Sequence record: NZ_CP103154.1
Strand: one strand, 5' to 3'
Length of the DNA stretch: 64,000 bases
Source of the DNA: a plasmid
In this document: piece by piece, positions 1 through 64,000 of the stretch
Numbering within the stretch: position 1 is the first letter of the stretch
Layout of the letters: each line of letters opens with the position of its first letter
Translations under genes and position numbers: made by a program
The notes under the pieces: generated by a model
Seen by the model: only the letters and a program-made list of their open reading frames with translations
Told to the model about the DNA's origin: nothing
The model's database searches: none

Positions 1-108
1 ATGGCAAAGAATGCAAGGGCAATGATTACATCACGTTACGAACGCAATAAATTTTGGAAATTGATGCTTGAAGAATACTATCGGCAAATTAAAAATCGAA
101 TTAAATAA
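1..108 (+). CDS. 3' end of an upstream CDS (partial, probably continues left of window)
   Basis: Open frame from position 1 to TAA at 106-108 (MAKNARAMITSRYERNKFWKLMLEEYYRQIKNRIK*); no recognisable family. Confidence 0.3.
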   Translation: MAKNARAMITSRYERNKFWKLMLEEYYRQIKNRIK

Positions 109-113
109 CATCT

Positions 114-1454
114 ATGCAAATCATACTGTTATCCGGCGGTTCTGGTAAACGCCTATGGCCGCTTTCCAATAATACACGGTCAAAACAATTTATCAAACTG
201 TTGACTGCGCCCGATGGCTCGAAAGAGTCGATGGTGCAGCGGGTGGTACGGCAATTACGAGAAACCGGCATCTGTGATTCGATTACTGTGGCAACAAGCC
301 AGTCACAACGGGATATCATCATCAACCAGCTTGGAGAAGAGATTCCTGTAGTTACGGAACCGGAGCGTCGCGATACATTCCCGGCTATCGCTCTCGCAAG
401 CTCGTATTTGGCCTACAAACGAAAATGTTCCACCGATGAGATTATAATCGTCATGCCTTGCGACCCTTATACCGAAACAGGTTATTTTGAAACGATTCGC
501 AGGATAGCGGATGCAGTGAAAAACAATGTAGCCGAACTAGTATTGATGGGAATTAACCCCACATATCCGTCAGCAAAATACGGATATGTAGTGCCAGTCA
601 ATGATGTACAGAACAAAGGAATATTTCAAGTATCACGCTTTACGGAAAAGCCAGATATGATAACTGCCGAGAAACTTATTTCAGAGGGTGCTTTCTGGAA
701 CGGAGGCGTATTCGCTTTTCGGTTGGGGTATATGACAGATATTGTAACCCGACACATCAAAACCGACACTTTTTCAGAAATTCGTTCTCGCTATGGGGAA
801 TTTCCGAAAATCAGTTTTGACTACGAAGTCGCTGAAAAAGCGCAGTCGGTAGCCGTCGTACCTTTTGCCGGAGAGTGGAAAGACCTTGGTACATGGAATA
901 CGTTGACTGATGAACTATCGGAACACACCATGGGCAATGTTGTCATGGATGAAGAATCCGAAAATACCCACGTCATCAACGAACTTGGACTGCCAATCAT
1001 GTGCATTGGCACACGGAATCTAGTTATCGCAGCATCAAATGATGGAATCCTAATTTCGGACAAAGATAAAAGCGAGAACATCAAAACTTACGCTGACTGC
1101 CTACAACATCGGCCAATGTTCGAAGAACGTCGCTGGGGTGAATACAAAGTTGTCGATACCGCCGAGTTTTCCGACGGTTACAAATCACTTACCAAGCAAC
1201 TGAAAATCAAATCCGGTAAGAGTATCAGCTATCAGGTACACCGCCATCGCGATGAAGTCTGGACGTTTATCGACGGCGAGGGAGAACTGGTACTCGATGA
1301 TATCAGGTCGGTTATCAGCAGAGGCGATACGATTACAATCAAGAAAGGTGTTAAACATGCAGTCAGGGCTATCTCTGAATTGACGTTCATCGAGGTGCAG
1401 TCCGGAAATCTACTTGCAGAAGAAGACATTGAACAATTTGACTATAAATGGTAA
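114..1454 (+). CDS. manC: mannose-1-phosphate guanylyltransferase / mannose-6-phosphate isomerase-like (NTP-transferase + C-terminal cupin)
   Basis: N-terminal ILSGGSGKRLWPLS nucleotidyltransferase motif; C-terminal cupin-like segment (QVHRHRDEVWTFIDGEGELVLDD); 446 aa. Confidence 0.8.
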   Translation: MQIILLSGGSGKRLWPLSNNTRSKQFIKLLTAPDGSKESMVQRVVRQLRETGICDSITVATSQSQRDIIINQLGEEIPVVTEPERRDTFPAIALASSYLAYKRKCSTDEIIIVMPCDPYTETGYFETIRRIADAVKNNVAELVLMGINPTYPSAKYGYVVPVNDVQNKGIFQVSRFTEKPDMITAEKLISEGAFWNGGVFAFRLGYMTDIVTRHIKTDTFSEIRSRYGEFPKISFDYEVAEKAQSVAVVPFAGEWKDLGTWNTLTDELSEHTMGNVVMDEESENTHVINELGLPIMCIGTRNLVIAASNDGILISDKDKSENIKTYADCLQHRPMFEERRWGEYKVVDTAEFSDGYKSLTKQLKIKSGKSISYQVHRHRDEVWTFIDGEGELVLDDIRSVISRGDTITIKKGVKHAVRAISELTFIEVQSGNLLAEEDIEQFDYKW

Positions 1455-1809
1455 AATCCTTCGTTAAAACCTCTGACAAAAGAATGAAGTTGGTTTACAA
1501 GAAAGTTATCGAACCTCAATTAGGCAACCTGATATCCATATTGAAAAAGAAATGATAATCTATAGCATTGATTATTATCAACAAGATCAAGATTGTACTC
1601 AATGTGGAAAACATTCGGAATGTATTTGCCGGTAAAATGATAAAATATCACTATCCATATGTAAGTAAGTATATATACCGGACACAGGATCTTGCGAAAG
1701 TAGCTTCGTTTTCAGATTCTAAACCGCAGAAACAGCATTACGCAAAAATTAATGGGTTGGAAAAACTTATTATAAATACTGGTAATGAACCTTTTCATTG
1801 ATTTTTCTA

Positions 1810-2457
1810 ATGAAAAAGACCATCCTTCAATACATGACCGATATCTATCAGGAAGATATTCCCAAACATATCCTTCAAGAAAACAAGATACGCCTGAATT
1901 CTTTTTTCCTGGAACAGGAATCCGTACAGAAGAAAGGGACTCAGTTTATATTCAGATATGCATTCTACTCCGTTGAGAAACCCCGAAAGATCACGAAGCA
2001 GCATCTATTGAAAGAATATGCAGGGGTGCCTTTGGAAAAAAGGAGCGTACAACCGGAACAAATACCCGATATGAAGCAATATAGTGATATAATACTGTAT
2101 GGAGATGCCAGCTCTCCTGAAGCACAGCAACAGCTGGCGGAATACCTCCAACAACATAATTCATTAAAAGTCCAGTTGTCTTTTTTTGACAAGAGAAATG
2201 ATTCCACTAGCAAGGATGAACAAGCCATCGCATATGCGGAACTACAGAAGGCGCTATTTTTTTGCCAAAGAAAAAAGATACCTCTCCTGTTCGTTTCCTT
2301 AAAAGGGATGATAGACGACATCCGTTTTCTCAATCTGCTGGAGGAGAGCCATGTCGATTTCAGATGTATCGATTTTCCATGGTTCTGCAAGGAGAATCTG
2401 CCTCTGATAAAGGCAGTTGTGCTATATGAAAAGTTGGAAATAAGAATAAATGTATAA
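1810..2457 (+). CDS. hypothetical protein
   Basis: 215-aa ORF from MKKTILQYM; no recognisable motif. Confidence 0.45.
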   Translation: MKKTILQYMTDIYQEDIPKHILQENKIRLNSFFLEQESVQKKGTQFIFRYAFYSVEKPRKITKQHLLKEYAGVPLEKRSVQPEQIPDMKQYSDIILYGDASSPEAQQQLAEYLQQHNSLKVQLSFFDKRNDSTSKDEQAIAYAELQKALFFCQRKKIPLLFVSLKGMIDDIRFLNLLEESHVDFRCIDFPWFCKENLPLIKAVVLYEKLEIRINV

Positions 2458-2799
2458 GATATCAAGCTTACAGATTGGACTTCAATGTTGCAGCATTGAG
2501 GTTTATGAGAAACAATTCTAAATATATTTCTGTTTGGCGAAATCTTATTCTAAAAGGAACTCTAAATAAAAGAATCCACCTTCAGATATCTTTCTTCACT
2601 TATCCTCAAAGTATATAATCCAAACATAAATATCAGACCTATTTTCCCTATAACTGAGTAATAAAAAGATTATTCCCCAACACCGTAAACAAAGAAATAA
2701 CAGAAGCACTTTAAAATGGTGTATCTAACTCACTTTTTTAAGGATAATATCCCTGTTACAGTTATCTGTAGCAGGTGATCCTTTCAAATTGGGCATTAG

Positions 2800-2990
2800 A
2801 TGCACCCTTTTCCTTATTCCAACAAATGCGCCTCTTGTAACCTCACCAATTCCCAATACATCTTCAAAAACATCTCCAGATACACCTTCAGACTCGGGAA
2901 ATAGACGAAAGACTTCCAGCAAAAGAAAGGCACATGAATGGCCGTTCATTCGGAACCTCCATTTCTGGATAGCGTTTCTTTGTCCATCCA
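2800..2990. repeat. ~170-190 bp direct repeat, copy 1 (near-identical to 3250-3420)
   Basis: Near-identical sequence at 2800-2990 and 3250-3420 (ccaacaaatgcgcctcttgtaacctcacc... vs cccagcaaatgcacctcctgtaacctcacc...). Confidence 0.8.
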
Positions 2991-3068
2991 AAATAATCTC
3001 TATCGGGACAGAACAATAAACAAAAGCATAAATATCAGGCAAAATTGTCCCGATAAAAGAATTATAAC

Positions 3069-3224
3069 ATGACTATTGAAGATGAAATCCTCCAATACCT
3101 GCACTATCATCCTCTATCAAACAGGGTTGAGATAACGCTTGGGATAACCAATCCTCCCAGTGGCAGGATTGTAAAAAGACTACTGGCCGATGCCGTAACC
3201 AAAGGAATGATAGAAGTACTCTAA
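3069..3224 (+). CDS. small winged-helix DNA-binding-like protein (51 aa), between the two direct repeats
   Basis: ATG 3069 to TAA 3222-3224; MTIEDEILQYLHYHPLSNRVEITLGITNPPSGRIVKRLLADAVTKGMIEVL resembles a MarR/ArsR-like wHTH recognition segment; below the ORF-track size cutoff. Confidence 0.3.
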   Translation: MTIEDEILQYLHYHPLSNRVEITLGITNPPSGRIVKRLLADAVTKGMIEVL

Positions 3225-3249
3225 CAATAGTAGTGCCACTATTTTATAA

Positions 3250-3420
3250 GCAGCACTGCAATTGTTCCTTACCCCAGCAAATGCACCTCCTGTAACCTCA
3301 CCAACCCCAAATACATCTTCAAGAACACCTCCTGATACACCTTCAGATCCGGGAAATAGACGAAAGACTTCCGGGCAAAAGAGAGGCACGTGAATGGCCG
3401 TTCATTCGGAACCTCCATTT
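3250..3420. repeat. ~170 bp direct repeat, copy 2 (overlaps 3' end of CDS 3269..4252)
   Basis: See copy 1; a 1-nt indel between copies changes the encoded C-terminus. Confidence 0.8.
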
Positions 3421-4252
3421 CCGGATAGCGTTTCTTCGCCTGGTCAACCGCCATCTTGTTCAGTGAAGCCACGAAGTTAGCCTGGCGTATCGGATTCCAT
3501 TTCGGGGTTTCAAGAATCACCATCCCATCTTTCCGCTCAGGAATAACCAAATATTCATCCTGCACGTTACGGACGTAATAGCACACAAAAGACAAGGCCT
3601 CATAGACATTATCCCCTACATGAATACCGATAACCCGTTCTTCAACCGGTGTACCGGCAAAGCATTCCGCAATCTGTTTCATGGCATACCCATGCAACAA
3701 GGCAGCATCAGAAGCCAACAGATAAGCCGGTGCGGTACGCTCTCCTCCCTTATCGATGGCAGCAAAGACAGAAGGACTCCAACAGAGATGGATGAGCTTT
3801 CCTTTTTCTTTCTCACGAAGGGAAGCGACACATAAACGGTTATCAAAGACCAAACGGGCTTCTTTCGTTTCCGGATGGAACTGGAACACGTTCCGTACCC
3901 TGTCCGGCTTATGGATATCCATCATCAGATAGCCCTGCCAACCGGACACGTGCTTTGTCTTCAAGACGGTTTCGCTTTCCTCCACATCGAAAAGATAAGA
4001 CAAGAGCTTTTCTCGCTTACAACATACGAAGAGAGAAAGCTCGTCCTGTTCTTTCATCTGCTGCATATCCAAGGAAAGAACAAAAGCCAATTGCCAAGGA
4101 GTAAGCTCGGAAAAGCCATGTAATTCAATACAAGACAACGCATCCTTCTCCGGTGAGTAAACGACATATCCCCGGCCACCTATCTCATATCTCAACATGA
4201 AATCCCCCTGTTCAGTGGGATGATAATTCTGTAAAACGGTCTGATAATTCAT
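3269..4252 (-). CDS. hypothetical protein, co-oriented with the mob genes
   Basis: 327-aa ORF directly downstream of the relaxase on the same strand; no recognisable motifs. Confidence 0.65.
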   Translation of the reverse strand: MNYQTVLQNYHPTEQGDFMLRYEIGGRGYVVYSPEKDALSCIELHGFSELTPWQLAFVLSLDMQQMKEQDELSLFVCCKREKLLSYLFDVEESETVLKTKHVSGWQGYLMMDIHKPDRVRNVFQFHPETKEARLVFDNRLCVASLREKEKGKLIHLCWSPSVFAAIDKGGERTAPAYLLASDAALLHGYAMKQIAECFAGTPVEERVIGIHVGDNVYEALSFVCYYVRNVQDEYLVIPERKDGMVILETPKWNPIRQANFVASLNKMAVDQAKKRYPEMEVPNERPFTCLSFARKSFVYFPDLKVYQEVFLKMYLGLVRLQEVHLLG

Positions 4253-4279
4253 AAAGCAAATATATTAAGTTAGTATTCA

Positions 4280-5680
4280 TCATAATGAGAAATCGGGACC
4301 ACTCTTGCGTTTCCGTTTCTTTTTGGACGGTATGAGATCATCCTCTTGCGACTTCTTCCCGCTGCCGGTAATGTCAAGTTCCGGAATGGCCATAACTCCC
4401 CCACCCTGCATATAGAAAGCCTCACGATCCACCCGCTCACGGAACTCCCCTACCCTATCGATATGTGGCGAGAGACCGACAGCCACACCATCGAAATGCT
4501 TCTGGATATTCTGATAAGTGAGCTTACGGGAAAGATCCGCACCTTTAAAGACATGAGCATTTTCCACGTTTTCCATATAAAAGGAAATCCCGTATGCGCC
4601 TTTGCTGTTTACATGTTCCGTCACACGGATCGATTCTTCCGCCAACCTTTTCTTAAAATCCTCATAGCCTAAAGAAGCGTTCAATGCCTTAAACACATGG
4701 TCATAGAGATAATGCTTCTGTTCATCGGCGCTCATGCCCCGGCCATCAAAACGAATATTACCAAAACGATATTTCTGAGGAAGTGAAACGTCCTTCAGGT
4801 AAAAGCCTGAATCCTTGATGCCATAGACATAATAGGATTTGTCCTTCTTGGTGACCAGACGCATATACAATCCTTCTTGTTCCAGGTTCCTTCGGAAATC
4901 GGATGTACTTTCGGAAAAAGAGTAGATGCGGTCAAGCTGTTGTAACAGTTCATCCTTGAACAAGGGGTTGAAAAAACCTCCTTTTTCCAGCAATGCGAAA
5001 AGGTTGTCATAGCTTTCATCCCCCAATAGGACACGCCATTCTTCATTGGCCAATTTTATTTCTTGCAAGGGTTTATTCAAAGACCGGTATGTATCGGATT
5101 GTTCCAGGACAGCCGATACCTTATCCTTGTAATTATAACTACGCATGGCTTTCTTCAAGGCCGCATCGAAATAATAGTTACGGTATTGCGCCTCTCCCAA
5201 CGTGGTTCTCTTGCCTCCTTCCCTTTCCAAAGGCAACAGACCGTACTTCTGCTCCAGTTCCCTTGAGATCTTTTCGGAACGGCTGTAATTATTTCCGGAA
5301 GGAATGCTTTTGCCTTCTTCATCAATTGTGGTCAGCAGCACATGCACATGGCTGTGTGCCTTGTCGGTATTTAGGACAACGGCATAACAGGACTTTCCGT
5401 ACCCCATCCTCTCGATATATTCCCCGGCAAGAGAAAGCCACTGTTCATCGGAAAGGCTTTCTCCCGGATAGAGGCTCAGAATAAATTCCGCATAAGGTAG
5501 TTTCACCCGGTCATTCAACTGGGAGATAAGTTTCATGTAGGCTGGCATGGCGGCCAGTTCGTCACCAGTGGAGGTGTAAAGCACTTTTCCGTTTCCTTCC
5601 TTGACCTTGGAAAGCTGGTATTCAATTTTCCGGCTCATGGACAGGTGGGATGAGAAAGAAGGTTGTATCTCGGCTATCAT
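4280..5680 (-). CDS. mobB: conjugative relaxase (MobB-like of Bacteroides CTn mob operons; relaxase/mobilisation nuclease family)
   Basis: His-rich metal motif HSHVHVLL in N-terminal third; 466 aa; overlaps stop of the upstream MobC-family gene (5677-5680). Confidence 0.8.
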   Translation of the reverse strand: MIAEIQPSFSSHLSMSRKIEYQLSKVKEGNGKVLYTSTGDELAAMPAYMKLISQLNDRVKLPYAEFILSLYPGESLSDEQWLSLAGEYIERMGYGKSCYAVVLNTDKAHSHVHVLLTTIDEEGKSIPSGNNYSRSEKISRELEQKYGLLPLEREGGKRTTLGEAQYRNYYFDAALKKAMRSYNYKDKVSAVLEQSDTYRSLNKPLQEIKLANEEWRVLLGDESYDNLFALLEKGGFFNPLFKDELLQQLDRIYSFSESTSDFRRNLEQEGLYMRLVTKKDKSYYVYGIKDSGFYLKDVSLPQKYRFGNIRFDGRGMSADEQKHYLYDHVFKALNASLGYEDFKKRLAEESIRVTEHVNSKGAYGISFYMENVENAHVFKGADLSRKLTYQNIQKHFDGVAVGLSPHIDRVGEFRERVDREAFYMQGGGVMAIPELDITGSGKKSQEDDLIPSKKKRKRKSGPDFSL

Positions 5681-5985
5681 AACAATTTCCGGTTAATGGT
5701 TTCTACATCCGAAAGGTATTGGTTAATCCGATCCAATGAATACAATATATTTTCATCGGACGGAAGCGTATTGATATGTTTGGCAAGCTGGTTGATATTG
5801 GCTCCTATTTTACGAAGTTCATATATCATTTGCACATCGGTTTTCGATATGCTTCTGCCTTTCAAGGCAGACTCTCTGATAAAGGAAGAAAGGGATTTTC
5901 CCTCTTCCTTTGAACGTTGAAGAAGCTGTTCTTTCTCGGCTTCCGTCAAGCGGATCTTTATACTTATATCTCGATTCTCTTTCAT
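5677..5985 (-). CDS. mobA: mobilisation accessory protein, MobC family (MobA of Bacteroides CTns)
   Basis: Start trimmed to MKENRDISIKIRL (cat at 5983-5985); ...LRKIGANINQLAKHIN motif typical of MobC-family relaxosome proteins; paralog at 53349..53741. Confidence 0.7.
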   Translation of the reverse strand: MKENRDISIKIRLTEAEKEQLLQRSKEEGKSLSSFIRESALKGRSISKTDVQMIYELRKIGANINQLAKHINTLPSDENILYSLDRINQYLSDVETINRKLL

Positions 5986-6149
5986 ATATACAGAGTATGT
6001 GAGTGTAACGAACATTGGTCGGCAGCTCGGCTGTCGCAAGGTTTTTTGTACCCACAAAAACATACCTTGCATTAGCAAAGATATACAATAATACTCAGCT
6101 GTGAAACAAAACCAGACAAAAGTCTTGATTTCTTAATCCAGATTAACCG

Positions 6150-6300
6150 CTCACTTTGTTACAAAGTAACTACGCACATTGTAACAGGCGAACGGAAAGC
6201 CATTAGTTACAAAATACATAATTACTAATTATATTATTACAAAGTATGAACATACATACTTAATTATAAGATTAAGTATGTACATATTTATATTTATATT
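6150..6300. promoter_or_regulatory. candidate oriT / divergent promoter region between mobA and traA
   Basis: AT-rich intergenic region with inverted repeats GTTACaaaGTAAC (6158-6170) and CATACTTAAT-tataag-ATTAAGTATG (6255-6280), between divergent mob and tra operons. Confidence 0.4.
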
Positions 6301-6417
6301 TATATATGTAATTACTTATACAATTAAGTAAAAAAGTGTATAATAAATTAATTATAAAAGTATGCAATTATTTAATTTATTATTTATATATTTGCGCACA
6401 TACTTAAAAACGTACAT

Positions 6418-7117
6418 TATGGGACAAATATTACCAGGAGTAGTCGTAGCTTTTGAGAATCCCAAGGGCGGGGTAGGGAAGTCTACGCTGACAGCTTTGT
6501 TTGCAGGTTATATTCATTCGCAGTCAAACGAAGAGGGGGGCTTATCCATTGCCGTGGTGGATATCGACGACATGCAGAACACTATCGGAAAATTACGTGA
6601 GGACGAAGCCGAGGACGGAATCATGAAAAAGGAAGAAGAATATGAGGTTATCAATATCTCTTCCTCAGAGTTCATCAACCAACTGGATTTCCTTCAGGAC
6701 AATTACGACATTATACTTGTCGATTTTCCGGGTAACCTGAAACAAAACGGTGTAGTTGAAACGCTGCACTTCGTTGACGTGATCATCATTCCCTTCGAAC
6801 CGAACCAGACCGATTTAAGACCTACATTGACCTTTTACTATAACATCTATGAAGGGATTATCGAAAGCCGTCGAAAGATTGGTAAAAAGACTACCGTGCG
6901 TGGTGTTATGAACCGTGTTCTTCCGAATGTGCTGGAGTTCAAAGAAATTTTGAAAAATAAAAAAACCTTGCCTTTCGAGTTGATGCAAAACTACATCAAG
7001 GATTCAAGGGTTGACTATCAACGCAATTTAAGTACGCTGAGTAAAGCGTACCATCATCCCTGTGATGCTTTCTGTGAAGAGGTATTGGAATTAATCTGTA
7101 ACCATATAGGAGAATAA
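6418..7117 (+). CDS. traA: conjugative transfer protein TraA, ParA/MinD-family ATPase
   Basis: Deviant Walker A ENPKGGVGKST; start moved to MGQILPGV (6418) since the upstream part of the ORF is AT-rich junk. Confidence 0.8.
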
Positions 7118-7121
7118 AGCT

Positions 7122-7604
7122 ATGGCAACCAACAAAGAAAGGACATCATCAGCCGCCATGAGAAAACTCTTGCTGCAAAGCGCCAGTAAGAAAGAGCAGG
7201 AAATCCAGCAGATCGGAAGTGTTGCGGAAAGCACTATCCCCCAACCTGCGATTGAGCACCCCATCCATGAAGAGGTGAAAGAATCGGCTCCAGTCAAAGA
7301 AACCGTCCAAGAACCTCAGCCGGAACAAATGGAAAAGCCGGAATCCAAACCTTCCGTGCAGTCTTCTCCAAAAACAGAAGAAAGCAAAGTCTGCGGAAAA
7401 AAATTCTCGGAATATCTGGAAGAGCGAAAATTAAAGAACACCGAAGTAATCCGGATATCCAGCGAAACCCACAGAAAGCTGAAGCAGATTGCTATGGCCA
7501 CTGGATTAGGAATGCACAACATCGCAAACAACATTCTTGAAGACATATTGACCAGCCATAACAAGGAGATTCAAGCGATACTGAAGAAGTATATGAGCAT
7601 CTGA
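7122..7604 (+). CDS. traB: TraB-like conjugative transfer protein
   Basis: 160-aa acidic/Pro-rich protein immediately after traA, as in Bacteroidales tra operons; assignment by position and composition. Confidence 0.5.
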   Translation: MATNKERTSSAAMRKLLLQSASKKEQEIQQIGSVAESTIPQPAIEHPIHEEVKESAPVKETVQEPQPEQMEKPESKPSVQSSPKTEESKVCGKKFSEYLEERKLKNTEVIRISSETHRKLKQIAMATGLGMHNIANNILEDILTSHNKEIQAILKKYMSI

Positions 7605-7698
7605 TTCTACTTTCGGAAAAATATATACGCCTGTTCGACTGCATCCGTCGGGCAGGCGTTATTTTTGCACACCGTTTTAGTGAAGGCCGGCATTGAAC

Positions 7699-8183
7699 CG
7701 GGACACTTTTACACAACTGCGGAAAAATCCCTTTGCCTATTATCCTGGACAATATGTTAAAGAATTCAAACCTCTACTTGTTTCCACCTCAAAATTTTTT
7801 CCGAAAGTAAGAATACGGTAACAAAATCATTTCTTCGTTTTATTTAGGTTTTTAGGGATTTAAGTATTTGTGGGACACTTTTACACAACTAATAAGGGAG
7901 GTTTTCCGTATAATCAACTATATTATTGCAAGTTAGCACTTACTGGCATCTTCTCGTAACCGGGACACTTCTGCACAACTAACCGACTATTCGGGACACT
8001 TCTGCACAACTGAACAGGAAAGTCGGGATACTTTTACACAACTAGAATCTGCATTCGGGACACTTTTACACAACTAAATCAGGAATCCGGGACACTTCTG
8101 CACAACTAAACCGGCCATTCGGGACACTTTTACACAACTGGGGGATCGGAAACAGCCGTAGTCGGGACACTTTTACACAACTA
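7699..8183 (+). repeat. iteron array 1: nine copies of ~21-bp CGGGACACTT(T/C)TACACAACTA, six of them at a regular 31-32 bp phase
   Basis: Copies at 7699, 7871, 7961, 7992, 8024, 8056, 8088, 8119, 8163; spacing about three helical turns; immediately upstream of CDS 8297..9427. Confidence 0.85.
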
Positions 8184-8296
8184 AATCAAGAAACAGCACG
8201 AAAAAAATGCTTTGGAATCTTCATTTATAGGGAGTTAGATTCACTATCTCCGTAAAAAAACGTATCTTTGCATCAGTAAACAACAAGTGTCCGCCT

Positions 8297-9427
8297 ATGA
8301 AGGAAAGTAATACACAAAAAGAGTTGAGCAGAGTCCCCAGGACTCTCAGCGAGTCTTCCAACACGAAAGTATTGGAAGTTCTATTTGATGCAGGCGGCAC
8401 TGTCATGTCTGACATTATCATTTACGTGGCATCTTCACAAATGAAAGATCTGTTCGGCGACTGCTGGTTCTCCATCAACGATTTTTGTGAGGTCATGGGG
8501 TATGAACGAACCAAGTTGCAACGAAAACTGACCGAGAAGCAGCTTGATTTCCTGTTCAGCAACCAACGTCCGGTATATATCACCGAACAGAACGGCCAAA
8601 AGATAGAGCATCCGATAGAGAACACCTTTGAAGCGGCGTTATACCGTTTAGGGACATCCAACCTCAGTGTAGCATACGCCATGAACGGCAAGACGCAATA
8701 TAAGTTCATTCAAATACTGGACCGCTTTGAGATAAAGGATAACTTCGGCACGAAAAAGCGCACCAAGCGGAATTACAACGTGCATCTGAGCAAAGATCTG
8801 ATGAATACTTTGCTTACCGAATACAATCTGCTGGAACTGAAAGACTACCGTAACCTGCCCAACCGCAAAGGCTACCGCAAGTTTTATCTGAACCTGGCGA
8901 AAATGATTTACCTGATCAAGTATAAGATTGACCAAGGACAAGCACCTTATTTCACCGTTACGGTTGACCAACTTGCCAAGGAATTTGATGTAACGGTAAA
9001 GGACAACCATGACCGGAAGAAGAAGGTGACCAGCATCTTAAACGGTATCAACAAAAAGCTGGAGAGAACCAAATTCCAATACCAGTACATCAAAGGAAAA
9101 GGGGAGAAGTGGCCCTACACCGTACAGTTTTTCTTTGACCAGGAAACATTGGAATATTTCGACGAAAAGATAAAGGCGATACTGACCTCGCAATATCACG
9201 ATGCGCTTAAATCATGCTTCTTGTTAAACAAGAAAGGCATTCCCGTGAGCAGACATTATCAATATAAGGATTTCTTTAAATTGGGAACCGGCGAATATTA
9301 TCATGAATTTACCGCATGGCTTTATTCTGAAGAGGACAAGGAGATTAAGGAGAACATCTACCGGGATATCTATATAAAGGTAGTAGGCATTCGTCCAGAA
9401 GACCTTGCCGTCAACTTAAATCCCTAA
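8297..9427 (+). CDS. iteron-associated protein (putative replication-initiator-like or iteron-binding protein; family not recognised)
   Basis: 376 aa; paralog of 50408..51616 (N-terminal KELSRVPRTLSES...DLFGDCWFSINDFCEVMGYERTKLQRKL vs KELIRVPRVLGES...DLFGTSWFSVEDFCRKMGYDRTNLQRKL); both copies adjoin an iteron array. Confidence 0.75.
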   Translation: MKESNTQKELSRVPRTLSESSNTKVLEVLFDAGGTVMSDIIIYVASSQMKDLFGDCWFSINDFCEVMGYERTKLQRKLTEKQLDFLFSNQRPVYITEQNGQKIEHPIENTFEAALYRLGTSNLSVAYAMNGKTQYKFIQILDRFEIKDNFGTKKRTKRNYNVHLSKDLMNTLLTEYNLLELKDYRNLPNRKGYRKFYLNLAKMIYLIKYKIDQGQAPYFTVTVDQLAKEFDVTVKDNHDRKKKVTSILNGINKKLERTKFQYQYIKGKGEKWPYTVQFFFDQETLEYFDEKIKAILTSQYHDALKSCFLLNKKGIPVSRHYQYKDFFKLGTGEYYHEFTAWLYSEEDKEIKENIYRDIYIKVVGIRPEDLAVNLNP

Positions 9428-9671
9428 AAGTTGGAACAAAAACCATAAAATAGTATCTTTGCAGCGGATTGTCAGAAAATTGGCAGCCCGCTTTTTACAT
9501 ACGTCCGTCTGTCTAACAAAAGAGTGGCATCTATCGTTAAGGAATTAACAACAACAGGCGCATGCCTGTACCAGTATGAAACTGGTACGGGGCGTGCCTT
9601 TGTTGTTGGAACGCCACGTCCATGTTAGAGGGTACGTTTCCGTACCCTTATATAAACATAAAACAAATTCA

Positions 9672-10265
9672 ATGGTTCAAACAATTGCCACCCTGATAGA
9701 TGAGACGCTCATGGTAATGGGCGCCCATCTTCACGTGCGGATGACAGACGAAGAAAAGGCGTATCTTGATGCTCATTTCGAGCTTATCCATATCAAAAAG
9801 GGAGAACACCTCGTCACCAGGGGCGAGGAAGTATGCTACCTCTATTATCTGGAATCCGGCATCGTCCGGTTATGGTTTCCGGACAAAGAGAATAGAGAGA
9901 TTTCAGCACGGTTTATCCAAGCCAAAGAGTTCATCAATTTTTTCCTTTCACATGAAGAACACCATGCCCACTACAATATCAAGGCATTGGAGCCATGCAA
10001 GATCTGGAGATTGCCCAAAAAAGATCTTCATCAGCTATATGAGTTATCCATCAATTTCAACAAGCTGGCCAGAATACATTTGGTAAGATCCATCAACCGC
10101 AAAATAATAAGGGAAGAGGAGTTTTACACACTGGATGCCGAAGCGCGTTACAAAGCGCTTTTGGCCAATGAAAAATGGCTGTTACGTTCAATACCCTTAA
10201 AAGACATAGCAAGTTATATCGGCATCACGCCACAAGCATTGAGCAACATCCGAAAGCGCATATAA
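9672..10265 (+). CDS. Crp/Fnr-family transcriptional regulator
   Basis: cNMP-binding-like segment (KGEHLVTRGEEVCYLYYLESGIVRLW) and C-terminal HTH region; start set at MVQTIATL (9672). Confidence 0.7.
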   Translation: MVQTIATLIDETLMVMGAHLHVRMTDEEKAYLDAHFELIHIKKGEHLVTRGEEVCYLYYLESGIVRLWFPDKENREISARFIQAKEFINFFLSHEEHHAHYNIKALEPCKIWRLPKKDLHQLYELSINFNKLARIHLVRSINRKIIREEEFYTLDAEARYKALLANEKWLLRSIPLKDIASYIGITPQALSNIRKRI

Positions 10266-10269
10266 ACCA

Positions 10270-10332
10270 AACCCTATAAGCCGGGCAGGACAGTTTTACA
10301 CAACTAATCCTATCCGGCTTTTTTCTGTAGAA
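10270..10332 (+). terminator. rho-independent terminator-like hairpin with T-run after the Crp-like gene; loop carries one iteron-like sequence
   Basis: AGCCGGG...CCGGCTTTTTTCT; loop contains GACAGTTTTACACAACTA. Confidence 0.45.
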
Positions 10333-10574
10333 TTATTCCACACCTGCCGGTTTACGGCACATGTATTTTTTAATGCACATTAAATAAACACGAAAGGCCC
10401 TTTAAAAGCCCTTCATAAAATTTGTCCTCCCGTATATAATCTATATGTTTGGAGCGAAAACAACGCGATAAGCACCTTGATTCGGTTCTGCCGACAGGAA
10501 TCCGCGTAAATTGGAAACACCGTATGAGACAAATAGAAAAATATATAACATTAATAACCTAAAGAGTAATTCCC

Positions 10575-11153
10575 ATGGAACACATCAGACTGACTGCTAT
10601 CAGCCTTAGCCTGCTGTTATGCACCGTAAGCGCTTTTGCGCAACGCCATTATGAGAACATCCCGGCACTTGAATTGAACTACGGCACTAACCTGTTCGGC
10701 AATGCAGGCAACTATTACAACCTGTCCTTTTCCAGATACATCAACCGGACAAGCTATTGGAAAGCCGGGTTTAGCTATTTTGAGAAACCTTACGAATATA
10801 CAGCCAACCTACCGCAAGTCTCTACCTTGAACCCGGAAGAAACGATTCCCGAAACGATACATGACAAGGGTAAGGACTTTTTTGTGGACGGCGGTTATTA
10901 CAGAACCCTGGCCTGCAACCTGAAATCCGTTTACTGGGGCATCGGCCTGGGAGGATTCATCGGTACAGAATACGTCCGCCACCCCGATAAGGAATACAAC
11001 TTCATCATCGGCCCGAAACTGGAAACGGAACTGGAAGTATTCATCCTGCCCCGAACGGCATTGCTTGCCCGCATACAACAACATTGGAATCCCCTATCCA
11101 TTGACAAGTGGAACACTGTCTGGAACGTAGGAATAAAGATACTGCTCTACTAA
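10575..11153 (+). CDS. secreted/outer-membrane protein (signal peptide; C-terminal aromatic residue)
   Basis: N-terminal MEHIRLTAISLSLLLCTVSAFAQ signal peptide; ends ...GIKILLY. Confidence 0.55.
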   Translation: MEHIRLTAISLSLLLCTVSAFAQRHYENIPALELNYGTNLFGNAGNYYNLSFSRYINRTSYWKAGFSYFEKPYEYTANLPQVSTLNPEETIPETIHDKGKDFFVDGGYYRTLACNLKSVYWGIGLGGFIGTEYVRHPDKEYNFIIGPKLETELEVFILPRTALLARIQQHWNPLSIDKWNTVWNVGIKILLY

Positions 11154-11171
11154 CCGACAAATCATATCACC

Positions 11172-11384
11172 ATGCTTATTATCATATTGTTAGCCGATAC
11201 AAATGTATCCGGCCTGATCTCCTTATACCGTGAAATAGGCGCCATGCTGATAGGGGTAGGCTTTCTATGTGCCGGACTAGCGGTACTTAAAAAGCTGATA
11301 AGCAACCACGAGCGCACCAAAGAGGCCATCATCACCTATATCACGGCATTGGTCACTTGGCTCATTATCTGGCAACTCTTATGA
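11172..11384 (+). CDS. small membrane protein
   Basis: 70 aa with two hydrophobic helices. Confidence 0.4.
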   Translation: MLIIILLADTNVSGLISLYREIGAMLIGVGFLCAGLAVLKKLISNHERTKEAIITYITALVTWLIIWQLL

Positions 11385-11725
11385 ACGTAGTGGATTTGAT
11401 ACTGGTTGCCATACTCGCCTGTGTCACGCTTCACTTTTACTTTCGGAAAAAGAAGAAAGCACTTTCTTCCGGAAAGGAGAAAGAGAAGCCGATAAGGGAG
11501 GCGGTGCGCAAGGAAGGGCAGGAGAGAGCCTGTCCGGTCATCTGCGTGGTATTTCAGCCTGAGCTGGAAGAAGAGGAATTGGCTGCCGAGATAGCCGATA
11601 TGTACCTGCATGGAAGAGCCTACTACTACTCAGGCAAACCACTGCCGGAACAGCCGAAAGAAGAGCCCATATCCATCAAGTATAAGGATGTGCAATGGGA
11701 GAGACTGAAAACGATTCATGTTTAA
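11381..11725 (+). CDS. small membrane-anchored protein (possible TraD-like)
   Basis: Start at MNVVDLILVAILA (TM helix) followed by a Lys/Glu-rich region; position between membrane ORFs and traE. Confidence 0.4.
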   Translation: MNVVDLILVAILACVTLHFYFRKKKKALSSGKEKEKPIREAVRKEGQERACPVICVVFQPELEEEELAAEIADMYLHGRAYYYSGKPLPEQPKEEPISIKYKDVQWERLKTIHV

Positions 11726-11743
11726 TTAAAAAATAGGAACAAA

Positions 11744-12088
11744 ATGAAAGCAATCGAAAATGTAAGAGAAAAAGCGAACCAAGTCATTAACCGCTATGGA
11801 AAGGTTATCTTCACCTTTCTCATATTCTTCACGCTGTTGGGAACGGCACAAGTGGCGGAGGCACAAAGCGGCCTGAAGATTAACAGCCTATCCGAAGTGA
11901 CAGACAAAGCCAAAGAGGGTGCGGACACCATTCTGGACGTAGCCAAATACATTTTGGCGGCGGTACTCGGCATCGCTCTGGTCTTTGTCATCTATTCGCT
12001 TGCCACGAACAATCCCCATGCCAAGGAATACCTGCTCGGCTGGATCATCGCCGTGGTAGTCATCATGGTAGCCTTCCTGATTATCTAA
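11744..12088 (+). CDS. traE: conjugative transfer protein TraE-like (small membrane protein)
   Basis: 114 aa, N-terminal signal/TM and C-terminal TM, immediately before traF and traG. Confidence 0.65.
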   Translation: MKAIENVREKANQVINRYGKVIFTFLIFFTLLGTAQVAEAQSGLKINSLSEVTDKAKEGADTILDVAKYILAAVLGIALVFVIYSLATNNPHAKEYLLGWIIAVVVIMVAFLII

Positions 12089-12100
12089 AAACGAAGAGCC

Positions 12101-12412
12101 ATGAGAACCATGCGTAAAATCAACAAGCCGATCAAGTTCTTCGGTCTGTCATCGGGACAGTTCGCCATCTTCATGCTGCTGACGGCCATCATCATCATCG
12201 TGAGCATATTCAAGCAGCTGCACCCGATACTCATCATCGGAATCATTTCCGCCATTCTGTTTCTATCCGGTCTGCTGTTCCAAACCTTGAAAAAGGAACA
12301 CAAGGCCGGTAACCCGGACTACCTGACCGGCCTCCGGATCAAGAACGCCACCCCCCGGCAGATAACGGACAAACGGCAGATTTTCAAATTCATCCTAAAA
12401 CAGCAACCATGA
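12101..12412 (+). CDS. traF: conjugative transfer protein TraF-like (small membrane protein)
   Basis: 103 aa, two TM helices; stop overlaps the traG start (ATGA). Confidence 0.65.
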   Translation: MRTMRKINKPIKFFGLSSGQFAIFMLLTAIIIIVSIFKQLHPILIIGIISAILFLSGLLFQTLKKEHKAGNPDYLTGLRIKNATPRQITDKRQIFKFILKQQP

Positions 12413-15015
12413 TAGGAATCATCATACTCATATCCCTGCTAATCTGTGCGCTGTGCCTGCTGATTGCTCTGCTGTATATCCGGCAGACAGAGATAGAGGT
12501 GAAGGACAAATCCGTGGATCTGGAAAGTGTCTTGCCTATCCAGACCATCACGGAGAACGCCGTCATCAACGGGAACGGTGACATCACCGTCGGCTACCGG
12601 CTGCTTCTGCCCGAAGTGTTCACCTTGTCGGAAAGCGAGGCGCAATACATCCATGAGCGGTTGGAGGCTCTTTTGAAGCTGCTTCCGGCAGGCACGGTCA
12701 TCCATCAGCAGAATTTCTACTATACGGGGCGATACCATCATGCAGAATACTCTTCCAATGCCCTGATAGCGGAGAACAACCGTCATTTCAACGGCAAGGA
12801 GATACTGAACAGTTACACCAACCTGTATGTGACGTTCACGAACGGCAGCCGAAACGGTAAGATACGCAAAAGCGCATCGGGCACCTCGCTGATGCGAAAG
12901 CTGCACTACCCGTTCAAGCAACCTTATAAGGAATATCAGCAACGGCTGACAGAAATGGAAGCCTTTCTGATGAACTTTGAGAACGGTTTGTCGTCCATCC
13001 AGCAGTTTGAGATACGCAAGATGGATGATACGGAACTGAACAACGCCATCTACGACTACGTCAACCTCTCTTACGAGACACCGGAAAACGATGCCACGCA
13101 GAAGAGCGTCAACCCTATGGCTGTCAGTGAAAGCGGAAGCATGAAAATAGGGCAGCAGCACGTTTCCATCCTTTCGCTGACCAACGAAGGCGAGCATCTT
13201 CAGGAACTGGCCGTGCCGCACACCGGCAAGTCGAAGGCATACGGGGGAAACATAGAGATACCGGACAGCATACGGAGCAAATGCTCGATGCTGTACCCCG
13301 TAGGACTTGGCCTGCCGTTCAACCACATCGTAAACATCGTGATAGAGATAACCGATCCAGATGCCACCGTAACGGCCATCGGTGCGGAGAAAGACGCGCT
13401 GAACTACATCACCAACTTCTACCCTCCGGCGGCAGAGAAGCAACGCGAGCAGGCAGCCTTCTGCGATGAGATTACCCAGTTCGACTACCAGACCGCCTAT
13501 ACCGCCTTCAATGTCGTGCTGAACGATACAGACCGCACCTCGCTCATGCGGAAAACCGCACTGGTACAGCAAGGCTTCAGCTTTATGAACCAAAGTTCGT
13601 GCTATGTGGAGAACGCCGAGCTGTGCAACCTGTTCTTCTGCAACATACCCGGCAATGCCAGGGCCAATTACCGGGGCTTCGTCAACACGACCAAGCAGGC
13701 CATCTGCTATCTGCAAAAAGAGGGGATGTACCTTTCGGACGAGAAAGGGCATATCTACCATGACCGTTTCGGTACTCCCGCCAAGATAAACCTCTGGGAT
13801 TATCCGGCGCTGAACAACAAGAACCGCATCGTTATCGGCCCGTCCGGTTCCGGTAAATCTTTCTGGCTGAACAATTACATCCTGCAAAGCTATGAGCTGG
13901 GCCGGGATGTGATGATCATTGACATCGGCGGCTCTTACCGCTCGATGATAGCCTTGAACCGGGGCAAATACTTCGACTCTACCGAGCAGAAGAAATTTGC
14001 GTTCAACCCCTTCTTGTGTGACCGTGACAAGAACGGCAAATACCTGTACATCGACACCACGGATGCCGAGTCTGCCGATGACCAGATAAAGACCATCGTC
14101 GCCATTATCAGCTACATTTGGAAGGTACGTGAACCCATGCTGCCTGCCGAAAACGCCATTCTCAGGAAATCCGTCATCGGATTTTACGACTATGTGAACA
14201 ATTCTTCAATAGGAGAGAAGCATGAGCGTATCTTCCCGACGCTGATAACTTACCGGGCTTATCTGAAGGAAGTGTTCAGCAAACGGATGACCGAGTTTGA
14301 GAAACAGAAATTCGAGATAGAGGAGCTGTTGCTTTTACTGGAACCCTATACGGACGGAGAGCTGTCATTCCTGCTGAACGCTACCGAGAACGTGGATATC
14401 GTGCATGACCGGCTGATAGCCTTCGATATGGAAGATGCCTCTAAGAAAGAGTACTTTCCACTCGTTGCCATCATCACCCTGCAAATGATCGTGGATAAAA
14501 TCAAGAAACGCCAGGGGTTTGCCAAAGAGCTAATCATCGACGAAGCACTCGACTTCCTGCAAGACGAGAAATTCGGAGACTTCATCGCCTACCTGTACCG
14601 AACCTTCCGTAAAAAGGAGGGAAGCATCACGCTGGCCGCACAGAACATCCTGTTTTTGAAAAACATGCCGTCCAGTATCAAGGACTCCATCATCATCAAC
14701 TGCGCGACCAAGATTATCCTCGACCATTCAGAACACCGGCAGAACCTGCCGGAAGTGAAAGCCGTGCTTTCCATCACGGACGAAGAGGCCTATATGATCG
14801 AGTCGTTGCAGCGCACGGAACGCTGGAGAGAGTTTTTCATCAAGATGTCGAACGATGCCTTCATCTTCCGCAACGAGGTGTCCGACTTCGCCGCCGTAGC
14901 CTTCGATTCGCGCCAGGCGACAGTAGTACGACTGAAGCAGTTGTTCAACGAAAGCGGCTCGACCTATACGGCCATCAACCGCTATCTGGAGGAAAGGAGG
15001 AAAAAGTATGGATGA
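12409..15015 (+). CDS. traG: conjugative transfer ATPase TraG (VirB4 family)
   Basis: 868 aa; N-terminal TM; Walker A IVIGPSGSGKSFWLNN; size and position typical of Bacteroidales TraG. Confidence 0.9.
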   Translation: MIGIIILISLLICALCLLIALLYIRQTEIEVKDKSVDLESVLPIQTITENAVINGNGDITVGYRLLLPEVFTLSESEAQYIHERLEALLKLLPAGTVIHQQNFYYTGRYHHAEYSSNALIAENNRHFNGKEILNSYTNLYVTFTNGSRNGKIRKSASGTSLMRKLHYPFKQPYKEYQQRLTEMEAFLMNFENGLSSIQQFEIRKMDDTELNNAIYDYVNLSYETPENDATQKSVNPMAVSESGSMKIGQQHVSILSLTNEGEHLQELAVPHTGKSKAYGGNIEIPDSIRSKCSMLYPVGLGLPFNHIVNIVIEITDPDATVTAIGAEKDALNYITNFYPPAAEKQREQAAFCDEITQFDYQTAYTAFNVVLNDTDRTSLMRKTALVQQGFSFMNQSSCYVENAELCNLFFCNIPGNARANYRGFVNTTKQAICYLQKEGMYLSDEKGHIYHDRFGTPAKINLWDYPALNNKNRIVIGPSGSGKSFWLNNYILQSYELGRDVMIIDIGGSYRSMIALNRGKYFDSTEQKKFAFNPFLCDRDKNGKYLYIDTTDAESADDQIKTIVAIISYIWKVREPMLPAENAILRKSVIGFYDYVNNSSIGEKHERIFPTLITYRAYLKEVFSKRMTEFEKQKFEIEELLLLLEPYTDGELSFLLNATENVDIVHDRLIAFDMEDASKKEYFPLVAIITLQMIVDKIKKRQGFAKELIIDEALDFLQDEKFGDFIAYLYRTFRKKEGSITLAAQNILFLKNMPSSIKDSIIINCATKIILDHSEHRQNLPEVKAVLSITDEEAYMIESLQRTERWREFFIKMSNDAFIFRNEVSDFAAVAFDSRQATVVRLKQLFNESGSTYTAINRYLEERRKKYG

Positions 15016-15229
15016 CGCCACCCAAGGGCTGACCGCCCTTCTAGGCTGGTCAACCGACTTCAACGGCAGCGCATACAATCTTGCCGGAAGCATTGCCGCC
15101 GCACTTTTGGGCGTTGCGCTCATTTTCGTGGTATGGGCACTCGCCACGAAAAAGGAAAATGCCAAGAGCTATCTGACAGCCTGGCTGGTATGTGTCATAT
15201 TCACCCTATTATTCATCACCAACAAATAA
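15008..15229 (+). CDS. TraE-like small membrane protein paralog
   Basis: 73 aa; C-terminal ...ENAKSYLTAWLVCVIFTLLF resembles TraE ...NPHAKEYLLGWIIAVVVIMVAF. Confidence 0.5.
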   Translation: MDDATQGLTALLGWSTDFNGSAYNLAGSIAAALLGVALIFVVWALATKKENAKSYLTAWLVCVIFTLLFITNK

Positions 15230-15234
15230 CCGTC

Positions 15235-15831
15235 ATGAAAAGAATCATTCTCATACTCGGACTTGCCGCCTCGATAGGGCTGATGGGAACCGGCAGTGTT
15301 CATGCCCAGTTCGTCGTGCATGATCCCGGCCACACCCTGCTGAACTCAACGGAATGGATCGCCAATGTCAAGAAATGGGTTACACAAATCAATGAAATGA
15401 TCGATGCCCAGGAACTGCGGCTCGGCCTGCAAAAGATCGACCAGTTGAAGGAACTCAAATCATTGAAAGAGCTTGCCGACCTGCTGGACGACGTAGCCTG
15501 CCTGAGCAGCGACTACAGCTTTTACCTGAACGTAGGATCGAATTACCACTGCCTGAAATTTCTCAACTTTCAGCGTGTGACCGTCAATCTGAGCCTGAGT
15601 ACCGACCTGCTGTTCAAGGTGGCCACCGTGACCAGTTACTTCTCGATGAACTCGGAAGGGCGCATGTCCTTTATCGAGCAGGTGAAGGAATCGGTGGAAA
15701 AAGCCGCCGAAGAGATGCGTGAGTTTAACGAATCCGTGCGTTCCACGGTCATTTACAAATCCATGAAGGGGCATAACCGGAAGACCTATTACCAGGGACG
15801 GTTGGCCGCTTTCACACGACACACCAATTAA
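15235..15831 (+). CDS. traI: TraI-like secreted protein
   Basis: Start reset to MKRIILILGLAASIGLMGTGSVHAQ (signal peptide); position after traG. Confidence 0.55.
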   Translation: MKRIILILGLAASIGLMGTGSVHAQFVVHDPGHTLLNSTEWIANVKKWVTQINEMIDAQELRLGLQKIDQLKELKSLKELADLLDDVACLSSDYSFYLNVGSNYHCLKFLNFQRVTVNLSLSTDLLFKVATVTSYFSMNSEGRMSFIEQVKESVEKAAEEMREFNESVRSTVIYKSMKGHNRKTYYQGRLAAFTRHTN

Positions 15832-15837
15832 AGCGTT

Positions 15838-16893
15838 ATGAATCAAGATAATTTTCTCTGGGGACTTCAGATCACGGACGGTCTGACGATGGAACTCGTT
15901 TCGCAAATGACAGTCATCGCCTTCGGTGTTGGTGTCATCTGCTTTATCTGCAACCTAGCATACAACTATCTCTATCACGGAGCCAGCCAGCTGTTAAGCC
16001 CGAATGAGGACAAATTTCCCGACATGATGGAAATCGCCCGTTGCCTGGTACTGTTCTTCTGCCTAAGCATATACACCCCCATCGCCCAAACCATCGTAGG
16101 CACGATGGAAGTAATCAACGAAGCCACCTCGCTGACCTCCGAGCGTGCGCAGGAATTTGCCCAGTTCATGGCACAATCAGCCATCGAACAAGGAGAGATG
16201 ATTGCCGAATACGACAAACACAGCCTCCAGTCGGAGGTAGCAGCCGGAGAAGACAGCACCGGCGCCATGCAGCACGAACTGGATAAAAAGATGGAAGAGG
16301 ACGAAATGACCGGTGTACGCTCCAGCGTGGAGAAGATTGTGCAGCTGCTCAACCCCGCCAACCTCGCCACCCTTGTGCTTCATGGCATTTCCGCCCTATT
16401 GGTAGGAATCATACAAGTAGTCATCTTGGGTATCGGCGTGGTCATTGTCAAGCTACTGGTCATTCTCGGCCCGTTTGTCTTTGCCGTAAGCATGTTGCCG
16501 GTCTTTCAGAAACAGTTGAGTATCTGGTTCGGTACGCTCTGCTCCGCCTGTATGGTATTCACCGTCATCAATATTCTGAACCAAATCATATGGCAGACCT
16601 TCAAGGCCATCTATACGGAAAGTGCCGACATGGTGGACGCAGCTACGCAGCAGATACAATATTTAGGAATGGATCTCGCCCTGATTGGTGCTTATTGCAG
16701 CTGTTTCTGGCTATCCTCCAAAATCGTAGGACACAGCGATGCCGGGAAAATCATTTCGAAAACCGTGTCAATCGTCACCACGGCGGCCACCATCGCCCTG
16801 ATGGGAGGCGCAGCGGCAGGCGGCAAGCTGACCAACGTAGGCGGTGCCGCCTCTATCGGGGCAAGTTTCATAAACGACAACAATAAAAAATAG
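15838..16893 (+). CDS. traJ: TraJ-like polytopic membrane protein
   Basis: 351 aa with multiple TM helices and a Gly/Ala-rich C-terminus; tra operon position. Confidence 0.7.
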   Translation: MNQDNFLWGLQITDGLTMELVSQMTVIAFGVGVICFICNLAYNYLYHGASQLLSPNEDKFPDMMEIARCLVLFFCLSIYTPIAQTIVGTMEVINEATSLTSERAQEFAQFMAQSAIEQGEMIAEYDKHSLQSEVAAGEDSTGAMQHELDKKMEEDEMTGVRSSVEKIVQLLNPANLATLVLHGISALLVGIIQVVILGIGVVIVKLLVILGPFVFAVSMLPVFQKQLSIWFGTLCSACMVFTVINILNQIIWQTFKAIYTESADMVDAATQQIQYLGMDLALIGAYCSCFWLSSKIVGHSDAGKIISKTVSIVTTAATIALMGGAAAGGKLTNVGGAASIGASFINDNNKK

Positions 16894-16897
16894 AACT

Positions 16898-17596
16898 ATG
16901 AATCTGATGAAATTCAAAGGAGCAGATGATGCGGTCAAGCTGACTATCCGGCTTTCAGCCGGGTACTGCATCATTCTGACTATCGCTTTTGCCAGCAGTA
17001 TCATCTTCCTTATCAACAAAATAGAAAAAGCATACGGCCAGGCTCTCGTCATCGACAGGCAGGGAGAAGTCTATGAGGCAAGCAGCCTGTCTGCCAGCGA
17101 TATGCGGCAATACGAATACATGAACCATGTAAAGACCTTCGTAACCCACTGGTATGCCTTTGACGAGAGCAGCTACGAGAAGAACATTTCGCTTGCGCTC
17201 AACCTCATAGGCAACAAGGGGAAGGAGCTGTTGAACGAGTACAACGATGTGAATATGCTGAACTCACTCATACAAAAGAATATCCGTTACGGGGTACGCA
17301 TCAAGGATGTAGAGATTAACACACAAACGATACCCGTTTCCGGAAAGATAATCTTCACGCAGACCGGGTACCGGGCACGGGGAAGCATCTCACGTAATAT
17401 CGAAGCGGAGTTCACCATCTATGATATGCTGTCCCGCAGCGAGGAAAATGCGCACGGAGCCAAGATAGAAGATTGGATTGTCCGCTATTCCGAACCCGTG
17501 GAAAGCAACGGCACCAACACATCGCAGGCAGCTTCTCCGGGCAAGAATGAAAACCAGTCAGAAACCTCTAAACCAACCGACCATGGAACCGAATAA
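16898..17596 (+). CDS. traK: TraK-like protein (N-terminal TM anchor)
   Basis: 232 aa, single N-terminal TM (YCIILTIAFASSIIFLI); tra operon position. Confidence 0.65.
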   Translation: MNLMKFKGADDAVKLTIRLSAGYCIILTIAFASSIIFLINKIEKAYGQALVIDRQGEVYEASSLSASDMRQYEYMNHVKTFVTHWYAFDESSYEKNISLALNLIGNKGKELLNEYNDVNMLNSLIQKNIRYGVRIKDVEINTQTIPVSGKIIFTQTGYRARGSISRNIEAEFTIYDMLSRSEENAHGAKIEDWIVRYSEPVESNGTNTSQAASPGKNENQSETSKPTDHGTE

Positions 17597-18866
17597 ACTT
17601 ATCAAAGACAAGAACAAGCTGTTGATGGCCATCCCGGTAATCCTGGGCATCCTCTTCCTTTATGTATTCTTCATCCGTGAGGACGGGAACGTGCCGTCAG
17701 GGAGTGACAGACAGGCCGCCTCGCAAGCCTTTTTGGAACCACAGTCGGAAATGGCCGACAAGGTGAACGACAAGATGGAAGCCTATAAGCAGGACAAACT
17801 GGAAGAGCAGGAGAAGGCACGCATCCTGAAAGAGTCTCAGGTCAAAGGATCTGATTTTTACTTCGAGCTGCAAAACCAGCAGGAGCGGTATGACCGTGCC
17901 ACACTGGAGCGCATCCGCCGTATGCAGAACGATCCGTACAGCGAAGTCATGGCAGAATACGGAGGTGGCCGGAACGGACGCTTCTCTCATCAGCTGGAAA
18001 GCCAACTGGACGGACTGGAGGACGAGCAGGCGCTCAACGAGATTATCCGGGAAGCCAAGAAGAACTCACGCATCCGCAAGGAACTGGAAGAATCCGACAA
18101 ATACCGCAAGCGCATGTATGAACGGATTGTCAATTATGACCAAGAGGGAAAAACGGAGAAAGCCGCTGCCAACCCTTCCGGCCATCCATCCGCCGACAGC
18201 CTGATGCAAAAAGGCCCGATCTACCATGCCGAAAACGGCAAGCGGGTACGCCGCCAACCGACCTCCGCACCGGGAAACAGCAACCTCTTCAGGGCTTGCA
18301 TCCACGGCGACCAGACCGTAGTCACGGGCAGTACGGTACGGATGCGGTTGCTTCAGGACGTAACCCTATCCGGCATGAAGATACCGGCCAACACGCTGTT
18401 TTACGGTATCGCCACTTTGGGAGCCAACCGCCTCGATGTGGTAGTCAGCAACCTGAAGGTAGGAGACAACCTCAATCCCGTATCGGTGGTTGTCTTCGAC
18501 AATGATGCCATGGAAGGTTTGAACCTGCCCAATAACCTGAAAGCCAGTGCAGCCAAGCGTATGGAACAAGGTCTTGTACAGAACATTGACATGCCGCTCT
18601 CTTCCATCGGCACGATGGCCAGCGAAGTGACCAGCGTAGTCAACGCCACCACCCAGGTAGCCAAGCAAATCTTGAACATGAGCCTCTCACAAGTGAAGGT
18701 ACATCTCAAGTCCAACTACGAAATGTATATCCAAGAAGAGAGTCAGGAATCGAAGTTGCGTAGGCAAGCCGTGCAAGCGGAGTTACAGAAGCTCTATGAG
18801 CAAATGGAACAAGAGAAAACGAACAAGAAAAATCATCCCCTTCAAACATTGATAGACAAATTATGA
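17583..18866 (+). CDS. traM: TraM-like protein
   Basis: Start at MEPNKLIKDK overlapping the traK stop; N-terminal TM then a coiled-coil-rich and a Gly-rich C-terminal domain; about 427 aa. Confidence 0.65.
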   Translation: MEPNKLIKDKNKLLMAIPVILGILFLYVFFIREDGNVPSGSDRQAASQAFLEPQSEMADKVNDKMEAYKQDKLEEQEKARILKESQVKGSDFYFELQNQQERYDRATLERIRRMQNDPYSEVMAEYGGGRNGRFSHQLESQLDGLEDEQALNEIIREAKKNSRIRKELEESDKYRKRMYERIVNYDQEGKTEKAAANPSGHPSADSLMQKGPIYHAENGKRVRRQPTSAPGNSNLFRACIHGDQTVVTGSTVRMRLLQDVTLSGMKIPANTLFYGIATLGANRLDVVVSNLKVGDNLNPVSVVVFDNDAMEGLNLPNNLKASAAKRMEQGLVQNIDMPLSSIGTMASEVTSVVNATTQVAKQILNMSLSQVKVHLKSNYEMYIQEESQESKLRRQAVQAELQKLYEQMEQEKTNKKNHPLQTLIDKL

Positions 18867-19063
18867 TAGACATTCTCAATTACCTGCTTGCGCTGTCAGC
18901 GGTCTTTTTCGGCTATCGGATCTACGTATCACGCCGGAACGGACGAGCCTTTAAAGAAATCCGTCCGCTGACCGTTTCTTTCGGCATTACCCTGCTTCTT
19001 CTATGGGGCATTACCGTATTCACCGCCTTTTTTCAAGAACCGTTTAACATATCGACAACATGA
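18863..19063 (+). CDS. small membrane protein
   Basis: 66 aa, two TM helices; overlaps the traM stop and traN start. Confidence 0.4.
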   Translation: MIDILNYLLALSAVFFGYRIYVSRRNGRAFKEIRPLTVSFGITLLLLWGITVFTAFFQEPFNISTT

Positions 19064-20172
19064 AGAAATATATTTATCTACTGTTTTACTGCTTTGTGTG
19101 CAGTCTGCCGCTCTTCGCTCAGGAAAACGGCACTCCCCGGAAACAAGCCATCAGCCAAAAAGACATCTTTATCTCTTTCGACTGTGTGAAACACCTGGTA
19201 TTTCCTGTGCAAGTATCTGATATCGCCATCGGCGAACAGGAGCTTGTCATGGCCAGCCGGGTAGAAGAGGCGCCCCATATCGTCAGGCTCTCGGCGCAAG
19301 CGGAAGGATTCACCGAAGAGACCAACCTGACCGTAGTCTGCATCGACGGAAGCGTTTACACCTATCACATCCGCTACCTTCCCGAAGGCGGCACGGATTC
19401 GTACCCGAACATTTACGAGGACAACGGGAAATGGCAGCACCATGACTATCAGGCAGAAGTCAGCGACCTCCATCTGGCCGAGTTCTTCTTTCCGGAGGAC
19501 ATCGCTTACGGAACGCCCGGCAACGAGGTGTCCTTCACTCTGGCCGCCTACAACAACCAGTTGAAAGTATCAACCGCCAAAGATGCCGTGGCATATTCCA
19601 ACCTGTTTGTGGTGGATAAGGCCATGAACACTTACCACATCACCATCAAACGGGGCAATACCTCCGTATTCACCTACAATTTTGATGACCAGCGCAAATA
19701 TACCGCCCATGTGGATGTGAACAGCGAGGAAATGGAAAGATGCATCCAAGAGCTGCGCACCAAGAAGCGCAACATCTACAGCCTGGGGGTCATCGAGAAC
19801 AAGTTTGAGTTGTCAATGGCCAATCTGTATGTGCATGAGGACTTCATGTTTTTCATCTTTGACCTGAAAAACAAATCATACATCGACTACGACATCGAGT
19901 TTGTCAAATGTTTCCAGCGTGACCAAAAGAAGAGCAAGAACGCCATCCAGCAAGAAACGACCATCGAACCTATCTATCAGAAAGATTTTGATACGAAAAT
20001 CAAGGGCAAGAGCCGGAACCGGCTGATACTTGGTTTCGACAAATTCACGATACCCGATGATAAGGTATTCGAGATCGAGATTTACGAGCGAAACGGCGGG
20101 CGGCACATCAAGCTGGCCGTGTTGAACGAATACATCCTTTCCGCAGAACCCTTATACAAGCCACAGCCATGA
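19060..20172 (+). CDS. traN: TraN-like secreted protein
   Basis: 370 aa with signal peptide MKKYIYLLFYCFVCSLPLFAQ; tra operon position. Confidence 0.65.
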   Translation: MKKYIYLLFYCFVCSLPLFAQENGTPRKQAISQKDIFISFDCVKHLVFPVQVSDIAIGEQELVMASRVEEAPHIVRLSAQAEGFTEETNLTVVCIDGSVYTYHIRYLPEGGTDSYPNIYEDNGKWQHHDYQAEVSDLHLAEFFFPEDIAYGTPGNEVSFTLAAYNNQLKVSTAKDAVAYSNLFVVDKAMNTYHITIKRGNTSVFTYNFDDQRKYTAHVDVNSEEMERCIQELRTKKRNIYSLGVIENKFELSMANLYVHEDFMFFIFDLKNKSYIDYDIEFVKCFQRDQKKSKNAIQQETTIEPIYQKDFDTKIKGKSRNRLILGFDKFTIPDDKVFEIEIYERNGGRHIKLAVLNEYILSAEPLYKPQP

Positions 20173-21641
20173 AACTGAGAGAAGCATTAGACACCTATAT
20201 GTTCGACAACGTGGGACAGTTCGGCGGCATCGCCGAATCACTGGGCTATCAGACCGAATACCGGGACGGATATTTCCGGTTCCGCAAAGACGGGGAAGAG
20301 CTGAGCATGAGCGTAAGCGAAATCAGGGAAAAAGCCGGAGCAAAGTACGATGAAAGCCTTCGTGACCAATCAAAAGAACGTGTATCCGCCCTTTTTGACA
20401 AGGAACGTGCCAATGATCCTAAATATGTCGCCGAGCTGGAGAAGGATGGCATCAGCATCAAGCGGTGGGAGAACCTGAAGGGACATGACAAGGACGGCTT
20501 TACCGTCATCGACCATCGCCTGAAGGTATGCTACACCGGACAGTCGCTCTATGAATACGCCTACAAGCAAGGGAACATCCTCGACGGGAAAGGCACCAAG
20601 CTGGAAAAGGGTGTCATGTCTGATTTGATGGAGATACACGGCAAACCGGGGAAGCTCCGTTTCAACGATGACGGAATCTCCGTATTCTACCGCAAAGAGG
20701 CGTTGGTTATCCCGGACAAGGTGCTGGGAAAGAAGTTGGGCAAGAAAGAGAAAGAACAGCTGCTTGCCGGTGACATCGTACCCATCACCGTAAATAAGAA
20801 GGACATCCTGCTGCAAGTTGACCGGGATCTGAACTCCGTCATCCTGCGCACCAACCAGGAAATCAAGATTCCCGACATCATCGGGCAGACCAGCGAATAT
20901 GGCGGCTACAAGTTAACCAAAGCCGACAAATACCTGCTCGCCAACGGCCATGCACTGGAGAACAAGCTGCTGCACAGTCCGGAAGGCTACTTCATTGCCG
21001 ACATCCAACTGACGGATGACAGGAAAGGAGTCATGATACAGAACATACAGAGTATCACTCCCGGCAAGGCACAAGAGCTGATCAAGGCCATGACCCCCAA
21101 ACTGGAAGCCCATGCGGCCAACATAGAAGCTGCAAAAGAGCAAAAACACGAAGAGGGGCGCAATATGGAAGCCGAGTTTAAGGAAGCGGTGGGCAAACAT
21201 GACTTTGAAAAAATCGGGAAGCTCAAAGAGGAAGGATATAAACCCAGTGAAGAGTTTATCAAAGGAATCGGTAAGGAACACGGTCTGGATGAAAGGCAAA
21301 CCCATGAAGTCATCCAGCTGTTCGGCACCAAGCCGGAAGAACAGGGCGAACATGAAAGGCAGGCCGCACGTCTGTTGGATGCCGCACAGACCGACAACTT
21401 TCATGTCATCCAAGAGATACAGAAAGAAGGGTACCGGCTCACTCAAGAAGACCTTACCCGGATGCGTGAAACGGGTGTGCAAGCCAACACACTGATAGCC
21501 GTACAAAAGATTTTCGGGATGGAAGGCAGCACAAAGACACTGGGAGATGTCAAACTGGCCAGCACACCCAAACCCGACAACAGCAAGGAAATGGCCCGTC
21601 CGATAGCCAGCACCATCAACCGGGCTTTCAATGACTTATAA
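20169..21641 (+). CDS. hypothetical protein of conjugative-element context (possibly DUF3945-like)
   Basis: 490-aa ORF whose start overlaps the traN stop (ATGA); charged, low-complexity central region; family call is tentative. Confidence 0.6.
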   Translation: MKLREALDTYMFDNVGQFGGIAESLGYQTEYRDGYFRFRKDGEELSMSVSEIREKAGAKYDESLRDQSKERVSALFDKERANDPKYVAELEKDGISIKRWENLKGHDKDGFTVIDHRLKVCYTGQSLYEYAYKQGNILDGKGTKLEKGVMSDLMEIHGKPGKLRFNDDGISVFYRKEALVIPDKVLGKKLGKKEKEQLLAGDIVPITVNKKDILLQVDRDLNSVILRTNQEIKIPDIIGQTSEYGGYKLTKADKYLLANGHALENKLLHSPEGYFIADIQLTDDRKGVMIQNIQSITPGKAQELIKAMTPKLEAHAANIEAAKEQKHEEGRNMEAEFKEAVGKHDFEKIGKLKEEGYKPSEEFIKGIGKEHGLDERQTHEVIQLFGTKPEEQGEHERQAARLLDAAQTDNFHVIQEIQKEGYRLTQEDLTRMRETGVQANTLIAVQKIFGMEGSTKTLGDVKLASTPKPDNSKEMARPIASTINRAFNDL

Positions 21642-21659
21642 CCTAAAAAATCAGGAATT

Positions 21660-21845
21660 ATGGATTACGATGAATTAGTACAGAAAAACATTGCAGGAGA
21701 AATCAGTGACTTAGAGTTTCTACTTGCACAGGAAGAGCTTGCACAAGCCTATCAAGAAGAGATGGCTGCCAAGCAGCAAGAGACAAACAACCAAACGGCC
21801 AGAGAATGGCTGCTTGATTACGAGAACAGAAATCTATACCAATAA
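21660..21845 (+). CDS. small acidic hypothetical protein
   Basis: 61-aa ORF between two larger genes on the same strand. Confidence 0.3.
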   Translation: MDYDELVQKNIAGEISDLEFLLAQEELAQAYQEEMAAKQQETNNQTAREWLLDYENRNLYQ

Positions 21846-21848
21846 ATC

Positions 21849-23042
21849 ATGGATACAGCAAGTGATAAAGCATTACAGCGTTTCGCCGAACTGATGATCG
21901 AAAAGATAAAGCAGGTGGAAGACAACTGGCAAAAGCCTTGGTTCGGGATAAAGGGTGGGGGACTTCCGCAAAATATCGAGGGAAGAACCTACAACGGAGT
22001 AAATTCCTTCATGTTGTTTCTACTTTCGGAAAAAGAGCAGTACAGCCTGCCGGTCTATATGACCTTCATGCAAGCCAAAGACAACGGCCTTAACATACTG
22101 AAAGGAGAAAAGTCATTCCCAGTCATTTACTGGAATTTCTCAGTAAGAGACAAGAACGGAAAGAAAATACCTTTCGACGTATATAAGAACCTGGATAAAA
22201 ACGAGCAGCAGGAATATAAGGTCACGCCGTTTCTGAAGACATACAATGTGTTCAACGTACAGCAGACCAATCTTCAGGAAACGAAACCGGAGAAATGGGA
22301 AGCATTGAAGGAGCAATTCAAGATACCGGCCATCAAGGACGAGCAAGGGATGCTCACCGTGCCTCTGATTGATGCGATGGTACGGGAACAGCAATGGATC
22401 TGCCCCATTTATTCCAAGGAAGGAAATAGTGCTTACCATGCAAGGGGAGAAGATAACCATATCGTCGTACCCCTGAAGGGGCAGTTTAAGGACGGAGAGA
22501 ATTTCTACTCCACACTACTGCATGAGATGGCGCACTCGACTGGAGAACCTGAGCATCTGAACCGGGAAAAAGGCGTGATTTTCGGAGACAAGCAATATGC
22601 CAAAGAGGAACTGGTTGCCGAACTCACCTCCGCTACCGTCGGGCAAAGCCTGGGAATATCCACCCATATCCGGGAAGAAAATGCCATGTATCTAAAAAAC
22701 TGGCTGGGAGCCTTGAAAGAAGATCCCAAATTCATCTACAACATCCTTGCCGATGTAGGAAAAGCCAGCAATATGATTCAGGAACATACCGCACGGATGG
22801 AACAGTACCTCACACCGGAGGAACGGTTCACGCAGGCCGTCCTGCAAGACAACCGTCCGGTATTGGAGCAGATGAAAAACGAAGGTTTTACCCCTTCATC
22901 ACGGTTATTGGAAAGTGTTGCGGCAAACCATCCTACAGCCGACAACCTTGAAACGCTACACAGCACTTTCGGCATTTCGCTGCCTTCCATGGAAGCGGAG
23001 CCAGCCATGAAAAATATGAATGAGCCACAGCTCGGATTATAA
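21849..23042 (+). CDS. ardC: ArdC-like antirestriction protein (N-terminal ssDNA-binding domain + zincin-like metallopeptidase)
   Basis: HExxH motif in LLHEMAHSTGEPEHL; N-terminal QKPWF...NGVNSFMLF segment typical of ArdC/DUF1738. Confidence 0.8.
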   Translation: MDTASDKALQRFAELMIEKIKQVEDNWQKPWFGIKGGGLPQNIEGRTYNGVNSFMLFLLSEKEQYSLPVYMTFMQAKDNGLNILKGEKSFPVIYWNFSVRDKNGKKIPFDVYKNLDKNEQQEYKVTPFLKTYNVFNVQQTNLQETKPEKWEALKEQFKIPAIKDEQGMLTVPLIDAMVREQQWICPIYSKEGNSAYHARGEDNHIVVPLKGQFKDGENFYSTLLHEMAHSTGEPEHLNREKGVIFGDKQYAKEELVAELTSATVGQSLGISTHIREENAMYLKNWLGALKEDPKFIYNILADVGKASNMIQEHTARMEQYLTPEERFTQAVLQDNRPVLEQMKNEGFTPSSRLLESVAANHPTADNLETLHSTFGISLPSMEAEPAMKNMNEPQLGL

Positions 23043-23061
23043 ACTTTTAAAAACCATCATT

Positions 23062-23529
23062 ATGTTTACAGGACAAATTATCGGTTATGTCGGTGCGGAT
23101 GCCCGGCAGAACAAGAACGGAAAAGGATTCAACTTCCATGTATCCACCAAGTACAAGAACGTGAACAACGAGGAACAGACCCTATGGGTATGCTGTTTCG
23201 TGAATTACGAGAGTAAAGTCTTTGAGTATCTGAAAAAAGGGACACAGGTATATGTCTGCGGCGATGTGTATGCCGATGTATTCCAGAAGGATGACGGTAG
23301 CCACATCCCATCCGTCAGCCTGACCGTCTCACGCATTGAGTTACTGGGAAAGGCAGAGAAAAAGAGAGCGGTGACGGAACGGCATCCGGACAACCCCAAT
23401 AACAGCAACGGCCATGGAAAGAGAGAAGAAAGACCTGTCATTCATCCTGATCCTGCTATCCACGCTCATCGGGACAGCCGTACTGTTTCAGTGGGCTATC
23501 GTTACGGGATTATACGCTCCACTACGTAA
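23062..23529 (+). CDS. ssb: single-stranded DNA-binding protein-like (OB fold)
   Basis: MFTGQIIGYVGADARQNKNGKGFNFHVSTKYKN...EEQTLWVCCFVNYESKVFEYLKKGTQVYVCGDVYADVF matches the SSB OB-fold pattern; long disordered tail. Confidence 0.55.
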   Translation: MFTGQIIGYVGADARQNKNGKGFNFHVSTKYKNVNNEEQTLWVCCFVNYESKVFEYLKKGTQVYVCGDVYADVFQKDDGSHIPSVSLTVSRIELLGKAEKKRAVTERHPDNPNNSNGHGKREERPVIHPDPAIHAHRDSRTVSVGYRYGIIRSTT

Positions 23530-25360
23530 TCCGGCCATGTGGGAAAGGCTGATGGAGAAGGATATCCTATTCCGGTTTCTCTACGTTATCCTGATCGGAG
23601 GCCTCGCTTTTCTCTTTCCGGTTGGCAAAGTGAAAGACGAAAACAAGAAATGGGTTTACACCAGTATGACACTGGTTACGGCATCCATGCTGGTTGTCGG
23701 ATTCAGCCGGTTATCAGCGTGGTATAACCTATTTGTATTTCCCATTCTATTCGTAGCGTACACGCTGCTTGTCATCAAGACTCTGCCTTATTTCATCCGG
23801 CGTCATGCCCAATCCGATGATAGCATTTTCGGGTTAAGCCGGGAAGAATCGGCTTTCTACTTCCGCTTTGAAACCGCCTCCGGGCCGCTGGTCATCCATA
23901 AGCCGCAGCAGAATGTCTATATCGACGGCGGTCCGGGAAGCGGTAAATCAGAGAGCTGGATCAAGGGAATCATCTACCAGTGCGCCGAGCGCAACTATGC
24001 CGGATTCGTGTACGATTGGGAGGGTGATCCCACCAAGGACAAGTCACCCATCCTCTCACGTATCGCATACGGAAGCATCGAACATTTCCGGAACAAGGGG
24101 ATGGAAACACCCCGTTTCGCCTATATCAACTTTGTGGATATGTCACGCACGGTCAGGGTGAACGTACTTTCTCCGCAATACATGTCAAAGGGAAACGAAT
24201 CGCTATTCATCCGCAATATCATCATGACACTGATGAAGAATCTGGAAGCAAGCTGGAAGGAAAAGACCGACTTTTGGGCCAACAATGCCATCAACTACGT
24301 CTATTCAATCGCCTATAAATGTTTCAAGGAAAGGAAGCTTGGTATCTGTACGCTGCCCCATGTGATAGCCCTTGCCCTTTCTGACAGCAACCTAGTATTC
24401 CACTGGCTGTCGGAAGATCCTGAAATCGCATTGAACATGTCCTCCATGCTGACCGCCTGGAAACTGGGTGCACAACAGCAGACAGCCGGAGCCGTATCAT
24501 CCGCACAGACTCCGTTGGTACTCCTGAACAACAAATACATCTTCTGGGTGTTGTCGCCACTTCCCGAAGAAGAGTTCTCTTTGGATATAACCAACAAGGA
24601 ACACCCAACGCTGTTATGCGTAGGCAATGCGCCCACCATCAAGGAAGCCGTTTCCCCTGCTATTTCCTGCATCGGCAGCGTCTTGATGTCACAGATGAAC
24701 AATCCCGGCAAAGCGACCAGCATATTCATGGTAGATGAATTTCCGACCATCCTGTTGCAAGGCATTGACACTTTCATCGGAACCGCCCGGAAGCACAATG
24801 TCGCTACCATTCTCGCCGTTCAGGACTTCAACCAAGCGGTCAGGGACTATGGAGAGAAAAGTGCCAACATCCTGAAAGCCTCCTGCGGAACGCAGGCTTA
24901 CGGTATGACCGGAAATGAGAAGACCGCCAAAGACATCGAGAACTTGCTTGGGGAGAAGAAAGAAGCGCAAGAATCTTATTCACACCAAGCCGGTGGCAAT
25001 AACAGTGTCACGGAGAGCCTGCAAAAAGAAAAAGTCTTAAAGGCAAGGGACATTGCCGGACAAGCAGCCGGACACTTCATTGGCAAGATTGCCGGAGGCA
25101 AGCCGCCATTCTTCAGCGTGCAGATGGATATGTGCCGTTTTGAAGAGAAGGAGATACCCCGTTTCTCCTTACCGGTCAAACTGGGCAACGGCAAAGAAGA
25201 GATGGAACTGGAAATCCTGGAAGAGATTATCCAGCAGAACTACATCAAAATCATTGAAGATGTCAACGCCATCCTCAAAAAGATAGAGGACAAATTAAAA
25301 GAAAAGTCAGCAGTTCCGCCAACCGGGACACACAAGACAGAACAAAAAATCATCCGATAA
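23414..25360 (+). CDS. type IV secretion coupling protein (VirD4/TraD/TraG family)
   Basis: Two N-terminal TM helices; Walker A YIDGGPGSGKSES; 648 aa; start overlaps the SSB-like ORF by 116 nt in another frame. Confidence 0.85.
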   Translation: MEREKKDLSFILILLSTLIGTAVLFQWAIVTGLYAPLRNPAMWERLMEKDILFRFLYVILIGGLAFLFPVGKVKDENKKWVYTSMTLVTASMLVVGFSRLSAWYNLFVFPILFVAYTLLVIKTLPYFIRRHAQSDDSIFGLSREESAFYFRFETASGPLVIHKPQQNVYIDGGPGSGKSESWIKGIIYQCAERNYAGFVYDWEGDPTKDKSPILSRIAYGSIEHFRNKGMETPRFAYINFVDMSRTVRVNVLSPQYMSKGNESLFIRNIIMTLMKNLEASWKEKTDFWANNAINYVYSIAYKCFKERKLGICTLPHVIALALSDSNLVFHWLSEDPEIALNMSSMLTAWKLGAQQQTAGAVSSAQTPLVLLNNKYIFWVLSPLPEEEFSLDITNKEHPTLLCVGNAPTIKEAVSPAISCIGSVLMSQMNNPGKATSIFMVDEFPTILLQGIDTFIGTARKHNVATILAVQDFNQAVRDYGEKSANILKASCGTQAYGMTGNEKTAKDIENLLGEKKEAQESYSHQAGGNNSVTESLQKEKVLKARDIAGQAAGHFIGKIAGGKPPFFSVQMDMCRFEEKEIPRFSLPVKLGNGKEEMELEILEEIIQQNYIKIIEDVNAILKKIEDKLKEKSAVPPTGTHKTEQKIIR

Positions 25361-25382
25361 CATTCAACAAAAGAATCCTACC

Positions 25383-25802
25383 ATGAGAAAAATTCATTCA
25401 TTATTAGCGGCAGCCTGCTTATTGGCCGCTTCATGCAACAAAGAGGAAATCCAATCGGAAACAGACAAAGCCGGCATGTATCACATCACCGTAGCCGTAA
25501 CCGGTTCCTCACCCAAAGGCAGTGTGCATATATATAATCTTGACGGCGTGAGATTCAGGAACGAACGCACCGGTACCTCCGCAGCTTCCGTAGATGAGAG
25601 TTTCACCGATAAAGCGGAATACAGCACGGAAAAGCCTGTCAGCCAAATTACCGTGCAAGGCATTCTCTATTCAAAAGAGAGTGCTATCATCACCATGCAG
25701 ATAAAAAAAGACGGGGAAAGCGTATTCAACCAGAGCAAACAGTTGGAGGCCGTTCCCGGTATAGACACTACTGTTGATTTGGTTTACAGTACCTTGAAAT
25801 AA
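25383..25802 (+). CDS. lipoprotein
   Basis: Lipobox MRKIHSLLAAACLLAASC. Confidence 0.55.
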   Translation: MRKIHSLLAAACLLAASCNKEEIQSETDKAGMYHITVAVTGSSPKGSVHIYNLDGVRFRNERTGTSAASVDESFTDKAEYSTEKPVSQITVQGILYSKESAIITMQIKKDGESVFNQSKQLEAVPGIDTTVDLVYSTLK

Positions 25803-25937
25803 AAATGCAGACGAATCAAAAAACATATACTTTCTCTTCCATATTTAGATGATATTTCTTATCTTTATGAAAGATAATCTTTCTCATTTATAATCTAAGC
25901 TCAGATAAAATGAGATTCAACTAATCCAGTCAACGTT

Positions 25938-26963
25938 ATGAAAGTCGATTTCAATCAGATAAAAACAACCATTTCTCTGCCCGATTTCCTGCTGGAACTA
26001 GGATGGAAAATCGTGGAAGGCTCTTCCAACTCCTGTCCCAAAATGAGCAACGGAACGCATACCATCGTCATCAAGCGGAACTCGCAGAACCAATACACCT
26101 ATTGGGACGTGCATAGTGACAGCGTGCGTGGCCGCAGTATCATGGATCTGATGCAGGAACATCTATTTGAAACAACCGGAAAAATGCCGTCCTTGCGCGA
26201 GGTGGGGGAGATCCTTCAGAACTACATCAACACCAACCGCATCACGACACCCGAAAAAAGCCGGTATGAAGTAGGTAACACAAGCATGAGAGCGGACGAA
26301 CTTCAATTCTACTTGAGCCAGCTACAACCCTACAAGGGCAATTATCTCCAGAAAAGAGGTATCCTGAAAGAAAGCATTGAAAGCCGGTTCTTCAAAGACA
26401 CTTTCTTTATCCGTGAGGTAAAGAACAAAGGGAGTGTTTACCGCAACGTGTGCATCAAGATGTACAATGAAAACGGTGTGCAAGCCATTTCTCAACGAAA
26501 TGAAACATTCAAAGGGATTATCGGTGGCAAGTTCGACTGTCTGGCGACCAGCAACCATGACAAAAGCCGCCCGATAGACATTCTCTACATTGGGGAGTCA
26601 TTTATAGACTGTATCTCCCACTATCAATTACGCCATTCCGGAAACGACCTCAATCTTGTATATGTATCTACGGAAGGGACATTCACGGAAGGACAAATGA
26701 GGCTATTACGCCTGATTCTTGACAAGAACCAGGTAAAGGAGCTCCGGAGCATCTTTGACAACGACAAACAAGGGCACAAGTACACTCTATGGCTGCATCG
26801 TTACTTTCATGGCGATACGACTGATGTCGAGAGCCTGAGTAACGATGAACTCCGCAACAAGGTACGGAAACTGAAGAACGTCGAACTTTCGGAAAACAAG
26901 GATTGGAACGATGATCTGAAAATCTCGTGTGGCATCTGTTCCTCCACGGAGGACGGCCAGTAA
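25938..26963 (+). CDS. toprim-domain protein (primase-like; DUF3991+Toprim type)
   Basis: 341 aa; C-terminal region with acidic toprim-like motifs (DILYIGESFIDCIS, ...FDNDKQG). Confidence 0.55.
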   Translation: MKVDFNQIKTTISLPDFLLELGWKIVEGSSNSCPKMSNGTHTIVIKRNSQNQYTYWDVHSDSVRGRSIMDLMQEHLFETTGKMPSLREVGEILQNYINTNRITTPEKSRYEVGNTSMRADELQFYLSQLQPYKGNYLQKRGILKESIESRFFKDTFFIREVKNKGSVYRNVCIKMYNENGVQAISQRNETFKGIIGGKFDCLATSNHDKSRPIDILYIGESFIDCISHYQLRHSGNDLNLVYVSTEGTFTEGQMRLLRLILDKNQVKELRSIFDNDKQGHKYTLWLHRYFHGDTTDVESLSNDELRNKVRKLKNVELSENKDWNDDLKISCGICSSTEDGQ

Positions 26964-27016
26964 CCTCATAGATTTGCTCCATCACATAATACGACAACCT
27001 ATAAAATCAGATCAAT

Positions 27017-27502
27017 ATGAATATCAAGCATTTATTTTTTTGTATGCTGCTCATTGCCTTTTCCTCATGCAGCAAACCCGGCTATGAGAAGGCCATTGCG
27101 GAATGGGTTCAGACAGATTCTCACGGCACCTGGACGGATTTAAAGTTCGAACTACTGGAAGTGTTGGAAACAGAAGACGTCACCGTATCGGACAGCCTGT
27201 GCTACCTGAACAACAAAAGCGCACAATTATCCGCTGTCATACAGAAAGCGGAAAGTCCCCGTGCCTTATTCAAACCGTCCTTTTCCGCCTATATGGAAGC
27301 CGAAAAAAGCCTGAAAGCAACGGATGCCATGAAAGCCATGTACCTGCACCGTGACAGTACGGAAGTTATCGGCAAGATATTAAAATGCAGGTATGCCATC
27401 GTCCAGCCACACTCAGGGGTGCAGCAGAAAAAGACGGCTTCTTTCCTATTGTCCCCCGACATGGAAAAATGTATCGGCAAACTAAAGCCGACAAGCAAAT
27501 AA
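27017..27502 (+). CDS. lipoprotein
   Basis: Lipobox MNIKHLFFCMLLIAFSSC. Confidence 0.55.
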   Translation: MNIKHLFFCMLLIAFSSCSKPGYEKAIAEWVQTDSHGTWTDLKFELLEVLETEDVTVSDSLCYLNNKSAQLSAVIQKAESPRALFKPSFSAYMEAEKSLKATDAMKAMYLHRDSTEVIGKILKCRYAIVQPHSGVQQKKTASFLLSPDMEKCIGKLKPTSK

Positions 27503-27537
27503 TCCGAGCGTAACGATGTGTAGCGACAACGTTTTTT

Positions 27538-27592
27538 GGGGTTCTTTTTTGGGCGTCTTCCAAAAAGAACTCCCACACATTTAGATGTGTGG
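27538..27592. terminator. bidirectional terminator-like tandem hairpins between convergent genes
   Basis: GGGGTTCTTTTTTGG-gcgtctt-CCAAAAAGAACTCCC followed by CCCACACAT-ttag-ATGTGTGGG. Confidence 0.45.
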
Positions 27593-27600
27593 GCTATTCA

Positions 27601-28581
27601 TTACACTACCATCCTTTCCCTTATCAACGGTATATTATCCCGTACCAAATTCAGAATCCGGTCATGATAGGCTGATAATTGGTTAGACTTTCCACGACAC
27701 TGGCACACCTCCATCCTGCTAAGTGAAAACTCCACCGTTTCCATGCGCCTTCCATCCACCGTTGCCGACATTATCAACGAATCTTCTCTCTTATAATAGG
27801 CGTTGCTGAATACACAATGATGCAGCAACTTTCCCTCTTTGTAAAAGTCCGAAAGGCTTTCCAATACCCGAACCATAATATTTCCATCCGCAAACGAAAG
27901 ATTAAAGAAACGTGATTTGGCAGCAATATAGTCTTTTTCATCCTTTTCAGAATATTTTTTCTTACATTTCCCCATCACCCAATCATGCGCTTCTTCTACA
28001 TTCAACGGACACAAATAATGAGGATTTCTCGCATCCAATTTATTTTCTATCAGCATATCCACATAGTCCAGCCACAAGTCCGCATCATGTATCACATAGT
28101 CATGTCTTAAACAGATTTTTACATACGTCCAATACTTATCTATACCGTATTTTCTCTCTAAAAATCTCAAGAACAAATTCATTTGCCCTGCCTTATATAA
28201 TATCTCCATCCGATTATCAGTTAATAATGTCATAAAGAAGGAACTCGGACAAATATCATAAAAGGCACCCTTAAATCCATTCCTCGTAAGTTCGGGTATC
28301 ACTTTCATTCTCGGATAGATAACTGCCGGGCAAATATCATAAATACGGTCATGATGCACATTCCGCTTACGCAATTCCAAAGAACTTCCATATATCCATG
28401 CATCGTAATAAAATATAGACATGCCCCGCAGCAAAGACAGCGTTTCTGTCTTGCCCTCTTTATTCATCCAACACTGTACCGCCTCAATTATAAAGTAATT
28501 AGCCGGAGACCCTTTTTCAGCCGGCAGTCCACCATAAAAAAACGGATAACTTGATATTGCTTGTATGTAGTAATCACACAA
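27601..28581 (-). CDS. PcfJ-like protein, C-terminal portion (apparent frameshift with 28488..28847)
   Basis: 326-aa ORF with a PcfJ-like conserved core; overlaps an upstream same-strand ORF by 94 nt. Confidence 0.6.
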   Translation of the reverse strand: MCDYYIQAISSYPFFYGGLPAEKGSPANYFIIEAVQCWMNKEGKTETLSLLRGMSIFYYDAWIYGSSLELRKRNVHHDRIYDICPAVIYPRMKVIPELTRNGFKGAFYDICPSSFFMTLLTDNRMEILYKAGQMNLFLRFLERKYGIDKYWTYVKICLRHDYVIHDADLWLDYVDMLIENKLDARNPHYLCPLNVEEAHDWVMGKCKKKYSEKDEKDYIAAKSRFFNLSFADGNIMVRVLESLSDFYKEGKLLHHCVFSNAYYKREDSLIMSATVDGRRMETVEFSLSRMEVCQCRGKSNQLSAYHDRILNLVRDNIPLIRERMVV

Positions 28582-28847
28582 AAATATTCTTTATATACAG
28601 CCGTCCTTTTCCTGCTATTCTCCAATTTCAGGTTCATACCGCAATGAGGACATTTACAGTTTTTCTTATCTTCCTTATCCCGCCATGTATGCCCACAATC
28701 CAAACAAAAGCAATTCCCCTTTGCATCACGCTTGAAATAATGCACAAAGCAATGTTTATAGGCATAACGCTTTTGAGCCTCTGAAACGGGAGCTAACTTC
28801 CTGCTCCCATTCACGATTTCCATTTGTAATTTTGTCTTGGGTTTCAT
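28488..28847 (-). CDS. zinc-ribbon N-terminal portion of the PcfJ-like protein (likely the same gene, frameshifted)
   Basis: CFCLDCGH...CKCPHCG zinc ribbon; 119 aa; its 3' end overlaps the 5' end of 27601..28581. Confidence 0.5.
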   Translation of the reverse strand: MKPKTKLQMEIVNGSRKLAPVSEAQKRYAYKHCFVHYFKRDAKGNCFCLDCGHTWRDKEDKKNCKCPHCGMNLKLENSRKRTAVYKEYFCVITTYKQYQVIRFFMVDCRLKKGLRLITL

Positions 28848-28848
28848 A

Positions 28849-29259
28849 TCAAAAAAGAGTTAACTGGGTTTGTACTTCGGTGTTGTTCTCACGTTTAGCT
28901 TGTTGACGCTTCTTCAACTTTGCCAATTCTTCCTCCTGCAATTTTTTGATAGCAGCCTCACGAGCCGCTTTCTTTTCTTCCTCTGACAATTCAACATGAT
29001 GATTTACGACTACATTACATTTCAATGGGCTACCCACCTCAATATTATCTTCCTGATAATAGTGCAACGCCATACCAAAAATTTCATCATCACTAAAACC
29101 ACAGCAACCGCTTTTCTTCACTTGGTTTAAAATATAGGTAATGCAATTATCTATATTCTTTGTAGGTTTTTGATAGACTGGAGCAAACAGACTATCCACC
29201 GCTGCCATATTATCAAGGTATGCCTTGATGGTACTTTTAAATTGTTCTGACACTTTCAT
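28849..29259 (-). CDS. PcfK-like protein
   Basis: 136 aa (MKVSEQFKSTIKAYLDN...CITYILNQVKKSGCCGFSDDEIFGMALHYYQEDNIEVG), the usual partner upstream of PcfJ-like genes. Confidence 0.55.
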   Translation of the reverse strand: MKVSEQFKSTIKAYLDNMAAVDSLFAPVYQKPTKNIDNCITYILNQVKKSGCCGFSDDEIFGMALHYYQEDNIEVGSPLKCNVVVNHHVELSEEEKKAAREAAIKKLQEEELAKLKKRQQAKRENNTEVQTQLTLF

Positions 29260-29447
29260 AGTATATCATTTTTAGATTTCATTTCACAATAAGCCAATTT
29301 CACGAGAAACAAGGAGAATAGGCAAATAAGAGCCAACAACGTAACCGACACAACCTTTATCGGACTTGGCGTTATTACCGCTCCGACAAACATAGCCACT
29401 GCACAAAGAGCGATGATGACCGAAAAAACAAATTGAATGATTTGCAT
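29256..29447 (-). CDS. small membrane protein
   Basis: 63 aa, two TM helices; first gene after repeat module copy A. Confidence 0.4.
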   Translation of the reverse strand: MQIIQFVFSVIIALCAVAMFVGAVITPSPIKVVSVTLLALICLFSLFLVKLAYCEMKSKNDIL

Positions 29448-29467
29448 ATACTTCTGCTACTTAGTTT

Positions 29468-30153
29468 GTTAAACTTCTAATTTTATGCTTCAGCTAGATT
29501 TAAAGACCTTTTTTTAAAACCCCTTTCCGGGATGGCCTTTTCTTTCTGCCGACTTTTTTTTTGAGCTTTCATGCCCCATCTGAGTTTATGAGCCTTTTTT
29601 TTACGGCACACAACAATAAGGAAGGAGGGATTAAGAAAAGTTTTGGACGACAAAAAATGTTGGGGACAGCGAAGCCGTCCGGCGTTATTTTTTCGGGACA
29701 AAGGGGCGAAGACCGGAACTCTTTCGTATCCATCCACCGAAATAAATTTGCCGTTCAAAAACAAAGGATCTCAGATGGAGCTATGAAAAAAGCACATTAG
29801 GGGAGGCAGAAAACAAGGAAAAGGGCAGTACGGAAAGTAAAACAAACCATACGGTTTTGCTTGCAAAACCGTATTCCTATCTCCCTGCCACAAGTGACAG
29901 GGGGGGAACGGGTTAGCAACGGACTGCCGGGACAAACGGTAAAAGGAAGGAACTGCAATACGGAAGAAGGAGGTTGTTTCGGCAATGCCGAAGCTCCGGA
30001 TGATGACCATTGCAATCCCGCCCACGTTTGGAACTTCTCTTTTCTGGTTTGCCCATAATCAGCCGCATAGCGGATGACTACGGGCAAACCGGGAATGAGA
30101 ACAGTCATTCCGATGAAGGGGAGGGTGGGGAAGAATACTGCGTGAACGCAAAA
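29468..30153. repeat. ~685-bp conserved noncoding module, copy A; structured-RNA or regulatory candidate
   Basis: Near-identical to 38571-39252 and 41639-42320; internal ORFs are not frame-conserved between copies; many hairpins; its left end lies about 20 nt from the start codon of the 29447 operon. Confidence 0.8.
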
Positions 30154-30159
30154 ACACTC

Positions 30160-30200
30160 TCGGATATGTAGCAAAAAAAAGCGGCACTAGGCCGCTTCAA
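30160..30200 (-). terminator. rho-independent terminator of the ssb gene
   Basis: On the minus strand GCGGCCTAGTGCCGC followed by TTTTTTTT. Confidence 0.6.
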
Positions 30201-31400
30201 TCATTTGCTTGCTTTTTTCTTTTTAGAGACAGCCTTCTGTTTAGGCTGATCCGGTTTTTCTTCTTCTTTTTCCGGAGCCGGATAAAACTTGGTGGCTACC
30301 ATCACAATGCGGTTACGCTTCTCCCCACTTTTAGAATCCGTCCATTCTTCCGGCTTAAAGTAGCCTTCAACGGTTATCAGCTCACCTTTTTTCAATACAT
30401 CGAAGGAATCCAGTGCTTCATTCTTTCTCCAGGCTTCAATCCCCATGAAAGCGGAAACATAAGAGGTTTCTTCACCTGTCTTGTCTGCACGGCTGACCGC
30501 GATAGAAAAGCGTGCTACGCTTGCTGTTTCAAAACTACGGATTTCTGCATCCTTACCGATAAAACCTGTTACTGCGAATGAATTTTCAATCTTTTTCATA
30601 TCTCTGATTTTTTAGAAGTTAATTAATCAATTTTACAGTGCAATAACTGATTGTTGGCTTTGGGGGACACCATGAAAAAAGATATAAATACTCTTTTTAT
30701 GCTGGCCGGAAAAAGGAAGATTTGTAACTTTTTTATTGGTGAAGATGGCAGCAAATAATTCGGGTTAAATACGCTTTTTATGCAAGGCAAAAAAAGGAAG
30801 ATTTCAGACGAATAACAACGTGGTGTTTGTGAATCGTCCCCTTATCCCCGTAAAAGGGGTTAGCAACAATCTATATTTGCAACGGAAAATGATTTGACTT
30901 CCCTAAAAAATGATATGAAAAAGACAAAACTTGAAAATCAGCAACAGGTTTGGAAAGGATGCAAAAAACAACCGGTCAGACAGCAAGCATGGCACATTCC
31001 GAAAATATGGTCAGCCGCCTATCGACACACCGGAAGAAACCTCTGCAATTCCTTTTAAAAAAATGAAGCCGAAGAATGAAGCATACAATATTCCACGTAT
31101 CGAAAAAAGTGACTGCACGATAAAATGAAAGGCTGCAACGGAAGAACAGACTTGCGGATTCTGCGGGGAGAACATAACCATACAGGCATACAGCCACTAC
31201 AACTGTTTCCGGAAAAAGAAGATTATACAACCGGAAAAACAGAAAGGCATCCACTCGGAGAAAAGCAAGCAAACGATTGAAGCGGACTGCCGATTTAGCG
31301 GCGAAATATCCGACTACCTATATACAGCCCTAAAAGGCTGGGGCATATGGGTAAGCAACAGACTGCCGGGCAAATAAAAGGAGAGTGGCATAGCCGCCGG
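30181..31400. repeat. segmental duplication, copy 1: ssb plus its ~700-bp upstream leader; copy 2 at 33379-34590
   Basis: Long collinear identity between 30181-31400 and 33379-34590, including the terminator, the ssb gene body (decayed in copy 2) and the upstream noncoding region. Confidence 0.8.
30201..30599 (-). CDS. ssb: single-stranded DNA-binding protein-like (OB fold), plasmid/ICE type
   Basis: 132 aa; FAVTGFIGKDAEIRSFETASVARFSIAVSR...ITVEGYFKPEEWTDSKSGEKRNRIVMVATKF; Lys-rich tail. Confidence 0.7.
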   Translation of the reverse strand: MKKIENSFAVTGFIGKDAEIRSFETASVARFSIAVSRADKTGEETSYVSAFMGIEAWRKNEALDSFDVLKKGELITVEGYFKPEEWTDSKSGEKRNRIVMVATKFYPAPEKEEEKPDQPKQKAVSKKKKASK

Positions 31401-31563
31401 AAAGAGGTTGTCTCGATGTGGCCGAAGCTCCGAAAGCAGACCGGATATGCCTCTCTCCTTTGCCTTCCCCATTCCTGGATTTCACACAATCACGGAGCCT
31501 GCGAGTGACTATGAGAAATCCTGAAACGGGGACAGTCACTCCGCTGAAAGGGTGGGTGGGAAA
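31348..31563. ncRNA. variant of the structured 3' module of the repeat family (candidate structured RNA or ssDNA element)
   Basis: Shares the 5' motif GGGTAAGCAACAGACTGCCGGG and the 3' motif ...CAGTCACTCCGCTGAAAGGGTGGGTGGGAAA with the 685-bp module; compensatory base changes keep two hairpins. Confidence 0.45.
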
Positions 31564-31665
31564 CATGTGACTTTCTCCAAAATAACAAATAGGGGTATAA
31601 AGATCTCAAAAGAAAAGAAAGCCGTTCCAGAAAAGACTGGAGCAACTATCACCATCTACTGTTCT

Positions 31666-32943
31666 TTAAGTTAATTGCAGCAAATCCAAATCATCAGTGA
31701 CCAATCCATCCAATACATGTTGGATTTTATCAAATATAGCCTTATCTATGCCATACGTGGCGCATAACGATTGAAATTTGCTTACAGCATCGAACACCTG
31801 TAATATCTTCTTTTCGGGCTCCTCTACAAAATCCTCGGCAAAGTTGACGAAATCACTTGTAGTCAAGGCAGACCTTTTGCCCATCACGCCCATCGAATGA
31901 ATGTGTGCTGAAGAATTTTCCCATGTATTTGCCGTGAACATTACATCATATGCAGGTGATAAACGCCATACCCCTGCCTTATCCATGATAAACGATATGT
32001 TCTTATTATGATCATCGGATATACCTGCGACATAATTAAATACCATTCTGATAAATATCTGATCTTTGTCTTCCTGGGGAAGTTTCAGAGTCTCTGCTAT
32101 CCAACACAGCTTCATATAATCATCTGCACCCGGCATAATGGCCGCAAGGGTCTGACTAAAGAGCTTTTCTCCATTCTTACGATCAAATCTTTCCGTTACG
32201 AAATGATTTCTTCCATCAATTTCTTTCAGGAAGCATGGCATCATGTTGATTCCCGCCGCCTTTGCCATTTCGCTATATACCATTTCTATCTCTGTGGTAG
32301 GAGAGTCATCTGCTTCTTTAAATTTGATGATATACTGCTTAAAATTTTCAGGCAAATCCACCTGGCCGGAACGAAACTCTTCCGTTTCGAGATTATAGGC
32401 AATCACTGCCTTCGGGCGCATGCCACCGGCAGAAGTTCCAAGATATATCAACTTTTTCATCGTGAGGCTATCCTCCGGTGATATGACAGCAGCATCTCGA
32501 TCATTATATATTTTAGAAGCCAAAGTTGCCAATGATGACATATTTACTGACTCATGGATGGCATCATCATTAAATTCCGGTTCAAATTCCAATGCTCCCA
32601 TAGCCCTCTTGCCAATATAAGAGAGCTTCAATAGAGGCAATGATTCCGTAACCTTTATATTATTATCCGTGAGCCATTGGTCAAATAGGGAAGCCCCCCA
32701 TTTGTCAGGAAGCGCATCTGCAAGAAATTCCGGAAGCCCTTGATATAATTTATCTTTATTCCCATAGAAAGACGCAAACAAAGGGGTTCTCTTAGGGTGT
32801 GTGGAAGGGCATATATCATAATCTTGTTTCCTATATTCATCCGTAAATTGGAATACAGAACAATGCTTTTCAAAGTCCCAATTCAATTTGCCAATGCAAG
32901 TCCCCCACAGATATACATTCACTATAATCGGCTCTTTCTTCAT
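31666..32943 (-). CDS. hipA: HipA-family serine/threonine kinase toxin
   Basis: 425 aa; GTSAGGMRPK phosphate-binding loop and DDHNKNISF catalytic motif; start overlaps the HTH gene stop (ATGA). Confidence 0.8.
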   Translation of the reverse strand: MKKEPIIVNVYLWGTCIGKLNWDFEKHCSVFQFTDEYRKQDYDICPSTHPKRTPLFASFYGNKDKLYQGLPEFLADALPDKWGASLFDQWLTDNNIKVTESLPLLKLSYIGKRAMGALEFEPEFNDDAIHESVNMSSLATLASKIYNDRDAAVISPEDSLTMKKLIYLGTSAGGMRPKAVIAYNLETEEFRSGQVDLPENFKQYIIKFKEADDSPTTEIEMVYSEMAKAAGINMMPCFLKEIDGRNHFVTERFDRKNGEKLFSQTLAAIMPGADDYMKLCWIAETLKLPQEDKDQIFIRMVFNYVAGISDDHNKNISFIMDKAGVWRLSPAYDVMFTANTWENSSAHIHSMGVMGKRSALTTSDFVNFAEDFVEEPEKKILQVFDAVSKFQSLCATYGIDKAIFDKIQHVLDGLVTDDLDLLQLT

Positions 32944-33278
32944 ACCATCTTACGTTTACCGTTAATTCTTTGTATTCTTTTACCTGTTTTTTCATTGATT
33001 AGGAAAGGGGAGTCTGGAAGTTCCGGAACCAAACCGACAACGCCTTCAAGAGTTCCACTTATACGCAAAATCTTAAGCAATGTACTTAGGGCAATATCAC
33101 TTACTTTACAAGATTCTATTCTCTTAATAGTAACGATAGATACTCCTGCCTTATCCGCAAATTCTTGCTGGGAAAAACAGCAGCTAAGTCTTATAGACTT
33201 AACTCTCTTGCAGATTTCCTTTACAATACATTCATCTGAAAATTCGTATATTGTATATGTATCATATAATCTTTTCAT
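32940..33278 (-). CDS. hipB: XRE-family HTH protein, HipB-like antitoxin
   Basis: 112 aa; HTH segment LSCCFSQQEFADKAGVSIVTIKRIES; immediately upstream of and overlapping hipA. Confidence 0.7.
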   Translation of the reverse strand: MKRLYDTYTIYEFSDECIVKEICKRVKSIRLSCCFSQQEFADKAGVSIVTIKRIESCKVSDIALSTLLKILRISGTLEGVVGLVPELPDSPFLINEKTGKRIQRINGKRKMV

Positions 33279-33378
33279 AGAAAAACATATTTAGGTATCA
33301 TTTTTGATACAAAAATACCGATAAATCTGAAAATCACCAAATTAAGAAACACTTTTTTTATAATCTTCTGCCGCATTA

Positions 33379-34590
33379 GCAAACGATTGAAGCGACCTTG
33401 TGCCGCTTCAATCGTTTGATTGCTTTTTCTTTTTAGTCCGGGGGTTCTTATTTTTCCGGAGTCGGGTAGAACTTAGTAGCTACCATCACAATGCGGTTAC
33501 GTTTCTCCCCACTTTTAGAATCCGTCCATTCTTCCGGCTTAAAGTAGCCTTCAACGGTAATCAGTACATCTTTTTGCAGTATCCAAAAAGCATAGCGGTC
33601 TTCCATCTTACTCTAGGCTTCAACTTTCATAACAGAGGAAACAAATGTTTTTTCTTCATTTATCTTGCCTATGCGACTGACCACAATAGAGAAGTGTGCA
33701 ACCTTTACTATTTCGAATAAATGGATTTCTGCATCCCTACAAATCCTGCCTGTTACTGCGAATGAATTTTCAATCTTTTTCATATCTCTGATTTTTTAGA
33801 AGTTAATTAATCAATTTTACAGTGCAATAACTGATTGTTGGCTTTGGGGGACACCATGAAAAAGATATAAATACTCTTTTTATGCTGGCCGGAAAAAGGA
33901 AGATTTGTAACTTTTTTATTGGTGAAGATGGCAACGAATAATTCGGGTTAAATACGCTTTTTGTGCAAGGCAAAAAAGGAAGATTTCAGACGAATAACAA
34001 CGTGGTGTTTGTGAATCGTCCCCTTATCCCCGTAAAAGGGGTTAGCAACAATCTATATTTGCAACGGAAAATGATTTGACTTCCCTAAAAAATGATATGA
34101 AAAAGACAAAACTTGAAAATCAGTAACAGGTTTGGAAAGGATGCAAAAAACAACCGGTTAGACAGCAAGCATGGCACATCCCGAAAAGATGGTCAGCCGC
34201 CTATCGACACACCGGAAGAAACATCTGCAATTCCTTTTAAAAAAATGAAGCCGAAGAATGAAGCATATCATATTCCACGTATCGAAAAAAGTGACTGCAC
34301 GATAAAATGAAAAGCTGCAACGGAAGAACTGACTTGCGGATTCTGCGGGAGAACATAACCACACAGGCATACAGCCACTACACCTGTTTCCAATAAAAGA
34401 AGATTACACCACCGGAAAAGCAGAAAGGCTCCACTCGGAGAAAAGCAAGCAAACGATTGAAGCGGACTGCCGATTTGGCAGCGAAATATCCAACTACCTA
34501 TCTACAGCCCTAAAAGGCTAGGACATATGGGTAAGCAACAGACTGCCGGGCAGTCACTCCGCTGAAAGGGTGGGTGGGAAAAAACTAAGT
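33379..34590. repeat. segmental duplication, copy 2 (see 30181-31400)
   Basis: Collinear with copy 1; carries the ssb pseudogene and a deletion variant of the structured module at 34508-34580. Confidence 0.8.
33420..33790 (-). pseudogene. degenerate second copy of the ssb gene
   Basis: DNA homologous to 30201..30599 but with indels and stops; no intact ORF. Confidence 0.6.
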
Positions 34591-34654
34591 GGACGCAAAA
34601 AACAACCTTACCATTGGGGGATAAACTTCCCCCTATTTTCACTTCACATATTCT

Positions 34655-35137
34655 TTACCCCACTTCAATTGATTCAACAAACTTCAACAACAAAGCGACT
34701 GTTACCGTATGAAATGAAAGCTGATTGAACAACTTATGCGCTTTCAGCATCTCAATAGCGGCTTCAGCCGTAACAACTCTCTGTTCATAAAGCCGAATTG
34801 TCGCATATAACTGGTCATTTGCGACAGGCCCCATTATTAGGTCATAGTCACCGTTTTCTCTTCCTCTGCGGTTGTTGACAACAAACTCCAGCCATTCTTT
34901 TGTTGCACCCATAAACCGAAGAACCGGATATTCCCTATCAAGAATATCATCGGGAACTTCATAAACAGAGACGATTGCTTTTTCGCTCTGTTCCCTGTTC
35001 TTCTTCAACAAAGCCCATTTTTTTGCTTGTTCAAAGTTGGTTGTCGTATAAAATCCCTTCCCAAAGTCCGTAGCCTTCCGTCCTTTCTGTATATTAGGGC
35101 GTTTCACGGTAACTGTAGATCCATGAAATAGTCTCAT
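34655..35137 (-). CDS. DUF3990-like protein (second member of a DUF3791/DUF3990 pair)
   Basis: MRLFHGSTVTVKRPNI...DFGKGFYTT N-terminus typical of this family; overlaps the upstream ORF by 4 nt. Confidence 0.5.
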   Translation of the reverse strand: MRLFHGSTVTVKRPNIQKGRKATDFGKGFYTTTNFEQAKKWALLKKNREQSEKAIVSVYEVPDDILDREYPVLRFMGATKEWLEFVVNNRRGRENGDYDLIMGPVANDQLYATIRLYEQRVVTAEAAIEMLKAHKLFNQLSFHTVTVALLLKFVESIEVG

Positions 35138-35583
35138 TTTCTTTTATTGATATAAGTCGTTATAGTATCTAATATATATTCGGGGTCTTGGGTATGAAGC
35201 ATTTCAAAAGTCTCATCCAAAAAATCAAAAACCCCATAGTCCGAAAACAACAACAAGGTTTCTTCCGCACTTTGTTTCTTTTCCTCCCTATAATTCTCAA
35301 TGCAGAACATCTTGAAAAGCAGGATCTTCGTGTCACCGTTATACCGTCGTTTTTCTTCTGTTTTTTCCTTCTCCAATGTTTCATAAAGCGACAATGTACT
35401 TGAATACCATAACTTGGTACTCTTATCCAGCAAAGATTTATACAACTTGGAAGAATATATATAATACAGTGCATCGCCTAAAGGCAATGCCTTTTTCTTC
35501 ATGACCAGTTCTACCAGCTCTCTCATCACGAATGGGAGCATGGTTGAGTCAAGTTCTCCTTGATTTTTATGAGTAATTTCCAT
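35134..35583 (-). CDS. DUF3791-like protein (partner of the DUF3990-like gene)
   Basis: 149 aa, gene pair with overlapping stop/start. Confidence 0.45.
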   Translation of the reverse strand: MEITHKNQGELDSTMLPFVMRELVELVMKKKALPLGDALYYIYSSKLYKSLLDKSTKLWYSSTLSLYETLEKEKTEEKRRYNGDTKILLFKMFCIENYREEKKQSAEETLLLFSDYGVFDFLDETFEMLHTQDPEYILDTITTYINKRK

Positions 35584-35879
35584 ATTCTTGTTGTTATTAC
35601 TTTAGCATATTTTCGAAAACACCTTCTTCACAGTTCTTTATACACACCTGACACTCGGCCACCACTTCTCTTAATATTCGGGCACATTCTTCATTCGAAT
35701 GCCCTTGCAGTAATTCATAGGCATATCGCATCAGTTCATTAGCTTCCATTGTTTCCATCCTTATCAATAATATTCAAGTTCATCATTATTTTCTGCAACG
35801 ACTCCATATTTGGAGTTCCTAACCAACACACACCTATGCAAAAGGTCATATTGTTCTCTGTATCTGAAAAACGCATATT

Positions 35880-37230
35880 GTTTTACCTTTTACAAACATT
35901 GTTGTCCCATTAAAATCTAAAAGAGTTCTTTGAAATATTTGAAATTTAGTTAGTTACAGCGATTTTCCGAGCGAACGGACTTGAATTTGTAGCTTTGCAT
36001 CAGATTAATCCGATGGCATATGTTCCAAGACAAATACGTTTTCGCTCAATTGGCTTCATTTCTGAATCGAAGTAAGTTTAACCGCATAGTCACCAAGTAT
36101 GATGGTGATAAATATGTGAAGCACTTCACCTGCTGGAATCAACTACTTGCTTTGATGTTTGGTCAACTTTCTAATCGTGAAAGTCTGCGAGATTTGATAG
36201 TTGCTCTTGAAGCTCATCATTCCAAATGTTATCATTTAGGAATGGGTAAAAATGTATCAAAGTCATCGCTGGCAAGAGCAAATCAAGATAGAGACTATCA
36301 CATCTTTGAAGAATATGCTTACTACCTGGTTAGCGAAGCACGACAAAAGTGTGCTAATCATATTTTCAAACTTGGCGGTAACGTTTATGCTTTCGATTCG
36401 ACTACTATTGACCTGTGCCTTTCAGTCTTTTGGTGGGCAAAATTCCGCAAAAAGAAAGGTGGTATCAAAGTGCATACATTATATGATGTGGAAACACAGA
36501 TTCCTGCATTCTTTCATATCACGGAAGCATCCGTACACGATTCTAAAGTTATGATTGAAATTCCTTATGAACCAAGCTCTTATTACATCTTTGACCGCGG
36601 TTATAACAACTTCAAAATACTGTATAAAATTCATCAAATTGAAGCCTACTTTGTTGTCAGAGCAAAAAAGAATCTCGGGTACAAATCCATCCAATGGAAA
36701 CGTAGGCTGCCTAAGAATGTGCTTTCAGACGCAAGTGTATTTCTGACAGGATTCTATCCTAAACAATATTATCCAGAGCCACTTAGACTGGTTAAATATT
36801 GGGATGAAGAACAAGAACGAGAATTTACATTCATAACCAATGCGATGCATATATCTGCGCTTCAAGTTGCTGAACTTTATAAAAATCGCTGGCAGGTAGA
36901 GCTGTTTTTCAAATGGCTCAAGCAGCACCTTAAAATCAAAAGATTTTGGGGAACTACAGAGAATGCTGTTCGAATACAGATATATGCTGCTATATGCGCT
37001 TACTGTTTGGTGGCAATCATTCAACACGATATGCAACTGAACAGAAGTACATATGAAGTGTTACAAATACTGAGCATCTCATTGACTGATAAGACTCATC
37101 TGAGAGACCTCTTTGATAAAACTAAATTTCAAAATGACAAAGAACGATTCGGACCAAATGGGCCAAGTTTATTTAATTTTTAATTCGTCCCAATTTTAAT
37201 GGGACACTAATGTTTTACAAAGGTAAAACA
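35880..37230 (+). mobile_element. IS4-family insertion sequence (~1.35 kb)
   Basis: Imperfect ~37-bp terminal inverted repeats (left GTTTTACCTTTTACAAACATTGTTGTCCCATTAAAAT; right end is its reverse complement with three mismatches) bracket a DDE transposase gene. Confidence 0.8.
36020..37183 (+). CDS. IS4-family DDE transposase
   Basis: 387 aa; YAFDSTTIDLC and IFDRGY Asp motifs and NRWQVELFFKWLKQ Glu region typical of the IS4/DDE_Tnp_1 family. Confidence 0.85.
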   Translation: MFQDKYVFAQLASFLNRSKFNRIVTKYDGDKYVKHFTCWNQLLALMFGQLSNRESLRDLIVALEAHHSKCYHLGMGKNVSKSSLARANQDRDYHIFEEYAYYLVSEARQKCANHIFKLGGNVYAFDSTTIDLCLSVFWWAKFRKKKGGIKVHTLYDVETQIPAFFHITEASVHDSKVMIEIPYEPSSYYIFDRGYNNFKILYKIHQIEAYFVVRAKKNLGYKSIQWKRRLPKNVLSDASVFLTGFYPKQYYPEPLRLVKYWDEEQEREFTFITNAMHISALQVAELYKNRWQVELFFKWLKQHLKIKRFWGTTENAVRIQIYAAICAYCLVAIIQHDMQLNRSTYEVLQILSISLTDKTHLRDLFDKTKFQNDKERFGPNGPSLFNF

Positions 37231-37376
37231 ATTAAGTAAAATTCATCTATCATTGCTTTTCATATTTATTGTGTCTTTCTCTTTTGCATCGGAAGTATTA
37301 GCACTTACAGCAACCAGACAGTATGACATCGCCACGTTTGATCATACCGCTGGAAAACAACGATATACAATCTGAA

Positions 37377-38009
37377 TCAAAACAGATTGTATATCACCAA
37401 TTTCTTTTTTTGTGCCTTGTTAAACGTATAAGAAGTTCCTCCGGCAGATTTTCCATCCCAATAGGCAATCAGCCTACAGGCGTGTGAAATCATGTAATCA
37501 TTACGGTGGGCATAGCATTGGGCATAATAATATTCGGATAGAACTACCACCTTGTCGGCTTGGCGCAAAATATCAGCATACCTCTGTTTGTCCTCTTTGT
37601 TGAAATACACATCTTGCCCGACATAAGGAACAACCGCCACCAAAACCATATCGGGATATTGTTTCCTTTGTTCAAGTACGGTATGAGCAGCCATCATGTC
37701 AAATCCAACCGCACAACCAATATAGAAAAAACGGATTCCATTCTCATAGCAGAAACGTACCTCTTCATTCAACGATACGGACAAAGCATATTTATTTGTT
37801 CGTATCGTTCTATGACCGGTAAAAGCAACGGACATCATTTTCATCCATTTATCACGTGCCTTTCTACATATATCCAACGAACCTGCCGAAGTTTCATACA
37901 CCATTCCATTCACCTCATAACGATAAGTGAACCAAGTAGTATCTCCAAAGATATCCTTCTGCTTCTCTATATAACTCTCTTTTTCTTTCATCTTATAACA
38001 TACGGACAA
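37377..38009 (-). CDS. SLOG-superfamily protein (DprA/YpsA/DUF1273-like Rossmann domain)
   Basis: VAFTGHRT, IGCAVGFDMMAAHTVLE and HRNDYMISHACRLIAYWDGKSAGGTSYT motifs match the SLOG (Smf/DprA-LOG) pattern; 210 aa. Confidence 0.6.
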   Translation of the reverse strand: MSVCYKMKEKESYIEKQKDIFGDTTWFTYRYEVNGMVYETSAGSLDICRKARDKWMKMMSVAFTGHRTIRTNKYALSVSLNEEVRFCYENGIRFFYIGCAVGFDMMAAHTVLEQRKQYPDMVLVAVVPYVGQDVYFNKEDKQRYADILRQADKVVVLSEYYYAQCYAHRNDYMISHACRLIAYWDGKSAGGTSYTFNKAQKKKLVIYNLF

Positions 38010-38559
38010 CTGTTTTACCTAAAAAGAAACCTCCCAAAACCTCACCTCCTATTTTTTCCAACTGACATGCGAAACGAGCATACGAAAACCCTTTTGTTAA
38101 AATATCGTCAAATACCAAGATTTTCTTACCCCGAAAAAAGTCCTTGTCAAATTCTATCACTTGTACTTTTTGAAGCGACTTGCTGTCAAATTTCTCGTGA
38201 ATAGCCAAACGATCTCCACTGACACGTATATGTTCATACGCATTGATAGCACCTGAAAACTTACACACAGCCGAAGCAAACCCCTTATAACGAAGTTCAT
38301 TCTTATCAGCGGAAGAAGCCGGAACACAAGCAAAAACAATATTCTTAACATCATCACCAAAAACTTGATGTAACTTATTCGCTATCATCCAAGCTATATT
38401 CAAATAAGCTTTTCCATCCTTAAAACTCCATATCATCTTACGAATTTGCCATTCTCTTTCCGTTGCCTGCCGATATTGCATAGGAAGATACTCAAAGAAA
38501 GAAAACATCATCTTATGCCATTGTCTGTCTAAACTAGGATATTTACTCTGATGTGCCAT
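37993..38559 (-). CDS. phosphoribosyltransferase-fold protein (ComF-like PRTase)
   Basis: C-terminal PRPP-binding-like motif KKILVFDDILTKGFSYARFACQLEKIGGEV; 188 aa; overlaps the SLOG gene by 17 nt. Confidence 0.6.
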   Translation of the reverse strand: MAHQSKYPSLDRQWHKMMFSFFEYLPMQYRQATEREWQIRKMIWSFKDGKAYLNIAWMIANKLHQVFGDDVKNIVFACVPASSADKNELRYKGFASAVCKFSGAINAYEHIRVSGDRLAIHEKFDSKSLQKVQVIEFDKDFFRGKKILVFDDILTKGFSYARFACQLEKIGGEVLGGFFLGKTVVRML

Positions 38560-38570
38560 AGTCTTTTATC

Positions 38571-39252
38571 TATTAAAATTAAACTTATGCTTCAGCTAGA
38601 TTTAAAGACCTTTTTTTAAACCCCTTTCCGGGATGGCCTTTTCTTTCTGCCGACTTTTTTTTTGAGCTTTCATGCCCCATCTGAGTTTATGAGCCTTTTT
38701 TTTACGGCACGCATCAATAAGGAAGGAGGGATTAAGAAAAGTTTTGGACGACAAAAAATGTTGGGGACAGCGAAGCCGTCCGGCGTTATTTTTTTCGGGA
38801 CAAAGGGCGAAGACCGGAACTCTTTCGTATCCATCCACCGAAATAAATTTGCCGTTCAAAAACAAAGGATCTCAGATGGAGCTATGAAAAAAGCACATTA
38901 GGGGAGGCAGAAAACAAGGAAAAGGGCAGTACGGAAAGTAAAACAAGCCATACGGTTTTGCAAGCAAAACCATACTCCTATCTCCCTGCCACAAGTGACA
39001 GGGGGGAACGGGTTAGCAACGGACTGCCGGGACAAACGGTAAAAGGAAGGGACTGCAATACGGAAGAAGGAGGTTGTTTCGGCAATGCCGAAGCTCCGGA
39101 TGATGACCATTGCAATCCCGCCCACGTTTGGAACTTCTCTTTTCCGGTTTACCCATAATCAGCCGCATAGCGGATGATTACGGGTAAACCGGGAATGAGA
39201 ACAGTCATTCCGATGAAGGGGAGGGTGGGAAAGAATACTGCGTGAACGCAAA
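38571..39252. repeat. ~685-bp conserved noncoding module, copy B
   Basis: Near-identical to copies A and C; its left end abuts the start codon (38559) of the PRTase-SLOG operon. Confidence 0.8.
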
Positions 39253-39370
39253 TTAATGGGATTACCAGTAACTCCAAGCGTTTTTTGCTACTTTTTTGGG
39301 GTGCTTGCCAAAAAGTAGCGGACAGCAAAATACCCTCCCTTCCCTAATCCAAAAGAAGGGAGAATGTGCT

Positions 39371-39724
39371 TCATTGAAGGTATATAGGTTCCGTTCCCTG
39401 ATTATAACAATACATAGTGTTATTTCTGAAACCATCAAAGCATATATGAAAATCATCGAAATCCTGTTCCGTGGCCAAACGAACCTTATCACTCAACAAA
39501 ACCATGCATTGTTTATTGACAGATGTAGCCAAAGAGGTAGTACGTCCCGGCTTTATCTCCAATGCCACCACATAAGAAGTCCTTCGTGGATAGATATACC
39601 CAATAATTTCCTCATTGAGTACAACCAAACGAATAACATCTTCATTCAAAACGGGAATATTATTAATTTTGCCCATCATTGTTATAATATAAATCAGTTT
39701 ATAATCATTAAAATACAATATCAT
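39371..39724 (-). CDS. hypothetical protein
   Basis: 117-aa ORF in a minus-strand gene string. Confidence 0.4.
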   Translation of the reverse strand: MILYFNDYKLIYIITMMGKINNIPVLNEDVIRLVVLNEEIIGYIYPRRTSYVVALEIKPGRTTSLATSVNKQCMVLLSDKVRLATEQDFDDFHICFDGFRNNTMYCYNQGTEPIYLQ

Positions 39725-40047
39725 TACAAATGATACCTATAATTTTTATAGGTAAACTTTTCCACCGAGACCACCTCATAAAGATAGTCTTCATGGCAAG
39801 AAGCCATTATACAGTTCTCACATTCAAGAATAGGATTTATAACTACACGGAATTTAATAGTGCCGTCCACCAGAACAAACTCCACCCGATTAAAGAACCC
39901 TTGTAGAGAATGCCCTTCCTTATCCATCAGACGCACTACTTCACCTGTAAAAACAGCCAATTCCTTAGCCTGCCATTTCGCTTTACGCAAACAACTGTTC
40001 GCCGCTTTGACGTTCTCATTCACCTCTTTTGTTCTTATTGCTTTCAT
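39724..40047 (-). CDS. hypothetical protein
   Basis: 107-aa ORF, tightly packed with neighbours. Confidence 0.45.
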   Translation of the reverse strand: MKAIRTKEVNENVKAANSCLRKAKWQAKELAVFTGEVVRLMDKEGHSLQGFFNRVEFVLVDGTIKFRVVINPILECENCIMASCHEDYLYEVVSVEKFTYKNYRYHL

Positions 40048-40076
40048 ACCAAAATCCTTTTTACATATTTATCTTG

Positions 40077-40802
40077 TCAAAAATCAAAAGTCAGCTGCGT
40101 AGCCCTTGCGTTGCTCTGAATCGACCTCTTCAATTCAGAATTATCCTCCATTGCATTTTCAAGTTTCCTAATAAAAGAAGTGTCACCTGCTTCCGTTATC
40201 TTTAAAATAGGCAACCATACTCCGGCTATCAGCTGTAAATCTATATGATAACTTCTCCAATGCTGCATTGTCAATGTATTCATCCATGCGACTTCACCGG
40301 GTACGCTATTCATCATCAGATTGACAACGGTCATCTTTACACAAATCAAATCTATATCCGAGCCATAACAAAAAAGCCTTCCTCCATCATTCTCTTCCGC
40401 ACATTTTTTTACAGCGGAAAGTAGCATCCTGCCGGAACCACAGCACGAATCACAGACCGACTGTTTAGGTTTCAGCCTATTTCCCCCCATACATGCCATC
40501 AAATCAGCAACGTGTATCGGGGTAAAGAACTGTCCGTTATTCCCATGACTGACACACTCCATGAACATATCTCCCAAGACATCGCAAAATCCTTCCGAAT
40601 ATTCAGACACCCTATAAAACATTTGAACAAAAAGTTCCATTTCATATGGCTTATATCTTTTTTCCACTCTACGATAATCCTCCGCCAACATCCCGACAGA
40701 CAAATAGTAAAGACAAACATCCAAAAAATCCCGAAAGGCTTCTTCATATCCCCGACTGAAAGCAAGCTTTTCATAAAGTTTCATTATCTCCTTTGGTATC
40801 AT
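40077..40802 (-). CDS. N6-adenine DNA methyltransferase-like protein, short form lacking the catalytic NPPF/Y motif
   Basis: GQFFTPIHVADLMA (motif X), VCDSCCGSGRMLL (motif I, SAM binding) and CYGSDIDLICVKMTVVNL are present; no (N/D)PP(F/Y/W) motif IV; only 241 aa. Confidence 0.6.
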   Translation of the reverse strand: MIPKEIMKLYEKLAFSRGYEEAFRDFLDVCLYYLSVGMLAEDYRRVEKRYKPYEMELFVQMFYRVSEYSEGFCDVLGDMFMECVSHGNNGQFFTPIHVADLMACMGGNRLKPKQSVCDSCCGSGRMLLSAVKKCAEENDGGRLFCYGSDIDLICVKMTVVNLMMNSVPGEVAWMNTLTMQHWRSYHIDLQLIAGVWLPILKITEAGDTSFIRKLENAMEDNSELKRSIQSNARATQLTFDF

Positions 40803-40817
40803 ACTTTTCTGACTTCA

Positions 40818-41081
40818 TTATTCACAACATTCTATATTCCTTGTGCCATAGATTTTATCAAAAGCCGCTTTTATCTCCGAGCGATATTTACAGTCCTTCT
40901 CAAAACAAAGTTGTTTTGTCCAAAAATCGAAATCAAAACCATCGGTATTATCAATCGTTACAGAAACATAATCAGTCATACCACTCTGACATACAACCGT
41001 ATGCCGATTTACACAAAAGTGGTCATTTAAAGCAGTTTCTTTTCGGGTAATGCGTTCTACCATCTTATCTATCCACTTCAT
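40818..41081 (-). CDS. hypothetical protein
   Basis: 87-aa Cys-containing ORF. Confidence 0.4.
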   Translation of the reverse strand: MKWIDKMVERITRKETALNDHFCVNRHTVVCQSGMTDYVSVTIDNTDGFDFDFWTKQLCFEKDCKYRSEIKAAFDKIYGTRNIECCE

Positions 41082-41137
41082 ACTTATAATATTTTATGTA
41101 ATTGCCCCATTCCAAGAGGCAGTTACGGTTATACTCA

Positions 41138-41617
41138 TTAAAAATCGTTCTCGTTCAAAAACAGCACATCGCCTTTCATCACCATCCAATTAATCTCACT
41201 CAGATGATAGCCACAATGCCCACTCAAAAAAATCTCAATCTCTTCAGTGGTCTGCAATCTCCTGTCTGGGCTTATCACCGCAACATTACCGGAATTACAA
41301 TCCAATACAGCCAGTTTCTCATAAGCCCACTCACCAAACTGGCAGAACTCGATAAAATTGGTATAGGTTATCCGTATGCTATTGTTTGCATCAAATTCAA
41401 GGGGTGACTTTGTAATGAATGAACCTGCATGATTCACCACCACAGAGGGGCTAATCTCTGCCAATGAAGATAAGCTGTCATCCCATCTAATCTCATAAAG
41501 GAAAAATCCTTTTGGCAATGAATTGCGGTCTATACGATAACTGGAAAAAAGACCGTCTATCGTTTCATTAATAACTAACTGTTCATAATCTCCTTCTAAA
41601 TAGTGTACTCGTGACAT
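41138..41617 (-). CDS. hypothetical protein
   Basis: 159-aa ORF; first gene after repeat module copy C. Confidence 0.5.
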   Translation of the reverse strand: MSRVHYLEGDYEQLVINETIDGLFSSYRIDRNSLPKGFFLYEIRWDDSLSSLAEISPSVVVNHAGSFITKSPLEFDANNSIRITYTNFIEFCQFGEWAYEKLAVLDCNSGNVAVISPDRRLQTTEEIEIFLSGHCGYHLSEINWMVMKGDVLFLNENDF

Positions 41618-41638
41618 AACTCGTTGTTTTTTGGGATT

Positions 41639-42320
41639 GTTAAACTTCTAATTTTATGCTTCAGCTAGATTTAAAGACCTTTTTTTAAAACCCCTTTCCG
41701 GGATGGCCTTTTCTTTCTGCCGACTTTTTTTTTGAGCTTTCATGCCCCATCTGAGTTTATGAGCCTTTTTTTACGGCACACAACAATAAGGAAGGAGGGA
41801 TTAAGAAAAGTTTTGGACGACAAAAAATGTTGGGGACAGCGAAGCCGTCCGGCGTTATTTTTTTCGGGACAAAGGGCGAAGACCGGAACTCTTTCGTATC
41901 CATCCACCGAAATAAATTTGCCGTTCAAAAACAAAGGGTCTCAGATGGGGCTATGAAAAACGCACATTAAGGGAGGCAGAAAACTAGGAAAAGGGCAGTA
42001 CGGAAAGTAAAACAAGCCATACGGTTTTGCCTGCAAAACCGTATTCCTATCTCCCTGCCACAAGTGGCAGGGGGAACGGGTTAGCAACGGACTGCCGGGA
42101 CAAACGGTAAAAGGACGGGGCTGCAATACGGAAGAAGGAGGTTGTTTCGGCAATGCCGAAGCTCCGGATGATGACCATTGCAATCCCGCCCACGTTTGGA
42201 ACTTCTCTTTTCCGGTTTGCCCATAATCAGCCGCATAGCGGATGACTACGGGTAAACCGGAAATGAGAACAGTCATTCCGATGAAGGGGAGGGTGGGAAA
42301 GAATACTGCGTGAACGCAAA
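41639..42320. repeat. ~685-bp conserved noncoding module, copy C
   Basis: Near-identical to copies A and B; flanked by a minus-strand operon on the left and a plus-strand operon on the right; a TAnnTTTG-like -7 box (TACTTTTG) lies just beyond its right end. Confidence 0.8.
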
Positions 42321-42423
42321 AACACAGTATGTCATCTTAAAACAATATCTTTAAAAAGTTTTTCAGAAGAAATGCTTACCAATATCCTAATAATTATTAC
42401 TTTTGATAACATAATACAACGAT

Positions 42424-42678
42424 ATGGAAAAGAAAAAGATTACAATAGAGGTAGAACCAGCTACAGCCGTAGCTACCGTCGGTTTATTGCGTGGGATATT
42501 TCCCAGTATCATCGAACAACTGGAAAGGCAAGCCGCAACAAACGGCAGCCCCTTAAAATTCAATAAAGTAGAAAATATGCAAGAAGTATTGGATGAGATT
42601 TATGAAAAGTGCATTGCCGAAACGAACCTCCGGGAGTTTGCCCAGGCGCACTTAAATAGTGACGGATTACCTAACTGA
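42424..42678 (+). CDS. hypothetical protein
   Basis: 84-aa ORF, first of three co-oriented small genes. Confidence 0.45.
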   Translation: MEKKKITIEVEPATAVATVGLLRGIFPSIIEQLERQAATNGSPLKFNKVENMQEVLDEIYEKCIAETNLREFAQAHLNSDGLPN

Positions 42679-42723
42679 TACAGAAATACGGAATCTGCCA
42701 GCCATCCTTATTCCAAATAACAA

Positions 42724-43050
42724 ATGGTACAGAATTACACACCTGTCATGTGGGATGACAAAGCATTTGCCTTTGTCCCCTACGAAGCATTCAGTGATTT
42801 GCCACATTATCCCAAAGAAAAATGTGAGCAAATTTGCAAAGAGCTGAACAGCCTTATAAGACTATGTACTTATAGGCCGAAAAAGGAAGATATTTATTTT
42901 CATCCGGTAAGTTATGTACGTCGTTCCGGAGGTTTCATAGTTACGGATAATCAGGCATCCTTTGAGAAATGCCCCTATCCTGCTTGCGCAGACCGTCATA
43001 GCTGCCAAAAAATATGTGATTTGATGAACCGTATCATTGAAGAGTCTTAA
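42724..43050 (+). CDS. hypothetical Cys-rich protein
   Basis: 108-aa ORF. Confidence 0.45.
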   Translation: MVQNYTPVMWDDKAFAFVPYEAFSDLPHYPKEKCEQICKELNSLIRLCTYRPKKEDIYFHPVSYVRRSGGFIVTDNQASFEKCPYPACADRHSCQKICDLMNRIIEES

Positions 43051-43064
43051 TTATATAAAATACC

Positions 43065-43442
43065 ATGGAACATCCAAACTCCAAATGCAGAATAGCACAA
43101 GCTGAATATTTAAGTCGGCTACCTGAAGAAGAACGGGAAAATAAGGCCAGAGATATTAGAATCGGAAACGCCAGCTATATTTACCACCAACAAGCGGTTC
43201 CAATCCAAGAAAACAGATTGATAATGTATTATAAAGAGTGGTTGGAAGGTCTTCCTCCCAACATTTCACGCCATATGAGAATGCTTGGATTTGAAGCATG
43301 TAAGACAATGATTCCGTTTACGAGATATGTGAACGAAAGAAACGATATTGGTATGCGTGACTGGATGCAAGAGCATCTTTCACCGAGTGACTTCAACTAT
43401 TGGCAGGAACTTTCGAAAAAAGCAGGTTCGCCAACATTTTAA
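43065..43442 (+). CDS. hypothetical protein
   Basis: 125-aa ORF. Confidence 0.45.
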   Translation: MEHPNSKCRIAQAEYLSRLPEEERENKARDIRIGNASYIYHQQAVPIQENRLIMYYKEWLEGLPPNISRHMRMLGFEACKTMIPFTRYVNERNDIGMRDWMQEHLSPSDFNYWQELSKKAGSPTF

Positions 43443-43503
43443 TCCCATCCCGTTCAATACGCTGCCTGAAGAATAAAAGGTGCGTATTAAACGAGAATAT
43501 TTT

Positions 43504-43776
43504 TTAGCGTTTAGTCATCTCTTCCCGCACCAGTTCCGTTTCTGTCGGGGAGAGTTTCGGCAATTTGACAGTTGCCGGACTTTCTAACTGGTAAGCCTTC
43601 ACCTCATTGATAAGCAGCTGCCAGTCAAAAAGAAATTCTTCGGAACAACCATGTTTACGATAAATTTCTTTTGCTGCTTCCAAAATCTCAGGAGCGCAAA
43701 AATCGTCTCCCTGAAAGACAACTGCCGGACGATCATTATTGATACAGTCTCTCAATAATCGTAACTGATCTTTCAT
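43504..43776 (-). CDS. hypothetical protein
   Basis: 90-aa ORF. Confidence 0.4.
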   Translation of the reverse strand: MKDQLRLLRDCINNDRPAVVFQGDDFCAPEILEAAKEIYRKHGCSEEFLFDWQLLINEVKAYQLESPATVKLPKLSPTETELVREEMTKR

Positions 43777-43788
43777 TGTGTTTACCTA

Positions 43789-44073
43789 TTATGCGTTCTG
43801 TTGTTTTACCATTTTCAAAAATTCGTCAGACGGTTTAAATGCCGGTATGTTATGAGCCGGAATAATCATAGTAGTATTCTTAGAGATATTCCGAGCTGTC
43901 TTTTGCGCTCTCTTCTTCACTATGAAACTACCGAATCCACGAAGATAGACATTTTCCTCCTTACCCAACGAAGTCTTTACCTCGTTCATGAATCCTTCCA
44001 AAACAGCAAGCACCGCTTTGCCGTCGATGCCGGTTCTGGCAGATATTTCCTTTACGATTTCCGATTTAGTCAT
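43789..44073 (-). CDS. HU/IHF-family nucleoid-associated DNA-binding protein
   Basis: 94 aa; MTKSEIVKEISARTGIDGKAVLAVLEGFMNEV...LRGFGSFIVKKRAQKTARNI...IPAHNIPAFKPS matches the HU fold signature. Confidence 0.7.
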   Translation of the reverse strand: MTKSEIVKEISARTGIDGKAVLAVLEGFMNEVKTSLGKEENVYLRGFGSFIVKKRAQKTARNISKNTTMIIPAHNIPAFKPSDEFLKMVKQQNA

Positions 44074-44172
44074 TTCTTTATAATTTGAAAATTAGCGTGC
44101 AAAGATAATTAATCCAATGGATTATTTAAAGTCTGGCATCCGCAGCAAGCCCTGCCTTCGCCCAATGAAGTG

Positions 44173-44571
44173 TTAAATTGTTGCGTATGGGTCAAGTTCC
44201 TTAATCCGCTTACACAAATAATCAAAGCGTTTCTTGGTAAGCGGTGTGAGTGTATCGAGGTTCTTGCCATCGAAATTCTCTCCGAAAATAAGGTCGTCCA
44301 CTCCTATGCCGTGATTGTAATTCTCGCGCACGCAATCACGCAGAATCCAAAGGTTATGCAGGTTCACCCAGTCGGCTGTAATGTTTCTGATTTTACTGAA
44401 CAGCAGCGCAGCAGTGTAAAGGTAGTGTCCGCAATGGTTGTAGTCATGCAACACCAGCTTGCCCTGGTAATAGATGTCGAAATCCTTGTTTTCTTCATCT
44501 TCCTTTGTATCGCAGTAGAAGAATGGAATGTCTTTCAGACCGTCCCAATTAATATAAGTAGTTGGCTTCAT
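44173..44571 (-). CDS. hypothetical protein
   Basis: Start trimmed to MKPTTYINW; 132 aa. Confidence 0.4.
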   Translation of the reverse strand: MKPTTYINWDGLKDIPFFYCDTKEDEENKDFDIYYQGKLVLHDYNHCGHYLYTAALLFSKIRNITADWVNLHNLWILRDCVRENYNHGIGVDDLIFGENFDGKNLDTLTPLTKKRFDYLCKRIKELDPYATI

Positions 44572-44620
44572 AATATCTTTTTTGAATACGCTACATAACC
44601 TGTTATTTGCACACTTTCCA

Positions 44621-44947
44621 TTATTCACAGAACATTTGATGAAACACTTCCTTCAGTCTTTTTATCTCACTGAAATTCAAATCTCCAATCTTTCTTTTCA
44701 GCCGGCTTTTGTCCACCGTGCGAATCTGATCCGTGGCTATCTCCCCATCACGCCCGGCTACAGAACACAGAACCCGGTAAGGATAGTTCCTTATGGTGGA
44801 GGTTATCGGAGCAATGACTACTATTGTAAGGTACATATTCAAATCTGAAGGAGTTACAACAACACATGGCCGTGTCTTTGCCATTTCACCCCCACGGGTA
44901 GGGTCTAACTCTACCCAATACACTCCATACTGTTCTACCATGTCCAA
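44621..44947 (-). CDS. mazF: MazF/PemK-family endoribonuclease toxin
   Basis: GVYWVELDPTRGGEMAKTRPCVVV N-terminal signature; 108 aa; overlaps the upstream antitoxin gene. Confidence 0.75.
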   Translation of the reverse strand: MDMVEQYGVYWVELDPTRGGEMAKTRPCVVVTPSDLNMYLTIVVIAPITSTIRNYPYRVLCSVAGRDGEIATDQIRTVDKSRLKRKIGDLNFSEIKRLKEVFHQMFCE

Positions 44948-45183
44948 TCCTCAAACTTTTCATCCTCAAACACATCAGGGATAAGCAACTCATCATCCCC
45001 ATTCTCATGGGCACGTTTGGCAGCTTCCGCCCATCCCTGCCGTGGTTGTGCCTTTATCACAATATTGTTCCCGTCCAAAGAAATGCTCACAGCCGATTTC
45101 AAGGACAAACGCAACTGTTTCAATATCTCGGAAGGAAGTATTATCCCCTTGCTGTTTCCAATCTGAATAATGTTTGTTACCAT
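44935..45183 (-). CDS. mazE: MazE/AbrB-family antitoxin
   Basis: IQIGNSKGIILPSEILKQLRL SpoVT/AbrB swapped-hairpin motif; 82 aa; acidic C-terminus. Confidence 0.65.
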   Translation of the reverse strand: MVTNIIQIGNSKGIILPSEILKQLRLSLKSAVSISLDGNNIVIKAQPRQGWAEAAKRAHENGDDELLIPDVFEDEKFEDWTW

Positions 45184-45617
45184 AATGTTATAACTTTAAA
45201 ATTGATTATCACAACACAAATATAGACAAAGTTATAACAATACCAAAAGAAAAGCCAACTTTTTTCCATTTTCACCGATAACCCGGCCAACGGCTGCACT
45301 CGTCGGGAGGCTAGTGCCCCCCCTTGCCGTGCGGCGCTCCCCGACCTATGATTCTTATCATGTCTTGTGTCCTTTTCTCCGCTTCTAACAAACAAATCTG
45401 CATAAAATATAGATTTGCGTTTCCATTTGAATTTTAGTTATTTGATACCCTAACTATGAATAGCAAACAGATAACTGATTTTTAAAACAGCAGAATGTTT
45501 CTGTTTTATTAAAATAAAAAGGGAACAAATTTTTAAGGTAATACTTACGGAAAAAACAGACTTTATAACGTTTCTTTTTCGTACATTTGCAACAATATAA
45601 TAAAAGCGAAACATATA

Positions 45618-46470
45618 ATGGAGAAGCAAGGAGAAATCATACTATACCAACCGGATGAAGCTGTAAGGTTGGAAGTACGTTTAGAAGATGAAACCGTTTG
45701 GCTCACACAAGCGCAGATAGCAGAACTTTTTCAACGTGACAGAACCGTTATTACCAAACATATAAATAATGTTTTTAAGGAAAAGGAATTGGAAGAGAAA
45801 AGCAATGTGCATTTTTTGCACATTGCTAATTCCGATAAGCCTGTCAAGTTCTTTAGTCTAGACGTAATAATTTCAGTTGGATACAGAGTTAAAAGCGTAA
45901 GAGGTACGCAATTCAGGCAATGGGCAAATAAAATTTTAAAAGAATATTTATTGAAAGGTTATTCTATAAACCAACGGCTCAATGACATGGAATATAGAAT
46001 GAACAATAGATTCTTCCAAATAGAGAAAACCATTGCTGAACATGATGCAAAGATAGACTTCTTTGTACGCACCTCATTGCCTCCGGTGGAAGGTATATTC
46101 TTTGACGGTCAGATATTCGATGCGTATAAGTTTGCTACAGATTTAATAAAGTCTGCCAAATGCTCACTTGTGCTTATCGACAACTATGTAGATGAATCCG
46201 TGTTACTCATGTTGAGCAAACGAAACAGTGGAGTATCAGCTACTATTTATACACAAAATAAACGCACAGCTCCAACTTGATTTAAACAAACACAATGACC
46301 AATATCCTCCCATTGAAGCTAGAACCTACAAAAGTAGTCATGACCGCTTCTTAATCATTGATAATACGGAAGTATATCATATTGGGGCATCGCTAAAGGA
46401 TTTGGGCAAGAAAATGTTTGCTTTCTCCAAACTGGAACTTCCTGCCCATACGATAATTGATGTATTATGA
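45618..46470 (+). pseudogene. RhuM-family protein gene, interrupted by a frameshift (ORFs 45618..46280 and 46228..46470)
   Basis: Both fragments align end-to-end with the intact 278-aa paralog at 60610..61446 (MEKQGEIILYQPDEAVRLEVRLEDETVWLTQAQIAELF... and ...QLQLDLNKHNDQYPPIEARTY...); the frame break lies in the A-rich tract near 46250. Confidence 0.7.
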
Positions 46471-46486
46471 AATAAGCTAATCACCC

Positions 46487-46816
46487 ATGCGAGAAGCGGA
46501 AGAGAATATAAAATTCAAGATGGAAATTGACGTATTGGTTCCCATTCCACGTACTGTCACCCGTGATTTCACCAGTTTGAAGCACCTGCGTCAATGGCAG
46601 AAACGGAATGACATCGATGGTTCTCTTTACTGTTTTGCACACCGGGAATACCTGCTCAACGAAAAGGGAGAATGGGAACAATTTACCGTTATCGGCAAAC
46701 AGGTAGTGACTATCGGAGAACTGGAAAGGCTTCTTTTGGCAATGAAGCAAAAGGGGTTCAACCAATACAGCCGTGAGGAATATGAAGAATTAATGTCTTC
46801 ATATTTGAAAAAGTGA
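46487..46816 (+). CDS. hypothetical protein
   Basis: 109-aa ORF between the RhuM pseudogene and the recombinase. Confidence 0.45.
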   Translation: MREAEENIKFKMEIDVLVPIPRTVTRDFTSLKHLRQWQKRNDIDGSLYCFAHREYLLNEKGEWEQFTVIGKQVVTIGELERLLLAMKQKGFNQYSREEYEELMSSYLKK

Positions 46817-46857
46817 AGAATTAAAACCTTCATTACACATTTAAATACGAAAACAGG

Positions 46858-47454
46858 ATGAAAATAGGATATGCCCGTGTTTCCACCAAGGAACAACATC
46901 TGGATATGCAACTGGAAGCGTTGAAGGCTGCCGGATGCGAGAAAATCTTCTCTGAGAAAATGACCGGACGTCAACAAAACCGCCCGGAACTGGATGCCTG
47001 CCTGAGCTTTCTCCGGGAAGGCGACACACTTGTCGTATATAAGCTGGACCGGCTTGGCCGTTCGCTGAAGAATATCCTTACGCTATTGGAAGATTTCAAG
47101 AATAGGGGCATCCAATTCACCTCACTGCAAGACAACATCAGTACGGAAGGCGCAATCGGCCAACTGATGAACAACATTCTCGGTGCTTTCGCTCAGTTTG
47201 AAAGAGACCTTATCTATGAGAGAACCCAAGAAGGCAGAAGAATCGCCAAGGAAAAAGGTGTCAAATTCGGCAGAAAGACACTTATCAACAAAAACAACAT
47301 CGCCAAGCAGAAAAGCTGCATCCAACTCTATGAATCCGGAACGCCGGTAAGGGAGATACAGAAAATATTAAACATAGGCAGTAGCGGAACAGTATATCGC
47401 CTATTAAGAAGGAATGGAATTGCGCTGAAATCCGAGAACAAAAATAACAAATAA
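46858..47454 (+). CDS. serine recombinase (Hin/Gin-like invertase/resolvase family)
   Basis: MKIGYARVSTKEQHLDMQ catalytic N-terminus with the Ser nucleophile and C-terminal HTH; 198 aa. Confidence 0.85.
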   Translation: MKIGYARVSTKEQHLDMQLEALKAAGCEKIFSEKMTGRQQNRPELDACLSFLREGDTLVVYKLDRLGRSLKNILTLLEDFKNRGIQFTSLQDNISTEGAIGQLMNNILGAFAQFERDLIYERTQEGRRIAKEKGVKFGRKTLINKNNIAKQKSCIQLYESGTPVREIQKILNIGSSGTVYRLLRRNGIALKSENKNNK

Positions 47455-47523
47455 CGAATAAACCTCTGCCCATCCTTCAAAGATGATTCTCAAAGATCGT
47501 CTGCAATTCCACCTCTCAGCAAG

Positions 47524-47560
47524 ATTATAGGAAAGTCCCCTTCACGGGGACTGATTTTTT
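47524..47560 (+). terminator. rho-independent terminator after the recombinase gene
   Basis: GTCCCCTTCACGGGGAC followed by TGATTTTTTTT. Confidence 0.6.
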
Positions 47561-47566
47561 TTAATT

Positions 47567-47965
47567 TTAATACAATAACTCCATGCACTCCTGTACCGCT
47601 TTTTCCAATGCTTCTTCCAAACAACAAAAAGCGTCCGCATTACTTTCGGAGTCATACAACACATAATCTCCAGCCCTCACAACCACATGCCAGACCGCCA
47701 CGTTTTGTTCTGTTTGAAACGTATATTCACGAGTCTGTATCATCCATTGGATACATGCTGCCAGTGTCGGGCACTCGCACATATACATCGGGGTATTCCT
47801 TCCCTCAATATCGGTGCGTAGCCTATCCTGTTTGTCATACCAATACTCACAAGGCACGTAATAGTATAATTCCTTCATCATAAGAGCTGTGTCGCTATTA
47901 ACCAATCTCTCTTTGTTGATTTGTGTAATCAAATTTTCCATATTAGCATTATTTAAGTTGAACAT
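47567..47965 (-). CDS. hypothetical Cys-containing protein
   Basis: 132-aa ORF; its start abuts the partial repeat module at 47986. Confidence 0.45.
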   Translation of the reverse strand: MFNLNNANMENLITQINKERLVNSDTALMMKELYYYVPCEYWYDKQDRLRTDIEGRNTPMYMCECPTLAACIQWMIQTREYTFQTEQNVAVWHVVVRAGDYVLYDSESNADAFCCLEEALEKAVQECMELLY

Positions 47966-47985
47966 CTGATTTATTCTTCAGCTAG

Positions 47986-48085
47986 ATTCAAGACCTTTTC
48001 ATTTTTTGTATCGGGAAGGTCTTTGGTCAGCCGACCTTTTTTTGATGTCATTCCCCATCTGAGTTCTGAGCCTTTTTTCGGCATA
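47986..48085. repeat. diverged copy of the first ~100 nt of the 685-bp module, copy D
   Basis: CTTCAGCTAGATTCAAGACC...GCCGACCTTTTTTTGATGTCATTCCCCATCTGAGTTCTGAGCCTTTTTTCGGCA aligns with the module's left end. Confidence 0.6.
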
Positions 48086-48312
48086 TCAAGGTCTGGATTG
48101 CAAGCAATAAGCCAAGTTTCACTTATGGAAAATGTCGGGAAGACACTTCTTCATCGTTATTTTCCATACAGTAAAGGCGCATGGCCGTAACTTGCCATTT
48201 GCGGAATCCCGAAACCTTTGCCGAGCAAAAAGCCGGACTCGGATCGGAGGAAAGAAGCCGGGGGAGGCAGCCCACAGAAAGGGCAATCCGATACAATCAA
48301 GAAATTAACCTG

Positions 48313-48732
48313 CTATACCCTTGTGCGAGTGAAATAATCCATCATAGACACTACATACCTAAGTAGTGGTATCAATACACCGATCACATATATCATAGCG
48401 TAGCCCAAAAGGACAAAAGGTAATGTTTTACGATAAAGACATGCAACAGCGAGCAATATAAACGAAAAAGAAAAGCCATAAACCCCATATTGAAAACCGG
48501 GTATCAACTCATAAACAGGTACGGGTTCCGGATGAAGCATGGCTCCGGCCACAATAGAATAAAGGCTGGTCAATAATATAAGCAGCGTATATAAGCAACT
48601 CTTAAGAATCCTGGGATCATTCCTTTTACAATAGAGAATCGTTCGGATATCACTTCTAAGAAACTCAATGCCCAGTAAGAGAGCCACCATAACGCCTGTA
48701 TCAAAAGTAGAAAATACATTCATTCCGATCAC
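48313..48732 (-). CDS. integral membrane protein
   Basis: 139 aa, four TM helices. Confidence 0.5.
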   Translation of the reverse strand: MIGMNVFSTFDTGVMVALLLGIEFLRSDIRTILYCKRNDPRILKSCLYTLLILLTSLYSIVAGAMLHPEPVPVYELIPGFQYGVYGFSFSFILLAVACLYRKTLPFVLLGYAMIYVIGVLIPLLRYVVSMMDYFTRTRV

Positions 48733-48899
48733 CTTTGGCGCGAAGATATGTATTTATTCTGAAAAGCCACGTCTTTGCGTATTTTACGATGTCGCATCCG
48801 ATAGTCCGGGAAGCATTTTTTTGGTTCTTTTTTGGGGTGACTGCCAAAAAAGAACCCCGAAGCCGAAATCCCGGGCAGACGGGATTTCTCCCGTCCACC

Positions 48900-49595
48900 T
48901 TACCTATTTTGCAATCTTCCCTCGTCCGCATAGCTATAATAGTTATTGCCTGCCACAATCACATGGTCAACCAAACGGATGTCTAATGTTTCAGCGGCTT
49001 TTTTAACTGCTTCCGTCAAGCGGTCATCCGCACTGCTGGGCTTGCGTGCTCCTGATGGGTGGTTATGTACCATGATAAAAGATACGGCGTTATAATACAA
49101 TGCCTGCTTCATGATAACCCGTATATCCACAGGGGCGGTATTTATCCCGCCGCATGAGATACGGACTTTACGGATGAGTTTGGACGAACTGTTCAGCAAC
49201 AGCACCCACATCTCTTCAGTAGCTATATCGCACAAAACAGGATGCATCATTTTATAAACATTATTGCTGGATAAAAGCGCAGGACTTTCAACTTGCCCTT
49301 CTTTCAGCCGTTTATATAGCTCAATCGCCGCATAAGCGACTTTTTTACGGCTGGGTGTTAGTGTTTCCAGTACATCAGACAAGCACAATCCTTCTATTTC
49401 CATCTGTTCATACTTATATTCTTCACGTTTCAGTTTCTCACTGTTCGTCAAGGTATAAATCAACTCGCTGTTTTCCATCACCCGATAAACGTCATTCACT
49501 TCAAATACGGTTCTCTTCGTTTTCATACTGCCAAAAATTAAAAGATTAATACTCGCAAACATCGCTTGTCGCCCCAACCATAAATTTTTCCTCAA
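48900..49595 (-). CDS. radC: RadC-like JAB/MPN-domain protein
   Basis: HNHPSGARKPSSAD JAMM motif; 231 aa. Confidence 0.8.
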   Translation of the reverse strand: MRKNLWLGRQAMFASINLLIFGSMKTKRTVFEVNDVYRVMENSELIYTLTNSEKLKREEYKYEQMEIEGLCLSDVLETLTPSRKKVAYAAIELYKRLKEGQVESPALLSSNNVYKMMHPVLCDIATEEMWVLLLNSSSKLIRKVRISCGGINTAPVDIRVIMKQALYYNAVSFIMVHNHPSGARKPSSADDRLTEAVKKAAETLDIRLVDHVIVAGNNYYSYADEGRLQNR

Positions 49596-50083
49596 CTGAT
49601 TGGGAACAGTGCATTGAAGAGAAAGCGGGAAAGACGGATCAGAACGGGATTGAACTGGTAAATACTACCTCCCGGAATGGGAGGATGGAGATTTGGCTTT
49701 TCAATATCGGGCGTTCCGGCCACGCCTACCTTCGCAATGTTCCTATCAGTTCAGGAAAAAATCATCATACCTCTCTTCCGGCATAGCCGGAGCGTAGAGC
49801 GTTAGGGATAGCAGGGAAAAGCCTGGAGGGTAACGAGGACTTGCAACGAATAGCCCGGTCAGAAGGGAACGCCCTGAAAAACTAATTCGGATACAGAAGA
49901 TGAACAGAACCGCCTTCCAATCATATAAAAAAGCGTGAAAATCAACACATACTTCCGAAAAATCTTTTCCCGAAAGTACGTATAGGGCATGTGAAGGGAA
50001 AATTTATTTTCCCAGTCATTTCTATGTTATCGCTTTGGGGATATTTAAAGGGGTTAGGAGTTTAGGTCTTTATTATGTATTTT

Positions 50084-50418
50084 GGTGGATGGTTTTACAC
50101 AGCCGATACCTTTTATTTAAAAATTTCTCTCTTTTATTTCACTGATATACCGACATATAAAAAAAACAGGGATTACCTATTCCCTTCATTAACGGGTGGA
50201 CGGTTTTACACAGCTGACAAGTGAAACCGGACGCTTTTACACAACTAAAGCAAAAGGAGTGGACGGTTCTACACAACTAGAAGCAACAAACGGGACACTT
50301 CTACACAACTAAAACAGGCAAAGCGGATGACTCCACACATCTAATCACCCCAATAGGGACACTTCTACACAACTAATTCTATAAAAAACCGTGAAACGTG
50401 GACGGTTCTACACAGCTG
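50084..50418 (+). repeat. iteron array 2: eight copies of ~21-bp (G)TGGACGGTT(C/T)TACACA(A/G)CT(A/G)-like repeats at a ~32-bp phase
   Basis: Copies at 50084, 50194, 50227, 50259, 50291, 50323, 50355, 50398; same family as array 1; abuts and overlaps the 3' end of CDS 50408..51616. Confidence 0.8.
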
Positions 50419-51616
50419 GATCGTCCATGTTCACCGCCCCGTCCGTCTCCGGAGATATGAACTCTTCAGGAGCAGGAGCAACTTCCGTTCCATTGGCACT
50501 CTCCAACTCTTCCTGTGCCCATCCTTCCGGAAACCTGCCGAATACAGCCACGAAATCACTGATATATATCTGTTTCTTCTTTTCTACGCTTTCCGGGGAG
50601 TTTGCCCATAAAAGGAACTCTTTATACAGTCCGGCATCTTCCTCCACCTCTTTGATCTTCTTCCTCCTGACAGCCATATCCGTGTCCGGGTAGGCAATCT
50701 CGACATACAGCCCAAGCAGGTTCTTATAGAATTTCTTCACCACGACAGCATATTGTCCTTCATCAAAATAGTGCAGCGTATGCCTAGGAAACGAGAACAA
50801 CACGGTATATGCCCATCTCTCATGATCGCCTTTCACAAAAGAGAAATTGAAATTGGTATATTTCAGGTAAGTATTCATCTTTTTCAGTATCGAGGCGACC
50901 TTCTTTTTCCGGTCTTTGGGTTCGGCAATCTCTATGCCGAGCTTTTTAGCCAGCTGATCGACTGTCAGCACATAAAAAGGAGCCTCATTCTTGGTGGTCT
51001 TATACTTGATCAGGTAAACCATCTTGGAAAGTTCCAGATAGAAATAGCGGTAACGGCTGGGCAGGCTACGGTAATCCTGAAGTTCCAAGAGGTTATAGAG
51101 CGAGAACATGAAATTCTTTATCTCCGGGCTTACCACTGCCGAGTACAGCCTTTTCGTTGACTTCTTCGTCTTGAAATCGGTCATTATGTCGAAACGTTTC
51201 AAGATCTGCACGAAATTATAGGATGTACGGCCATCCTCGCCAATGGTCGGATAGCAGAGGTTCTCCAATCCCAGTTTATAGAGAGCCGCCTCAAAAACCG
51301 TCTCGATAGGATGGCTGATTCTCTGTCCTGCCGTGTCGGTACATACATATTCCGGCTGCATATTCTTTCCGAACATGGCCGCGAGCTGCCGGCTATCCAG
51401 CTTGCGCTGCAAGTTGGTACGGTCATACCCCATCTTACGGCAGAAGTCTTCTACGGAGAACCAGGAAGTCCCGAACAAGTCTTTGAGGTGATAGCTGCCC
51501 AGGTATATGATCAGATCGAGCATGACATTTCCACCTGCCTCATACAACCGTTCAATCAGCACGGAATTATAGCTTTCCCCAAGCACCCTAGGGACACGAA
51601 TCAGTTCTTTTGCCAT
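50408..51616 (-). CDS. iteron-associated protein, paralog of 8297..9427
   Basis: 402 aa; collinear similarity to the 376-aa protein over the N-terminal ~300 aa. Confidence 0.75.
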   Translation of the reverse strand: MAKELIRVPRVLGESYNSVLIERLYEAGGNVMLDLIIYLGSYHLKDLFGTSWFSVEDFCRKMGYDRTNLQRKLDSRQLAAMFGKNMQPEYVCTDTAGQRISHPIETVFEAALYKLGLENLCYPTIGEDGRTSYNFVQILKRFDIMTDFKTKKSTKRLYSAVVSPEIKNFMFSLYNLLELQDYRSLPSRYRYFYLELSKMVYLIKYKTTKNEAPFYVLTVDQLAKKLGIEIAEPKDRKKKVASILKKMNTYLKYTNFNFSFVKGDHERWAYTVLFSFPRHTLHYFDEGQYAVVVKKFYKNLLGLYVEIAYPDTDMAVRRKKIKEVEEDAGLYKEFLLWANSPESVEKKKQIYISDFVAVFGRFPEGWAQEELESANGTEVAPAPEEFISPETDGAVNMDDPAV

Positions 51617-51992
51617 GATAATACTTACAAAATCAATCCTTTCTCTGTTTTCATTGCCACAAAGATAGGCATACCGGCCAACATACGCGTCATAATTATC
51701 AATCAGTTTTAACGGTATGACCGGTATGGGAAAAGGAGAAGTACTTTCCTGAAGAATGCTTTATCCGCCCTTCATCAGAAAGAAAGCATCTTACACCTGT
51801 ACCCCATAGACATCCTATATTACTTTTTCAGTTCTTCCGATAAAAAGGAACGGTCTATCAATACTTGCACCAATGGTTTCTCTTTGACAAACTCATCAAG
51901 CTCACGCTTTATCAATTTATTGCCCAACCCTATGCGTCGTCCAAATTCCTCGAAATCCTTCCGCCCTACCTGATGAGCAATTTGACTCCACA

Positions 51993-53234
51993 TTGTCATC
52001 TGTAATCGACTCAACCCTCGGTCTAAGGTGTAGATCGTTAGGTTATCAGTACAGCGAAATCATCCGTTCTCTCATGAGTATCTACTTCTGTGGTGGCTCA
52101 TGTATTGAGGATGTCACTACTCATTTGATGAACCATCTCTCGCTTCATCCGACACTTCATACTTGTAGTTCTGATACTATCCTCAGAGCGATAAAGGAAC
52201 TGACGCAAGAAAACATCTCATACACATCAGATACGGGTAAGAACTACGATTTCAACACGGCTGACACTCTCAATACTTTACTGCTCAATTGTATGTTTGC
52301 ATCTGACCAACTGAAAGAGGGTGAGAAGTATGATGCAAAGCCTACATACAAGAAGTTCTCTGGTTATCGCCCTGGCGTGGCGGTTATTGGTGACTTGATT
52401 GTTGGCATTGAGAATAGCGATGGTAACACAAAAGTTCCATTTCATGGCACGTTTTCTCGCCATGGCAGAGCTTAAGTAAACTTAGCTCTGCTCATCTGGC
52501 TTAACGAAAACCTTCGTTTTCATCAGAAGGACACGCTGAAGAGGTTCTTTGAGAGATTTGAACAGAACAGGCTCACTATCAATCGTTTCAGAGCTGATTG
52601 CGGATCATGTTCCGAGGAAATCGTGGAGGAAATAGAGAAACACTGCAAGTCCTTCTATATCCGCACTAACCGCTGCAGTTCGCTCTACAATGACATATTT
52701 GCTCTCAGAGGCTGGAAGACTGAGGAAATCAATGGCATTGAGTTTGAATTGAACTCTATCCTTGTTGAGAAGTGGAAGGGTAAAGCATACCGACTTGTGA
52801 TTCAAAGACAGAAACGGATGGATGGTGTGCAGGATCTTTGGGAAGGAGAATACACATACCGTTGTATCCTGACTAACGACTATGAATCTTCCGTAAGAGA
52901 AATTGTCGAGTTCTATAACCTTCGTGGAGGAAAGGAACGTATCTTTGATGATATGAACAATGGTTTCGGGTGGGACAGATTGCCCAAATCCTTCATGGCC
53001 GAGAACACTGTGTTCCTTCTTCTTACAGCACTTATCCGTAACTTCTACAAGGCCATTATCCAAAGACTTGACGTAAAGAGGTTCGGACTCAATGCAACAA
53101 GTCGCATAAAAGCGTTTGTCTTCAGGTTTATCTCTGTACCAGCCAAGTGGATCAGGACATCAAGGCGGTATGTGCTGAATATCTATACCTGTAACAATGC
53201 TTACGCAGATATTTTTCAGACTGATTTTGGATAA
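51993..53234 (+). pseudogene. IS1380-family transposase remnant (N-terminal/central fragment 51993..52475 and C-terminal fragment 52623..53234 in different frames)
   Basis: Central ...IYFCGGSCIEDVTTHL... and C-terminal EFYNLRGGKERIFDDMNNGFGWDRLPKSFMAENTVFLLLTALIRNFYK match IS1380-type DDE transposases; the segment between is frame-broken. Confidence 0.55.
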
Positions 53235-53348
53235 CGCCTACAACTTATGGGTATGATACTGCGTATTGTCTCAAGTCGCATTGTGGGGTAAGGGGATGTT
53301 GTAGGCAGAAGTGGGTGTTTCTGCCTCAATTTATCTGATAATTCAGTA

Positions 53349-53741
53349 ATGAGAGGACGTGTACACGCAAGAAGGACGTTGAAGGGCTTAGTTGCGGATT
53401 TGAGGCAGGTAAGAAAATACAAAGAATTAACAGCAACCGAGAAACTGAAATACCGTATCGCAGTGAAAATGACGGCAGCCGACTACTTCCGCCTGCTGAC
53501 ACGATCGCATGAGGCGGGCGTATCACCAAGCGAGTACATGAGGGAATGTTTCCGTAACGGTCATGTGAAAGAACGGCTGTCGGAGGAACATGCCGGATAC
53601 ATCCGCCAACTCTGCGGCATGGCTAACAATCTCAACCAGCTTGCGCGTAAGGCAAACGCCGGAGGCTTCCACGATGAACGGTGGGACTGCAAGGTGGCAG
53701 TGGCAAGGATTCATGAACTTATAACCAAGATAGGGATATGA
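53349..53741 (+). CDS. MobC-family mobilisation protein (second mob module)
   Basis: ...IRQLCGMANNLNQLARKAN motif; paralog of 5677..5985; overlaps the start of the downstream relaxase. Confidence 0.7.
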   Translation: MRGRVHARRTLKGLVADLRQVRKYKELTATEKLKYRIAVKMTAADYFRLLTRSHEAGVSPSEYMRECFRNGHVKERLSEEHAGYIRQLCGMANNLNQLARKANAGGFHDERWDCKVAVARIHELITKIGI

Positions 53742-54679
53742 TGGCGAAAATCGTAAAAGGAAGCGACTTCAAGGGTGCGGTGGATTACATCATCGACAAG
53801 AAGAAGGATACGCAGATAGTAGCAAGCGAAGGCTTGTTTATGGAAAATCTGGAAACTATCGCCATGAGTTTCAATGCCCAGTCACGGATGAACGATAAGG
53901 TGACAAAACCTGTCGGACATATCGCGTTGAGTTTTTCCAAAGAGGATGAGTTACGGCTGACGAACCGTATCATGGCAGGCATCGCGCTTGAATATATGGA
54001 ACGGATGGGAATCAAGAATACGCAGTTCTTCATCGCCCAGCATTTCGACAAGGAGCATCCGCACGTGCATATTGCTTTCAACCGCATAGACAACAACGGC
54101 AATACCATATCGGACAGGCACGAGCGTCTGCGCAGTACCCGCATCTGCAAGGAATTGACCTTGAAATACGGCTTGCATAGCGGAAAGGACAATGTCAAAC
54201 GCAACCGCCTGAAAGAGCCAGACAGGACGAAATATGCGCTTTACGACATCATCAAAATGGAAGTCGGCAGATGCGGCAACTGGAACGTGCTTATCGCCAA
54301 CCTGAAACGGCAGGGAGTGGAAGTACATTTCAAGCATAAGGGGCAGACCAGCGAGGTGCAGGGTGTTGTATTCTCCATGAATGGCTACCATTTCAACGGC
54401 TCCAAAGTGGACAGGCGTTTCAGTTATTCCAAGATTGACGCGGCTTTGCAGCACAACAGATGCAGGGAACGTATGGGAATAACAGCCGGAATATATGAAA
54501 CGGCTACACCAAGCGCACCGTCCGGCACGGCACAAAGCGAGTTGTTCAACGGCTCTTGGGGATTGCTAAAAAGCAGTGGCTCATCTTATAACACTGCTGA
54601 TGCGGAAGCCAATCAGGAAATGGTGGATATACTTCGCAGAAGGAAGAAAGTTAAGCGCAAGAGAGGTGTTGGGTTCTAA
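53738..54679 (+). CDS. MobA/VirD2-type relaxase (short form)
   Basis: FDKEHPHVHIAFNRI His-triad motif; 313 aa; Lys/Arg-rich C-terminus. Confidence 0.8.
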   Translation: MMAKIVKGSDFKGAVDYIIDKKKDTQIVASEGLFMENLETIAMSFNAQSRMNDKVTKPVGHIALSFSKEDELRLTNRIMAGIALEYMERMGIKNTQFFIAQHFDKEHPHVHIAFNRIDNNGNTISDRHERLRSTRICKELTLKYGLHSGKDNVKRNRLKEPDRTKYALYDIIKMEVGRCGNWNVLIANLKRQGVEVHFKHKGQTSEVQGVVFSMNGYHFNGSKVDRRFSYSKIDAALQHNRCRERMGITAGIYETATPSAPSGTAQSELFNGSWGLLKSSGSSYNTADAEANQEMVDILRRRKKVKRKRGVGF

Positions 54680-54700
54680 TATTCTGTACTAATCCAATTC

Positions 54701-55360
54701 TCACGACACTTGCGCTCTATATTCATTCGGAGTGTAACCTACCTCTTTCTTGAACAGTCGGGTAAAATGTTGCGGGTACTGAAAACCGAGATTATAGGCG
54801 ATTTCATTAACGGTGTCGTCTTGTAGATGCAAGTTCCGTCTTGGCTATTTCAATAGACTTGTCATGAATGAAATGCAGGGCGGTTGAACCTGTTTCTTTT
54901 TCAATAAATCACTGAAATAGTTGGGCGAGAGGCAGAGCTTGTCTGCACAATACTGTACAGTGGGCAAGCCTATCCGTTTAGCAGCCCCATCATGGAAGTA
55001 TTCGTCAAGCAACCGCTCAAATCTTGCGAGGATGTCTCGGTTTTGGTTGTCGCGTGTGATGAACTGACGGTCATAGAAACGTGTGCAGTAATCAAGGAAC
55101 GTCTTGATGCTGTCTGTGATGAGGTTCTTGCTGTGACGGTGTATCGGATGGTTCAATTCATATTGAATCTTGTGGAAGCAATCCATGATGATTTGCCGTT
55201 CTTCCACACTAAGGTGCAATGCCTCGTTTGTCTCGTAGGAAAAGAACGAATATTCACGCATTATCCGCCCGAGAGGTGTATTCCGCAGCAGGTCGGGATG
55301 GAACATAAGCAGGTAGCCATCTGGTTGGAACTGCATGCCGTCATCTTCCGCACCGAACAC
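54701..55360 (-). pseudogene. AraC-family transcriptional regulator with two frameshifts
   Basis: The 171-aa ORF ends inside HTH1 (...YFSDLLKKK); the remainder (ETGSTALHFIHDKSIEIAKTELAST then DDTVNEIAYNLGFQYPQHFTRLFKKEVGYTPNEYRAQVS*) is readable only after two 1-nt frame changes, down to the stop at 54701. Confidence 0.65.
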
Positions 55361-55383
55361 CTGTCCGGGCGCGATAAATATCA

Positions 55384-55572
55384 GTGTGCATAATTATTCC
55401 TAAGTCTGTGAAACCGGAACGCATGAAGCAGAATCTCGACATATTAGACTTCACCCTGTCGGCCGACGACATGGCACGGATAAAGACGCTGGATACCGAC
55501 AAGCCTTTCTTACTCGGCTCGCACGAAGATCCAGAAATCGTAAAATGGTTCATGCAGTACAAAAACGCCTGA
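55384..55572 (+). pseudogene. C-terminal fragment of an aldo/keto reductase
   Basis: IPKSVKPERMKQNLDILDFTLSADDMARIKTLD is the canonical AKR C-terminus; no upstream remainder in frame. Confidence 0.6.
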
Positions 55573-55619
55573 ACATCAACAACCATATTTCGATAGCCGC
55601 TATCGACTATATTAAGAAG

Positions 55620-56519
55620 TTATTCGTATATGCCTTTATTGTAATCCGTCATGTACTGAGTAAATGTTTTGCCTGTTTGCTGTTTGAAGAAGCGCATGAG
55701 ATGGCTCGGATCAGAGAAATTGAAATCATCCGCCATTTCACTGACAGTGCGGTTGGAGAATAGCAATTCGTTCTTCAGTTCCTCAAGCAGACGTTGTTTT
55801 ATCAAATGGGTAGCTGATACTCCGAATTGGGCTTTTACTGAGTTATTGAGTGTGATGCGACTGACATGAAGCATGTCTGCATATTCCTGCACCCGCTGGT
55901 GGGTGCGGATATTCTGTTCCAACAAGTCCTTGAACCGAAAAGCGAAATTGTTTTTAGCAATTTCAGCGGGCAAGCAATAGGCGGCAGCGTATGTACGATT
56001 GATAATCAGCAAAAGATAATATAGTAAGGAAACAATGATATTGTACGTATCGGACACTGGATTCATCAGCTCATACTTAATCTTTCCGAGCAGCCGCATA
56101 TATTCCTTCATTTCGTCATGTGTGGCATTGATGTAAGGCGGCGTATCTGTCTGGTAACAATACAAAAGGCGAAAAACGAAGAACTTGTCGGCGATAAAAG
56201 TACGCATGAAATCTTCGCGGAATATAAGGAACGTGTAATCCAACGCCGTCTCATCTACATGCCACTCTTGTTGCTGATGGGGTGAAAGCAGGAGAACCAT
56301 GCCGTCGCGCAGTTCAATCTTGCGGAAGTTCAGTAGCAAATATCCGTTTGCCTTACGGAAAAAGTAGAAGCTGAAGAAGTCTGTCTTAAACCGCTTGTTT
56401 TCTGTCAGCACAAGTCCGATGTCCTTGTTTATGGCAGTATTGATGTAAAAATCCACGCCGCAGCGTGTCTTGTTGAACGGTACGCTGACCAGTCGATCAG
56501 GGTTGATTATCTCGTCCAT
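55620..56519 (-). CDS. AraC-family transcriptional regulator
   Basis: 299 aa; C-terminal tandem HTH (...SRITLNNSVKAQFGVSATHLIKQRLLEE...). Confidence 0.8.
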   Translation of the reverse strand: MDEIINPDRLVSVPFNKTRCGVDFYINTAINKDIGLVLTENKRFKTDFFSFYFFRKANGYLLLNFRKIELRDGMVLLLSPHQQQEWHVDETALDYTFLIFREDFMRTFIADKFFVFRLLYCYQTDTPPYINATHDEMKEYMRLLGKIKYELMNPVSDTYNIIVSLLYYLLLIINRTYAAAYCLPAEIAKNNFAFRFKDLLEQNIRTHQRVQEYADMLHVSRITLNNSVKAQFGVSATHLIKQRLLEELKNELLFSNRTVSEMADDFNFSDPSHLMRFFKQQTGKTFTQYMTDYNKGIYE

Positions 56520-56649
56520 ATCCTTGTCGTTTTTGCAAAGATAATAATTTCATTTATCAAAATGGCATAATTACCGTTTTTTCAGGCATAGATGTTTCGC
56601 CGGATTCTTCCGAACTTTGCACCCGTAATCAATAACAAGACATATAGTC

Positions 56650-57426
56650 ATGAAAAAGACATCTACAGTACAATTGGTGCGCAATGCCACCTTGAAAATC
56701 AGGTATGCGGGACACACCATGCTAATTGACCCCGTTTTAGCCGACAAAGGCACTTTGATATCGGCCCTCGGTGTGAATAAAACACCGAGGGTACACCTCA
56801 CCATTCCTATTCAGGATATTATCGGAGGCGTGGACATGGTGCTCCTGACCCACAATCACATCGACCATTACGAGCCGAGTGTCCCCACACATTTGCCCAA
56901 AGAAATTCCTTTCTACGTTCAGCCCCAGGACGCGGACGCCATCAGAAACGACGGATTTACAAATGTGATACCCATCGAAGAAATAAAAACAATAGACGGC
57001 ATATCCATTTACCGCACGACCGGACATCATGGTTTCGGGCAGATCGGGCAGATGATGGGACCTGTATCAGGTTATGTGCTAAAAGCCGAGGGCTTCCCGA
57101 CCGTTTATATAATGGGTGACTGCCGATGGGAAGCATGTATCCGAGACACCGTGGAACGGTTCAATCCTGACTATATCGTGGTAAACTCCGGAGGTGCAAT
57201 CTTTCCCGAATTTTCCAAAACGGACGGTCCTATCATCCCCGACGAGAACGAAGTGATGCAGATACTTGACGAATTGCCTTCGCATATCAAGCTGATAGCC
57301 GTACACATGGATGCCATCGACCATTGCCAGACCACCCGTGCAATTCTGCGCAATGAGGCAACGCATCACGAAGCCGACATGAGCCGGCTGATTATCCCGG
57401 AGGACGGAGAAACAGTTGTGTTATGA
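56650..57426 (+). CDS. MBL-fold metallo-hydrolase
   Basis: LLTHNHIDHY metal-binding motif; 258 aa. Confidence 0.75.
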   Translation: MKKTSTVQLVRNATLKIRYAGHTMLIDPVLADKGTLISALGVNKTPRVHLTIPIQDIIGGVDMVLLTHNHIDHYEPSVPTHLPKEIPFYVQPQDADAIRNDGFTNVIPIEEIKTIDGISIYRTTGHHGFGQIGQMMGPVSGYVLKAEGFPTVYIMGDCRWEACIRDTVERFNPDYIVVNSGGAIFPEFSKTDGPIIPDENEVMQILDELPSHIKLIAVHMDAIDHCQTTRAILRNEATHHEADMSRLIIPEDGETVVL

Positions 57427-58091
57427 GTGTCTGCATTAAATCCCTGATAAAAAACATGAACATAGTGGTAGGGTGCACTATAGGATGCCCTTACTGCTAT
57501 GCCCGTAACAACTGCCGCCGTTTCCACATTACCGACGACTTTTCCGTGCCTGAATACATGGAACGAAAACTGCGCATCATCGATACGTCCCGTCCTCATG
57601 TGTGGCTCATGACAGGAATGAGCGATTTCTCCGATTGGAAGCCTGAATGGAACGCAGAAATTTTCGAGCGGATCAGCAGCAATCCCCAGCACGCCTATAT
57701 CTTTCTGACGAAGCGCCCTGACAAAATCAGTTTCTCCTCTGACGACGAGAACGTATGGATGGGCGTGACCGTTACGCGCAGTTCCGAGAAAAGGAGGATT
57801 GATGATTTGAAAAAGAATATCAAAGCACGACACTACCATGTCACGTTTGAACCTCTCTTCGATGATATCGGCGAGATTGATTTCGAGGGAATTGACTGGA
57901 TTGTCATAGGCACAGAGACCGGAAACCGAAAAGGAAAGTCATATTCGCGCCCCGAATGGGTGCTTAGCATTGCAGAACAGGCAAAGGCTCATGGCATACC
58001 GGTGTTCATGAAAGAGGATTTGCTGCCGATTATGGGCGACGAAAGAATGATTCAGGAATTGCCGGAACAATTTACCAGACGAATACAATGA
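57423..58091 (+). CDS. DUF5131 (phage Gp37/Gp68-like) family protein with CxxxCxxC motif
   Basis: GCTIGCPYCYARN and FLTKRPD motifs; 222 aa; 4-nt overlaps with both neighbours. Confidence 0.6.
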   Translation: MSVCIKSLIKNMNIVVGCTIGCPYCYARNNCRRFHITDDFSVPEYMERKLRIIDTSRPHVWLMTGMSDFSDWKPEWNAEIFERISSNPQHAYIFLTKRPDKISFSSDDENVWMGVTVTRSSEKRRIDDLKKNIKARHYHVTFEPLFDDIGEIDFEGIDWIVIGTETGNRKGKSYSRPEWVLSIAEQAKAHGIPVFMKEDLLPIMGDERMIQELPEQFTRRIQ

Positions 58092-58963
58092 ATATGGATA
58101 CAATAAAGGAAATAGATGTAAAGAGTGTAATGACCAAATCCTCTCTGCCGGTGGGAGGATATTCGGTCAACCCTTATGTAGGGTGTCCCCACGCCTGCAG
58201 GTATTGCTACGCATCGTTCATGAAACGGTTCACCGGGCACACCGAGCCGTGGGGTACGTTTTTAGATGTAAAAAACTGGAAGCCGATAACGAATCCTCAT
58301 AAATACGACGGTGAACGTGTTGTAATAGGGTCTGTGACGGACGGTTACAATCCGTATGAAGAAGAATTCCACCGTACCCGAAGGCTGCTCGAAGAGCTGC
58401 GAGGAAGCGATGCCGAGATTATGATATGCACAAAGTCCGATCTTGTCCTTCGCGATCTCGACCTGTTGAAGAGTTTTCCCAAAGTGACTGTGTCATGGTC
58501 TGTCAATACGCTCGACGAGCAGTTCTGCGCAGATATGGACAACGCCGTAAGCATTGAACGCCGTCTGAAAGCGATGCGTCAGACATACGAGGCAGGTATC
58601 CGCACCGTATGCTTCGTCTCGCCCATATTCCCCAGAATAACAGACGTAAAGGCAATAATAGAGGAGGTAAAAGATTATGCTGATTTAATCTGGCTTGAAA
58701 ACCTGAATTTACGCGGGCAGTTCAAAGGCGGGATAATGACGTATATCCGTGAGAAGTATCCTGACCTCATACCGCTTTACGAGGAAATTTACAATAAAAA
58801 AAGGCTTGAATACTGGCAGGCATTGGAGCAGGACATTTCAAATTACGCCAAGGAGCAGGGCTTCCCGTATCGTATAAACGATCTGCCATACGGACGCTCG
58901 GAAAAAGGCAAACCTGTCATCGTAAACTACTTCTACCACGAAAAAATACGATTGACAAAATGA
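58088..58963 (+). CDS. SplB-like radical SAM protein (DNA photolyase-like family)
   Basis: NPYVGCPHACRYCYA CxxxCxxC radical-SAM motif near the N-terminus; 291 aa. Confidence 0.7.
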   Translation: MNMDTIKEIDVKSVMTKSSLPVGGYSVNPYVGCPHACRYCYASFMKRFTGHTEPWGTFLDVKNWKPITNPHKYDGERVVIGSVTDGYNPYEEEFHRTRRLLEELRGSDAEIMICTKSDLVLRDLDLLKSFPKVTVSWSVNTLDEQFCADMDNAVSIERRLKAMRQTYEAGIRTVCFVSPIFPRITDVKAIIEEVKDYADLIWLENLNLRGQFKGGIMTYIREKYPDLIPLYEEIYNKKRLEYWQALEQDISNYAKEQGFPYRINDLPYGRSEKGKPVIVNYFYHEKIRLTK

Positions 58964-58978
58964 GGCTATGCCGGACTG

Positions 58979-59491
58979 ATGCAGAAAAGTTGTAGCGCGG
59001 ATAAAAGCACCATGTATGTGGATAATATCCGGCAATCTTCCGAGCGTATGCGGGAGATGCTCAACACGCTGCTGGATTTCTTCCGTCTGGACAACGGCAA
59101 GGAGCAACCCAACCTTTCCCCTTGCAGGATTTCCGCAATCACGCATATTCTTGAAACGGAGTTCATGCCCATTGCCATGAACAAGGGGCTGACTTTGATA
59201 GTGGAGAGCCACACCGATGCGGTGGTTTTGACCGACAAGGAACGTATCCTGCAAATCGGCAACAACTTGTTGTCAAACGCCATCAAGTTCACGGATAACG
59301 GTAGTGTATCATTGGCAGCGGATTATGATAACGGTTTGCTGAAACTTATCGTTGAAGATACCGGTACGGGCATGACCGAAGATGAGCAACAACGAGTATT
59401 CGGTGCATTTGAACGTCTTTCAAATGCCGCCGCAAAAGACGGCTTCGGATTAGGCTTCCTGCAACCAGCCGTTATCCAACAGCCGGGTTAA
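58979..59491 (+). pseudogene. C-terminal fragment of a sensor histidine kinase (HATPase_c)
   Basis: NNLLSNAIKFT (N box) and DTGTGM (G1 box) present; no membrane or HisKA N-terminal part. Confidence 0.6.
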
Positions 59492-59635
59492 ATGCGTCCT
59501 CCCTATCTCGGCCGTCCCTTGCAGGACGACACAGCGGTCTTTCTCCTGGAGCTTTCTTAATTCCTCCAGTGAAGCCGCCATTTTCTCCGCCATTGTTGCC
59601 ATAACCGTTTTTATTTAGATTCTGATTATTTTCGT

Positions 59636-59704
59636 GCAAATACTCGTTTTTAGACACGTGTAAATACTCGTTTTTAATTATGTGCATTTACTCGTATTTG
59701 TTGC
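59636..59704. repeat. three tandem ~24-bp direct repeats (AAATACTCGTTTTTA-core)
   Basis: gcAAATACTCGTTTTTAgacacgtg / tAAATACTCGTTTTTAattatgtg / cATTTACTCGTATTTgttgc, just past the 3' end of the serine recombinase gene. Confidence 0.6.
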
Positions 59705-59729
59705 AAAAATACAATATTTGTTCCGATAA

Positions 59730-60368
59730 TCAGCTACTAATGAAGTCTTTTTTTACTTGTTGTATCGTCGAAACGGCCTTTCCCGTGAGCTTCGCCACGT
59801 TCCGGATCGAGTAGCCTTTCTTTAACAAGGCGATCGCCTCCCGGTATTCCTCTTTCCTCTGTTCGGCCGTTTTCCGGCTTCCCGGCTTCCGTCCCAGCCT
59901 GCCCCCTTTCTGGATGTACAACTCCCGTCCGCTATTAAGGCGGTCGATGATCCCCTGGCGTTCGATCGCGGCCAGTTCCCCCAACAGGGTAGTGATCAGA
60001 GAGGACAAGGGGTTTACCGTCTTGTCCGGCCGTAACGTTTCCAGGTTCAGGTTTTGAATATACACGCATATTTTATGCGTGTGCAGCGTATCGAGTGACT
60101 TTAGGATCTCCAGGGTTGAACGCCCCAGGCGTGAGATCTCGGTCAGCAACAACATATCCACCCGGTTCTGCGGATCTGTGCAGTATTCCAGGCAACGGCT
60201 TAAAACCGGGCGTTCGATATTGGCCTTTCGTCCGCTTATCTTTTCCTCAAAGACCGCCGTCACCTCGTACCCCCGTCCGGCTGCGAACCTCTCCAGATCG
60301 ACAACCTGCCGTTCGGTCGATTGCCTGGCCGACTGCGAGCTTACACGTGAATAAATAACCACATTCAT
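59730..60368 (-). CDS. serine recombinase (resolvase family)
   Basis: MNVVIYSRVSSQSARQSTERQ catalytic N-terminus and C-terminal HTH; 212 aa. Confidence 0.8.
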   Translation of the reverse strand: MNVVIYSRVSSQSARQSTERQVVDLERFAAGRGYEVTAVFEEKISGRKANIERPVLSRCLEYCTDPQNRVDMLLLTEISRLGRSTLEILKSLDTLHTHKICVYIQNLNLETLRPDKTVNPLSSLITTLLGELAAIERQGIIDRLNSGRELYIQKGGRLGRKPGSRKTAEQRKEEYREAIALLKKGYSIRNVAKLTGKAVSTIQQVKKDFISS

Positions 60369-60609
60369 CCCTTTTGCTTTTGTTCTTCCTTATCTATTGT
60401 TTTAATCACCTTATCCACCTCTTTCAAGGAGGCATTATTTCCGGATCTATCCAAAAAAGAAATTCGCTAATTAACCTATAATTACTATCTTTGCATTGTA
60501 ATGCTTGGTAAAGCCTCTGTTATCAAAACACGTAACCAAGTCAAGGATATACCCGTTCATCAAGAACGGGTTTTTCTTTTGCGACAGCCCATTCATAAGA
60601 CAAAGGATA

Positions 60610-61446
60610 TTATAACAGGTCAGTAATCACAGCCGCCGGAATATCCAGCTTTGAGAAAGCGAACATCTTTTTCCCCAGATCCTTTAACGAGGCTCCGATA
60701 TGGTACACGTCCGTTTCATCAACGATCAGGAAACGGTCGTGACTGTCCCGGTACGTCCTGATGTCGATAGGTGGGTACTGGCTGTTATGCCTGTCAAGAT
60801 CAAGTTGGAGTTGCTGCGTGATACGCTGGGTGTAAATGGTGGCCGAGACACCGACGCTGCGTTTACTCAACATGAGCAAGACCGTTTCGTCCACATAGTT
60901 GTCGATAAGCACGATCGAACGCCTGGCCGACTTTACCAGATCGGTAGCGAACTTGTACGCATCGAAAATCTGGCCGTTATAAAAAATGCCTTCGACCGGG
61001 GGCAAGGCAGTACGCACAAAAAAATCTATCTTCTCGGTATGTTGAGCGACAGTCCTTTCAAGTTCTGACAAACGTTTATTAATGGAATACCCTTTTAAAA
61101 GATAGTCCTTTAAAACCTTATTCGCCCATTGCCTAAATAAAATACCTCTTTTACTATTGACACGAAACCCAATGGATATGATCGCATCCAAATTGTAATA
61201 AGTCAGATTGCGCATCACTTGCCGTTTGCCTTCCTGTCGAACTGTTCGGAAATCCCGAACAGTTGAACTTTCCTCTAATTCTTTCTGATCATATATGTTT
61301 TTTATATGCTCGCTTATATTTGCTTTGCTGGATTGAAAAAGATCCACAATTTGCGCCTGTGTCAGCCAAACGGTTTCATCTTCCAGCCTCACTTCCAACC
61401 TGACCGCTTCATCCGGCTGGTATAATATGATTTCTCCCTGTTCCAT
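60610..61446 (-). CDS. rhuM: RhuM-family protein
   Basis: MEQGEIILYQPDEAVRLEVRLEDETVWLTQAQIVDLFQ N-terminus characteristic of the RhuM family; 278 aa. Confidence 0.7.
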   Translation of the reverse strand: MEQGEIILYQPDEAVRLEVRLEDETVWLTQAQIVDLFQSSKANISEHIKNIYDQKELEESSTVRDFRTVRQEGKRQVMRNLTYYNLDAIISIGFRVNSKRGILFRQWANKVLKDYLLKGYSINKRLSELERTVAQHTEKIDFFVRTALPPVEGIFYNGQIFDAYKFATDLVKSARRSIVLIDNYVDETVLLMLSKRSVGVSATIYTQRITQQLQLDLDRHNSQYPPIDIRTYRDSHDRFLIVDETDVYHIGASLKDLGKKMFAFSKLDIPAAVITDLL

Positions 61447-61449
61447 TAC

Positions 61450-61779
61450 TTATTTACCTTTTCTTAATTCATCAAGCCTCTGCATCGCACCGCTGAACTT
61501 CTCACTAAACATCATATCATCGGGCAAAACAAACCAGGTGGGAATACCTCTCGACTGTGGATTACCTATACATTCATCTTGCCCGTTCTGTTTGCGGTAA
61601 TCGTCCCATTCACTATAAGCGATGTTCCAACGAATACCTAATTTATAGGTATTTTCCCATTTAATAATAGCCAGTGAATAGGCCGGATCATCTTTGCCGT
61701 CATAAATCACTTCTACAACTTCAACCACCCCTTTAGGGGAATTTATAAACTTCGGATTTTTATACGAATAAGTGCTCAT
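61450..61779 (-). CDS. hypothetical protein
   Basis: 109-aa ORF. Confidence 0.45.
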   Translation of the reverse strand: MSTYSYKNPKFINSPKGVVEVVEVIYDGKDDPAYSLAIIKWENTYKLGIRWNIAYSEWDDYRKQNGQDECIGNPQSRGIPTWFVLPDDMMFSEKFSGAMQRLDELRKGK

Positions 61780-62065
61780 GTCTTTTATTTTTTATTCATA
61801 GCACACAAAGATACTCAAAACAAATATATACATATATACATACGTATGATTAACGTATAAAAACATTTATGGTTATTCTAATCTTTGATTAATTCCGGTA
61901 CAGAAACAAAACGTACCGAAAGACGGAAACAGGATTTATTTCGGTACGCTTCCCCGATCGGTACAAAAAACACGCAAAAAACGAAAATACTACTTTTAGT
62001 CTTTTAGTATATTAGTATTTTGACTATATGTTGCGGACATGACAACCATTTAAAAAACTGAATTT

Positions 62066-62824
62066 ATGAGCAAAGCAAAAGTAATCTCCGTATTGAATCA
62101 CAAGGGGGGAGTAGGAAAGACCACAACCACGATCAACCTGGGCGGTGCGTTACGTCAAAAAGGGTACAAGGTTCTTTTGATCGACCTTGACGGGCAGGCC
62201 AACCTGACCGAATCGCTGGGCTTCTCTGCGGAGCTTCCCCAAACGATCTACGGTGCGATGAAAGGCGAATACGACCTGCCGATCTACGAGCATAAGGACG
62301 GCCTTAGCGTCGTTCCCTCCTGCCTGGATCTCTCGGCCGTTGAAACGGAGTTAATCAACGAGGCCGGACGGGAGCTTATCTTAGCCCACCTTATCAAGGG
62401 CCAAAAGGAGAAATTCGATTATATCCTGATCGACTGTCCCCCCTCGCTGTCGCTGCTCACGCTTAACGCACTGACGGCCTCGGATCGGTTGATTATCCCG
62501 GTTCAGGCTCAATTCCTGGCAATGCGTGGAATGGCCAAACTTATGCAGGTCGTCCACAAGGTGCAGCAACGTTTGAACTCGGATCTTTCGATAGCCGGGG
62601 TTCTGATAACCCAGTACGACGGAAGAAAGAACCTGAACAAGAGCGTTTCGGAACTGGTACAGGAAACATTCCAGGGCAAAGTGTTCAGCACCCATATACG
62701 CAACGCCATTACGCTGGCCGAAGCCCCGACACAAGGGCAGGATATTTTTCACTATGCCCCCAAATCTGCCGGGGCAGAGGACTACGAAAAGGTATGTAAC
62801 GAACTGCTAACAGAAATAAAGTAA
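62066..62824 (+). CDS. parA: ParA/Soj-family partition ATPase
   Basis: Deviant Walker A NHKGGVGKTTTT; 252 aa. Confidence 0.85.
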   Translation: MSKAKVISVLNHKGGVGKTTTTINLGGALRQKGYKVLLIDLDGQANLTESLGFSAELPQTIYGAMKGEYDLPIYEHKDGLSVVPSCLDLSAVETELINEAGRELILAHLIKGQKEKFDYILIDCPPSLSLLTLNALTASDRLIIPVQAQFLAMRGMAKLMQVVHKVQQRLNSDLSIAGVLITQYDGRKNLNKSVSELVQETFQGKVFSTHIRNAITLAEAPTQGQDIFHYAPKSAGAEDYEKVCNELLTEIK

Positions 62825-62828
62825 CCAT

Positions 62829-63086
62829 ATGGCAAAGAAGAACGATTTAAAAAACAGTATGTCGGCCGGGCTGACCGGGGGATTAGACAGCCTGATCCAA
62901 TCCACGGCCGGGCAAAAAGAGGCTCAAAAGCCGAAGAAAGCGAAAACCGTGCATTGTAATTTTGTCATGGACGAAACCTATCACCAGAACTTAAAGCTGA
63001 TCGCGATCCGCAAAGGCGATTCGCTAAAATCGGTATTGCAAGAGGCTATATCTGACTACTTGGATAAAAACAGTTCCCTGCTATAA
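62829..63086 (+). CDS. small partition/centromere-binding protein (ParG- or ribbon-helix-helix-like) partner of ParA
   Basis: 85 aa directly downstream of parA; disordered N-terminus and C-terminal helical segment. Confidence 0.5.
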   Translation: MAKKNDLKNSMSAGLTGGLDSLIQSTAGQKEAQKPKKAKTVHCNFVMDETYHQNLKLIAIRKGDSLKSVLQEAISDYLDKNSSLL

Positions 63087-63274
63087 CAGCGTATCGGGAA
63101 TATACAGGGCAAACACTCCACAAAAGAAATTCTCCAGGAAAAAGGTACGCAAAAAGCACCCCTACACATCAAAAAGTATATTGAAAATGCGATTCCCTAT
63201 AAAGAACCCGTTGGCGGGATTAATCTTGCGTATGTTTAACCTGCCAACGGGTACGATATTGATAAACTTTTTGT

Positions 63275-64000
63275 TTAAGGTTTAACGTTTACGTTGCTAT
63301 TTGCATCAACCCAGCCTGTTGTCTCTGCATCAAACTGGATCGGATTCAACACAGCCTCTCCCTGATCAGTATAACCACCACCGAAAATCAACGTGTAGAT
63401 ATGACGCTTGCCCGCTACCCATGTATCTCCGAACGGAACATAAATTGTTCCGTAACTATCTGCTGAACCCAACAGATAACCTCCGGACTGCTGGATTTTG
63501 CAGGTGATCGACAGGTAACATTGATGCGCACCGTCGGCTTTTATCTTGGTATTGGTGGCTTCTTCGGAAACTTTCCATGCTGTCAGCTTCTGTGGTATAT
63601 TCAGCATAGGAGTTTTTTCGGAAATATCGGTAGCTGTGGTATTACTATTGACCTCGATGAATTTGCCTTGCACTACGGTAATAAAACCTCCTCCTGTAGA
63701 GCTTTCAGGCCAATCACCCACAGCCCAACTTCCCGTTCCATCGGCTGTCGCAGGCAATGTGTAGACGCCGCCCATTTTTACATTAAAAATCTTGATGTCC
63801 TTTATATTCACCTGCATGTTATCGTATTCGGTCTTTGCTTTGAATACGACCTGTGACAGAATATGCTTGAAGTTAAATTTCACTACTCCGTTGTTCTTGT
63901 CTTTTGTCTGGCCTTTGGCTATGGCATACATCACGTCGTAGTTTTCATGAGCATTGATACCAGATCCATACTCATCGGAGCAGGAATAAGTTATCTTTTG
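63275..64000 (-). CDS. fimbrillin-family (FimA/Mfa-like) protein, partial; reading frame continues past the window end
   Basis: The frame stays open from 63934 to 64000 (…QKITYSCSDEYGSGINAHENYDVMYAIAKG…); Bacteroidales fimbrillin-like composition and motifs. Confidence 0.45.
   Translation of the reverse strand, partial: QKITYSCSDEYGSGINAHENYDVMYAIAKGQTKDKNNGVVKFNFKHILSQVVFKAKTEYDNMQVNIKDIKIFNVKMGGVYTLPATADGTGSWAVGDWPESSTGGGFITVVQGKFIEVNSNTTATDISEKTPMLNIPQKLTAWKVSEEATNTKIKADGAHQCYLSITCKIQQSGGYLLGSADSYGTIYVPFGDTWVAGKRHIYTLIFGGGYTDQGEAVLNPIQFDAETTGWVDANSNVNVKP

Follow-up and report, generated by a model that had tools for sequence, protein, structure and literature searches.

A putative stripped-down relative of the ShosTA and RqlHI/PsyrTA defence pairs on a Bacteroidales conjugative plasmid

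Pairs of a phosphoribosyltransferase (PRTase) and a SLOG protein have been proven in E. coli to act in defence or as toxin-antitoxin systems, and an overview of PRTase toxins with DprA-like SLOG antitoxins is available (10.1101/2022.05.11.491447). ShosTA from E. coli APEC O1 is a type IV toxin-antitoxin or abortive-infection system active in phage defence (PMC11961720, PMC12961424). ShosT has 424 aa and joins an N-terminal pyrophosphatase-like hydrolase to a C-terminal PRTase (PMC11961720), and its acidic DD pair is needed for toxicity (PMC11961720, PMC12961424). ShosA, composed of a SAM domain and a DprA-clade Rossmann (SLOG) domain, binds ssDNA and RecA. ShosT kills when alone, ShosA rescues without binding ShosT, and together they defend against phage (PMC11961720, PMC12961424). 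In the RqlHI/PsyrTA system, RqlH is a RecQ-like helicase of ~690 aa with a C-terminal PRTase, and RqlI is a DprA-like SLOG protein with an extra HTH (PMC4670107). [quoted passage not shown]

Two further families have been described computationally. A YpsA branch coupled to PRTases was noted in 2019 by Brzozowski et al. (PMC6459960), and Iyer et al. discussed in 2017 the ComFC-like PRTases of invasive elements, which share a DD motif and, following strand 2, a conserved Arg, and are carried, solo or fused, by phages and conjugative elements (PMC5512222). Neither study gives a named system, a mechanism, a switch between SLOG and RadC partners or a linkage to SSB.

Here, we describe a PRTase-SLOG pair in a 64,000-nucleotide stretch of plasmid DNA (sequence record NZ_CP103154.1), referred to as the window. 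An earlier note on this DNA did not recognize the pair as a described system, a view that the characterised toxin-antitoxin pairs ShosTA and RqlHI/PsyrTA correct. Like ShosTA, the locus is a two-gene module on mobile DNA, combining a PRPP-binding PRTase that has an intact DD loop with a SLOG-superfamily partner, and, as in RqlHI/PsyrTA, the PRTase gene directly precedes the SLOG gene. In contrast to ShosT and RqlH, the window PRTase is a single PRTase domain, 188 aa in all, without a pyrophosphatase-like or helicase domain. Its partner belongs to the YpsA clade and not to the DprA clade, and has neither the SAM domain of ShosA nor the HTH of RqlI, but a different N-terminal extension of ~57 aa. 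Because of the missing pyrophosphatase or helicase domain and the YpsA-clade SLOG, the pair falls outside strict membership of either system, and we consider it their putative stripped-down relative, with a function that is predicted by analogy. Most probably, it corresponds to the PRTase-coupled YpsA branch (PMC6459960) joined to an invasive-element ComFC-like PRTase (PMC5512222), whose descriptions it matches in the pairing of a YpsA-family SLOG with a solo PRTase, the conjugative carrier, the DD motif and, probably, the arginine R90. A pair without pyrophosphatase, helicase, SAM and HTH domains reduces the PRTase-SLOG problem to its core.

Gene pair, leader and plasmid context

The features of the locus are listed in Table 1. 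Both ORFs lie on the minus strand where the earlier note had placed them, and the motifs it quoted are all found in the translations, with ILVFDDILTKGFSYARFA...GGEV in the PRTase and TGHRT, GCAVGFDMMAAH and HRNDYMISHACRLIAYWDGKSAGGTSYT in the SLOG protein. Judged by their relatives, both are real genes, since they have 143 (PRTase) and 49 (SLOG) homologue clusters, reaching down to about 45% identity, in which the motifs are conserved. RefSeq names the products "phosphoribosyltransferase" and "SLOG family protein" (WP_005868759.1, 204 aa).

Table 1. Coordinates of the PRTase-SLOG locus and its leader module in the window
Feature	Position	Strand	Description
PRTase gene	37993..38559	minus	188 aa, ATG start; upstream member of the pair
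SLOG gene	37377..37991	minus	204 aa, conserved ATG start at 37991; downstream member
Longest SLOG ORF	37377..38009	minus	210 aa, TTG start at 38009
PRTase/SLOG junction	37989..37995	minus	TAA-g-ATG; stop and start 1 nt apart, read from the sequence
Leader module copy B	38585..39262	minus	non-coding leader/promoter module, ~680 nt; repeat families D1, D2, D5, D8; alignment A3
Further leader copy	29478-30157		~97% identity
Further leader copy	41649-42325		~97% identity

The 17-nt gene overlap reported previously is an artefact arising from the choice of the TTG start of the longest ORF; the RefSeq protein and the homologues begin at the ATG (MKEKESY...) that follows the PRTase stop. The SLOG starts of homologues were scored by the ATG nearest to the PRTase stop, and a rule taking the first ATG in the ORF was dropped because it produced spurious long overlaps. 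Of 99 distinct PRTase-SLOG sequences, 92 have an in-frame ATG between -4 and +4 nt relative to the PRTase stop, and junctions of 0 to 4 nt are also present in the called genes of loci L161, L168 and L171. The assignment as a two-gene operon thus stands, and the 1-nt spacing of stop and start suggests that the genes are translationally coupled. None of the 316 proteins fetched stems from a fused PRTase-SLOG gene; the candidate P0313 looks like a junction artefact.

The leader module, one of three copies in the window, stops about 25 nt short of the PRTase ATG. The earlier description of the pair as lying in a cargo island, with module copy B at its head, is correct. The leader folds well beyond shuffled sequences on both strands (z -6.4 and -7.6), and its consensus is a long hairpin with compensatory changes in 10 pairs. 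Its 3' part of ~300 nt is 75 to 78% conserved upstream of PRTase genes of only ~60% protein identity, where this part is likewise multi-copy. An Rfam scan of 27-45 kb yielded no family for the module. It is common to the PRTase-SLOG, PcfK and LPD28/methylase cassettes, but not to HipBA, a classical toxin-antitoxin cassette in the same cargo region.

The window belongs to a pMMCAT-type Bacteroidales conjugative plasmid of ~98 kb, a plasmid type that reportedly ranks with the most pervasive conjugative elements found in human gut Bacteroidales. An identical PRTase gene is present in at least 22 plasmid records, which come from Bacteroides, Parabacteroides and Phocaeicola. In their preprint, the pMMCAT authors speak of five toxin-antitoxin pairs but give no list, and neither its text nor one supplement mentions the PRTase and SLOG genes. 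The neighbours of the pair in the window are PcfJ/K, SSB, an orphan N6 methylase and LPD28. Together with ArdC-N, such a set of genes typically marks regions of conjugative establishment or anti-defence. The surrounding genes are plasmid cargo; ComFA, a competence operon, gpsB synteny for the SLOG gene, and cyclase, TIR or sensor genes are absent near the pair.

The PRTase and SLOG proteins

The 188-aa protein is a stand-alone ComFC-like type I PRTase, most probably of the invasive-element type, and the earlier ComF-like assignment holds, with a core that structurally resembles ComFC. The PRPP loop (F150-D151-D152...G157), including the DD pair, is invariant in 32 relatives, and R90 is nearly invariant across the family. 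The PADLOC model for ShosT (PDLC03962) matches the window PRTase with an E value of 1.2e-10 and also all 32 relatives. The PsyrT model matches 27 of the 32 relatives (best E 1.1e-8) and does not match the window PRTase at E<=1. Single-sequence and profile searches of the PDB matched the PRPP loop alone, with ShosT at E 0.15. Unlike ComFC, the protein has no cysteine in residues 1 to 77, and thus no N-terminal four-cysteine zinc finger, it does not match the NCBIfam comF model (TIGR00201) at E<=1, and it is not accompanied by ComFA. The NCBIfam matches are to salvage PRTase models only and lie far below threshold, for example, at 16.8 bits against a cutoff of 150. The fold resembles APRT, HGPRT and OPRT. 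Some sources label PRTase relatives "predicted amidophosphoribosyltransferase".

The downstream protein is a SLOG protein of the YpsA clade and not of the DprA clade, and the SLOG fold assigned in the earlier note holds. The N-terminal extension, rich in beta-strands, is followed by a SLOG Rossmann domain of ~150 aa, which matches YpsA (Pfam ID PF06908) with 73.4 bits against a gathering cutoff of 27.7 (E 2.9e-20). The best structural match of the AlphaFold2 model (pLDDT 94) is B. subtilis YpsA (PDB ID 2nx2; E 4.5e-10 by sequence, E 8e-12 and TM 0.76 by fold), followed by HpDprA (PDB ID 5mll) with E 4e-6. The similarity to DprA is at the fold level only, as DNA_processg_A (Pfam ID PF02481) does not match at E<=1 and the other DprA domains are absent. 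The protein also differs from the cell-division inhibitor YpsA of B. subtilis, with which it shares ~20% identity, in its extra N-terminal domain, its plasmid location, its coupling to a PRTase and the lack of the gpsB synteny that marks the YpsA clade proper, a Firmicutes cell-division regulator. The residues F63-G65-R67, G98-A100-G102-F103-D104, R169-N170, G190 and T195 are invariant in 27 relatives; they include the GxD/E nucleotide-pocket motif (G102-F103-D104), which is important in the YpsA family (PMC6459960). The ShosA model of PADLOC is weakly matched by 9 of the 27 relatives (best E 2.2e-4) and not by the window protein. The sequence links to the ShosT/PsyrT and ShosA models are weak but consistent. 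Further weak fold matches are the SLOG domains of ThsA, which bind cADPR isomers (PDB IDs 8wc0 and 7uxs; E ~5e-3 to 7e-3). Both proteins of the pair are basic, with median pIs of about 9.3 for the PRTase and 9.1 for the SLOG protein.

Partner genes and carrier elements

The PRTase is found in 79 genome loci, where it is followed directly downstream by SLOG in 41 cases, by a RadC-like JAB gene in 32 and by both in 2, leaving four of the 79 without a partner (two lie at contig ends, one copy is disrupted and one is a distant relative of 31% identity). Seen from the other side, the PRTase lies directly upstream of SLOG in 73 of 76 evaluable SLOG-seeded loci, which confirms a strongly conserved neighbourhood. 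The few solo occurrences are of the SLOG gene and not of the PRTase. On viral contigs, the partner is RadC in 79 of 80 cases. The phage contigs also encode a 556-aa P-loop protein beside PRTase-RadC, a tentative terminase candidate that matches no Pfam or PHROG family.

The SLOG-type loci are located in conjugative elements, where the pairs adjoin T4CP, Toprim, ArdC-N/MPTase and TraM genes, or SSB, ParA and a RecD2-like helicase. SSB is encoded no more than 3.5 kb away in 27/41 PRTase-SLOG loci and 2/2 triple loci (29/43 SLOG-type loci), versus 0/32 PRTase-RadC loci. Partner choice tracks the element type, with SLOG accompanying conjugative elements and RadC accompanying phages. This partner switch and the SSB linkage are new beyond PMC6459960 and PMC5512222, and provide a comparative handle on whether such modules sense or act on ssDNA. 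Members of the PRTase family occur only on plasmids, in ICE-like regions and on phage contigs. The mobile carriage claimed in the earlier note is borne out by the pMMCAT plasmid and by related pairs on other conjugative elements; neither protein has an unrelated fold, and the pair is not a chromosomal housekeeping operon lacking a mobile link.

Candidate functions of the pair

We tentatively favor the explanation that the pair is a minimal mobile-element effector-antidote module of the ShosTA and RqlHI/PsyrTA class, a reading that falls somewhat short of probable. The small, basic PRTase would bind PRPP via its intact DD loop and, when alone, perturb nucleotide or DNA metabolism, being growth inhibiting or genotoxic as ShosT and RqlH are. 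The translationally coupled SLOG protein would keep it harmless, most likely indirectly in the style of type IV systems, either through binding of ssDNA or a nucleotide or through hydrolysis of the PRTase product. The activity of the module might be tied to the appearance of ssDNA, and on pMMCAT it may help to retain the plasmid, to exclude phages or rival elements by an abortive response, or to do both, which would matter for how stably a major gut plasmid is kept and how it spreads. This reading draws on the domain pair and gene order shared with RqlH-RqlI, the domain pair shared with ShosT-ShosA, the PADLOC model matches, the invariant DD/PRPP loop and the conserved junction, as well as on HipBA in the same cargo region and the five toxin-antitoxin pairs mentioned by the pMMCAT authors. 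The occurrence of solo SLOG genes, with the PRTase essentially never alone, is the asymmetry expected of a toxin and its antidote. Against it stand the absence of a ShosA match and of SAM and HTH domains in the window SLOG protein, the insufficiency of the isolated RqlH PRTase domain, the establishment or anti-defence context and the leader, which is common to the PcfK and LPD28/methylase cassettes rather than to HipBA.

The partner choice by element type fits a function in DNA entry at least as well as an effector-antidote function. It is possible, although doubtful, that the PRTase and SLOG proteins act together on the incoming plasmid strand in the recipient, with no toxin involved and with the RadC-like JAB protein and the nearby SSB assisting where present, to shield this strand, pass it on to RecA or to replication, or dampen the SOS response. 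Such a module would mirror the cytoplasmic machinery of natural transformation (SsbB, ComFC, DprA and RadC); ssbB, dprA, radC and comFC all belong to the late competence genes. The idea of an action on incoming ssDNA, already raised in the earlier note, gains circumstantial support from the SSB linkage and from RadC as an alternative or additional partner, and the basic proteins, the ComFC-like core, the conjugation genes beside the SLOG pairs, the neighbours in the window and the structured leader shared with the PcfK and LPD28/methylase cassettes are in line with it. However, the experimentally studied PRTase-SLOG pairs are all toxin-antitoxin or abortive-infection systems, the zinc finger of ComFC and its helicase partner ComFA are missing, and a placement of the cassette in the leading region is presumptive. 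A more specific form of the idea, rather doubtful as a whole, sees a conjugation-specific, non-toxin-antitoxin counterpart of the transformation machinery, in which SSB, PRTase, SLOG and in some cases RadC would act on entering ssDNA under a leader shared with establishment cassettes, and the partner would be matched to the form of the DNA, with SLOG for ssDNA conjugation and RadC-JAB for dsDNA phages. An establishment factor would bear on how conjugative DNA survives entry, and the transformation-like form, if true, could reveal what a ComFC-type PRPP-binding domain does with DNA.

A role in counter-defence seems improbable. In this scenario, an immune messenger, for instance a cADPR isomer, would be bound or cleaved by the SLOG protein while the PRTase recycles or makes a nucleotide, and Thoeris- or CBASS-like systems of the recipient would be blunted. 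The N-glycosidic bond that PRTases form from PRPP is of the kind hydrolyzed by LOG-type SLOG enzymes, so the two chemistries would be complementary. The pair lies in an anti-defence-like region, ThsA is among the weak fold matches, and viral YpsA-like SLOG domains have been predicted to degrade cADPR-type signals (PMC9503650). Nevertheless, this nucleotide-signal reading, likewise proposed in the earlier note, finds no direct support here: there is no sequence-level link to known anti-Thoeris or anti-CBASS proteins or to ThsA, the PADLOC matches point to ShosT, PsyrT and ShosA instead, the vicinity is free of cyclase, TIR and sensor genes, and the SSB linkage and the replacement of SLOG by RadC-JAB are left unexplained. 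Ordinary nucleotide-salvage or housekeeping enzymes riding on the plasmid, as the APRT-, HGPRT- and OPRT-like fold and the amidophosphoribosyltransferase name of some relatives might suggest, are most improbable, and we rejected this explanation given the sub-threshold salvage matches, the exclusively mobile carriage, the SLOG or RadC partner in 75 of 79 genome loci and the basic proteins.

The PRTase family also occurs as a domain inside proteins of 400 to 1060 aa. The N-terminal regions of these large proteins match no Pfam domain, and DUF6273, ankyrin and HTH_40 are found on the C-terminal side only.

The gene pair and its protein families

Translation confirms both minus-strand open reading frames and all motifs described in the earlier note, namely a 188-aa ComF-like phosphoribosyltransferase (PRTase) and, directly downstream, its SLOG partner (see table). 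The 17-nt overlap proposed there arises only with a TTG start and is abolished by the ATG at 37991, which lies 1 nt past the PRTase stop (TAA g ATG). SLOG homologues start at the equivalent position, and an in-frame ATG lies within -4 to +4 nt of the PRTase stop in 92 of 99 distinct homologous pairs. Because most of these pairs, RefSeq, and the homologues share the ATG start, the abutting junction, without overlap, is the conserved feature; the two genes are probably translationally coupled.

The fold assignments of both proteins hold. The PRTase reaches a sub-threshold 15 bits against Pfam Pribosyltran and has no counterpart of ComFC's N-terminal zinc finger, with zero cysteines in residues 1 to 77. 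Its family comprised 143 clusters in the first search and 1,655 representative clusters (E ≤ 1e-3) in the exhaustive one, with an invariant FDD...G PRPP loop, FKDG motif, and H121, and a nearly invariant CVPASS segment and R90. The SLOG protein is clearly a YpsA-family member, scoring 73 bits against Pfam YpsA (cut-off, 27.7) and matching YpsA (PDB ID 2nx2) with an E value of 4.5e-10 by sequence and of 8e-12 by fold (TM, 0.76), followed by HpDprA and, more weakly, the ThsA, LOG, and TRPM SLOG domains. It carries an extra beta-rich N-terminal extension of about 57 residues, present in the Bacteroides/Phocaeicola clade and absent from the ~160-aa forms. Residues 1 to 57 are confidently modelled as four strands and a helix, with an LD.CRK motif conserved in Bacteroides-clade proteins, and the extension of a relative (L164:11241-11885) weakly matches DUF3873, a domain of unknown function. 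Both proteins are basic, with median pI values of ~9.3 (PRTase) and ~9.1 (SLOG).

Coordinates of features in the window and at homologous loci (L-numbers)
Feature	Position	Strand	Description
PRTase gene	37993..38559	minus	188 aa, ATG start
SLOG gene	37377..37991	minus	204 aa, ATG at 37991 (MKEKESY...); same start in RefSeq
SLOG longest ORF	37377..38009	minus	210 aa, TTG start
Leader copies	29478-30157; 38585-39262 (copy B); 41649-42325		~680 nt, non-coding, ~97% identical; downstream genes minus
Related leader copies	L008:5669-5963, 1714-2004; L013:5652-5951, 1487-1780; L101:4115-4413, 445-738
IS4-family element	35877-37232		DDE transposase 36020-37183 (+ strand); 40-nt inverted repeats 35877-35916, 37193-37232
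RadC-like JAB gene	48900-49595	minus	PF04002, E 5e-39; ~10 kb from the PRTase-SLOG pair
Second direct repeat pair	30261-31372; 33445-34552		~1.1 kb; pieces 78-98% identical
SSB gene and matching segment	30261-30560; 33445-33744		78% identical
Further loci for the phage/prophage PRTase-RadC and P-loop protein observation	L029:7583-9253; L169/L170

Partners of the PRTase across mobile elements

Scanning one genome per species gave 80 PRTase loci, essentially all in Bacteroidales, and the 79 matched at E 1e-5 were used for partner counts. The PRTase is paired with SLOG at 41 loci, with a RadC-like JAB protein (PF04002, E 6e-42) at 32, and with both at 2; the other 4 loci give no information on pairing, since two lie at contig ends, one copy is disrupted, and one is a distant relative (31% identity). 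Reciprocally, of 76 evaluable SLOG-seeded metagenome loci, 73 have the PRTase as immediate upstream neighbour, with further triple arrangements besides, the exceptions being an IS21-type insertion in the SLOG gene and two solo SLOG genes in GC-rich contigs. These counts bear out the tight coupling of the pair described in the earlier note.

The partner tracks the element type: conjugative elements have SLOG and phages have RadC. Of 80 loci in IMG/VR viral contigs, 79 pair the PRTase with RadC, and the lone SLOG case is a fragment of a pMMCAT plasmid; one PRTase-RadC locus for which genes were called resembles a prophage. SLOG-type loci adjoin T4CP/Toprim/SSB/ArdC-N/TraM or SSB/ParA/RecD2-like helicase genes, or sit on a Rep3/ParA plasmid-like contig. 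At 27 of 41 PRTase-SLOG loci and both triple loci there is an SSB gene within 3.5 kb, against 0 of 32 PRTase-RadC loci.

A ~556- to 584-aa P-loop protein (...RGTGKSEG.DARF...) is encoded ~2.5 kb from the PRTase in 72 of 80 phage/prophage contigs (L172-L251); it has zero Pfam or PHROG matches and may represent a terminase-like protein from a Bacteroidales phage group that is still uncharacterised. The cassette also occurs on Bacteroidales plasmid-type sequences in metagenome-assembled genomes labelled Alphaproteobacteria, Oscillospiraceae, Roseburia, Lachnospiraceae, and Oscillibacter (L003, L005, L035, L039, L063, L068, and L077), with 98% (L003) and 95% (L005) identity to the window PRTase; most likely these are binning errors of mobile-element contigs, not true host range.

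Plasmid setting and leader module

Many Bacteroides, Parabacteroides, and Phocaeicola species carry ~98-kb pMMCAT plasmids whose PRTase matches that of the window at 100% identity, and the window's gene order equals that of NZ_CP072253.1, where the pair is annotated as "phosphoribosyltransferase" and "SLOG family protein". The window also encodes a relaxase, TraG/VirB4, TraM, T4CP, a Toprim protein, ParA, and a resolvase. This carriage, together with the conjugative-element neighbours at related loci, upholds the proposed mobile-element association. In transcription order, the minus-strand cassettes are LPD28 ... N6 methylase, PRTase-SLOG, the inserted IS4 element, DUF3791/DUF3990, HipB/HipA, SSB, and PcfK/PcfJ. 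The IS4 insertion, which the reference pMMCAT record shares, lies 145 nt past the SLOG stop codon and parts the pair from the DUF3791/DUF3990 cassette. The window's own RadC-like JAB gene adjoins no PRTase; the PRTase-RadC-SLOG triad is therefore complete on pMMCAT, though split. The ~1.1-kb direct repeats precede the SSB...PcfK and HipBA / DUF3791-DUF3990 cassettes, and the segment matching the SSB gene itself suggests a degenerate second SSB copy.

Each leader copy stops 20 to 35 nt short of the ATG that opens a cassette (PcfK/PcfJ, PRTase/SLOG, and LPD28...N6-methylase). The module has zero Rfam matches. On either strand, copy B folds far more stably than its shuffled versions (z, -6.4 and -7.6), and the consensus structure forms a long nested hairpin with the outer helix CCCCATCTGAG / CTCAGATGGGG and compensatory changes at 10 pairs. 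Even upstream of PRTase genes whose products share only ~60% identity, the 3' ~300 nt of the module are kept at 75 to 78% identity, and each element has several copies. Candidate roles for the module are a conjugative-element signal, either a single-strand (Frpo-like) promoter or ssi, and a structured RNA leader.

Relation to known systems and possible function

The earlier note overstates the novelty of the pair, which it did not recognise as a described system. ShosTA and PsyrTA combine a PRTase-domain toxin with a DprA-like antitoxin (Millman et al., 10.1101/2022.05.11.491447), and both ShosTA and RqlHI/PsyrTA have been studied experimentally; the PRTase-coupled branch of the YpsA family (Brzozowski et al. 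2019, PMC6459960) and ComFC-like PRTases of invasive elements (Iyer et al. 2017, PMC5512222) were described computationally. ShosT is a PRPP-binding PPase+PRTase protein whose toxicity needs a DD motif, and ShosA, a SAM+DprA-like protein that binds both ssDNA and RecA, neutralises ShosT without a direct interaction (PMC11961720, PMC12961424). In the RqlHI system, the rqlH gene directly precedes rqlI (PMC4670107). The PADLOC ShosT model matches 32 of 32 PRTase family members (window PRTase, E 1.2e-10), the PsyrT model 27 of 32, and the ShosA model 9 of 27 SLOG relatives, the window SLOG protein being unmatched; these sequence links are weak. Strict membership in either system fails because the architecture differs: the window PRTase lacks the PPase domain of ShosTA and the helicase domain of RqlHI, and its YpsA-clade partner lacks the SAM and HTH domains, respectively. 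Judged from sequence, the pair is a minimal YpsA-type form of the PRTase+SLOG module, already annotated, on a very widespread gut plasmid, and its function is a predicted one. New, as far as we found, are the quantified obligate pairing, the SLOG/RadC switch by element type with its SSB linkage, and the conserved structured leader.

We tentatively rank first a ShosTA/RqlHI-type effector-antidote module, since domain pair and gene order match two proven systems, the PRTase catalytic loop is invariant, no partnerless PRTase was found at informative loci whereas solo SLOG genes occur, translational coupling is probable, and toxin-antitoxin cassettes are among the neighbours. The main rival, cooperation of both proteins in ssDNA entry or establishment, is somewhat less likely. 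It is favoured by ComF and DprA as nearest structures, the basic character of both proteins, the SSB linkage of SLOG-type loci, RadC as the alternative partner, the division of SLOG and RadC between conjugative elements and phages, and a leader common to the PRTase, PcfK, and LPD28/methylase cassettes, not HipBA; ssbB, comFC, dprA, and radC are late competence genes. The two readings are not exclusive; the ShosTA antidote itself acts via ssDNA and RecA. A counter-defence role through a nucleotide signal has distant SLOG analogies as its sole basis and is improbable. Every salvage PRTase model scores the window PRTase below threshold, and housekeeping salvage enzymes are a very unlikely explanation.

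The family PRTase domain (E 1e-36 to 1e-67) is also the C-terminal domain of many 400- to 1060-aa proteins (P0172, P0199, P0203, P0208, P0213, P0233, and others), whose long, lysine-rich, partly membrane-anchored N-terminal regions are without a Pfam domain. Other members carry a C-terminal DUF6273, with or without ankyrin repeats, or HTH_40, and P0172 has two PRTase domains.
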